A stretch of DNA of 59,376 nt, the filler included, from Sluysia triapertura (lineage: Eukaryota), in assembly GCA_046118255.1 (NCBI GenBank). It is 4 parts of 4 records of this genome, joined end to end, with 100 filler letters (N's around TTAATTAATTAA, not from the genome) between each part and the next. Parts side by side here need not be neighbours in the genome. Positions count along the whole stretch, not along the records: positions 32,105 to 46,397 come from JBJNIA010000124.1; 3 more parts are not named here. The stretch is one strand, 5' to 3'. The notes below the pieces were generated by a model that was given only the letters and a program-made list of their open reading frames with translations, was not told the origin of the DNA and made no database searches. The position numbers and the translations under genes are program-made. Shown here in pieces: positions 1 to 59,376 of the stretch (position 1 is its first letter; each line of letters opens with the position of its first letter).

Positions 1-539
1 TATATATATACTTATTTATATACTTATTTATATTTTTGTTTTGTATTAAATTTGAAGTTTCACGTGTGAAAATTTTGAATAATGAACCTTCGAGCCTTTA
101 AAAGTTTTAATTTAATAAATTAAACAATAAAAGCATCATATTAAAATTATTTCATTTGATAAATCCTACAAGACCCTCGTGCAACCACGTAAAACTTATG
201 TTGTAAGCGAACCCGTTAATTCAAACAATATTTTGCATCACGGTTTTATTTTATTTAAAATATTGTTTATTTAAACAAGCATGCACCTTTAAAATGCAAA
301 AAAGTTCACGTAAAATGTGGTGTTAATGAAAAATTTTGGTTTGAGTATGAGATTATTGAGTTATGAAGAATAAAACGCTTCAAAGAAAGGAAATTGAAAA
401 GTAAAAAACTGATGAAACAAAGAATGAAAACATAAAATCTTGTAATATACTATTCCAAGCTATTAAAAAGAAAATAAGTCGTTTGAAGCTAGTAAATCAA
501 ATATTAAAGGTATTTATAAATTATTAAATAAATTATTTG

Positions 540-1287
540 GTAAACAAAACGAAAATCATGTTGAACATGATAAAATTACGTCAAATGACTTTAAAATTTT
601 TTGTATCGAAAATCTTATCTTCAATGCGTTTAATGAGCCATGTTTTTTTCCGATCATATTTGGTGATCCATCTGTTGCACCAATTTTTCCAATCTATACT
701 TTACTTCAAAAGACGCTACAATCTCTCGGAAAATAACTCCCATTGTTGCGCATTTTATCGGAACAATTAATAGAAGTTCCTCTGAAATTTTTTTACATCA
801 CAACTTTCGTCCAGATTTTAAATTATCTAATAATTGATTATTTATATTAGCATTTAAATCTTCTATTTTCTAACAATAGTTTGTGTAAACAGGCTTATAC
901 TTGCAAATTTATTTTTTACTTCTGGACACATCGCATCACAAACATCCAACAACCATTTTTTATAAAGGTTTTCCATATGAAGCAACATGTTTTGTCACTA
1001 ATAAACTGGCTTCAATTGCATATTCAATTGAGATTTTGCTGTCGAGTCAATTTTATTACCAAATCTGCGGCTTGATTTTTTCGACTTTCTTCACTTAAAT
1101 TTTGTTCGTAAGTTGCATACTTGGTTTGAAAATGTCTTCTCAAGTTGCATTCTTTTAAAATTGCCACATTCGAGGTATAAATAAGACAAACTGCTTAATT
1201 ATTGTTCATTGTGAAAAAATATTGCCAACTCCATTCCTTATTAAACATTCGGCATTCTAAATGTACTTTTCTCTTTTTGGAAGCCAT
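540..1287 (-). mobile_element. Degenerate hAT (Buster/SPIN/GTF2IRD2-like) transposase, N-terminal half
   Basis: Manual translation from ATG 1287 gives MASKKRKVHLECRMFNKEWSWQYFFT...*AVCLI...NVAILKECNLRRHFQTKY. A further frame near 650-680 gives TDGSPNMIGKKHG, matching the hAT TDGAPAMxG motif. Multiple stops and frameshifts. Confidence 0.85.
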
Positions 1288-3029
1288 CCTTGGGAAAATG
1301 TTTCTTAATGTAAAATAGTAAAATACCGTATTAATACGTAAATCATATCGTAACCAATTGAAATAATGTTAAATATAAACAAGGACTTTGAGACCGCTAT
1401 ACTGCAAATTAAGTAAATATTTCGTTTAAACAAATTTAATGCATTAAATAACTGATAAAAATTAATCGTGAATTCATTTGATTAATAACTTGAAGTTGAA
1501 TTTTATGTTTGCTCGCTGACCGCATGTTGCCATGCATGCCATGTACATTAATAATTTTTCATAAATATTTTACGTTAAACAGTATCTTGATTTATTAAGT
1601 TGAATTCTTTTTAATAATAAATAAATTGTTTATCATGTATTGAGCATGTGTAATTAATTACTCAGCTTAAAATGATGTATACGAAAACAATATAATGGAG
1701 GCTCTGAAATTGAATTTAATAATAGATTTTTATTAACCATATAAAGCCGATTGATTTGTTATAATTTTCTTTGTGCGGGAATTGTACACTCAAAAGCAAA
1801 TGTGACGAATTAGTGCAATTAAACAAATATATTATGCTTTGTAGGGTAAAAGATCCTGTGATAAATATTTTCATATTACATAATTTCAATATGATTAAGC
1901 ATACTGCCAGTGGATATTGATTATTGACTGAACAAAATGAATAGTAATTAAGGGAGAATATTAATCCCACTAAGATATTGATAACTTCTTCATTTGATAG
2001 TGTAATATAGTTTCTAATACAGTTCTTTGATGAATTATTGGTGATAAGACTATCTTTCTCAGTTACCATAAAAACAAGTACTGTATCCATTCCTAGATAT
2101 TTTGCTTCTGTCTGAATAAAAAATTCATTTATTTGATCTTTGATGTTTAAACTAGTTCATTATAAAATCTGTTATAAAGTGTCCTTAACAAAATTATAAA
2201 CTGAAATATAATTTAAACTATGTATCGACACTCTTTTATTTTTCAATGGGCTAATTTCCAGCGTTTGAGCAATTTAGATAAACCTCTTCAAAAAAAATTC
2301 GTAGATTTTCCTTTATTGCTTTTCTTTCAAATATTTCTTAAAATGAGATGAGGAAGCTGAATAAATCCAGCTTTGAAATGTATGGATGCATACTTGAGTA
2401 ATTGGCATCATTTGTGATTTGTATGCCATATTTGTGTTAATATTTGTATCACTTTCTACAGATTCTATTTCTTCGGGCTTAAAATGATCTCAAAATATGA
2501 CTAGCGTCAAAATATTTTTACGATTAATCTTGGATTTAAAACTTTAACAGGTGTTTTTTCTGACAACTTCGATTCTTTTATGATTAACCCTTTAATCGCG
2601 AACATAAATTTATTTGAGAGATTATATGAAATATATGTGAGAAAAGCCATGAAAAAGCTCGCACCACTTGCGTTAGTATTAATTTCAAAATTAATAAAAA
2701 ATGTATAACTTTTCATGAATTTTCACTAAAATAGCATAAAATGTAAAAATTGGTAAATTTATTATTCTCTATCAAAGTGTAATATAGTGTGGAATGTTCT
2801 TAAGCAATCTGCCATCTTTTAACAAAAGTAATAATAACTTTAGACTTTATAATGTTTTCACTTATTTTATTTGATTCAAATATTTTTCTCAAAAAATGGT
2901 GGTATATTATTGAAATAACTTTGTGTACACACTTTGAAAGCAGAAACGATTATGCAAAACTTTGTCCTTATTTAATCCTCTAAAACAATATGTAACATGA
3001 CCTGCTTAAGCCTGATAAAATTTCAGAAA

Positions 3030-3072
3030 TACGAGTGGGACCAATCGGTCCCAGCGGCGGCGAAAGGGTTAA
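3030..3072. mobile_element. piggyBac-type terminus
   Basis: ...GAAAGGG followed by TTAA (3069-3072), with a subterminal palindrome TGGGACC-AATC-GGTCCCA. Confidence 0.6.
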
Positions 3073-3149
3073 ACCTACGTTTTCAAAGTTCTTAAATTTA
3101 CAAAATTTCGTTACTATTATTAAAATTCTATTAGTTAAAACGGAGAGGA

Positions 3150-3760
3150 TGAACAAAAAGTAGAAGACCAATGATTTATAAACACTAAATTCTATGCAAT
3201 AGGATGTATCACAATAAGCGAAGGTATTAACATAGGCTCTTACTTTAGTCTTTATTGACATCTAGAACAGTGACAGAAAGCTGTTGACAACGATTAATTT
3301 TAATTGATCAGTTTTGACGTAGTCTATTGATAGATTGGAGAGTAAGTACGGCTTTACTTCACTTGTTTTATATTTCGGCATGAACCAGCTAGTGTGTCTT
3401 GAAGCACACGCCATTTGTCACGTTAAAAATTCGTAAAAATTACAGCATTCTGCATTTATAACAGTAAACTGGACGATTTTCGGCAAATGGGTAGCCCATT
3501 TTACATGTTCATAATTCTTTGTCTCAGTCATCCGGTTTTTATATTTAATTTCTTCTTTAAGACTATGTTCATTATTCGAAATCAAAATATCGGTTTGATT
3601 AGCTTCATCGCTAACGCACAAATTATTACCATAACACAGAATTTTCACCATAATTTTGTCCATTTTCAAATAAATCTAATTCATTAATAATTTCTGTTTC
3701 CGTACAAACATCGTGATAAGACTTTTCTTGTTGAAAAAAATTGTTGAAAGAAATGAAATG
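3150..3760 (-). mobile_element. Highly decayed non-LTR reverse transcriptase relic
   Basis: Fragments QQ-x-VLSRCLY (PQGxVLSPxL-like), VKILCYGNNLCV (YADD-like) and KTKVRAY occur in the expected order across frameshifts. Confidence 0.4.
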
Positions 3761-4488
3761 CGAGTTAAAAGAAGGAAAAAAAATAAGATAAAAGGTTATG
3801 AAGAATTAAGAATATTATTTTAGAAATTTCATTGTTTTCAAGTTTTTTTGAGGTTTAGATGTTGGTGTGATAGATCTATATGTGATTGCATATTTGTTTG
3901 ATATTATGTAAACTAAGTGTAACGTTTTGTTTATTTGTGTATGTAAAAATTTTAAATGATAGGCTTAAAACTACCATAATGAAATCATTTATTTATTATC
4001 AGTACAAAATTTTACTCAAATTCATTACCTAAAAATGCTGAAACATTTTCTGAATACTTTGTATAATTTTTGTAGATGCCAACGATAAACACGAAAGTAC
4101 AGTAATACAATTCAATTAATTATTTAAATTAATTTACATAAAGCAAATACTTTAATTAAACTGATTTAAATGGTATTTAAATTTTTTCAATACTGACCAT
4201 AACACAAATAAAAATCGTTCGTATTTGATAAGTTTAATAATCTTATTAGTAATATCTTAATGAGACAATGTTTATATTAGATTTGTATTTAGAATTAAAT
4301 TCCAAGTAAATTATTTAAAATGATATTTTAATACTTTTTTACGTTTTAAACAACTTTTAAAAGGATAATTTTAAAGCTTGATAAATCTTATTAAAAGTTA
4401 TTCTTAAAAAGTAATATTGAAACTTAATAAGAAAATGTAAATGAAAAACAAATAAATTTAAAACTATTCATAAATAATTTATATTAAC

Positions 4489-4640
4489 CAATAAACAGTC
4501 CATTTTTCAGTTTTCCAGGAACCTTGAGATACTGTATTATACCACTGAGCCGCATGATCGTTGACTCTGCTAGATCGCCAAAAAAGAACCGGGTAACTTT
4601 TTACTATTTCATTCCACAAACTAGCAGCTAAGCCAGTTCC
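4489..4640 (-). CDS. NAGS: NAGS exon, C-terminal part of the NAT domain
   Basis: AG acceptor at 4642-4641, then GTGLAASLWNEIVKSYPVLFWRSSRVNDHAAQWYNTVSQGSWKTEKWTVYW, aligning with human GQGSGQMLW...LFWRSRV...WY...GS...WIFFW. Phase 0 matches the upstream exon. The following exon was not found. Confidence 0.9.
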
Positions 4641-5608
4641 CTTTAATGTAATATTTAAACTTTTAAATGTTTGTACATTTTGATTATTTGATTTATTGCG
4701 ATTAATTATTTGTATAAAAATGTAGGAAAGATTTGGCGAAACTGATATAAATTATAATAATGGTTTGTTGTACTCAATTCCATGCAGAAAAGTGTGAAAA
4801 TTTCAATTCAAAGATTCAAAAATTGAATATTTCAGAAAGAATATTTTTTCAAATAAAAAAGAGATTTCATGTAACATCTTATCTGAAAGAATTACAATGG
4901 TAGTAACATGATAGTAATTTATAAATACTTGGAAAAATAAAATTAAAAGAAAGAATTGACATTCATCAACTTGATAATCAATATTATTACAACTTTTAAT
5001 TGTTTAACACTTAATGTTTCCTTTGAAAGTCTTTTAAAACTTTTCGTTTTGAATATTTTGTAATGTAATAATATTCGGTATTTTAAAATTTTCTTGGATA
5101 TTGCGGAACTTTGGTTTTTTTTCATAATAAGTTTTTTTAAGCGCAAACCTCAAATCTAAATCGGTAATAATAATAATACTAATAACGATAATAATAGAAT
5201 CATAGTAATAAAATAATAATAAAATTTTATGCTTGTACTCATTAGTTCAATAAAAATTGAGCTTAATTTCGAAACTCAACAAAAAATACTAATCGGTAAA
5301 AAAAGGTAATTAGTATAAGAATACCAGAAAATAAGAGTTAATTATGAAATTTTTTTACTCAAAATTCTTAGAAAAGGATATCATTGGCATTTTATATACT
5401 TCTATCATCACAGCCGCCAATTGATTTATTTCGTGAAAATTCGTCAGTTTTGTTAAATTTAAGGTTTTTACCTAAATTAAATCTAGGTATAAAATCAACT
5501 TAAAATATTAACATTTTGACGCTAATTTAAAGTTAGTGATAAACTACTTTTTAAAGCCTTTATTTGTAAAAAAAACATTAAGGTTTAAAAATCCTTAATG
5601 ATAAAAAT

Positions 5609-5639
<31 letters not shown>

Positions 5640-6539
5640 TAATTTTTCAGTTAGTTAATAAAGAAAACTCCCTCTTCCATATTTTGTTATTATTGATATT
5701 AACGGTACTTAAAAGTTAATTATTATAAAACAATTAGAAGCATCATAACGTAAATTGTTATAAAAATTTAAAAAGGATTAGATCGTTATAGAGAACTCCA
5801 GCTGGCTTCTTTGGACTACAACTAGATTTCAGAACTGATAAAAAAATTAAATTACTAAAGTTTCACTAAAGTAATACAGAGATTGAGATATTCCTTGTTA
5901 ACACAGAAGAAATACAAACTACGTAGCGTAAATTTTAAAATTGTTATTCAAACGTATATTTTTAGAAGATCCATCAGAATTTTTTAAGAAACCCTACAGA
6001 AACATCTTCCATAGCGATATAAAACGCTAACTCTAAGCGGTCCATTAAGTACGATAGAATTATTTCTGAGTTAGTTTTCAGGTAAAACAGCTTAGAGGTT
6101 CAACATTTATATTAGAAAGTGTATTTCGACTCACTTTTGTTAAATATAATATACATTTTGTGCTTGAATTGATTCGGAAATCATTCACAACAATTTCCTT
6201 TTTTGTTAGTTACAATATATCTTAAACTTATTATTAATCTGAAATATAACATAAAATTTTAAATAAATTAAAAAAACCATTTATTGAAATATCACTTTGA
6301 ATAATTTGTAAAACATAAATAATTCATTTTTGATTTATATTTAAATCAATGTTACCAGTGAAATATTGAAATATAAATATTACTTATTATTTATGAACTT
6401 TATTCATTTAATAATTCTATGAAGGTTTTAATTTACGAAATGAAATTAATGTGGTGTAAAATTATTTATCCGATGCACAGTAAATAATTCATAGACTATA
6501 AATTAATATATTTGTTGTTGAGGGTTGATTTGTAGCGTC

Positions 6540-6850
6540 TTGACACAAAACAATTTGTGGAAGGACTGTTAAATGGCAGGTAATCCTGGTAACCAAAACT
6601 AAGGCATTGCAAGAACATATCGCGCAACAACTAATTACTAAAAGTGTTACATTTTAGAGGCACAGTTAATTTCAACTTAACATCGAAAAGTGTCATCATT
6701 TCGCTACCTAACGCTTGCGTTACAAACTGCGTAGCTAATAGATTTGGTCCAACAAACTTATGTAATATTTGGCTTTCAAATTTTGGCAAAATATTATAAA
6801 TTATCCTATAACGTTCCCTATTATGCAGGTGATTAAGATTCATGTATCAT
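6540..6850 (-). mobile_element. Possible Ty3/gypsy gag relic
   Basis: Translation ...ALGSE...N*LLRDMFLQCL resembles the LGDRKP...LLRELFLQRLP gag signature. Weak and interrupted by a stop. Confidence 0.3.
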
Positions 6851-7207
6851 CATATAATTCACGTTAATAATAAAGGTTATAAAGTTTCCATATTAAATAG
6901 TACTTAATCAATATAAATAGTAATGAAAAATTAATTAGTAATTCTTAACTCAAACCTTTTTACTGCGTTAGATAAAATACACATTTTTTGAAGATCTTAG
7001 TTATATTTAGTAAAGCATTTGTTAAATCTTATTTGTATTAAGATTTAAAAATATCTCTGCTAAATGCTTAAAATTTAAAATAAATTTAATTTTATTCAAC
7101 TTAAAATGTTTTATGAATCGAATGATATTTTGTCATACATAAAATCTATTTCAAATGTATATTTGATAACGTTTTAATTAAGTAAGAAATACTTAATGCA
7201 TTCTAAC

Positions 7208-7464
7208 CTGACATTGTGGATGAACAGCAATTTTGTCTAAATAAGGCAAATCTAAACCAGGTATTTTAAGAATTACAGCAACAGCTGAAAATTTTTCTGA
7301 AGAAAATATAGTATCTATAAATTTTTCGTTTTTTTCCCAATACATTTCATTAATTTCCTTTCCAAAAGATACTTGTAATAGATTTTTAAACCGAGTTTTG
7401 TTTACATCTTTCATAGATCTAGATCGGACTATTTTTTCTAAAAATCGAATCATAGTACCAGTAC
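7208..7464 (-). CDS. NAGS: NAGS exon, linker plus N-terminal part of the NAT domain
   Basis: (G)TGTMIRFLEKIVRSRSMKDVNKTRFKNLLQVSFGK...AVAVIL...PYLDKIAVHPQCQ matches NAGS GSGTLF...LVNASFGK...AAAIL...PYLDKF. Acceptor TTTTAG, donor GTTAGA. Confidence 0.93.
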
Positions 7465-7798
7465 CTAAAACCAAAATAATTGAACAAAAATGTTTTATTT
7501 TTGAATTGATTTAGTAAATCACAATAATATTACAATAACCTAAAATTTACACTAAATTGAGTTTTATTATTTGTTTCATCAACTTTGAACCAATAATGAA
7601 AGTTATTTTGAAATTATTTATACAATCAAAAGTCAGTAACCTCTTTTAAAATAGTCTAATCGTGCATAACGTTTATTTTTGTCTTGGAAGTCGGAAAATG
7701 TCAATTAGTCAATAATAATGATTTAAACATTATCTAATTTTGATGATTCAACTGTTAAATGAACAAACATTTAATAAATAAACAATTAACATCTATAT

Positions 7799-10050
7799 CA
7801 GTGGTTATTAAAGTTTTAATTATTGGCATCTCTTAAATTAAAAATAGGTACTTATGAGCCTTGAGAATGTTTCTTTATATTTCTTTTATATTTCTTTATT
7901 ACATTTAAAGTATTGATTAATCATTATGAATTAAATATAATTAATATTAGTTTCTTTATTAAATGACAGTTCATTTGCTGATACGTACAATGCGCAGAGG
8001 CAAATCTAGAGTATAGGTATTATTTATTTTTTCTTTACATTTATTAATTTTGTTATTCATTATTTTTATTACAATTATTATAATTATTTTTTTAGTATCT
8101 TAAGCAAAATTTAAAAGTTGACTACAAGCACCACGAATATTAATTTCTGTATTGTTTATAAATGATGATGATAAGGTACAATAAATATGATTTTTGATAA
8201 CATAACATCATTTGGTTCAATTAAACTTCAATAAACATTCAATAAATTGCTGAGATGTTTACTGCATTATGTAAGATAATGTATATGGTTCACTTGTAAT
8301 ATATGTATATTTATAGCACATCCTAATTTTTCGGTTAAATCCAGTAGTATTCTAACTAAATAATCATACCAATTGTTTCTTCATATTTAATTTCATTTCC
8401 TTAATAGTTGGTATGTCATTTCTTATTGCTTCACACAAATCATTGTTTTCAATTATCATAAACTATTAATAAACATTTTAAACTTTATTTAATCATTTTA
8501 ATAAAATTGTCTGAGTAAAATATTTCCATAAATTTAATTCTAATTTTTCCACTTTTTTTCAATATCACAAATGTTCTTTATTTAAATATGGGTTTTCCAT
8601 CATATGTTTATATTATCTGAAATTTAGTATCACAATAACTAAGATTTACATTTTCACATGTACAGTTTGAAAATTTTTTAATCAAATTTGTAATAATTAT
8701 GTGTTATCAACTAAATCAACTTCCCATGATTTTCTTTCTCGTATTGATAATTCTATTGTTTGGTAAAATTAAATGAAAATTTTCATTATTCATTTTGTAA
8801 TTTAAATAAAATTAATTAAATAAATACCACTAATTGAGATTCAAGTATTGGTGCAGGTTTTTTTATATTCCACTTTTAAGTAATATTTTCTTTCTTTTTT
8901 ATCTTCAGTTTCTAAAAGTGATTCAGTACCATAAATAATGAGTTTTAAGATGAAACTTTCTTTCTACAGTCTTACTATCGTCATCTTTTAATGCATACAT
9001 AACAGAATTCTATTTGACTTGTACAAATTTCTGGAAATTATTGATATTTTTACACCGATATTTTTACATTTGGGTTTATTTCAAAGTATGATTTTGCCAA
9101 ATTTCCACAAAATTAGATGAATTAATATTTATAAGTTTCCGTCCATCAAGTTCTCGTTGTTCACTGTAATTATATTTATCAATTACGAGACAATACATTA
9201 GTCCATTTTTATTACCTTGTTTAATCTATTTTTTAATCTATCTCTTATAATACGATTAAATTGTTCAACTAACGCAGCCTTTAAATAGCTAAATACTGAA
9301 TAATGATTAATTCTATATTTTAATGTAAAAACCATTTACTTAATCAGCTTGAAAATTTTTTATGTTTGTCGTTTTAAATCATTAATTTAATCATTTCCAT
9401 TCATGATTATAATTCATGAGGTCCCCTGTTTTATATTTACATGTTGGCAATATACATCTAATTGATTTGTTCAGTAAGCATGCGGACTTATTTTCGTCAG
9501 AAATGTTGATCCTGCGTAAAAAGCGGAGTCTTCTGGATCGAAATGTATTTTCATGGACTTTGACTTCTTTTGGTTCCTACCATAACAACAAACTGATTTT
9601 GTACTAAAATTTATATTAGGTAAACTAGATAACACTTATCCGTATTATGGAATACCGCGAGAAAGTTTTTAACTGCTTTTCCATCTTCATACCTGGTAGA
9701 AAGGGATTTCATTACAGCTATAAATCTCTTAACAAATAAAGAAACAAAATGGACATCATTAACCGAGGAGATTTGAGATTAAACCTAACTAAATTAATGC
9801 CAAATGTTGCTAATTTATTATTAAACAATCAAGTTCATCTCTCTCATTAAATGAATTTATTTTTTGCTTAGTTCTTTTTCATGTAACATTTACTTTATTT
9901 TGATTTAAATTTAATTAATAAATGTGTAAAAATGTGTTGCTTTTTACTTTTTCACACTAAGGGTACTTCACTACGCTTAGAAATTTAAATCTTTCAAAGT
10001 TGAAAAACATCTCAAGGGGTTTAACAGAGAAAAAAGTTTGGAAACCTCTG
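7799..10050 (+). mobile_element. Buster-type hAT element relic, with a transposase C-terminus at about 9640-9849
   Basis: Left end CAGTGGTTATTAAAGTTTT (7799) and right end AAAAAGTTTGGAAACCTCTG (10050), each flanked by an NNNTANNN 8-mer (ATCTATAT and ATTTAAAC, not identical). Internal translation AFPSSYLVERDF...RNKMDIINRGDLRLNLTKLMPNV...QVHLSH* is the SCAND3/ZBED8-like C-terminus. Pairing of the two ends is inferred. Confidence 0.7.
8680..9335 (-). mobile_element. Polinton/Maverick relic: integrase C-terminal half followed by a minor-capsid-like N-terminus
   Basis: INHYSVFSYLKAALVEQFNRIIRDRL...KWTNVL...KPK...YALKDDDSKTVERKF matches the Polinton integrase pattern (KAxxVERFNRTLK...W...PKF...YxLxD). 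Downstream MNNENFHLILPNN...KSWEVDLVD (ATG 8793) resembles the FYxTLPSN...WEVxL start of Polinton minor capsids. Confidence 0.7.
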
Positions 10051-10826
10051 ATTTAAACATTTTGCTTTTTTTAAATCAATAATTAGATTTTTTATAATTT
10101 TGTGACACTTAATCGGTTCACAGTTAATTGTGTTTAATAATTTTTACTCATTTATTAAAAAATCGATGTTTATAAAGACTGATACCTTTTTTAAAAGATT
10201 AAATATTTATCATTTTGTAAATAAAATTTTATTTGTTAGTTATTTTTTACGCCTAAATATGAATCTGTTATTTGGAACTAGTTCAAAATAGTAAACCTAC
10301 AGTGATACATCGCAATTTTGAATACATTAGAGAAAAACATAATCCGTTTAATTAGCCCGTTTAATTAGTTAGACAGACTCAAGTTGAGCACACGCATTAC
10401 ACAATAGAAATAATTTTAAATTTTTTTTGACGTTTGGTTTTTTAAGTGTGAACCGATTAAGCGTATCAATACCGATTGTTATATTTCATTAATATTTGTT
10501 TCTTCTTAGATTCATTAATATTTATTTTACTAAAATAATTTTAAAATTGTAAGTCTATTAGATATTTGTGCTTCTTAATAATGCATTAAAGTATTGTAAA
10601 CTATATGGAGTTTTATTTTTTGTTTTGTTGAAAGATACAGAAATCATTATTTAACGTGTTTGCCGTTATTAGGTTTAACTACAACTTTTTAAAATTATGC
10701 ATAATTAATTATTACTTTTTTATTACTTGTGACAGAGGTACTTCATTCTAAAATAAAATAATCAAAAGTACTTTACATTATATTCTAAATCAAATACATT
10801 CTAAAATAATAAAGTCAGTACTATTA

Positions 10827-10828
<2 letters not shown>

Positions 10829-10887
<59 letters not shown>
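10829..10887. repeat. (AAT)n microsatellite
   Basis: Uninterrupted AAT run. Confidence 0.97.
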
Positions 10888-10888
<1 letters not shown>

Positions 10889-11629
10889 GATATTTCATGA
10901 ATAATTACTTAAGACCTTTAAGGTCAATGCTAAAAATTTAGTATAAACAGAGATAATGCGTATTAAATGAGATGTATAACAAAATGCGACTTTTAAATGG
11001 TAAACAACTAAGGTACAATTAAAGATAAAAAGAAATTAATTTATTTTTTATTCGAGGAACTCATATCAAAACTTATCATCCTTGCTCTTGAGAAAATAAA
11101 ATAAAATAAAAAATCATTGCAAGAAACATCAATTTAAATTTACCATACTTTATTAACAATTCAAAAATAAAAATATAAATGAAGAAACAAAGATTTTCAG
11201 GCACTTTCTAATGCAGACGGCATCTGTCTACAAAAAATACGCATATGAATATGACTAAATTATAATGACCAAACCAATGTAGAAGAAAATTAATTAAATC
11301 GGCCAAAATATCACAATAATGCACATAATACTGTTATTTAACTATAGAAAGAAAGTCTATATAAAAGTATTTAAATGTAAGCTGAAATTAATTATAAACA
11401 ATTTTAAAATGGTATTGAAAAATTAATTTTAATTAAATGTAATATTAGAAGATGCATTCACAAACAAGATACACAATCACAATTAACCGATATACAAATG
11501 GAATTTAGGAATTGCTTTTAAATAAAATAAAAATTTATAAAATTAACATACATTTAATTATCAAAAACACATTTAATATATCTAAAGTCTAAACTTTGTA
11601 TTTAAATTAATTTTAGTAAAAAAAATAAC

Positions 11630-11729
11630 CATGATGAGTAAATAACTCTTGTATTATTGTATCAGCTGAAGTTAGAATGATCGACGAATGTGATGGTAAC
11701 TGATATGTGAAAGTAGCGCAACGCTTTAT
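11630..11729 (-). CDS. NAGS: NAGS exon, end of the AAK-like domain
   Basis: 100-nt exon with AG/GT boundaries encoding IKRCATFTYQLPSHSSIILTSADTIIQELFTHH-G (human [24 protein letters not shown]). Its phase-1 end joins the 7464 exon in frame. Confidence 0.9.
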
Positions 11730-14700
11730 CTTAATAAAACAGATTTTGAGTTATTAAAAAAATATCAACTCATTCAAAAACTTTGCTAAAATTTTTTATT
11801 TTTTTAAATTTATTTAGTAATTTAAAATAATTTATTTAATAAACATTGATAAACATTATTATAATAAACATTAATTATTTTATTATTAATTCCCATACAT
11901 GAGAGTTAAAAATTAAATAATTGAGTCGTTAAGGAGCTATTAATTATTACAGATCTAAAATAGATAAATAATATATTGTAATGTAGTTAAATCATTAATA
12001 TTTATAAATTTTGTATGCATCTGATTATTCAGATGTTAGTGAAGAGTTCGAAATTATATATTTGGTTTACGATAAATTAGCGCCAAAATTTATATATATA
12101 CTAAATTGGCATTCCATGTTTCTAACTTGAACTTTCAAATATCGTTTAAATTGTTTATATTCATGATGTAATTTATTTAAATAATTTTATTTGCTCTTTT
12201 GTTGGTTCTACAAGTTAATATTTAATTCCGTGATATGGTTTTGCTTGTTCATTAATTCGTTTAATTGCTGTATCCTTTGCTAATTTACTGCTAAATAATG
12301 CTTTTTCTTTCACTGCTAATTTAATTAAAGCTTTAGCTTTTTTCTTCTGTTATTGGATTTTCAATGATATTTAAATCGTTGATTTCTTAAATTATCATTT
12401 CAAAATGAAATGTACCCTTTGTAACATGCAGCATCAATCTTATACCTAGATTCCTATTCAGTTGTTGGATTATCACTTTCATCTGATCTTATATCTAATG
12501 CTTGAAATATAATTTACCTTATTTATTCTTCATAAATTTATATATAAAATATTTAATTCTTGTTACGATTCAGCATATTTTGTAAAATTTGCTGATTAAT
12601 TTTTGTTTTGCAATGTTTTTATGTGTAATATAAGAGCGTGCTAGTATTTTGTGTACTTTATTGATATTAAAAATTTCGAAATCACTTCCTATAACTTCAC
12701 TGTCTTCAGTTTTTCTTTTAAATTATCTAATGGAAAATGAATATTATTTAGAATATCTTCTTTTGTTACTATTTTAGGAGGATGAGATAATTTATTATGT
12801 TTAAAAATTTCACTATGATCTAAATAAGTTAAATTTATTTGAATATGAATTTTAATAGATGTTAACTACGATATCGTGGCGAACTTTTTATTGTCTCACT
12901 TTATGTCTCTTACTAATTTAATATTTTCTATTTTAGTATTGCTTAAATATTTGGTTAATTCTAATTATCAAGTTATAGTTTGTTATAAATAGAATAATTT
13001 CAATGTGTGTTAAATTAATAGATTTAGTTTAAAAATCAATAAATTTATTTTTTATAGTGTTATTTAATGTTATTATTATTATCACTAAATTTAAATGAAT
13101 AAAATAAAATAAATCACTAAATAAAATAATGAATTTAAATAATAATAATAATTTGTTAAATTACATTAACGCCAAGGTCAAATTAAGAAAGTAATTGTAA
13201 CAGATCAATCACAAAAAATACACAATACATTTTTTTAAATATTGAAATATTCAAAACATTGAAGAGGAATTTATATGAAGAAACATATCACTGATCTGTT
13301 ACTTGAAATATTCGAAAAACATTTCCGAAGAATTTGAAGCAACATATTGTCGATTTGCATTCGCATCAATCTTTGAAGAAGAATTTAATCAACCTAATAC
13401 TGATCTAATATTCGTTAGTTAATTTTATATAGGTTTTAATTTCACTTTAATAAGAACTATAAAATGTACTTAATTTTAATAATTAACTTTAAAAGATATT
13501 TTTAATTTATCTAGAAAAATTACTATAAAATTCCAAAGAAAACGATTATATTATAATTTGTAAGTTTTTATACTAAATTATATAATAAACTAAATAATAT
13601 ACTTTCGAATTTCATTGATTATTCCATTGGCATTGAATTGTAAGGTGCCGATTTTATATTCAGTTGTAACTTATTTACTTAAAATCACTAAAAATTTTTA
13701 GAAAATAGAGACCGATTTTATCGGTAGTAAACTCCATTAAAAACCTTTTTAATAGAAGAACGGTAGTAAATTTATTATTAAAATCTCTGCGAGTCAAATT
13801 GCTAAGTAAATTCATTGACATTGCATTATAAAAACCTTATAATTCATTAATTTAAGCTACATTCCTTTAAAAATTGCTAAGTAACTTTATAATTTCTTAA
13901 AAACAGTTTGGATCATTACATTGCCCTACAAAAATATTCATTAGACATTTAATAGATACTTGATCACTGTTAACCTCCATTAACTATCTTTTAATTGCGT
14001 AAAACTACGACTGTAAGGAACTCACTTGCATAGCATATCTTAAAGTAAATGCATTTTAATCACAGAAAATTATTCTTTTCAAGATCTTTTTGATGAGCTT
14101 TAGATTTACAATGTTAATTATATGTTAATTACAATTTTTGTAGAATATGTTAAGAAATATTTGAGAAACAATGTTATGTGTAATGTTTTTATATATTTGT
14201 TTGAGAAATGATTGAGCAACAATCATTCTTAATTCCATAAAATTAAGTTCAATACAATTGATTTTCCAATCATTCTTTCTTATTATTCACAATATTTTGT
14301 GATTTTAAAATATTTATGTAAATATTTCTGAAAAGATATTTTTTAAGTAAAGGAAAATGTTAATAGAAAGAGTAATAAGTGAGTCCCCTGGGATCCTAGG
14401 CTCATGCACTTAAGGGCTAGTCCGTAGGATGCATATAAAAGATAATTAAATTGGAGGTTAGATGGAATGAACTACTGTATAATGTGAAGGAATCGTTGCA
14501 ATGACTAATAAAGAGATATACATGTCTGGATTAAAGATAAGACTTATAATGCAAATGGTCAAGGTAGTAAACAATATTGATTATATAAGTTAATATACTC
14601 GGTGTTTATTAAATTATATTTTAGATTAATTTGAAATTTTGTAATTTTAATATGTTCTGATAATTAATAAACTAATTAAATATATTAAATTACAGAAATA

Positions 14701-16117
14701 GAATTAGATAAATTATAAATGTATCCAATTAAAATAGTTATCAATACTAGAAAATTAAGTTAGAAATAATTATAACTATACAACGACTTACGTACTGGAG
14801 TAATATTAAATGATAGTTTATAATTCTGTATTTTCTTATAATGCTTTTACTAAATTATCAACTTGAATTGACAATTTTTTTTCGAAATATTTTACAAATA
14901 AATTTATCTTAATCGTATTAAAAGATTAAAACCTTAGATTAAAATTTACTTGAATTTTAATATACACTTGTAAAATCTAATTCAAACTTATAATGTATTT
15001 AACTAATGATCACTCGAAATTCGTTGAGGATCAGCATAGTTTAAGTTGCTCACAGACGTTTACAGGAATGAATCATTAAAATAATAGTCCTTAAAAGTTC
15101 AATTAATCACTCGTTCAAATAAGTATTCGTGAAAGCTGATTATACGTTAAAAATGTATGAAAAAAATATGATACGTAGTTTTGTGTGAGAATGCATTGAT
15201 CAGTCAATTGACCTTAAAGTACAATTTTAATGATTTTTTAAAAGTACAATATACTATATATAATTATTACTTTTTAAAATTATTGAAGTTTGAAATCGTT
15301 TTTAAAATCGTTCTTTAGTTTTAAAATATAAAATACTTTATAACTGTATTGAAATAAAATATAATTAAATGTACAAAGTATAATTAGTAAAAATAAATGG
15401 ATAAACATATATTATAAATAATTAATTAAATAAACAAATACATACATATTTACAACTTTTTAGCATAACATTTTCAGGCAATATATCAAACATAATCATA
15501 TTATGTAACTATATAACTAAGTACATATGTAAATGTAACCACGATATTTCTATATATAATTTTAAAAAGACTTAGATAATATTTCAATATTATTAACCAC
15601 TAATATATATCATTTAAAAATAAAAGTTTACAATTAAAATAATATTCTTAGTTATTTATAGATTTTAATTCCAAATGAATGGCATATTTCGTCGAATAAC
15701 ATGTTTGCAAAAATAGACGATTTTAATGTAATGAATAATATTTAAAATTTTTGGAAAATTTCACTTTTTTATTAATTTATTTATAAATGATACATTTTAA
15801 TTAGGCTCATAAATTTCATCAACTTACTTGGTATACATTCTTCTTTCTTTAATTTCTTTTAAAATAGATGTTAATCTTATATTTTGTTAAGGTGCTCTTT
15901 TGACTTAATTGCCACAATCATAAATTAATGGTACTACAAATAATACCGTAATTATGTTGATATTAAAAATATATTATATAGAACACAAGATTAAACCCCT
16001 ATTACTCCTACAATTAAATATAATCTCATCAACATTAAACTGAAATGGCAATTCGTACTCTTCACATGACTTCACACTGTCAAACAATCTATATTTCATA
16101 TACAAATAAGCAAAGTT

Positions 16118-16160
16118 ACAGATGACGAGTCTCACTCGTCAAATGCACCCAAATGGTTAA
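16118..16160. mobile_element. piggyBac-type terminus
   Basis: ...CCCAAATGG followed by TTAA (16157-16160), with palindrome TGACGAGT-CTC-ACTCGTCA. Confidence 0.5.
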
Positions 16161-16414
16161 TCAATTTACTTGTTTTCTGAATAAAATTATATTTTGAATA
16201 TGTTTATAAAATAAATGTATTCATCACAACATTACAATAAAATTAAATACGTTCAATATGTTTAAAAAAGTTCAAGGGCTTAATGTCATTCCTTTATTAT
16301 ATATTTTCAGAGTAATACCAATTTTTATTTTACCAAAATAATTTGATAATACACAGTTTAGAGTAAAAAAAGTACATATCGTTAAATTTAATTTAAAATT
16401 AGTTTTGTTTTATT

Positions 16415-16534
16415 CAGTCAAATTAAAATTTCTGACAATAATTTACAAATGCTTACGTTACGGAAGTCCTGAATATCTTTTGGAAATAATACGAAAATTG
16501 GAAATGAAGATGAATATTTCATTGAGACATAATA
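16415..16534 (+). mobile_element. L2/CR1-group LINE ORF2 3' fragment, truncated by the gap
   Basis: LTIIYKCLRYGSPEYLLEIIRKLEMKMNISLRHN is near-identical to the copy at 47030-47150 (minus). Confidence 0.8.
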
Positions 16535-16634
16535 NNNNNNNNNNNNNNNNNNNNNNNNNNNNNNNNNNNNNNNNNNNNTTAATTAATTAANNNNNNNNNN
16601 NNNNNNNNNNNNNNNNNNNNNNNNNNNNNNNNNN
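16535..16634. other. Artificial contig spacer
   Basis: 44 N + TTAATTAATTAA (stop codons in all six frames) + 44 N. Confidence 0.98.

Positions 16635-16704
<70 letters not shown>
16635..16704. repeat. (AAT)n microsatellite at the contig start
   Basis: Uninterrupted AAT run. Confidence 0.97.
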
Positions 16705-16705
<1 letters not shown>

Positions 16706-17547
16706 TAAAATGAACAAATATTGATACTAAGAGATAATAAAGACAATTATAAAATATTTAAAGTAATTGGTACTTAACAAGGTTAAATTTTAATTAATTT
16801 AAAATTAAAATTTTTGTTCAGAAAAGATTGTTGAAAATGTAAAACTATGTGAGTGTAAAAGTGTAAAGTTGAAAATAAAGCAGTGAATAATTGAATGTAA
16901 GTTAGTCATTTTGTGTAATGTTTAAAATTGCATTGTGTTTAATGTGAAGAATTCCGATTTTTAACATTAAATATCAAATCAATTAATACAATTTTTAAGA
17001 TTATTATTGTTTTATTTTTAAACAAATGTCAACTTTTAAAACAAAAATTACTTGTATATTAAAGTTTTTATTTTATTGGAATGATTTGTGAATAAAATTT
17101 TTGACATTTAAGATTTTAATACTTCTCTCTGAGGTTGAATTTAACCAATGGCAAAATTAAGATAAACCTATAAAAGTTATAAATATCGACTTATAATTTA
17201 TAATTAAAAATATTTCCACTTAAATTATATTATTGTAGTCCACGAATGTACTTTCAGTAGAAATATGGTTTTATTAATGTAAATTTTATTACTATATTAT
17301 ACCATTATTATAAAAATATTACAAGTTTGACTAAATTTATGTTGATGTAGATCATATATATTAAATTATTTCTATCTTATAGAAAATTAAAAATTAAAAA
17401 TCCCTTTGCGATTTAATAAAAATTTTAGATTGTCACGAAAATATTCCTGAAAATCCACGGAATACAATTGATGCAAACATGTTCACAACTAGTGTGTGCT
17501 TCTGAATAGGTAGCCAAGAAGATGTACTTTGTAATACTTATACAAAA

Positions 17548-17603
<56 letters not shown>

Positions 17604-17619
17604 CGTTATTATTATTATT
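17548..17619. repeat. (ATT/ATC)n compound microsatellite
   Basis: attatc and attatt tandem run. Confidence 0.9.
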
Positions 17620-18100
17620 GTAGTAAAATGAATGTTCTTAATGTAAAATCATTTTTTTCATCTAAAAATAATGCTCATTTTGTGTTGGAACTCATTTTTA
17701 TTTTCATATTTTCATTTTAAAATAAATTTACAATCATTTATTTGTATTTTTTTGAAATTTTTCAATTATTATAAAATTACCGATATTTTAATGTTTTTAT
17801 ATTAAATTAAAAGTGAGAATACAAAGCGACAATATGTAAATTCAAAATTTAATAACAAATAACAATCAATTTTAAATTGAAATTGTATAAATGATCATTT
17901 TAAAGTGAGATTCAATAAAGGTAACATGAAATTAAAATTTATAAACACCAAACCTTATACCAAATGAACACAGTTTGTACCGAAAGGGTTAAAGGTTACC
18001 ATTAAATTAAAATGAAAATATGAAAATGATAAATTACATGTATATTAAAAACACAATAGTAAATTTAAAAATTGTTTTATTATTCTTTTTTTATTATCAG

Positions 18101-18418
18101 TAAACATTGAAGTATACATAATTGTAAATGGTGTAATTCAACGAGAAAGAATTAATTATGTTAACAAAAACGATTTAGTGAATTTTTATGTCGATGTTAC
18201 TAAATTTCCATCACCATTAAACATAGATTCAACAATTCAATTATTTATTCACGATAATCAACCAGTTTTTCTCAATAAATCATTCGGCTTTATACCAACA
18301 GGTTATCAGGTAGTTGCACTTATTGATGATCATAAAAACCAATATCCAATTGATTGTACAGTATATTTTCATCGATATCATCATAAATATACAGTGAATA
18401 AAACGTTAATGATTTATC
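18101..18418 (+). CDS. Probable symmetric phase 1-1 exon encoding a beta-rich (Ig-like?) extracellular module
   Basis: Polypyrimidine tract plus CAG acceptor (18100), 318 nt open, GTTAGT donor. Peptide NIEVYIIVNG...IDCTVYFHRYHHKYTVNKTLMIY has alternating hydrophobic strands and NxS/T sites. Confidence 0.5.
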
Positions 18419-19499
18419 GTTAGTATTGTTATATACATTCTTTATTTGAGTTATTTTTTGTGAATTTTATTCTCATTAAAATTTAAAAATCGTTTGTATC
18501 GACTTTTAAAATTACATAATTAAATTGATAGTTATTTCTTGTAATTTATAAAACCTTTTAGTAGTATGATTATGTACAATTATGAATTCCCAGAAGGAAT
18601 AGTTACATAAGATCAACTAAAACATGCACATCTGTTCTAAATCTTCGCCTCATTAATAAACCTACTTTTGAACTTTGTATATATTATCAATTTTTCAAAC
18701 TTCTGTATACGTAAAAGTTAGCATAAAATCATGTTAAATGTTCATATTAATCTTTTAAATCTATACAGCCGGAGATTTTCCAGAGATGGATAATGCAGTC
18801 AAGAAGTAGTCATATAATGAACATTCAATAATATTGTTAAAAAATGTAAATTGATAAAATAAATAGGACCAGTTAACTTGGCATGTTCGTAATATTTGAA
18901 ATTATTTACTTTCTATACTTTCTATGTCAAAATTGTTTGTGTTAAGTACTTCAACATTATGATTTTTAAAAATATTTAGCTGAATTATCTTTTTTGACAT
19001 TTCATCATTTTCATCTTGTACTGCAGATCGTATTTTATATTGTGAATCATTTAATAGAAGAGGACATTGAGAGGCTGAAACCAGAAGAATAAAAAATAAA
19101 AATAAAAAATAAAAAACAATAAATTTTAGAATGAGAAATACTACAAATATATTTATTTGATAAAATTATTAACTTTTTAATGTTAAATGACTTATATTTA
19201 ATTGAGAAAGTGTTAAGGTTTGGAGAAGCTTATTAATTGTTATGTAAACGCATTAATAGTTTTTATCTTACAAGGAAGAAAATGAATTTTACGTCGTTAT
19301 AAATTTATGTGAAAATTTAAATGAGTTAAAAAAGAGGTACAAATCCATCATAAAATTTACTAATAAATTTTTATAAAGATATAGAGCTTTGGGGAGTTAA
19401 GTGTTTGTGTTTTAATAGAATTTGACATTATAAATTTGATGGCCGTATACAAGTCTACGAGCATAACTTTATAACTAAACGATTTTATATACACTTCGA

Positions 19500-20159
19500 T
19501 ATCTTTTAGTATGTCTTGTTGATGATGAGGGATTATTTAAATCCGAAGCCTGTGATAACAAAATTATAACGAAACCATCACTATTCGTCGAAATCATAGG
19601 TTTAAACTCTAGCATATTGAATTCTTGACTACTTGTTTTACAAACTGGTGTATTTGATCCAAATCCAGATTATTGTCTTTCTGAGCATAATCTACCAATA
19701 GTACTAGTCGTAAAAATGTCAATAATTGAACTTCCACCCTGCTTAAGTTGTGTATCTAATGGTAATATCATTCAAGAACTTGAATTTGGTATTTTATTAT
19801 GGTACGACTTCCAACTTTGCATTTTGTACAAAGTAATTTTGTGTAAATTCTGGGTTCTCATTTAACCATGCCACAACTTTATCTGAAACAGGGTAATGTT
19901 CCCAAGATGCACTTATATGATTGTGCTGATGATGATCGGCATTGTTACTACTTGTACTACTCGTTGATAACGTTTCAATGTTTCCTGATCCACGACAAAA
20001 TAAGCAATGCCTCGGAGTCGAATCTGTTTGTAACGTTAATTCTTGATTGTTTCTAATGTTAGATAATTTTGGAACAGATTTATCCAGAGTAATGGAATCT
20101 ACACAATCATCTTTTTGTGAACTAGTTTTAGAATGAGCTCTTGATTTATTAAAATTCAT
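19500..20159 (-). pseudogene. Disrupted N-terminal fragment of a PDE5/6/11-type cGMP phosphodiesterase
   Basis: DKVVAWLNENPEFTQNYFVQNA matches the PDE5/11 motif VEAWLDxxxxFTxxYFVRKA. Downstream SGFGSNTPVCK/SQEF...KPMISTNSDG matches TPVRKISAxEF...KP...DG but contains stops and frameshifts. No GAF or catalytic exons were found in the contig. Confidence 0.7.
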
Positions 20160-21374
20160 TCTGTATTATGTTTTATCTTTGTATCTGAAATTCAAAAACA
20201 GTAACAAGAGACTTCGCCTTTTCTCGGTATTAAATCATTTAAATTACTTGTTAATTTTTTTAAAATCCAAAAAACAATAAATTAAACTTCTATCTTTTAT
20301 TTTCTAATTCGTCATATTTTTAAATTTTTTGTTTATGTGCATTTTGGATGTCATCTAATCAGGCCTTTAAAAAAGATAGATGAGCAAAATAGTGGGTATT
20401 TTATGCGTTTCGAGTAGATTTGTTAGTGTGATGGAATGGTATTGGATGTCATTGTGGTTTATGTGTAATGAGTTTATGATTGTAACTTAGTTTGAGCAAA
20501 TAAACTATTGAATAAATGTTATTAATTATTAGGTATTGATTGTTAGAGTGTAGTATAAATTAAAGGGTTTGAAAGTATTAATTGGATTATTTCGAATGAG
20601 TTTGTTGTTGGATTTTTGTAAATGTTGAGTAATGCTTCTGATGAGTTAGTTAATGTAAATTGATAGTGTTGAATATGATTGTGAATTTTATGATGTTGTG
20701 GAATTTTAAACATAAATTGATTTTAAAGAGCATGAAATAATGGGTGCATAACTGTTAAGATGTAATGAAAATAGAAGTTAGTTTTTAATAAAATTTTAGG
20801 TTGACCACTACAGCAGCATATCACCGATAATCGGTTATTGTAAGTATTTTTTGGTGAAAAACCCATTGTTTCAATTTATTAGGTCTCACAGCACCACCAA
20901 TGATGGCGAAAGGGCAGAAACACGACAGCCCATGCGGGAGATTTATGGACAGAAATTTAACTTTAGGATTTTATACCATGCTTAAACAATGATACATTAA
21001 CATACTAGAGTTGTAACATTTTTTTGCTTTAAAAATTTATATCATTGATTAAATTAAAATTTATTTCTGTCCAGTTTTGTATTACTTTTTTAATGTTATA
21101 TACAAATAATGTATCATATATACTTTTAAACTTATATTTGACAATAACGTGCAGGAAATATTTTTAATAATTATATAATTGTAATTATTATTAAGTTTTT
21201 AATGTTTTAAATAGATAATTGTATGGATGATGGAATAAATTGTGTTTTAATCAAAGATTTTTGCAAACATTTCAATACTCATTACTTCTCGCAAGCTTGG
21301 AGAAATGCTATTAGAACGCAATGTAAGAAAACTTGTGGGTAAGTTAAATATTCTGTATGAATATTAAAGAAAAT

Positions 21375-21550
21375 ATTAAAATTTCGAAAATTTATTAATA
21401 ACGAAACAACTAAGCTTAGTATTCATTCAGTGCCAAATATTAACAGATTTTAGCAATGTTACTTTATAAAGAAATGTTAAAAGATTACAATTCATAATGG
21501 ATCAATTAATAAATACTCAATCAGCGAGACTAATTTTCCAAGTAAGAATA
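21375..21550 (+). mobile_element. L2-group LINE fragment
   Basis: Nucleotide similarity to 47210-47385 (minus); encodes ...FINNETTKL...KRLQFIM...QSARLIFQV. Confidence 0.65.
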
Positions 21551-22074
21551 TATCTGCAAGCATTACATATTTAAAATTTTAATTCCTCTGGTAAGATGTT
21601 ATAGAATTTTTATCTTTGTTATTAATTCGAAAATTCCCCAAGACAATTATTTCTTTCGATTTTACGTTATGTATCAAGCTGTCGATATTATCTTTCTTTA
21701 TCTTTTACAAGTCACAATTGTTTTTATTGGTGTCACATTAATATTAGCTTGTTCCAAAAACTTTACTTTACAATTTTGACAACATAACAAAATTTACAAG
21801 AAAAGATAACGAATAATAATAACAATAATTATTATAAAATAGTTATAATAATATTACACTAACTAAATTTTTAATAAACAAAATTATTAATTAGAAGATA
21901 CAAAAATTATAACAATTTACAAAGTATAATAAAAATAGGATTTTAAATTATTATAATATTTAATTACATTTACTTACAAGGTGTGATATAAGTAATCAGA
22001 ATTTTTGTTATTTAATTTTTAATTATTAATAATGTTGGGATAATTATGACAGTGTAATTGACTGTAATGAAACA

Positions 22075-22112
22075 AAATTATTAGACAGGGATAATAGCTC
22101 AGTGGGTAGATG
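22075..22112 (+). repeat. Truncated copy of the tRNA-like element at 53.4 kb
   Basis: aaattattagacagggataatagctcagtgggtaga resembles aaattgttagacggggctgatagctcagtggtata (53.45-53.49 kb, minus), including the 5' flank. Confidence 0.5.
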
Positions 22113-22639
22113 TAGTGTCACAACTGCACACATCATTTTGTTGCTAAAACCCTTTCATCAATAAACATAGACATAAGCACAAATACAATTCACTTCAAAA
22201 GCATTCATGAACATTTCATCTATCTCATAACATCATCATATCTCGCCCAATTCACAAAATTCTTACTACTAAACCATTAACACGAAGGTTTCATTATTTG
22301 TAAATTTATTATAGCCTTTAATTAATTATAATCATAATTGTAATTAAATATAGCCTTTCTTGATAATATCCCTTCTTCTAATCTAAAATTCTAATCTATT
22401 GTGTAAATATGTCTAGTTAGAGATGTATAGTTATTTTTTTAAAGAAATTGTAAACTCTTTATGTTTCAAATTATTGACTTATTATTGTATATAGTTTTAT
22501 TTCTTTAAGTTTTTGATGACGATAAATTTATGTTGTTTTAATATCACACTGATTTGAAAATATGTCAAAATTTTTCGAAATTGTATTGGGCATTTGTGCT
22601 GTTAGTTATGAAAATGATGATCTTTTATGGGCCATGCAG

Positions 22640-22860
22640 GACGCTGAAGTTTACAAACACGATGCGTGGTAAACGAGTGTTACAAGTTATTACTACTACA
22701 ATATCTAATACGCTGAGAAGTGTAAACTGCCAAGAACGTCATGTTGGATCAACGGCTATTTCATCATGTGGTGAAGGTTTATCACGCGTCATGGAAAGTT
22801 TGGATGATAAAAATACCCGAGTGCAAGCTTATGACGACGTAGCGTTTTTGCATCTCTTAG
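22640..22860 (+). mobile_element. Non-LTR (R1/LOA-like) reverse transcriptase relic
   Basis: ...ITTTISNTLRSVNCQ...LSRVMESLDDKNTRVQAYDDVAFL contains a decayed VQAYADDV catalytic motif. Confidence 0.55.
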
Positions 22861-23995
22861 AGGCCATTTCAAAAGATGTAAATCTAATTTATTTACCGAG
22901 AATAGTAAAAAAGCATTACCAAGTTCTTGAATTAAAATTTAGTTAATTAATTGTGGCTGTAAATTGTAACTACAAAGCAGCTCCTGATGTTATTATTAGT
23001 GTTCCATTTATGCCTTATTATGATCAATTTATGATCCTAATTAGAATATTGTTGCAACGTTGTGGTACTGTTCATTTATCACGTTTATATGAAAGTAAAA
23101 CGATCGAAGGTATTTCACTTATGGACCTTGCCGTTGATCGAGATAAATTCTTAGTTGATGATAGAGATGTCATGATGTGTTTATTCAAAAGTCAAATTGA
23201 ATTGGACAAAGAAATTCTTGATTCTGATTCAAAATGTGACAATTTAAGTGCAGATGATCCATTTTCTAATTATATGATTTGTGTTTGGGCACGAATTTGT
23301 AAGTTTACAGCTCAACCGCAATTTTTTAAACCACTACCAAAAACTGTTATGTAATTCCTCACGTCTCTCATTCGCATATTGAGTTCCAGTTTTGAAAATA
23401 CGTACTAAAACCAATCCAGATCGTGTCCATGACACTACAAAATTTGAACTTTATGAAGTATTTTTAAATTTTTATGATTTTTGAGTGTCTTTGTAGTTTT
23501 GAAACTGTTGTGCATCCAATACATTTTGTCTTAAACTATTTCTTTTTTTGGTTTTACAATTTCAATCATTATTTTTAAGTTTTTAATAAAACCTATTTAA
23601 ATAACAAATTTATAGAAGATTTTTCCTTAAGTAATTTAATGCAGGACCTTAAGTCCTACTTTCTTTGTAATTTAAATTTTAATGTAATTTTAAATCGACA
23701 AAGCTTGATTAATATTTTAAAACTAAACGACCCACACCATTATAGTAGAGACAGTAGAACCAACCTAGAACTTCAGGTATTGAAAGAGCAATGATAAAGA
23801 ACAATGTGATAAATTTTAGAAAACAATGAATATAAAATTTAATATTTTACATTTAAAAGTTTTATATTTTATGATTGAATTATGCAGTAACCGTTAATTG
23901 TTTAATTCAATTATTAGTCTTGTTTAAAAAATCAGCATTATCACAATTCAAATTCCGAAATGTTTCAAATTTCTGCTTCGTCTAGCCCTACCTGG

Positions 23996-25030
23996 TGGTG
24001 ACACCGACGTCAAGGATCTGTTATTGTATAATGATGAAATTAAGAAATATTTCACCTCAAAGAATAATACCAAGGTGGCTCTGATAAGCACAATCACATA
24101 AGTCTACCTAAAACGAACATAGACTGATATTTTCTAGAAAATAATTCATTCCTATTCTTAATTCATTTCACCTTATTTGTATATCTTTGTCTCCTTTATC
24201 CCGTCCTATAACGGATAACACTTTATTATATCTTCGAAAATTCTTACCAAAACTCTGCAATGATCTTGGATTATCTCACGTCAAACTTCTGTCATGAGCA
24301 CCCTTCGAATATCTCCAAGACATTTCTACGACTGCGGTGTCACGGTATGTGTTTACTTTGATGCCTTAGAAAAATGAAACTCCTTCTTCGAAATTAACAC
24401 ATTCAATCCGTGTCGCCATTCGACCAAACTAGCACATTTCTAACTCGAAACTATCCCAACGAGATTTCACTCCATCCAGACCACAAAACCTTTAGAAAAT
24501 AATAAAACTGTTAAATTCACACTTATCAATATTACTGCTTCTAAGAAAAATACAAACCTGAAATCTAAAAACATTCCAGCGGCTCCATCTCCAAAGTGAA
24601 GGTGACTCCTATCCTGGCCTAACTCAAATTTGAAAGCAAACAGTCAATGTCCAATTAATGGTCCATGAAAGAAAGAATCCCTGCATCGCCAAATGATTTT
24701 GCTTCAAGTCAAATGCGATACCTTAGCTCCGGTATGTGTCATATTATGAATATATTCGAAAGCTGTTGACCTAGAACGAGTCGATAAGTACCTGATAATT
24801 GGTGGTCGTAGAAAATCTTGTTGAAAATTTGGAAATTTCTAAACTAGATAGTGGATTTTTTGAAACTCAATGCTGCTTAGACCTACACGTGAAAGTGCAT
24901 CGGCGACCACGTTTTCTATGTTGAAGTTAAACTGGAACAAATAACTTATATGGCGTTGTCTTGGTGTAGGGTTTTCCATCGTGAATATATGTAACAACGG
25001 TAGAATGGAATTCACAAAGTCACTAGTCAC
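23996..25030. mobile_element. Ty3/gypsy LTR retrotransposon relics
   Basis: Minus strand 24700-25000 reads TPRQRHISYLFQF...ENVVADALSR (RNase H end) and STAFEYIHNMTHTGAKVS (integrase Zn-binding helix). Plus strand 23996-24013 TGGTGACACCGACGTCAA resembles a tRNA-Trp PBS (TGGTGACCCCGACGTGAT). Confidence 0.75.
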
Positions 25031-28000
25031 AGTAGAGTATTATTAGTATGCAATAGTTTATATATTAGTATTTTCTACATAGATAGTAGTAGAATAATTG
25101 CAATATGGTATTGCTAAGTTATCGATTGTCCTGATTCATTAACATTAGACCAATTATCAAATTAATGTTTTTATTTGGCATTAAATTGGAAATAATTGGA
25201 GTAGTGATTATGTTGTGGGATTCCGATTAGTTAAATTCTCCAGAAGTACAATATTTAAATACTTTTAAATCACAAACTATTTAAGTAAAATTAATAAAAC
25301 AGTTTCTATTATTGATTTAAATGTTTTATTAAAATATGCACTTTCATCTTTTCCATCAGAGACAAGTTACAATTAATTCCCACTATAAAGTCTAATCATA
25401 AACCATTTTTATTTATAAGAAATAAACTACCCGTTACATTTTGCAACAATTCAAGTAATCGTAATATATCGATAAAGTAGTACAACCTTAGTAAAGTTAT
25501 AATTGAAAATAAACAAATTTATAGAACTGCTACGGTTTTGCTTAACTCATATGCAAAATGCTTTATTTATATAAAATGGGTTCCTATGTGAAAGCCATAT
25601 TAAACTGATGTGAGTCTTAAACAAGAATTTACAATAAATAACTTTAAAACAATGAAGTTATATTAACATACCTTATTATACATACTATACAACTAGAAAC
25701 CGTAAGAAAAAATTATAAAGGAATACTAATAAATATTTGAAAGTTAAGTTATCAAATACAGTTCTATTTTAAGAATAAGAATATAAAAGTGTAAGACTAA
25801 CTCGATAGAAAGAATTTAAGTGTAAAATATATTATGTGTATTAATATATGTATTAATATTTTAGACTTTATAACCTATTATAAAGTTTGATTTTAAGAAT
25901 AATTTAAAACTAGTCTTTAACTAGTTCAAAAATTATTAAGGAATTTACGTTTACTTTAATCCTTCCATTAAACAAGGATAAAAAACTCACTGTTAGTGTG
26001 GAACATATTGTTAGTGAGAATAATTGATCGAAGTGAAGATTGATTAGATTGAACTTTATCGACTAAAATTTGAGCAATGTTGGCGTGAAAATCACAAAGT
26101 AAACTTAAATTCACCATTTTCGTTTGGTCGTGTTGCTAAAATCCATTGTGAAAATAATTTCTTGCTTTGGCGTAATGCAAAGTTTATTGTAATTAAAATA
26201 ATAAAAGCATAAATTATTACAGAAACAATAGATTAATAATAAGAATTATTATTATAATAATTATAATTATAATTATAATAATTATAGTGTTCGTGAAACA
26301 TTGCCATTATGTTTGGTGTATTAGTCGTTACAAAAATTTTGTTATTGTGTCGTCTCACAACCCAATTGATATAATTCATTTGTATTATAAGATTCGACAA
26401 TTGTAAAATTGAGTATATTTGAATGATTACAGCACAAAATAAAAATACCAAAAAATGAAAATAATTATAATAACCATAATTATAATAATCATAATATAAT
26501 TGAATAAAATTATATTTCCTTACGTTTTATTTTATTTTATTTCAGAATTTGCAGATCCAAGCCATTTTAAAAGCTAACTATTTTTGCTTTTTGATATCAT
26601 TTATGTAATAAATTATTCATTTTTTCTTTTGCCATTAATATCTTTATTTGTACTTATTAACAAGAATAATTATTATCCATGAGTTCGCCTGTGGTAAATG
26701 TCTTATAACTGATTGTAGGTTTTTATACAGGCTTTTCTTATCGAGTTTCGAGTTACTAAAGGAAAAATCAATAAAGTACTAATTAATATGTAAATGCAAG
26801 AGATATTTACAAATTTATACTTCTGTAAACGGAATATAAAAAAGATATTATAATATAAGATAAAATAATTTTAACTTGATTTTAAAATTGAAAATATAAA
26901 ATTATATTTGAAGTTAAATTTTATATTGCTTATTTAAAATAATCATTAAAAACCTAAGAGTAATTAAATTGACGTGTACTAAAATAGATTTAAATGCTGT
27001 AAATATTATGGAATTCCGCTTAAGGATTGGGTCTTTTTCCGAAAAACATTCGTGAGACACGGAAGATGAATATTCTAAAACAATAATAAGGTTTAATTCA
27101 AATATGCGAGAAATTACTGAATTTTTATTAATATTTTAGTTAAGATGACACTTGAGGTGCTTACGAAAAGAAAATGTCGACTTAAGAGGTCTTTACCACA
27201 GTCGCTATTAATCATCACTGTCATAATAATTATTACCGTTAATTCCACTAATACCAGTTTTATTAGTAGTGTAAAATGGGTCTGGATTTTATATGAATAA
27301 TCCTTTCAGAAACTAATAAAATTCAAAATTAAGCACTGTTAAAAAATAACTTCATGATTGTAATTCAAATCGCATTTAAAATTCTTATATTAATTTAGAC
27401 AATTGCAATTTAATAAATCCATTACACTTTGATATGCTTGAATGTGCTGTATAATAAACATGTTCAAAATGAGTTCACGCCAATGCAAATCCAAATCAGA
27501 AAACCACATGTACACTCAAATTTACAAATTAAATAAAGTAAAATCTTGACTTCGATTGGTAACTAATCAAGACTTGTCGCATGAAGAATGGCTGCAAAAC
27601 AATTCATTTTCTTAAATTACAGTTGGCATTGCTGATTGACGAGAACAGTTGGCATTAGTTGGCTTTTTAACTGGATTTATTCTAATTATCTTAGCTAAAT
27701 TGTCTTCTTTTCCGCATGTTACTTCCCTGCTTGCCATCAAGTGTAATTAATACATCTTTATCACTTTTTCTCGATGATCCGTATATATTATATAGCAAAA
27801 TACCTCAAATAAATATTCATGTATGGGCATTTGATCTAGTCCTAAATAATCTCTTTATCATTGGGTATTTAATGTAAGTAACGTTATCTTTGTTATAGAA
27901 ACACAAATATACGAAACACTCATATATTTATCAATCGAAATATTTTTCTCGTCTACTTATAGTTAATTTAATCGTTTCATGAGGCAGTTGTTCTTTTGGT

Positions 28001-28498
28001 TTTTCCGGCAATTTTTCAAAAACTCTATTAACTAATTTTGTTGTTGGTCATTTAGTACAAGGCAGTACTAATGTAACGGTTGTATCTTATAAAGAAGTAA
28101 ACCCTTTGCTCATGGACCAACTCGCATTGCACTTCAAAAAGCCTTTTCTGTACTTTCTTTACACTTGAGCTAACATTCATGATTGATTCTAATTTGTGAG
28201 AGATAATTTGAAAAATTGGGAGATATAAGAAAAAGGATAGAGTGTCACAATGATGATAAAAATGGCAATGAACACCGAGTTTAATATTTTGGTTTACAAT
28301 GTTGATAAAAAGAATTTTACTGGGAATTTGTAATTTTATAATGATGAATGGAATAATATTGTGAATGATATGTAAAGAATTTGTTATGATGTAATTTTTG
28401 TGTTGAGATTTGGTTAGATTAATGTGTTATGTAGGTATGTGTGGGCTGGGCCACCACAGTTTGATATTTTTGTTAAAAATGCTGTGGTACATGGATCA

Positions 28499-28550
28499 GT
28501 AGAATGATAAAATAGAATGATGAAATAGAATGATGAAATAGAATGATAAA
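28499..28550. repeat. 13-bp tandem repeat (ATAGAATGATRAA) x4
   Basis: Directly visible tandem units. Confidence 0.9.
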
Positions 28551-28558
28551 GCACATTA

Positions 28559-28722
28559 TTAAAGTGCCAATATCAACTCCTTCTCGAAGTAAAGAAGACG
28601 ATCAATTTACCCATAATTCATCATAATTCTGAAGTAAAATTTATAGTAGTGTGTAATTGTGGAAGAATACAAGCTACCAGGAAAAATCCGTTTGATTCTA
28701 AGAAAGCTGATTATATGATATC
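28559..28722 (+). pseudogene. SMG8: Isolated SMG8 (NMD factor) fragment
   Basis: LPIIHHNSEVKFIVVCNCGRIQATRKNPFDSKKADY matches SMG8 PPVLYHNS...ACNCGRKQAPRDDPFDIKAANY. No flanking SMG8 sequence was seen. Confidence 0.75.
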
Positions 28723-29230
28723 TGTTATTTTCGGTTAAATAGATTAGGTCTACCAGAAAACCAACTATCTATACCCAGAACTCAAAACCTAAGATAAGTG
28801 TATTTATGAATTAACCAAAACATCAAAGTTTTGGATGAAAATGGAAGAGAGAAAATATGGGTATTTCGATCAATCAAATTGTAGGGAAATCACACAAAAT
28901 TCATCACACTTCATCACATGAAAACATTTCACATATACACAGATTATTAAACAAACTACTAAACTCATTCAAAAAACAAACATAATCATCGTACATAATT
29001 ATCATGAACTACCGCTATTATTATTACATTTCAAATCATATTAAAATATATATAATAATTATTGTCATTATTGTTATATAATATGATTATCAAGAAATAA
29101 CTTTTATAATAATTTTCATAATAAATTTCATATCAATATCAACAATGGTAGTATTAACAAACGTAATAACCACGTTATCATTATTATTTCTTTTATCCTT
29201 ATTGTGAGAAAATTGTGTTGAATTAAGATT

Positions 29231-29460
29231 GTGAGTTCACCAACGTACTGGACTTACGAGCTAGGGCCAGCCGTTGGATTTGTGAAGTGAAAGTATTGGA
29301 GGTTAACAAAATTTAGAAAATCTTTGAAGTATCTATTATAAAATTAACTCAATAGTAGCTGTTTATAAAATTTACTCAATAGTTTTAAGCATGATTTTTC
29401 GATGATCCTATGAAACAGGATCGGAATAATTAGTTTACGTCGTTAGAATTATACTCTAAC
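29231..29460 (+). repeat. Dispersed repeat, copy 1 (copy 2 at 46124-46376)
   Basis: gtgagttcaccaacgtactggacttacgagctagggccagccgttgg...tgatttttcgat...tttacgtcgttaga is collinear with gtgagtttaccaacttactgggcttactggttagggttagccgttgg...tgatttttcgat...tttacgtagttaga. Confidence 0.8.
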
Positions 29461-30134
29461 AAATCTAATTAACTGATAATTTTATAGTTGAGACTATATA
29501 AGTTATTATAATTCGAAAAACAAAGAATTTAACTCGAAGGTTTATTATTTACAATAAAATTTCACGTATATAAAAAGAAATTATATAATAATAAAATATA
29601 CAGTGTTACGGTAGAATTAATCAATTCTTCTCTTTCAAAATAATTTTAAATAAGATTTTTCAATGAATCTATTATAAGATTCAAAATAATTACAAATAAA
29701 ATTTACGTAAGATTTTGCAAGGATATCTTAATGATATCAATTCCTTACAAAAATAAACTAACGTATGTAATATAATAGGAAAAGTCAAAATTTCTTCAAT
29801 TTATTCTTGTTACTGATGTCGTTGTTGTTTTGATAATGTTGATTATGTTGTGTGAAAGTTACAAATGTTACGACTATTTATATTTGTTTAGTCCGACCTT
29901 GGTCAGACTAAAACAAAACTAATATTTTATTAAAACAAATTTAAAATTAATTTTTTAATTAAGCATAATTTTATAATTTTATTAAAAATAATTGATAATT
30001 GATAATATGATTTTATAATTAAAATCGTACTTTTTTGATTAATTCTTAAAATTCCTTTAAAAATAATAATAATAATAAATCGTTTCAATAAATTCAATAA
30101 TAGGTAATAAATTGTTTAATGAAATATCAATAGA

Positions 30135-30276
30135 AAGTATGAAATCAATAATTATTAATCAATCAGTTGTATTAGTTTATGAAATAATCAATTATGTGTT
30201 GTTGTGTGTTTAGTCTATATGAAATAAAATCAATAATTATTAGTCAATCAATTATGTGTTGTTGTGTGTTTAGTCA
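30135..30276. repeat. Imperfect tandem duplication of about 59 bp
   Basis: atcaattatgtgttgttgtgtgtttagtc occurs twice. This explains the spurious MCCCVFS ORF. Confidence 0.85.
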
Positions 30277-31242
30277 TTACATTATTATCAGTCTTTCATT
30301 TTATTCTTTTGTTTTCCCCATTTTTATATACACCTATCTATTTGCTTATCTACAAAGTATTTATTTTAATATCTGTTATAAAATTTGATCTTTTAACAAC
30401 TCCAACATTTCAATTGAACTGTCTCATATAATATCATAAAGGAAGACTCTTTCATTAGGTATAAATATAGCCAAGGTATGCTTCAATGAAGTTAGTAACT
30501 TTAAGGTCCAAACTAGATTATAGATTATGTTTACAGTATCAAGATACAATTTACCTTCAAGAAAATTTGTTTTCTCGAGGTAATAGACGGTCTTAATTAT
30601 TAATATAAATAGTATTTTGATTGTGCAGCTTTAAAATTTATAAAATACTTAATTAACTTTTAATTTTCTATTTTTAAAGATTAGATTTGTCTTAGGATAT
30701 TTTATATATCATAATTCTGGTCATGGAACGAAATGGTACTAGTGCTTACATTTTACAAAACATAATAACGTACATTATAACATAATAATTTAGTAAAAAT
30801 ATGAAAAATTATGAGAACTTTTGCTAAGACAAGTATCGCCCATCTGGAGGCCGAATTGCAATATTCTAAATAAATAGCACTATATGCATTTATTATTATT
30901 TATTTAATCATTAATAAGTATGTATAAAAAAACTTAAAATAATAAACCCTTCTGATTGTTGTCAGCTATAATTATCAAATAAATATATAAAAATTTCATT
31001 TATGTATTTTTAGGATGAGCAAAAATTATTAAAAAAAACAATATATAGCAAGTTCTTTTCATAGTTTCATTAAAAATTTAGTTAGGTATTTTATGACATA
31101 ATTCATACATATTGTTATATATTGTTTACAATTCAATGCACTATTTAAAAATTAATATTTGTACATTATTTTTTCTTTGTATTGGTACGAATATCTTTAT
31201 TTTAGATTTTTAATTTTAAGTTTTATTAAATTTATAAAATGT

Positions 31243-32004
31243 TTATTTTTGTTTGCAAAATGAATTAAACAATAAACGATATTGTTGTGATGGCCGGTAT
31301 TTATTATTATTTAATTTAACATTAAAATTAAAATAAAATTTATAATTAATACTGATTACTTTTAAATCGTTAAAAATTATTAACTTAGAAACTTTAGAAA
31401 TTAATAAAAGGAAATAAACAAAATAGTGATTGTATTTATGTTTAAAAATTAAATTTACATTTAAATCACACAAAAGATTATATAATAATTTAAACTTCCA
31501 AAGTCCATACATTTCACTAAAGAAAACATTGAGCAATAGATAATTTGAATTGCAAGTACTTAAATAATCAACTGTCAAATGAGGGGTTGATGACTGACGT
31601 TCTAATCTACCCATAGATTTCTGAATTTCTGATAAAACTTCAAGAATCCGGTAATGATCTGGAAGAACATTCTGAATTTGTATCAAAAATTCGTACAATA
31701 CTAAGTCTAAATTTAAATCGTAAAAAACTTTTAAAATTTCAACACTGTGTATCATAATATTTTGAAATAAGTCTAATTGATAAACACTATTATAATCGAT
31801 TTTAAAATATTCTTTATTATTTTCGCGAAAATAAAAATAAACTTTATAAAATTTAACAGAATCAAGGTACATATGTACCAATACATTATTAAAATCAATA
31901 TAATAAGTCAAGACATCATTAGTTAATCTACAATCTAAAAAATTGACTCCGTCAGTTAAAGTGAGCACTAAATCATAATGATTATTAAGTTCTGTTTCTC
32001 GAAT
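31243..32004 (-). CDS. Orphan 241-aa intronless ORF, unknown product
   Basis: 726-nt open frame (31243-31968) in very AT-rich DNA, starting close to the contig end. Y/F/L/N-rich, with no recognisable domain. Confidence 0.4.
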   Translation of the reverse strand: MRETELNNHYDLVLTLTDGVNFLDCRLTNDVLTYYIDFNNVLVHMYLDSVKFYKVYFYFRENNKEYFKIDYNSVYQLDLFQNIMIHSVEILKVFYDLNLDLVLYEFLIQIQNVLPDHYRILEVLSEIQKSMGRLERQSSTPHLTVDYLSTCNSNYLLLNVFFSEMYGLWKFKLLYNLLCDLNVNLIFKHKYNHYFVYFLLLISKVSKLIIFNDLKVISINYKFYFNFNVKLNNNKYRPSQQYRLLFNSFCKQK

Positions 32005-32104
32005 NNNNNNNNNNNNNNNNNNNNNNNNNNNNNNNNNNNNNNNNNNNNTTAATTAATTAANNNNNNNNNNNNNNNNNNNNNNNNNNNNNNNNNNNNNNNN
32101 NNNN
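32005..32104. other. Artificial contig spacer
   Basis: 44 N + TTAATTAATTAA + 44 N. Confidence 0.98.
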
Positions 32105-33530
32105 TTTTTAAGCGATGAATTGTGATGAACTATATGAGATGAGTTATGGTGAATATTATGTGATGAATTATGGTGAATACCGTACAACGAGTTCTCTACA
32201 TGGAGGTTTTGTTGTCACTGGTTTAGCATTCGTTGGAGCCGAATTAGGTGATGGTCTTTGATGCTACTGGTTTTGGCGATGGAGTTTTTATCTGATGCGA
32301 GTAGCGTGGAACTGTAGATGACAGTTGAGAATATGATTTGACAGTTTGTGTTGATTGGATAATCGTAGGTGTAGGTGTTGTTTTAGGAATGTCAGTCGAT
32401 GAATTATTTGACTTGATCGGAGTAGAAAAAGAAAAAGAGGGAGAAGAAGGTAGAGGAACAGAAGGAAGTTTAAGTTTCTTAGAGAGGTAAATGTGAGCGG
32501 TCAGTAGTGGGTGGATTATTGAGCAGGTTATGAAATGCAAATCTGGCTCTCGTATGTAGTCTAGCAGAGTTAGACATGCCGACATGTCAGCAGTGGACTA
32601 ATAGGGAAGATTAGTCGCAGTGTTTGGCGTGCCCTTAAAAAGATGTCATCAGTCGCAAAGGGAATTAAATTATGATTAGATAAATTTATAATTCCCCTTA
32701 ATAACCCAAAATGGATATTCATGGCTTCGATTATAAACTGTGGGTTAAGTTTTACCAAAATTTTATTTCGATGTCGTCGATGTCTTTAGCCTGTTTAAGA
32801 TCGGCCTCTGTAACGACCTGTATATTGTGACGAAAATTTTGAATCCGGCACCGAGGCTTAATACGAGCCTCTGTATGAAATTGCCTACTGTATAGGGGTA
32901 CAATTCACACATATAATTTTTGGTTTACTCAGGAAATCAGTAGCGTATTGAAAGGCTACAAACATAAGACGATCTTCGTCGTATGTCGAAAGAGGTGATA
33001 CGTGGGTGTAAGACACTCCACTCTTCCATCGACTTAAATTGTCAGTGTCTTCCGCAAAAGGGAGAAAAGATGGAACAAAAAGAGAGGCGGGTGGTAACAC
33101 AAAAAAGGATGGCAACATGGGTTGGAAACTCAAGAGCTTCCACTAAAACCTCGCACTCCTTTGTCAACTCGGAAAGTCGAAGAGTTGACAAACCCTCTAT
33201 CCGCAAAATTAATGGAGTCCCCTCTATAATTAATGTAATTTTAATGGAACCTCGCACGTATACAATATACATGGTGTCGAACGTGTCCGGTAAATTAGAT
33301 AAATTCCGCAAGGAAATAAAGGTTTGTTTTGGCGTTAATAAAGAGATGTGAGTCGCCAGGTTGTCTATGAGTTCGGACTTTAATTTACATTCTGTAAAGA
33401 AGGAGTTAGGAAAAAAGGTAGGGATGGAGTTTTCAGAGCAAAGGCGATCGACAGAATTATAGAAAGCTCTGATTTTTTCTTATGGATGTTGGGTGAGTTG
33501 GAGTTGTTGTGTTGATTTTGAACTGAAGAG
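32105..33530 (-). pseudogene. Frameshifted ORF relic with a Ser/Thr/Pro-rich C-terminal region, probably element-encoded
   Basis: Overlapping minus-strand ORF pieces 33042-33311, 32885-33133, 32570-32758 and 32244-32585 tile a region of higher GC with no intron-like gaps. Confidence 0.5.
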
Positions 33531-33636
33531 GAATAAAAATGTAGTACAATGCATATAAAAATTATAAAACGAGGGATTTCTGTACAAGTAATTTATTGTC
33601 GATTGTTTTATTATAATAAATAATAATATTTATGAG

Positions 33637-34182
33637 TTAATATTGCTTTAAAAAAGGATTTTCACACAATCGTTTATTCTTTTTATGAAACTTCCTAAGT
33701 TGGCGTCGTCGGTAATTACGCCTTTGCGATTTTGTTAGTCCTGGTGGATAATCGAGTTTTGGCACCTGAAATCCATTGTACAGGACTGCGATATTTGGGG
33801 AAGTTGGAGGTTTATAGATATCAACACTCGTGTTTTCCTGGAGCTCATGAACAGCTACAACAGGAGTTGAGTTTGATAAGATGTAATTTACAGTAAATTC
33901 ATAGGATCTACGAAAAACTTTTTTATAATAAATGTCAAATTCTGTGATTGTAGTTCGACATAGAGGACAAGGAGGCAAAGGAGTTAAAGCGGAGTCAAAT
34001 AAAAAATACAGACATCGAAAATGAAAACGGTGTTTACAAGGTATTGCTATGGCATAATATCTGTGGATCGGTCTACGGCATATCGAAGAAAGTGTAAATC
34101 GTAATATTGTTTTGCTAAAAAGTAAAAATTGTGTAATAAGATAATAGCTATTTAAAGAAGTAAAAAAAATTAATTTAAACAT
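33637..34182 (-). CDS. Intronless RING-H2-like zinc-finger protein with a basic C-terminal tail
   Basis: (S)SIC-x12-CKHRFHFRC-x12-CPLCR, a C3H2C3 pattern with the first Cys replaced by Ser. The C-terminus QRRNYRRRQLRKFHKKNKR is NLS-like. Confidence 0.75.
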   Translation of the reverse strand: MFKLIFFTSLNSYYLITQFLLFSKTILRFTLSSICRRPIHRYYAIAIPCKHRFHFRCLYFLFDSALTPLPPCPLCRTTITEFDIYYKKVFRRSYEFTVNYILSNSTPVVAVHELQENTSVDIYKPPTSPNIAVLYNGFQVPKLDYPPGLTKSQRRNYRRRQLRKFHKKNKRLCENPFLKQY

Positions 34183-34619
34183 AACACTATATATTAGTAA
34201 AAGTTTATCCTAATTATAAAATATATTGATAAAACTTATTCCTAACTAAATGGTTAACAGAGTGTGTGATTTTAATAAAATATGAGTTTCAACACCACAA
34301 CCGAAAATGGACAGTTAACAGCCTTCACACATGGTTAGTAAACAGGGAAATGCTATTACTCATTTTATACTCTATATAGTTTATACTTTAATGAAAAAAT
34401 GATTTTTATGCCTTATAAATAGATTAAACTTATGAACTTGAAATACAATGTGTATGTATGAAGTAACTAGGAGAAAACTTAATAAAATGTGATAACTAAA
34501 TACAGTATGATATAAATTTACAGAAGTAATAGAATAATTTAAACGTGAATGATTATATGATCGTGAACTTACATTTTTATTTTATGTTGTAATGAAATTA
34601 GCAGTCTTAACTTTCTTTG

Positions 34620-37060
34620 CAGTCATGCTTAGTGTAGTGGTGGTAATCACGAGTGTTTGGTAATTTATTACATCTAATTGTCTAAAATAGGTACCACTAG
34701 ATCGCACGCTCTACATTCTGGCCAAAACCCAAGAGTATCGTGAACCTCGTTGTAACTTAAAATCCAAACTTCAATAAATGTGAAGTTACGCCCTGGAACA
34801 AAAATAAATGAATACTAGTGTTGGGAAGTATTAGCGCGTAATGTTGTTCCTTATCAAATATTGTGTCGAAGTTTTTACTAGAATGATTCTTTTTCATTGA
34901 CTCGTAACCTATTAATATACTATGCTTTGTCAAGGGATTTGGTATATGAACGAAGTTATTATTCTCCCTATACAATGTCATTAAGAACTTGGTAGTTGTT
35001 GTTAGATGATTAAAAGTATATGGCTTTGTTCTAATTCTGTAGCTATATATAGACCTTGTTTTTGAATCCAAATTTGTCATAAATTCCAAATATAGAGTGA
35101 CGTTAAATAGTTGATTCTCCACAGGACCATCACAAGAGGCGATCTAGTATTTGGTATATTTACTAACATCTGATTCATAATTACACCATTTAGTCAGGCA
35201 ACAATGCATAGTAATATTAGTAATTATAACAGTATCGCTTCGTATTTTCGCGTATTTTGTACGTTGTAATGCCTTTAATGAGATTCGTGGTTTCATTATT
35301 ATTGGTTTTGCATGTATGTGAATTACACAAGTCATACATATACATGCCAGCATAACAGATTGTAAACTAGTCATTTGCCATCCTCCATATACTAAAGGTG
35401 AATGGTTATTTGTTGCATATTCGTAAACAGGAGGTGGTCTCACTGGAAATCCTGGTTGCGGCTCATAATTAGTTCTGTGCAGAATGGTATATTGATTGTC
35501 ATCGTCGTTGTGATTATATGGTAAACAGGGATATATACATCTATTTGATACGAACATGATTACTATTATAACGATAGATAGTGCAATAACGAATAATATC
35601 ACAGCTAAAATCAAAATTAATAATGCTGGGTCATTTCTTAGCATTTCGGATCATGATAAATATTTTCGTGTTCCTTTTAGTGCAAAGTGCATTTTTTCTA
35701 TTTTAGCCGGTGCTATATATACTCTTTCAACAATGTGTTTTTCTTCGTTTGGTAGAAAAACAGGATTTGCTCTATCGTTAATATAATACTGTTGTACTTC
35801 CCATGAAATTAAATCGTGCAGGTTTTAAGCAAGAAAATCTGACTTGAATGTCACTTTATAATAATTTGATTCTGACTTCAGTGTCATAATTATGGAATTC
35901 GAGGTATTCCGATTTATAAATTTGTAGATCATGTGTATTACATTGGACTGTAGTGAACACCATCATCATCATTATAGGTATCAAATTTTGATTAATGTTA
36001 CTTGTCGTAATTTTTTTTACCAAAATCAACTATCTACAATATAATCCATATGGCGTATACCACTATAAGAATTACCGAAATAATAATTAACTTATGAACT
36101 AAAGTAAAAATATTATACATAGGATCATTAGATAATAGTTTGCTAGCTTTGAACTTAGTTGTACAATTGTTTATAACTTTATTTGTTATATTTTGCATGA
36201 AATTTTGCACTTTTCTTGTATTTCTTTTAGTGTCCAATGTAAATGCTACTAACATCGTGGTATTTTATCTACATGATGTGGTTTTCCGATAAATAATGGT
36301 TTCAAATAAATGCAGCAAATATCGAATTTATGACGTAGAAACATTTTCTTCGAATTAAATTTCAATTCCCAATACTCTATATATATTTTTAATCGATATT
36401 TTTGTTCCTTTCCATTATTAATTGTTGCATATAAGTTTCTATATTCCTCATCTTCCTCAATATCTATGGATTTAACTGTACCAATTAAAGTTGGAAATAG
36501 AATTACTAATATTAATAATGAGGTCCAGAATGATTTCTTAGTTTTATAGTTATTTTTACTGGAGAAGGTGAGTATTACTGTCTCAACAGAACCAATTCCC
36601 GATGACAATGATTTTGAAAATTCACTTGTTACTGATGATATTATTGATTCAGTGGATGATTCTTCCCATAGTAAATCAGATAATCGGTCAAATGGCAGTT
36701 CAAGTGTGGGAATATGAATTGGAGTAATATCATTATAAAGAGATGGAACAACAATTTGTTGGACTAGTAATTGTGCACCGTGTGGAAATTTTATAAGTCG
36801 GTATTTACTATGTGTGACTATGTCATCTATTTTATCGAGTATATCTAAATCAATGATTAAATCGAAAGGGAAATTTCCCTAGACGTAAATATGCTTATTT
36901 ACTTGCTTGTCTAATATTTATTAAGTTAGATTTTAACTTTAGAAGTTAAAATCATAAAATCAACTCAAATTTGACATTAAATTTATAAAATTTTTAAGTC
37001 CCGATATATTGAGGGGTAAACTTTACTTAAACTTTACCAGAATCAGATTAAACGCTCTCG
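34620..37060 (-). pseudogene. Decayed intronless polyprotein-like ORF: retropepsin-like motif plus several signal-peptide/ectodomain/TM modules
   Basis: 36249-36878 is one open frame containing FPFDLIIDLDIL. ORFs 35144-35644 and 34757-35122 are in the same frame, separated by a single TAG. A further in-frame segment lies upstream across one TGA (35651-35653). There are five hydrophobic segments, a PPVY motif and NxS/T sites. Confidence 0.55.
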
Positions 37061-38037
37061 GAGCTTTAATCTTTAATATTAACTACTTTATCTTATTCTC
37101 ATAGCTTACTATTTTAAGTTTTCTAGCATTTTTGTACATTTTTTAATAAACTATTTAGAGTTTTTTGTATTAATTAATTATTAAATTGAAAGTTAAGTTA
37201 TTTAGTAGTTATAAGACCCTCATCAGTTGAATTATTAGACAGAGACGTTGTTTTTAAGTGATCTTTAACTTATTAGTTACAGAAGTGCCAACGATACGTT
37301 GTAAGACGATTACTGTAACCGAACCCTGCTAAAAAATATTTTGCCGTAGGTAAGTGTTAGAAAAATCACAGCAATTTGTATCTGATTTACCGATGATTGA
37401 ATTTAATGAGATTCTATTAAGTAAACTGATCTGATATTGATTTATTGTTACTAATAATTTCAAAGGCTCAACATGATTATTGAATTAATATGGATGGATT
37501 TTCAAAATTAGAACACACCAAAATTAAAAACCATATAAAATTTGAACTAAAATGATTGTGTATCAAACAAAAATTAAAAATGGCTGCCGAATGATGGTGA
37601 TAAAATTGTTTTTTAAAATAGTTAAAAAACAAAAATGGAGTCCATGATTAAACTTCTGTTAGTTTCCATACTAGTCATCAGCCAGTCGGAATCGATGGAA
37701 TATTCCATAATGTCCAAGAACATTATGTAAGCTTATTTTCTATTGTTGTGGTGAGTTGTTATGGCAACCTTACATAAGCGATCGCATTTGTGTCAGATAT
37801 TCAGACATAAGTAGCGCGAAATCCAGTAACATAAAATCTTCGAATCCTGAAGGAAAGCTTCTTTAACACTTTTGTGGTAAGCATTGTGATTGAAGAGTGA
37901 TCTTCAGTACTGATTAAATTCTATAATGAATAATGATAAAATTCTGTAGTTGTTAGTTATCCCACGTTTTCGTCATCTTAATTTTGTTAAATATAGCATT
38001 GACTTTTACATGATATGTCGTTCCTTTATTTTGAATA

Positions 38038-38142
38038 CACCTATCCCCCGTTTTACACGGTACTTGTTTTACACGTTTTTCCAAATAAGTTTTTTTCGTT
38101 TTTCTCAGTAACGTATCTACCATGTAAATCGGGGGATAGGTG
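38038..38142. mobile_element. 105-bp Tc1/mariner-pogo (Tigger-like) MITE
   Basis: 25-bp TIRs CACCTATCCCCCGTTTTACACGGTA / TACCATGTAAATCGGGGGATAGGTG (2 mismatches), flanked by TA on both sides. Confidence 0.92.
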
Positions 38143-39101
38143 TATTGTATTTGGCGATATTTATTTATAATTGAGAATTTGTATTAAAAGTAGAGTGTGA
38201 TTAAATTACAACTAATTATTTGGACCTGTTTTATGATTATTAAAAATATATCGATATTACAATTTAATTATTGAGTTATTTTTACTCATTTCAAACAGTG
38301 TCATAATATTACTACGTTATTTTAATATTTGGTTACGCTACTAGATTACAAAGCTTTAATGATTAAATTAAAAATAAAAATTATTTGCAAATATTTTTTT
38401 CCTAAAAAACCGATTTATTTCCATTTTATTTTCAATATTTTTAATTGCATAATACTTTATTTTTATTATGTCATGTTATATTAAGCATTTTTATATTTAT
38501 ACTTTATTAAAAAATAATTGAACTGTTGGTTTAATTCATGTAAAAACCAAATTATTAAACAAATTTTCCATAAGTAATTATAAATAGATTATATTAAAAA
38601 TTATAAATTTTTTTATAATATTAAAAAATTTAATATTATAAAGATTATATTAAAAATAAAAGTAAAATTAATGTGGATGCAAATTTTATTAAAAATAAGC
38701 AAAAAAAGCAATGGCATATATATATTTTTTAAAAATTAATCGATCATATTATAAAATAATATATAACTAAAGCAAAATAAAGAAATGGGAATAAATAATT
38801 ATATTTAAATAAAGTAAACACATTTTAAACAAACAAATGTTTTACTATTTTATTTTTATTATTTCGATAACATATATAATTGTTTTCTCATATAGTTTTT
38901 TTAATTATTAATTTTTATTTACTTCTAATTTATTTATGTATATAAGTTGTTATTTGTTCAAATTTTAATATTTATTTGTGTTTTTTATATATTGAATAAA
39001 AATCAATAACTATATTTTATCATGCCTTCAAATGGTAGAATTGTTCGCAGAGACAAGTTGAGAACGTAATTTTTGTTTTTGTTAGATAATATTTTTTTTA
39101 G

Positions 39102-41577
39102 GAAGTCTAAGCCAAAACCAGAAAATGATATTATACCTGGTCTGAAAATGCTTAAGCAAATAAAAGAAGCTAAAGCATTAAAGAAATCAGAAGATGACAA
39201 GAAATTAAAATCAAATGAAGAAATTGGTAATACTAAATCTAAAGCATGTAATATTCTTTTAGAAAAGTTAAACATTAATTTTCCGCATACATCAATTAAA
39301 GTAGATGAATTAAGCAATGATATTAATTTTGAAAATAAAAGACATTTAGATATAAATTCGGAAATAAAAGAAACAAAAATTAATAAAGTTAATAAAAGGA
39401 AATCTAATAAAAATATCAAACAGAAACCTTTAATAGGTGAAATTAATAAAGAGCCTGTGAATGATATAAAAGTTCCAGAAATAATTCTAATAAATATGAA
39501 AGCCATGGCTGAAAATAGTTCCATTGAAAAAGATGAAAATATGAAAAAAGTCGAAAATGAAGAAAAAGAATATTCAACACAATCAATGGAATGTGATAAG
39601 AAGTCTGATTCTCTTGATATGAAAGATGATGAAAAACCTAACAAGGGTTTGAAAAGAAAATCTGCAATTAAGTCAGATTATAATAAAAAAAAACTTAAAC
39701 AAGAAGATAATACTAAAGTTAATACAGCTTCTAGCTATGCTGAAGATCGAACAGGAACAAATGAAAGCAAAAAACGCACCACACGATCTATGTCTAATGT
39801 TAAATCTATTGACACTAATCAAGAAATATCAATAAATAAATTTGAAAAATCTGAAGAAAATAATGAATCTAATGAATTTGATGGAAAAGTTAAGAAACGA
39901 AAAAGTGAGAAATGTTTTAAACCTGCAAATGACATAATACCGGGTTTAATTTTGCTTAACGATATAAAATTACGAAGATCTAAGTCAGATAGAAAATCTA
40001 AAAAAGGAAACATTTCTGATGAAGCAGAAGTGTTAAATGCTAACTGCGAAATATTAGAAAAAGAAACTCCATGTACAAAAATACGTAAACCAGAAAATGA
40101 TATAATTCCTGGATTGAAAACTTTTCGAACAATTGAAAAAAAAATAAATAAGAAGGTAAACGGAAACTATGCTGAAAAACCACAAATAGAAATAGATTCT
40201 AGTTTGAAAAAAGCTGAATCTACCGAGGATAATGAAATAGAAAATAGTTTACAAAAGAAATATGTTAAGAAGTCAGAAAATGAAATAATTCCCGATTTAA
40301 AAAATGTTAAATCCGATTTAGATATTAAACCTGCTGAAAGATCAAAAGGAAAATCTAATCAGCATCCAGGAAATGACGTTATTCATGGGTTGGAATCATT
40401 TGAAAATAAGATGGATAAAAAATTAAACAGGAAATCTAGTGTGAAACATCAATCTAATACAGAATCTTGTGAAGATGGTAAAGTATCTGAAATACCACAA
40501 AGTAAGTCTGTTCAGAAAACCAAAAAAGAAATAATTCCTGGTCTTAAAAATGTCAAATCTGATGAAGAAATCAAAATGTCGCAAAACACAATTCCCGATT
40601 TAAAAGACAAACCAAAATCAATTCAAAAAACTTACAAGCCTGAAAACGATATTATCCCTGGTTTGAAACTGTGTAATTCTTTACAAAGAAAAAATAGCAC
40701 AAAAGCTGTAAATTTAATCAGTACTTCGAAAGATTTACAATTGTCAGATTATGCTGGTGAAGAAAAACAATCAAATAGAGAAAAGGATGGATTTGAAATT
40801 ATTCCAGGATTAGCAAAAACAGTTTCAGTAAATGTTAAAAGTACAGATTTAAACACTAATAATTATCGACAAGATTTATCAGAATGTAAATATATTTCAC
40901 CAAGATATAAAGAAGAATCATTTTATTCAACATTTGTTATAGATGAACTAAAGGATAGATATTTAAATAAACCAAAAATTTCAGAATCCGATATGAATTG
41001 TTCTACTAATAATGTTGAATTGGCTGATATAAGTCGTAAACGTCAACATACGATGGGCAATTTTAACGACTCTAGATCTCCATTTGTGGGACTTAAAAGA
41101 TTTAAATTCGACACCGATAACTTAACACCAAATTCTATATTAAAATCTCGATCTAAATATGTATCAAGTCACACTAATAACAGTCAAAACTTAATATCTG
41201 AAAGTAGTACATCTCGCAAACCTAGTGTAAAATTTGTTGAAATGGTGGAAGTGAAAGAATTTAATGGAAATTCATTTAATATTGATTCTGATAATGGAAT
41301 TGAAAATGATCATTCGTCGCGTGATAATTTAATTAGTTTAACACCAAATATTCAAGGTGGATCTCTGAAATCAAAATCTAGTATTGATGTGGAAATGAAA
41401 GAAACGAAAATGCAGAATTTCTGGAACAATATGAAATCATTTGCTTTTGATAGTGCTAATCGAAATGATGGAGAGAATAGTACGGACTTGAATAATTCCT
41501 TGCTGACATCAGATGAAGATAATTCTATGGATACCAGCGATCAGATACAAGAAAAATCAACTTGTAATATTATGTAA
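39102..41577 (+). CDS. Large terminal exon of a K/E/S/N-rich disordered protein with IIPGL repeats and SILK/RVxF-like motifs
   Basis: 2.5-kb uninterrupted ORF with a T-rich AG acceptor at 39100-39101 and stop TAA at 41575-41577. About 9 copies of KPENDIIPGLK-like motifs. Confidence 0.9.
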
Positions 41578-44500
41578 TTAAGAACAATGATTTATCATAC
41601 TGTTTGAATATTTAAATTTAGTTTAGTATACATAAAATTGTGTTATTTATATTTTTAAATTATGTAATTATTCAAGATAATCATATTAAAGCATTCGATG
41701 CATTGACTATCCTGTATGTGGTTTTTGTATCACGTTAAACATTATGCGTTTTCCTTGAATTATCAATATTACGTTATGTAGATGTTAAGTAAAGCTGTAA
41801 CCAATAAATTGTCACAATTTAAGTTATTAATAATTAATATTTTTAAACTTGGACATGATTGAATTCCGCAATAGTTGGTTGACAATGAAATTAAAATTTA
41901 TTCTTGCTTACTTGCACATTGTAATAAAATAGTTATTTTTGAAACGGGAAGTGATTGCGTTAAATAATCTTTGAAGTTGAACATTTAATCACATAATATT
42001 GAAAAATTTGGAAATAATAGGTTGGCATCACAACCTTTTAAAATTGATTTCGATAAAAGAAAATGTTTTCTACGATAGAAATCGAAAATACATTAACCTT
42101 TCATATGTATTTCTTTATACTTTTCGTTCTGCATTCAACAAATTTTACGTCGGCTGAGGATATATATGTGCTATGGTTTATTAGCACTACAGCAAATATA
42201 TTAAACGACCTACAACATAGAGTGAACGTTCCTGTAACTATAAATTATCAGATCTTAACGTAAAATATATTTCGTCTAATATATCTTCTAATTAGTCTTC
42301 ACTAGTGCACGTATTTAGAGGGTCCAAAAATAAAAGGCTATTAATAAAATTCAAATTAATTTAGTTTCAAATTTCTTACTTTTTTAACATGATTTAATTT
42401 ACTTTTTATTTTAAATAATCTTATTCTTTTTTGCCAAAAATGGTAATTATATCCATCCTGTTAAATAAAACAATAATTCGACAAATGTCTGTATTCACAA
42501 TAACAATTATTTGTACACATTTCTTTTATTAAAGTAGAATACTTCCAAATAAACACGTGAGATGATAATAAACAATAATAAAAGTAATAATATGCAATAT
42601 TAAAATTAAAACCACTTTAATGTAAAATTGAAAACATTTTAAAACTGACTTTATTCCTCAATATAATGGGAATGTGCATTGAAATTTGTGTATTTTAGTA
42701 TATTAATTTTCGAAAAATTCATATTCCCGTAACAAAAATTACTTACGAATGATATGGAAAACTTAATAGAGTTGATGGATATTGTTCTGAATGAATGATT
42801 CCAAATAATCACTGCAGTCGAAATGACGAAAATCCAAACGCTGATGTTGCTAAGAATTGTTAAGTCGTAAGCGACGAATTCTCGATACGATTATAATGGC
42901 TTAAACGTCCTTTATAAATTTTGTAAAATACAAAATAGCCACTTCAAATTATGGTTGCTTGGTTATTCAGCTGCAGCTCTATATACGAGCTGTCAGCCAA
43001 TCAAAAGCTTATATAATTCTAAAATGTTCTAGAAAATTTTAGAAACTTATAAGAGAATTTTCTTTTTTGGAAAATAAGATTTTTAAATGGTTGTGATGGC
43101 AATCTAACTGATGTTATGTGTTTTTATTTTATTTTCAAACTTTTGCAAAATGAATGTAAGGGTTTGCCTGTAGTCTACGATTTTATGCTATTTAGAATAA
43201 AGTTATTTTACAAAAAAAGAAAATTTATTTAAAAAACATTATTTTTGTTTAACTACACTATTTTAATAAAAATAAGTCAAGGTCATTGACTTCAATATAA
43301 ATAGACACTGCCATTTTAACAATTGAACCATTTAAGACAAGGTAACAATTTAAAAATAGAACAATTTAAGAACAGAACAATTTAACAAAGAACCGTTTAA
43401 CAATTTAATTAGAAAATAGCTCTTGTTGGTCCACCAAATTGCAAATTATTCTTCTCGTCAAGTTTTATACAAATATTTATACAAATTTTGATTTTAATTT
43501 ACATTATTATTAATATTATTATTACTGTAATTAATCCTATTTTATATTTTAATAATAAATTTAATTTTTAGTTGTTTTTTAATAGACGGATAGAATTTTT
43601 TGACCCTCCAGATAGTTTAAGTAAGACTAAATAAGCTAAGCATAATTTTTTATACTACAGCCGGACCCTGCTCAATTTTATTTTGCCGTAGGTTTAACGA
43701 AAAATCTTTAAATAATTGGTTCATCGATAGAAGATGGCTGATAACTTTATGGTAAGTACCTCTGTAAGATTTTTAGTGTAAAATTTCATTACTAAGGCAT
43801 ATCTCCTAACTACAATTACTTAAGGAAACAGATCATTTCACGAATTCTTTTATTAAAATTCTTAACAACCGTTAACATTAATGACGTTATTATTGACCGT
43901 AATTAATCCTTTAGTTTTAGTATTCTAATATTATAATTCTTTTCGTTGTTTGTTTTATGATTTACAATTAATAATGACATAAGACAGCAATATCTAACTC
44001 GAAATAATTATAAAAATCAGTATTCTAAGGCTTATTATAAAATGTCGGCTCTAATAACAATGAATAGTTTTAATGTATTAAACTAAGCTTAATGTAAAAT
44101 AGCAGTAAACTACTGTGATTTTAAATTTTTGAATTAATCAAGGTTAAAATAAACTTATTTAATTACAAACATGGACTTGATAAACTACTTATTTAGGCGT
44201 TGCCCTAATTAAAATAAGAAAATTGTTATTGTTACTATTGTTATTATATTATTATTATTATGACTAATTATCATGATCAACTTAAGTCCTACCTTTATGT
44301 AAGACAATATTTAATTTAACAAACTACTTTTTAATATTTGTTTTTTGTAAACAATGAGGCTTTGTTTACTAATCGTTAATTTTGTGTTAGACTTCAATTT
44401 ATAAAATTTAGACTTCAAAATATAAAATTTGGGGTGACTTAAGCAATATTCTCAAATGATAATGCTTTGAATTATGTCTTAGTATATTTAATTTGCAATA

Positions 44501-46123
44501 TGTGCCATTAAATCCCCACTATTTAATCCTTTTATAATGAATAAGTATAAAACAAACTTATTATTGTAAAATAGTAGACGATAACAATTACAAAAATTAT
44601 ATTTTTCATGAATATATATAGTAATTCTTTTTTATATTGACGATCACAAAACAACCCATCAACCGTAGTTGTTGGTTCAAGTTCTATTAATCTAGATAAC
44701 CTAGGACATCGCTGGTATACATTAAATGTTCAATGATGTTATCTCAACGGCTACTTGTTTCGACAATATATAATACCAATTTAATTGTACATGGCTCTTT
44801 GTTTGGATTTGAAAATTTTTACCAAAAATCTCATTTGTCCCTTTTTATGCCTTATTTTGATGCAATCACATTAGCTTTCTTAATATAAAATTCATCTAAA
44901 CCATGTAAAAATGTCGTAACATAACAAAAAAAACTCCAAATTGAATAACATTATCGGGTTCGTCACAATACATAAAAAAAGTTCTCCGAAATGATGAGTT
45001 TTTTAATAAATTTTAGAAATTCAAATATATTTAATAAAACTTTTGATAAAGTTTTGTTAATTACAAATGCTATCAGTCTTAATAAATAATTATTACTTCA
45101 TAATAAACCGTATTTAGTTGTATCATTCCACTAACATCAATCTTAAAAATTATTTTGATACATGAACTTTTCTTAGAATTTTTCATAATTATTTAAACTA
45201 TCGAAACACTAAATAAATAAAAAACTAAATATTGGACATTATTTTGAAATGTACTTACGAATATATTTGTTTTATTCATAAACCATACGTAAAACAACTC
45301 ATTTAATAAACAATCTTATAAAAATGTAATCAATCTTTATTGATACATTAAACAAAATGAAATTATTATCATTATTATTATTATTATCATTATAATAATT
45401 ATTATTGCTTTAGTTTTGTTGCTATTGTCTAGTACTATGATTGTAGAAATTTTCTTTTCCATGTATTTGTTTATTTTATTTTATCTCTATTTATAAATAT
45501 GATCATAAAAAAATCCATAAAAATGAAATGAAATATTTTGTTTTATTTTCATAAATATTTATATTTATTGCACTTATAAATAAATATGTCATATATAAAT
45601 TTGTTAATCAAAAAACGAATTTTTATTTTGTGAGTTTAGTTCAGCTCAAGTACTTGTAAAGGTTTATTAATGAAATATTTTAAAATGTGATAACTACAGG
45701 TTGGTTATATATAAATATGTTTAAAGGTTATTATATATCAATGTATAAAATACTATTAAAAAATACTATTGGAATAATCTTTCAATTATGGATTTTTGAA
45801 AATTGATCTTTTACTTAGCTTATTTAACTTAATAGTTGTGAAAAGTAATAATTTAAGTTTTTACAATGTTTTTTATTTTGCACTTGTTTTAAAAAAACTT
45901 AATTAAATAGGACTAACGATACAAACTGAAAAAGTTCAAATATATCAATGTCGATGTAATTCTTGCTGATTTAATCCTTGAAAATATAAATGTTGATATT
46001 TGTGGTCAGGTCTAGATGATAATTTGTTACACTATTTAAATTAAAATAGTAATTTTGTATTAAATATAGTTTTGTTCTGTGGAAATTTATAGTAAAACTT
46101 ATAGAATAAAGCGAAAGTTTAGT

Positions 46124-46397
46124 GTGAGTTTACCAACTTACTGGGCTTACTGGTTAGGGTTAGCCGTTGGGTTTTATAAATTAAGAGTCTTAAGTTATGC
46201 TTAAAAAGAAAATACTCGAGAACCTCAATACTTAATTATGCTTTTAACTGTCTGGAGATAAGTCAGAAATTTTAGTCAATTTATCAATAATAATAATGTT
46301 AATAAGGTGATTTTTCGATAATTCCCTAAAATGGAATATATAAATTTATTTTACGTAGTTAGACTTAAAATCTAACTTTTGGAAAGCTTGTCTAACA
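46124..46397 (+). repeat. Dispersed repeat, copy 2 (copy 1 at 29231-29460)
   Basis: Collinear similarity blocks with the 29.2-kb copy. Runs into the contig end. Confidence 0.8.
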
Positions 46398-46497
46398 NNN
46401 NNNNNNNNNNNNNNNNNNNNNNNNNNNNNNNNNNNNNNNNNTTAATTAATTAANNNNNNNNNNNNNNNNNNNNNNNNNNNNNNNNNNNNNNNNNNNN
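46398..46497. other. Artificial contig spacer
   Basis: 44 N + TTAATTAATTAA + 44 N. Confidence 0.98.
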
Positions 46498-46759
46498 TCA
46501 ATACACATATACATTGAATCTGTCCGTTGCTGGTGCGATGAACAAACTACGCAACGCCTTCTAGTTCTCCTATTTTTAGATGGCCCAGGAATGTAAGAAG
46601 GAAAGTGTCTTTCTGTCAAACGTTCAAGGTAATCTTTATATCTGGAGGAAGCTAAAATTATGCTCTTCGTATTACTTTAGTAGGATCTTGCATGGCAGTT
46701 GTGTAAGAGAAAAAATCGCCGTTGACGCCATATGGCGGTCCCGGGGATGAAAGGGTTAA
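46498..46759 (-). mobile_element. Internally deleted piggyBac (PGBD4-like) element
   Basis: TTAA-CCCTTTC terminus (46759-46749) with GACCGCCATATGGCGTC palindrome. About 110 nt inside lies RLTERHFPSYIPGPSKNRRTRRRCVVC...YMC, the piggyBac C-terminal Cys-rich domain. Confidence 0.88.
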
Positions 46760-46866
46760 AGTAACAATTAAAATGTAATAAATTCCATGATATTTCGTGA
46801 AAGTTTGTGTGTGAAACAATCAATACCAAGACAATTTTCACAAGATTTAAAAGCTCTTAAAATAAA

Positions 46867-47385
46867 TCATTCACCACAATATTTCTGAAACAGAAAAAAT
46901 TTTGCCTTTTTCTTAAATATTTTATAATCTTCCAGTAATTTGACATTATCTGGTAACTGGTTGTATATTTTTGAAACATAAACGGCATATAACCTTTTAG
47001 CTAGATTATTATCACTGCGGGTTCTGTATAGATTATTATATCTCAATGAAATATTCATCTTCGTTTCCCATTTTTTATTATTTCTAAGAGATATTCAAGA
47101 ATTCCATAATGTTAGCATTTGTAAATTATTGTCATGATTTGGAATTTTAATCTTGCTTTTATTGGCAACCAGTACAATTCCTTAAGAAAAGGTCTGACGT
47201 GAGATCTTCTTCCCACTTGGAAAATTAGTCTTGCTGCTTGATTAATTATTAATCGTATTTTTTTCACTTTTCTATATAAAAGTGAGTACAACAAACCATT
47301 GTTAAAATCTTTGTTGTTAGTTATCAATCAGTGAACAATAAGTTTAGCTGTTTCTTTATTAATAAAATTTCGAATATTTGATATA
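46867..47385 (-). mobile_element. L2/CR1-group LINE, 3' part of ORF2
   Basis: NIRNFINKETAKLIVH...NQAARLIFQVGRRSHVRPFLKELYWLPIKARLKFQIMTIIYKC...IYNQLPDNVK...FKKKAKFFLF is the typical L2 C-terminal region. It contains internal stops. Confidence 0.9.
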
Positions 47386-48267
47386 AATAATATTACATTA
47401 GAAAATAAGTCTACGGAGAATAAACATATAAAATGTTAAAGCGTAGATAAATTTAAAATAAATTTAGCCAATAAAATTGGTAACTTTATTTTACTGCTGT
47501 CAAAAGTAAAGCCAAAATATTTGGCCAATGTGATTTTTATATAATCTATTTTTAATTTCTCCGCTTTCTGAAAAGAGATGCATCGAGAGCAAGAGGTAGC
47601 AGTAGTTTAACGGAACAATATCTGGATTATAATTAGAATGGAGCATAATTACACCTTTCTACTGATCATATTGGCCGAAATTACAACATGTGTTATTAAA
47701 AATATAATTGCATCTATTTTTAATAATTCACTATGTATCCAACCCCAGTCATTTTTGAAAAATCGGTTAAACTTTAAAACCATTGATTGTTTTCTAGGTC
47801 TTATTAAAATATAATATTTATTTTCAACTCCTTTTACTATTCAGTTCAAAAAATTCTATATAGTGTTATATAAATATTTTGTAATTTGTATTAATATTTA
47901 ATAAAAAAGTAAATATTCTGATATTCTTGGCTCTTCCATTAGTCTATGTTGCCCATGAATGGTATGTTGATCATATATCTATAATTGCTTTGTTTTCACG
48001 AATACATAGAAAATTATTATATAAAATTAGAAAGAAATAAAGTACTAAAAATAAATAAACTTGATGATTTTATTACGATAATTAAATATTCACAATTTTC
48101 GCACAAATAATAACTTTCACTAGTTTAAACTTTTGAATAGGTGACTAAGAAATTTCTGTTACTATTTTAAAAAAGATGAAAAATGAGAAATAATTCTAAT
48201 TAATAATAATTAATTAAGTTATTTATAAATATTTTATTACACATAATCAAAATTTAGAAAACACCAC

Positions 48268-50074
48268 CTGCAAATTAAGATATGATAATGGCTGACTGAC
48301 ACCAGTTAACAGAATTCTAAGTTTGAAACGAAGACAACTTCTTGATAAGTTTAATTTTTGCAAATGTCTTAAATAAATCATGGATTGGTTTAAACATTTA
48401 AAGGCAGCCAATTCGAGATTGGTTGAAGACCCAGACATTGTAATTGTATTAATATTGCAGAAATTATTCGAATTATTATCATTCCCAACTAAGAAACAAC
48501 CAGGAACTGATAATGTATCTAAATTTCGCAGTACTCGTATCCACTGAAAACTTGATGTACGTAAATCTGTTTTATCTTGAACTTTACTACTTTCCAATTG
48601 AAAATGAGTAATTTTCTATTATTAAGATTAATATTATTCAAACCTTATATATTTATAATAGTAAGTAAATTATTTTTAACAAATATTAAATTTACTAATG
48701 GATCAAATATTTGTATAAGATTTGATAATGGTAAATCGATTTCTAGTAATTCTGATATCCACAATTTTGAACAACTGAAGGTAAAAGGAGTCATTGCTGC
48801 AAGTGACAAACCAACAGCAATTTCATCAGCAAATAAATGACAATCGAATTGAATTTCAACAGTTTCTAAAATATCAATATTTAGCAAAAATATATTATTT
48901 TTGCATTATTTTCAATATTAAATATTTAATTCAATTTATTATAAATGTGTCTATATGACATATTTTTATGTTAAGAACTTGCTATGACTTGATAAACGTA
49001 TAATAGTAGCTGCATTGATATTGTACAAACTTGTTCAATCTTAGTTGAAAGAGATAATAATTAAAATTTGCTGCTTTTTTTGTCACAAAGTATAACTTTA
49101 AGATACAATCAATCCTATTTCCATAATTTAAGATTTTTATGAAAGTAGAAATATATCAATTTTGAAAATTGTTATGCTAATTTTATCGAATACTAATTCG
49201 TGTAGTAAAAATATTAACGATGGTTTTGCATAAATTGTATGTAAAGTATTTTTCATATAATTTGCACTATACTTGAAAATTTTTTGTACGTTTATTTTTT
49301 TTAAGTACAATTATTTTTATCACATAATATTAATCAATATTATAATAAGGTAATTGTTTTGATTTGTCTTTGTATTAAGTGTAGGCTTATGGTGACTTTA
49401 TTATCATGTTATTTAATATTTTAATAATAATCATTAGTATTTATTTACCTGAGATATAATCAGAACAAAAGTCCTCTTTCACAATAGCATAAACTGTGGC
49501 AATCTTTTTAAAATATCTATGAAGAAAGTCAGATTTCTTTAGCTTTATAAGTCTCGATAAGTAAGAGAAAATCGGTTGATCGGCTGTACTTCCTTTAATT
49601 GAGAGCCAAAGTGCAGGAATACGACTTAGCTCGATGCTAAGTCGACGATCTAAGATTATAGGAATTTTAAATTTTTATAAACATTAATTTACCTTCTTCA
49701 AATCCTCTAAAGTCAATTGTTTTTAATAGGCAACTTTTCTTTCTACTTAGAAGACCTTTAATGAAGGCATCAGCAACTGTCGTTTTATGAATCTGATCTG
49801 GTAATGGTTTAGTTAATTTCCACGAAATACTATCTTGAGAATTTACTGGAAGGCATCGTTTTAATGTTAAAACTTCATTTGGCCAATCCGATACCAAATA
49901 AGCGGTGGTATTGAGTTCTTGCTGTTGAATGGACTCCGCTAACAGAGATTCGATAACTGAAAGTGGTAAATTTTGCAGTGTCCAGTAATATAAAATGGAT
50001 TCTGGAGGTTCAGTAACAGCTGATAACAAACACTGGTGTTTGAGAGATCTAAAAAGAGAACAATAATCCAATAA
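48268..50074 (-). CDS. LRRC14/PRAME-family leucine-rich repeat protein; exons about 50074-49693, 49649-49449, 48865-48696 and 48615-48268; incomplete at both ends
   Basis: SLKHQCL...LQNLPLSVIESLL...LVSDWPNEVLTL...LKTIDFRG and LRHLQKLNLSRSCLRFKLRILLTGVSQPLSYLNLQ match PRAME/LRRC14 blocks. All three introns are GT-AG and phase-consistent (43, 583 and 80 nt). Confidence 0.85.
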
Positions 50075-53000
50075 CTTATATATTTAAGACTATGATTACA
50101 TTTTAAAAGTAATAGATAATTGCCTTCATACTTTGATAAATAATGAATCATATCTTTTTTGTTGAATACTTATAGAGTTAATCATCATCAAATTAAAAGT
50201 AAAATAAAATCTAACCACAAAAACGTTAATAAAAATGTAAATTTAATTAATTTTTATCAAAAATGTACTACTTATAATTGTAAATATTATATTAGTGATA
50301 AAAATCATTTTAAATTAATTTTGATGACGAAAATTATTGAACTTTACTTATGTAAAGGTCTTAATCGTAAAATCTTTGTAAATAGTCTAAAATATTGTAA
50401 TTGTAATAGAATAAAAAAAATTTTTAGAATTAAGTCATTAAATTAAAATTGTTAGAATTATATTATCAGGATTTGAAATTCAATTATTTTCTATTTTTAA
50501 AAACTAGATCTTTTTACTTCAATTGTTTTGTCATTATTGTCTCTGATATTTAAAATTCAATTATTTTGTAATTACTGTAATTACATGGGTATTATCAATA
50601 ATATTCAATTATTTCGTAATTATTGTGATTGTTTACCATTAATTAAATAAACAATGTAAAAGCTTATAAGTAAGAGAGCTCAGAGACGATTTTCAATTAC
50701 ATACCGGAGGTTAAGTTTTCACTCTTCTACCAGCTATTCGTATATATATTCGTTTCTGTTTTTATTTCTTGAAGTCAAGTCCATTGATTCGTAAGTTATT
50801 TTATATTAGATATTCCTTACTATTTTTAAGGAAGCCTAGAATAAGTCCAGGCTCAAAATCTACTTAAATTACGATTGAAATTAATAAAAATCTTATTTCT
50901 AATATTTATCTTTTGATTATAATTTTTACTTTTGCTACTTTTATATATTAATTGACTTATTTGTTGATATAATTTGCAAACAAATAAGTTTGTATTTACT
51001 TTACTTTGTTAGTTATGAAGTTCTATATGCTCACTGACATAATGTTAAAAACACATATTAGACGTAAACACTCCATTTATTCTAAAAACTTGTGGATTTG
51101 TTTTCCTTTAAGGATATAAATCACGGACTACAGGCGAACCCGTAAGTGAAATTTATATTTGTTGCAACAGTTACATAGAGAAAAACTTCTAGCACTTACA
51201 AACTTTAGTAAGACAAATTTTCATGGTAAGTAAAAAGACAAATTGCACACAAATATTTATTAATGCAGTACTTATAAAAATTATATACAAAGTACTTTTG
51301 TGTTAAAAAATGTAGGCATAATGCCAAACATTTTAAATGTGCACAATAATTGCTATATTTTTTTATATATAATGTACGTTAAGTTGTGTATTTTATTTTT
51401 ATGCATAATATTGATGTATTATAAATAATAATAATAATACATTTACTTTAAAAAAGTAATTGAATTTATAATGAAAAAATGATATCAAAGACAAAATGAC
51501 AAAATAAATATTAATGGAAATGTAAAAGCAATTTAATTTATATTTAATGGAAAATGTTAAAATATTTTTAATGGAATTATAAATGGATTTTATTTTTATT
51601 TGAATAAAAATTAATGGATTTTTAATTTATTTAATGGCATTTTCTTATTTGCTTATTAAAAGAAATCTTATAGGTACGTCCTTTTGCTGTAAAAGATAAA
51701 TCGTACACTACAGGAGAACCCGCATAAAGTAATTTTGCTCATAGGTGACTAACTTTTAAATAAAAACCTAACATGTCAAAAGTTAATTTATGTACATTAA
51801 TCAAAATTTACTTTTGATAATATTAAAACTTATTAAATTATGAATCATTTTATAAAATAATAGAAAATAAATTAAATTGCTTTTATTGTAGAAATTACAA
51901 GTCATAAATTTATTTATTTATTAAATGTATTATTAATTTAAAATTATATTTAATTCAAAATATTCTTTTACTTCATTTACAATCTTATTCATCTATCAGA
52001 CGAATCCAGTGAACATGATTGCAATATTTATTTAAATTTATACGACTGAAATTTTAGATGCAAATTATTTTTGTTTTTGTGATTAAAATATTAAATATTA
52101 AATTAAAATTAAATGTATTTTCGTACTTAAAACAAACTTATTTGATATGTGGACCTAATGAATTCAACTGGCAAGTAATATTCGTTTTTTGTGGCAGGTG
52201 AAAATATTTTTCTGAATGAAATAATGTATAAAAGACAGATATTTAAAAATGCAACATTAAATTAATACATTACTTTTATTTTACATATAAAATAACAAAT
52301 ATGATTTACATTATCAGTCTGTGAATGCTCTACAAAAGATTAATCATATACATGAATTAACAGTTTTTAATCACCAGGTTAAATGCCACGCTAATTTTAC
52401 GTGACTGCCCATTTGGCCAAATTGAATTTTTCGGTTTGTGTTTCTAGTAATCTTGGCTTCGCCGGTCATCGGCGACCTCCGTAGTGCTACGGACAAACTC
52501 AGTGCCGGTTTTAGAAAGAAAGAAATTTTATTGATATTATAGATTAAATGTTCATTATATTTGAAATGTTTAAGTTAATGTTATTTCGATAAACAAGAAT
52601 AAAATAATAAATAAAGTCCAATATATTTACTAAAAACTTGATGTCAAATCCAAAACATATTGGGAAACCATTGTTCAGAGATATTAAAAAAGCATACTTC
52701 GTTAATCATATCATCTAAGCTAATGATTACCATTATCCTATATTACCATTAAAATTAAATCGTACATTGCGGAAAGTAATTGTAAAATATATGCAGAAAA
52801 CACTTATGGTTGCTAAATATTGTGATTTTTGATTAATCACATAAATAATTGAATTGTCTTATTGTGCCTAATACTAATTTTAGTAATAGTTTTATACGAT
52901 CATAATCGACACTTGTTTCGTTACTGGAAAATAATGAAATACAGATTTTAACTAAACTTAATAAGCAGATTAAAATAACTTGTTTTAAAATGACATAATA

Positions 53001-53407
53001 TTATCATGAACTTGATTTTTTTAATATAAGTAAATTTCAAAAATCACCTAATAATTCATCGGCATGTGGACTTGAATTAATTTCAGTAATACTCCTTTTC
53101 CTCTTTACAATTTGTAATACTTGTATTAGCAATGTTCTCAAAACTCTCAACAACATCGTACAGCGAAAATGCTAACTGAACTAGTTTTCTGAAATCTAGA
53201 GTAATGTTGAATGTTCAATTTTGGGAATTATATTTGATGATTCTGAAGAATAGCTTCCGAATTTTGACGATATTTGAGGGTAGCTACAAAAGGATGACTT
53301 GGATTTAATTCTAAATCATTTGATAACAATGAATTGAAAAAATACCGGATTGTTCTTCACTTTTTAAAGATTGAGGAACACAAATATATTTGTTAGACTT
53401 CGTAAAA

Positions 53408-53479
53408 TGGACTGACCGGGGATCGAACCCGGGACCTTCGATGCGCAGTGCGAATGCTATACCACTGAGCTATCAGCCC
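53408..53479 (-). tRNA. tRNA-like gene (Ala-type acceptor, aberrant anticodon arm); pseudo-tRNA or SINE-like
   Basis: GGGCTGA/TCAGTCC-A acceptor with G3:U70, A-box TAGCTCAGTGG, perfect T arm CCGGG-TTCGATC-CCCGG and an immediate TTTT terminator. The anticodon arm does not form a canonical 5 bp + 7 nt structure. Confidence 0.7.
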
Positions 53480-53634
53480 CGTCTAACAATTTCATTTTCA
53501 ATATATTCAATTATACTACTTGACACTTTTTAGGCCTTTTACCCTAACATATATATATATATATATTTCAGGTTCCCATTCATTGTCCAAATTAACTGTT
53601 AATTATAGAATATTTTAGGTAGATAATTTGAGGA

Positions 53635-53841
53635 ATGCTTAAAGAAACGGGACCGCAAGTTACCATTAAACAACTATTCGGTCGTCTGATGATTCTGACA
53701 TTATTTGACTTAAGAGCCATTGCTTATGTGAAAAAAGATCTAATCCCATGTTATATACTTTGTAGTCAAGTAATGAATAACAAGTTTAGTCATTATGAGA
53801 CGAAAGTGCAAAAATATCTGGTGAAACCAAAAATTACCTAG
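53635..53841 (+). mobile_element. Possible hAT (ZBED5/Buster-like) N-terminal relic
   Basis: PCYILCSQVMNN...SHYETK...LVKP resembles PxCVICxxVLSN...RHLETKH...KP. Confidence 0.4.
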
Positions 53842-54415
53842 ACACATTTAATTTCGATGACAGTTATTGTGCTGTTTACATCAAAAACTAAGATAAGAGC
53901 TTACATTTGGATAGTAAAATTTGAAAAACACAATGGAAGTCGAGTTATCAATAAAATATATTAACTAAATTAGTAGTCTAAAATTATCATGAATTTTTCG
54001 AAATCATAGGTAAGTTATTGTTATTTATGGATAATCAGTATTAATGAAGGTATTGTTCTCCCAGAGAACAATTGATGTACATAAAAACCACATTGTGAAA
54101 CTACAATTATTATTAGAAATATATCATTATCAATATATTTCACATAGATATAGTTTCTAAAAAATGGCTAAAATTAAGCACTAATATAAACATTATTTTT
54201 TACACTATAAATAGATAATTATATAATAAAAATTAAAATAATTTATCATATTGTTATTTGGTGTTAAATATATGAATTTATTCATGTTCAGTACTAAATA
54301 TAATTTCAATATCTGTAAATTGAGGTGAATTAAAAATACTAAGCCAAATGAGTATATATTACTCTTATCTGAAAGTAATTTATATGAAACATCTCTATTA
54401 TAATAATTGTTGCAG

Positions 54416-54898
54416 GATCAAACAATAGAAATTGATAATTATCAATCAACAATTGCAATGCTAGAAACAGAATCACAAGACAGATCGTGCAAGCTTAATG
54501 AACTTCTTCAACGAAACAATCAAAATGAAGAATTAATACAAAATCTTCAATTATCAGCAAGGGACTATGAATCACAACTGTTATTGAAACGTACACAAGA
54601 AGCGGAATGTCAAAAAATAGTAACGGATCAGAAAAAAGAACTAGAAAAACAACAGCAGTCGTTTTCTGTTCAAATTATAAAATTTGAAAATCATTTGAAA
54701 AATGCAGAAGACATTATTTTATCTAAAATCAAATTGATAACTAGTTTGGAGATGAAATTGGCAAATTATGATCAAGAATTTTCAAGACATAATAACGAAA
54801 TGACTGAATTGAAGAAAGAATTACATACTATGCAGTGTACACTGGATGTGGAAATTCAAAAACATGAAGAAACCAAAAGTGCAAAGGACATTGTAGAG
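54416..54898 (+). CDS. Exon of a long coiled-coil protein
   Basis: CAG acceptor and GAG|GTTAAG donor, phase 0-0. E/Q/K/L-rich heptad sequence. Confidence 0.85.
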
Positions 54899-56564
54899 GT
54901 TAAGTGTAATTTTATATAAAATTTCATTACTAAATTACTAACATAAAACATGTCATGTCATATTAGATTGGCTATAAGAATCTTATTGTTCAAGGAACAT
55001 TAATCGTTGGAATACTAGTTTATTTGAAAAGTAAGATTGATATAAGTAAATAGACAAAACTAATGACATAAATGAGTTACCGACAGAAATCACTTTATGT
55101 ATTACTAAAAATGAGAAATAATTTCAAATAAAAGGCAAATAGTTGGCTAGTGTATTTTAAAATGACAATCTATAATTTGTGTCGTCTTTAAATGAAATGA
55201 AATGACTTATCCTAGTAAGCATTAACGGTATTACATAATTATCCGTAAAAAGAAGTTTTCACGTCAAAGAGAATTCACAAATTTCCCGAGAAGATACAGA
55301 AAACCACACATTATTCTTATACTGAAAAAAGGTTTATAGAATTCATCTTCAAAAGCGACAAAATTAAACCAAGAGTATTCAGGTAGTGTAACGTTTTATT
55401 TCAGTTAACAGATAATGCATAAGTGCGAAAATTATTCATAGTTTAAATAAAACAATTCAACAATAAACATTTTCTAGGTTAAATCATGTGCAGTGAGCTC
55501 AAAGTCAAAACGCATCAATCATAAACATATCCATAGCCGAGCATTTCTTATAAATAAAATATAAAACACAAACATAAATTTCATTGCACTACAAATTTTA
55601 ACTATCACAGAGTCTTACAATCAAAATTTGTTAAATCATTTAACATTTTTTTAAAATTATTGTTCTTTTAGTTTGCTAATTTTGTTTTTACTTTTGTATG
55701 TATGTATGTTGGCATTGTATCATAATTATCACAAATATTTAATTACAAACTATTTAGGGTACGCAATGTGTGTAAGTTTTTTACATTTGTACATGAATAT
55801 CATTTTAAATAATTTGAATAATGTTTTAAGTGATTACATAATGAGTCATAATTATGCAAATTCAATACAGGTGTTAATTTCAATTATTATGGATTCGCAA
55901 ACCAACATACATTTATTTAATCGAGTTTATTAGAACATTTACGATTTTCTTACTGAAATGAACATTAATTATTCATTTCTTTCATTTTATGTATTAATTT
56001 TTGAACCTTAGTTATGAAAATAAGATGACATTAGTTTATAAGGAGTTTATGGACAATAGAAAGAAAATATTCGAATGAATGAGATAATTTGAAAGGAAAT
56101 AATGTAAACTAAATTAAAAAGGATATTGTTGTACATTCAAATTCATGTATTTTGATGTGAAGAGGTGCATACACTTTGTAGTGATTTGAAACTTTAAATC
56201 CTATTTACCAAAAATTCACGCATTTTGGTAAACAAACTACATCATAAAGAGGCGTATTATTTTAGCAATAAAAATGAAAAATAATTAATTAATCGATAAA
56301 TAAATTAAAAATTACGCAATAGACAACTTTACACCTATTTTGGTATCATCCAATAGTACTGTTAATTTTTATGTGAGACAATTCACCTTGAAACAGATAT
56401 TTACACTACCGAATTTTTAATCCAATCATTTACTGATGAAAGCAAATTACCAGTTAATGATAGTAGTGGTCGAACATATAGAAATAAATGTAAAAAGTAC
56501 AGCATGATTCCATGTAATAAATATATCGTCACATTTTATATGATAGATTGATTGGTAAAATTGA

Positions 56565-56720
56565 CATTAAAACTATCAGAAAGTTTAATGTATAATGAAA
56601 CAGTAACAAAAATTAATTTAACTGATAATTGTCTAGGTAACGTCGGTATTAATCCGTTTGTATTAATGCTACGTTCTACAGAATTAAATTTGACTTATAA
56701 TCGATTAACTATTGTATGCT
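56565..56720 (+). pseudogene. RI-like LRR fragment (LRRC74-like)
   Basis: LSESLMYNETVTKINLTDNCLGNVG...MLRSTELNLTYNRL shows LxxNxxxxxLxLxxNxLG repeats with an apparent internal deletion. It lies in an intron of the coiled-coil gene. Confidence 0.55.
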
Positions 56721-56949
56721 CACAACATAAGATTGATTAACTTATAATTAAAGGTGTTTCTCAACATGGTTCCGCTTCTGCACGCTAAGAAAAATACAGA
56801 AATGAATGTGTAAAAGTACTCTTATAACACTTTATATTATCAGCTGATGAAATGAAAGCTTGAGTGGAGTTTTCGATTAAAACTTTATCGAAATCATACG
56901 CCTTCGGTAAAATGACTTTAAAAATCAATTCTAAATGCATGTTCGAAGA

Positions 56950-57520
56950 ATATAGGGCCAAATTCATTAGAAATCTTGCTTGAATCCCCAGAAAATGGAA
57001 TTCGGGGTATTAGAATTCGCTAAATCGATCGAAGACTATTGAAGACGTCCAACAATTATTAGCATAAAAAGAATTCGGCGAAGAGGAATCAATTCTGAAA
57101 ACGACATCTTTGATGAAAATTGTGAAGTTACTCTAAAAAAGTTACTGGAAGAACTTACCTTAGCAAATCATTTATTTTACATGAAGACCCTTGGATCAAA
57201 AGAAGCCCAAAACACATTTTTAAAGAGGGCATAATATACAAAAAAAATCCTAGCGAAGAAACGTTTCAGAAAGTGATGATATCGTTCGACCTAAAAGACG
57301 ATTTTGTCTCATTGTTCTGAACAGTTATGAAGAAGAAATTAAATAAAATGAGCTTGAATTAAATGAGAACATAAATTTATGGTTTACTTCCGGTTTTTTG
57401 TTTCATACATGTTTATATTTTTAATAAAAACTGTTGAATTCAAAAAATATTGTGTTTTAAAAGTTTCTGGAACGTATCCCTCCATTTTGTATAGATTGTT
57501 AGTTTCGGATAAGAACCTTT
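56950..57520 (+). mobile_element. Probable pogo/Tigger 3' relic
   Basis: IEDVQQLL...FILHEDPWIKRS resembles the Tigger C-terminal DIEELL...DPxxERS region. The downstream GGAACGTATCCCT resembles the subterminal motif of the 38-kb MITE (GTAACGTATCTAC). Confidence 0.4.
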
Positions 57521-57663
57521 CTACCCTATTAAGGATATATGCATGTATGTTTTAAAAATTTTAATGTGAAGCATTCTATAGTCAAATCTAAACAATTTTT
57601 GCAATTTTTACTTCATTTGTTATTACCTAATTGATTAAATATTCATTTGATTAATATATTCAG

Positions 57664-58373
57664 AAGCATCTCGAAAGTATGATTCAAAACAGTGACAAAA
57701 ATCAACGTGAACTGCTTAGTATTAATAATGCATCAAATGAACTTCGTCGAGAACTTGATCGTAAAACACGTGAAATTGAAGATCTTAAACAATTGCTGGA
57801 CGAACGAGATCAGACTGTTTTAGATAATCGAGGAATTATCAGAAGAACCGAACAACAAATGAAGGAAATCGAAGAATGTTATAATAGAATACAGCTTGAT
57901 TTTTATATGTTACAGAAAGATAAATTTGAAAAAGACAATTATGTTAAATTATTGTTAGAAGTAATTGAAGAAAAAGTGGAGAAAATGGAATTACTGCAAG
58001 AAGAAATGTGCATTTTTAAAATAAAATAAAGGAATCAAGCAACAAAGTACGAGGATATGAAGATTGCATGAGACAATCCTCGTCATGAGGATCAACTTTG
58101 GAAATGGAGGCTGAGGCACTACACCAATCAAATCAACGTACGAAACGTCAAAAAGAAGAAGCTTATCAGGTTCTCAGTGAACGAAATATGATCATTGGTC
58201 AATTAAAAGCGCAAATGGAATCAAATTTTTCTGAAACGGAAACTCAAGAGTATACATTTCAAACAGTTTCTAATATCGAAAATCAGCAAAATCCAAATTT
58301 ACAATTGAAACAACAGCGATATAGTTCATTTACAGAAAACGTCAACATTATGATTAAAAGAAACAATAGATAA
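57664..58373 (+). CDS. Further coiled-coil coding region of the same gene, with a frame break near 58025 and an in-frame TGA at about 58086
   Basis: CAG acceptor at 57661-57663, phase-0 compatible with the 54898 donor. Heptad-rich sequence continues through ORFs 57679-58029 and 58098-58373. Confidence 0.7.
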
Positions 58374-58490
58374 CTTTTAAATGCTCACAAGCTATTCTCA
58401 GTAATTTCATATATCAAAACTTATAATTTGTATCCCTTGGTTTGCAAAAATGAAGTAGAACATTGTTATTAAATAAATGGTAGAAAATGA

Positions 58491-58961
58491 CCGCGCGGTA
58501 GTGTATCACATATCTTGCCTTTAAATGAAGATCAAGATTTGTACGAAGAAGTTACAACTGTAGAATTAGTGAAAAAACCTAATAAAGGCTTGGGTATCAG
58601 TGTTGTAGGACGAGAGGGAGCTCGCGGCGTTTATGTTTGTGATATTGTTAAAGTAGGAGTGGCAGATGCAGATAGTAGATTACGAAGTGGTGATCAAATT
58701 TTTGAAATTAATGGAGCCGATCTGAGGCAAGCTGTACAAGAGGAAGCAGCTACAAAATTAAAGTGTTTGATGGGTAATATTGTTCTCAAAATTGGTGGTC
58801 TACATATCACTAGAATCCGCTTTACACCAAGTTATTTAATACCAAAAGATGACCCTGACAATAATTACGACAAATTAACCACTAAAGCAATAAGTAATCA
58901 TACTGGAGCTCATTCACCTGCAAGCAGAACTCTTTTGGCTAGCCCAGCTCATGCTCGATAG
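58491..58961 (+). CDS. Single PDZ domain of MPDZ/PATJ type, possibly a decayed fragment
   Basis: TVELVKKPNKGLGISVVGR...GVYVCDIVKVGVADADSRLRSGDQIFEINGADLRQAVQEEAATKLKC closely follows an MPDZ C-terminal PDZ (ELQKKPGKGLGLSIVGKR...GVFVSDIVKGGIADADGRL..GDQIL.VNG.D.R.A.QE..A..LKC). Confidence 0.85.
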   Translation, partial: PRGSVSHILPLNEDQDLYEEVTTVELVKKPNKGLGISVVGREGARGVYVCDIVKVGVADADSRLRSGDQIFEINGADLRQAVQEEAATKLKCLMGNIVLKIGGLHITRIRFTPSYLIPKDDPDNNYDKLTTKAISNHTGAHSPASRTLLASPAHAR

Positions 58962-59376
58962 TAGTAATATATATATTCTCGTATACTAATTTAAATATTG
59001 AAACAAAATTTATGTATGTAAACATAAAGTATTTAATTTCGGTGGTATAAATTCTAGTTCAATGTGATGTATTTTTACATTGTTTTATATAAATAAAGCT
59101 GACGAAATTTCAATTTTTCTCAAGAAATCTCATTTAAATACAGCAAAATATTAAATTAATAATGAATTTCGATTTTATATCATTATATCTTTATATAACA
59201 TAAAATAAATAAAAATTAAAAAAAATTGATTTTTTTAAATACTGGTGATGTTTATGAATTAAACATGCATTCTGAAGAGAATGGTCAACAGATTCATTGG
59301 ACTCGGGTTTTTGCTGAAGTTTTAATTATTGGTTTTATTTCTATTGGAGCCCGTGTTATATGTAATCATTTATTTA

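Follow-up and report, generated by a model that had tools for sequence, protein, structure and literature searches.

A dead copy of a Burro-type Ty3/gypsy polyprotein tail in Sluysia triapertura, with a probable second protease and three predicted type-I membrane proteins after the integrase

The feature described here lies on the minus strand of a window of 59,376 nucleotides (the whole stretch of DNA analysed, filler included) from the genome of Sluysia triapertura. It is a dead copy: what remains is the 3' end, decayed and truncated on its 5' side, of a polyprotein gene from a Ty3/gypsy LTR retrotransposon. The element is a high-copy member of the Metaviridae whose domains are arranged as in Burro, gag - env - protease - RT - RNase H - integrase, an assignment made by domain order, no named Burro sequence being among the integrase and protease-2 matches listed. 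We consider it highly probable that the copy derives from a Burro-type polyprotein tail in which a second protease and three predicted type-I membrane proteins come after the integrase without a break in the reading frame. Textbook retroelements have a single protease, and their pol stops at the integrase or at most at a chromodomain.

The window copy and its element

The copy was found on the third of the joined parts of the window (positions 32105-46397, JBJNIA010000124.1; GC 27%; locus G000:C124). By family similarity in translated searches, the unit extends from 36917 to about 34381, and not from 37060 to 34620 as the original prediction had it: all family alignments end at 36917 or just below, tblastn alignments to three other copies (L087, L051 and L013) start at 36917, and a stalk, the third membrane anchor and the stop, at about 34381, lie beyond 34620. 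The stretch at 36914-37379 is a different repeat, which is not part of the element and cuts it off inside the protease; the catalytic DTG half of the protease is therefore absent from this copy. A vote of 38 other copies indicated seven frameshift-like bins (two of them adjacent), and several stops were found in addition; the earlier description had a unit broken by a few stops and frameshifts. All peptides quoted in that description were recovered by translation on the minus strand and in the order given; the second signal motif was located among them, with four Met residues and not three. The proposal that the pieces form one intronless unit also held, as other copies carry them in single open frames of 940 aa (L082), 983 aa (L086) and 567 aa (L013). 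The features of the copy and its surroundings are listed in Table 1.

Table 1. Features of the window copy and adjoining sequence (positions along the whole window)
Feature	Position	Strand	Evidence or remark
Unrelated dispersed repeat, about 465 bp	36914..37379	.	89-91% identity to five other loci
C-terminal remnant of second (post-integrase) aspartic protease, without catalytic DTG half, one stop	36800..36917	-	tblastn; Pfam in intact copies
HIYV	36893-36882	-	
DLIIDLDIL stretch	36878-36837	-	
Pro/Ser-rich linker, predicted cytosolic	36531..36799	-	translation; same linker in all subfamilies
Module A: signal-peptide-like segment, two-Cys beta-rich ectodomain, stalk, anchor 1; frameshifted	36037..36530	-	
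Signal 1	36530-36468	-	
LSNDP	36135-36121	-	
Module B: signal-peptide-like segment, two-Cys beta-sandwich ectodomain, anchor 2, Cys/Tyr/Pro-rich tail with PPxY	35375..35984	-	
Signal 2	35984-35940	-	
LRNDP	35641-35627	-	
Anchor 2	35626-35549	-	
PPPVYEY (PPxY of module B tail)	35437-35417	-	
Module C: signal-peptide-like segment, two beta domains (first FN3-like), NxS/T-rich stalk, anchor 3, short basic tail, stop	34381..35374	-	
Signal 3	35374-35309	-	
Accessory frame: RING-H2 finger, Arg-rich C-terminus, after acceptor-like site	33637..34115	-	Pfam zf-RING_2 E 9e-6
Last accessory frame, broken; weak DEDD exonuclease-fold similarity; Ser/Thr-rich end	32244..33523	-	

Two accessory frames lie downstream of the unit. 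In the subfamily of the window copy the RING-H2 frame is preceded by a polypyrimidine-AG site, the AG of which is kept in about 16 of 19 copies, and has no in-frame ATG before the finger, an ATG being present in other subfamilies; the window copy has lost the first Cys of the finger. An acceptor-like site, conserved in 10 of 10 copies, stands before the last ORF, which shows weak similarity to DEDD exonucleases (E 0.006 to the PolC proofreading domain, and RNase_T matches for 2 of 36 rows). The LTR downstream of this frame is not on the contig, which ends short of it. Elsewhere on the same record, 36914-37379 and 38770-39100 each hold a piece of an abundant non-coding repeat (40 matches scored, 85-91% identity), and on the plus strand 39070-41577 is an open frame of 835 aa, probably a large host exon, in which an ENDIIPGLK-like motif recurs about ten times.

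A search of the genome for further copies, a linked RT and terminal repeats, as suggested at the outset, found all of these in other copies. The window copy gave 45 DNA matches, a lower bound with 40 of 2215 candidates scored, the other copies being 73-86% identical; protein searches gave at least 92 and at least 151 matches in several subfamilies, down to about 35-50% identity. The Pfam order in these copies was Retrotrans_gag, Monjiviricetes_fusion, RVP, RVT_1, RT_RNaseH, Integrase_H2C2/rve and the second protease; the PR-RT-RH-IN order, with its H2C2 and rve integrase, was seen there and is absent from the window copy. Gag was recognized by Pfam (Retrotrans_gag, E 5.5e-7), as was its CCHC knuckle (zf-CCHC, E 5e-4). 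A Bcl-2-like region before env is weak (Pfam Bcl-2, E 0.02; many Bcl-2 chains at E 1-2, below a match to Mx1). The env itself, between gag and protease, is a Monjiviricetes-type fusion protein (PF24664, E 4e-58). A conserved 130-aa spacer separates protease 1 from RT, and no dUTPase match was obtained for it in Pfam or the PDB.

These copies bear on what the unit had been taken for. It does belong to an env-bearing retroelement, since LTRs, RT, integrase and a fusion-protein env upstream of pol are found in other copies; its Burro-type GAG-ENV-POL order means that it can be classified, although the first description had not assigned it to a known family. The modules themselves do not represent the envelope, a fusion protein being already present upstream of pol, and a captured structural polyprotein of an RNA virus does not agree with a tail in frame with the integrase or with dispersed, LTR-bearing copies.

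That all these parts belong to one polyprotein rests on overlapping frames of different copies, because no copy seen is fully open. The env anchor, protease 1 and the start of RT share an open frame in L159, the integrase and protease 2 do so in L087, L083 and L133, and in L082 the frame is open from protease 2 to the final stop. Among the copies examined there was no unbroken gag-to-env or RT-to-integrase join, and none of the contigs examined held a whole element with both LTRs. Of the 57 loci that hold at least six parts, 48 are colinear; where integrase and module B lie on one strand (48 loci), protease 2 is present in 41, overlapping loci being counted more than once in both figures. The LTR is about 1.1 kb long (1082-1172 bp) with TG...CA ends, and the same LTR end was found upstream of gag and, on a different contig, downstream of the last ORF; 4-bp target-site duplications were present in three of five solo-like LTR copies, and a PBS-like site follows the upstream LTR end, before gag. 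Adding the parts gives an estimated element size of roughly 16-18 kb. In two copies (L050 and L094) an internal deletion joins the protease-1 region to downstream parts, and RT to integrase is gone.

The second protease and the membrane modules

The protease had been proposed from one degenerate motif, which turned out to be the end of a real retropepsin. In intact copies protease 2 matched Pfam gag-asp_proteas at E 1e-7 (above the cut-off in L082, L086 and L006), and DTG was present in 42 of 58 hits under a strict pattern; judged from sequence, its D-T/S-G catalytic motif and C-terminal hydrophobic-G-x-D motif, in a domain of about 100 aa, are those of an A2-type retropepsin. Protease 2 shares 29-34% identity with protease 1, and its versions in different subfamilies share 36-49%. 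The five sampled protease-2 rows of the element group together (support 97), away from protease 1, which makes an origin by recent duplication of protease 1 within the element less likely. A single origin of all post-integrase proteases gave a p-AU of 0.054. The RT-adjacent proteases are split from all extra proteases with weak support (84), which, with the position of the extra proteases next to membrane blocks, fits a specialised role. A hydrophobic word, fitted by eye, precedes 9 of 11 post-integrase proteases, compared with 1.7% of background windows, and may mark a cut site. The extra protease would likely cut the integrase free of the membrane-bound tail. It is present after the integrase in 7 of the 16 best relatives; as the other 9 do without it, it is not essential for the tail plan. 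Several related polyproteins (P0001, P0003, P0008 and P0011-P0014) contain two or three aspartic-protease domains, one of them right after the env anchor.

The predicted layout of three serial signal/ectodomain/anchor modules was borne out by hydropathy, motifs and the frames of other copies, the signal-peptide and anchor calls resting on hydropathy and motifs. In the L082 frame a short hydrophobic segment, an ectodomain and a long anchor follow each other clearly twice; the third signal segment is below the hydropathy thresholds used, but is predicted to be helical and is hydrophobic in all subfamilies. Small residues at -3/-1 of the signal segments, read by eye, are kept with different letters across subfamilies. 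An LxNDP motif had been noted upstream of two anchors, but LxxDP precedes anchor 2 in 35 of 41 rows and anchor 1 in 0 of 40, so that its recurrence in the window is due to chance.

The PPxY of module B had been regarded as a viral late domain. PPxY or LPxY occurs in 22 of 36 module B tails (14 are without it), and PPxY in 20 of 35 of the element's own tails; better kept in these tails are Y[TS][IVM]P (32/35) and a juxtamembrane Cys (33/35), and an acidic Tyr motif is found in 28 of 35. Since PPxY is missing from whole subfamilies and another PPxY is present in the gag-env spacer (5 of 15 rows; L158:1199-1768 and related), the case for a late domain in module B is weak. On the gag side, the spacer motif is itself a candidate late domain.

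Purifying selection acts on the modules, with dN/dS of about 0.3. Median values, obtained from the first 50 of 123 alignment rows with non-independent pairs, were 0.26 for A (30 pairs), 0.29 for B (320), 0.28 for anchor 2 plus tail (268) and 0.31 for C (19), as against 0.74 for the first stalk. Between subfamilies A and B, identity was 78% in the integrase, 85% in RNase H, 48% in protease 2, 60, 54 and 36% in the ectodomains and 73% in anchor 2 plus tail. A long coiled-coil-like insertion was observed in the module A stalk of one copy (L086:1100-1450), the frame of which stays open for 983 aa. It could be argued that the chief function of the tail is to hold Pol at the membrane during assembly and that the ectodomains are incidental, as topology is better conserved across the clade than ectodomain sequence and anchor 2 plus tail is the best-kept part; a single anchor would suffice for this, however, and every one of the three ectodomains has a conserved Cys pair and shows purifying selection, which makes such a role improbable.

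An AlphaFold2 model of the cassette (mean pLDDT 66, pTM 0.32) displayed beta-sandwich ectodomains. The first domain of module C matched an FN3 domain of IL-22R1 (Z 9.4, rmsd 2.3 over 85 residues) and, in a second FN3 comparison, gave Z 9.0 and rmsd 2.8 with 88 aligned; the ectodomain of module B had an Ig-like match at Z 7.8-7.9, and module A alone reached a best Z of 5.0 (pLDDT 63.5). All of these are generic beta-sandwich matches at 5-13% identity, to common folds that say nothing of function. A profile built from 16 FN3-like domains of relatives, partly circular in that the motif picking the domains was chosen by eye, scored C1 at a median of 8.4 bits versus 0.5 for shuffled sequences (shuffled 99th percentile 8.7); B was barely above the shuffles, and A and C2 not at all. 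The models suggest that one ectodomain folds like fibronectin type III and that one does so weakly.

Sequence searches returned little for the modules. Pfam fn3 was not matched, 123 rows giving only scattered membrane-segment matches; phmmer of the cassette against 1.84 billion representative proteins gave six matches, to the protease part only; a PDB profile search gave none; and no significant homology was detected when modules A, B, C1 and C2 were compared with one another. Foldseek with the whole model was uninformative (TM 0.15 or less), comparison with phenuivirus precursors gave TM 0.11 or less and rmsd over 30, with no fusion-protein fold for the modules, and module A matched no viral fold at E 0.001. 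The ectodomains are about 100-200 aa long, with no fusogen among the domain-level structure matches. A complex prediction of module B with A and C, made without alignments, scored 0.00 and was uninformative.

The FN3-like folds and Tyr-rich tails do resemble animal receptors, as might be the case if the element passively carried a captured host gene or RNA-virus glycoprotein gene, or if the pieces were separate host genes. The cassette, however, is intronless, in open frames with the integrase and at colinear loci, with dozens of dispersed copies with LTRs; it is under selection across subfamilies only 28-60% alike, and the homologous-protein searches gave neither a host nor a viral homologue of the module sequences. 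We regard a captured or host origin of this kind as most improbable, and retain the reading of an element-encoded tail with a second protease and three membrane proteins.

Relatives and known systems

Relatives in other genomes were sought with a query of integrase plus protease 2 (proteins of 1116-3185 aa; 120 of 455 matches listed), a query that favours protease-2 carriers; the length filter was applied to both groups compared below. The best 16 among 122 integrase-matched proteins analysed are 49-59% identical, and all run more than 300 aa past the integrase; two or more hydrophobic segments were found in 14 of these tails, one in one and none in one. Ranks 17-18 have short tails. Among the other 104 matches analysed, two had a post-integrase protease and three a long tail with two hydrophobic segments, one of the three being a fragment of a top-16 cluster. 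In a tree of 50 rows (the 16, the element, one further top match and a random 32 of the rest) the best 16 and the element formed one side of a branch supported at 100/99. The tails of the relatives consist of a single unit of signal, ectodomain and anchor, and in most of them the same two-Cys FN3-like motif recurs; an unrelated Cys-rich domain takes its place in P0020, P0021 and P0023, and in two relatives ankyrins stand between protease and signal, after the integrase. Three tandem units were seen only in the Sluysia family, among the relatives listed. By sequence, the long post-integrase tail plan is shared across the clade and is simpler in the closest relatives. The significance of these results is that a well-supported env-bearing clade extends its polyprotein into extra proteases and predicted type-I membrane proteins, of which the Sluysia family has three in tandem, under selection.

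Serial units of internal signal peptide, ectodomain and anchor in one chain are familiar from the glycoprotein precursors of bunya-, alpha- and flaviviruses; unlike these signalase-processed viral precursors, the Sluysia cassette sits in a retrotransposon, after the integrase. The giant planarian Ty3/gypsy elements Burro/GYPSM1 share with the Sluysia element one long ORF, gag with a CCHC knuckle, a Bcl-2-like region (only weakly matched in the Sluysia element), a mononegavirus-like env placed before the protease and followed by PR-RT-RH-IN, separate accessory ORFs, and decayed copies in an AT-rich genome (PMC6431247). They are over 30 kb long and carry MATH, BIR and ankyrin domains, whereas the Sluysia element is probably smaller, to judge from its 1.1-kb LTR and the size estimate above, and none of these domains was found in the element ORFs scanned, which come from partial copies. 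The available portion of the Burro text (PMC6431247) mentions no second protease, signal peptide, fibronectin or post-integrase membrane protein.

GAG-ENV-POL errantiviruses of Platyhelminthes, Nematoda and Bryozoa likewise have env before pol, of HSV/gB type, and by eye the Sluysia env resembles the Smed_errantivirus_1 ectodomain row (PMC13524379). In contrast to the Sluysia tail, only chromodomains are described C-terminal to the integrase in the accessible part of that paper, the main text of which gave 0 hits for 'fibronectin', 'ankyrin' and 'second protease'. In the available sections of the report on Juno, Vesta and TelKA of bdelloid rotifers (PMC5408684), membrane-protein and DEDD-exonuclease frames are found downstream of pol, comparable with the layout seen here, and a dUTPase slot lies between PR and RT, at the place of the 130-aa spacer of the Sluysia element, but the ORF3s are separate, single and without an extra protease, and env follows pol. 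The portions of PMC8532177 and PMC11410931 that were consulted hold nothing bearing on the tail. The kind of element is already known, and the post-integrase protease and membrane cassette were not found in the literature searched; the original Burro report, Repbase GYPSM1, figures and errantivirus ORF files may hold a description of the tail.

Possible roles of the tail

Of the model presented here, the domain order, open frames, purifying selection, LTR and clade-wide tail plan were demonstrated. The polyprotein would thread the ER membrane at env, leave pol in the cytosol and re-enter the membrane at each internal signal, such that pol would be cytosolic between two membrane-bound blocks, env before it and the cassette after. 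Host signal peptidase would likely release three predicted type-I glycoproteins, separate at the surface and made about 1:1 with Gag and Env. The tail likely lets the element engage host cells beyond its fusion protein.

One quite possible, if still tentative, explanation is that the glycoproteins are accessory surface proteins mimicking host receptors, the FN3/Ig-like domains of which would bind host ligands or cells, and that the Tyr/Pro tail of module B would dock ubiquitin-ligase or SH2 adaptors. We favour this explanation because the ectodomains are fast-changing and swappable and the module B tail is well kept; it would also suit an element with a RING finger and a weakly matched Bcl-2-like region. 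As the modules have no homologue in Pfam, among PDB sequences or in the representative library, this role is conjectured from the architecture.

A second explanation, with the same element and the same processing, is that the fusion protein, which is of gB type, has the three glycoproteins as its partners in the virion, where they would help in attachment, triggering and budding. Herpesvirus gB needs gD and gH/gL, and partners encoded in the same reading frame as Gag and Env would likely be equimolar with them. The signal-plus-anchor tail is present in nearly all clade members, PPxY occurs in 20 of 35 of the element's own tails and in 3 of 16 tails of relatives, and the flatworm GAG-ENV-POL elements have an HSV/gB-type env (PMC13524379). 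The kind of ectodomain, however, varies in the clade (Cys-rich in P0020, P0021 and P0023), which is odd for a core entry part, and PPxY is also found on the gag side; we consider virion partners conceivable but doubtful. Should the proteins serve either in attachment or, as we tentatively prefer, as receptor mimics, they would provide handles on the choice of target cells or the alteration of host signalling by invertebrate errantiviruses, matters called elusive for most elements in the part of PMC13524379 available.

At the level of the clade, the tail may belong to a multi-glycoprotein envelope made from one polyprotein, with a gB-type fusogen before pol and a swappable, FN3-like receptor-binding set after the integrase, freed by a dedicated second protease lineage and signal peptidase. 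We think this rather unlikely; if true, fusion and attachment would be divided in a retroelement much as they are in herpesviruses. One member of the clade, P0022, is labelled as a bacterial hypothetical protein in NCBI and likely comes from a mis-binned animal contig.
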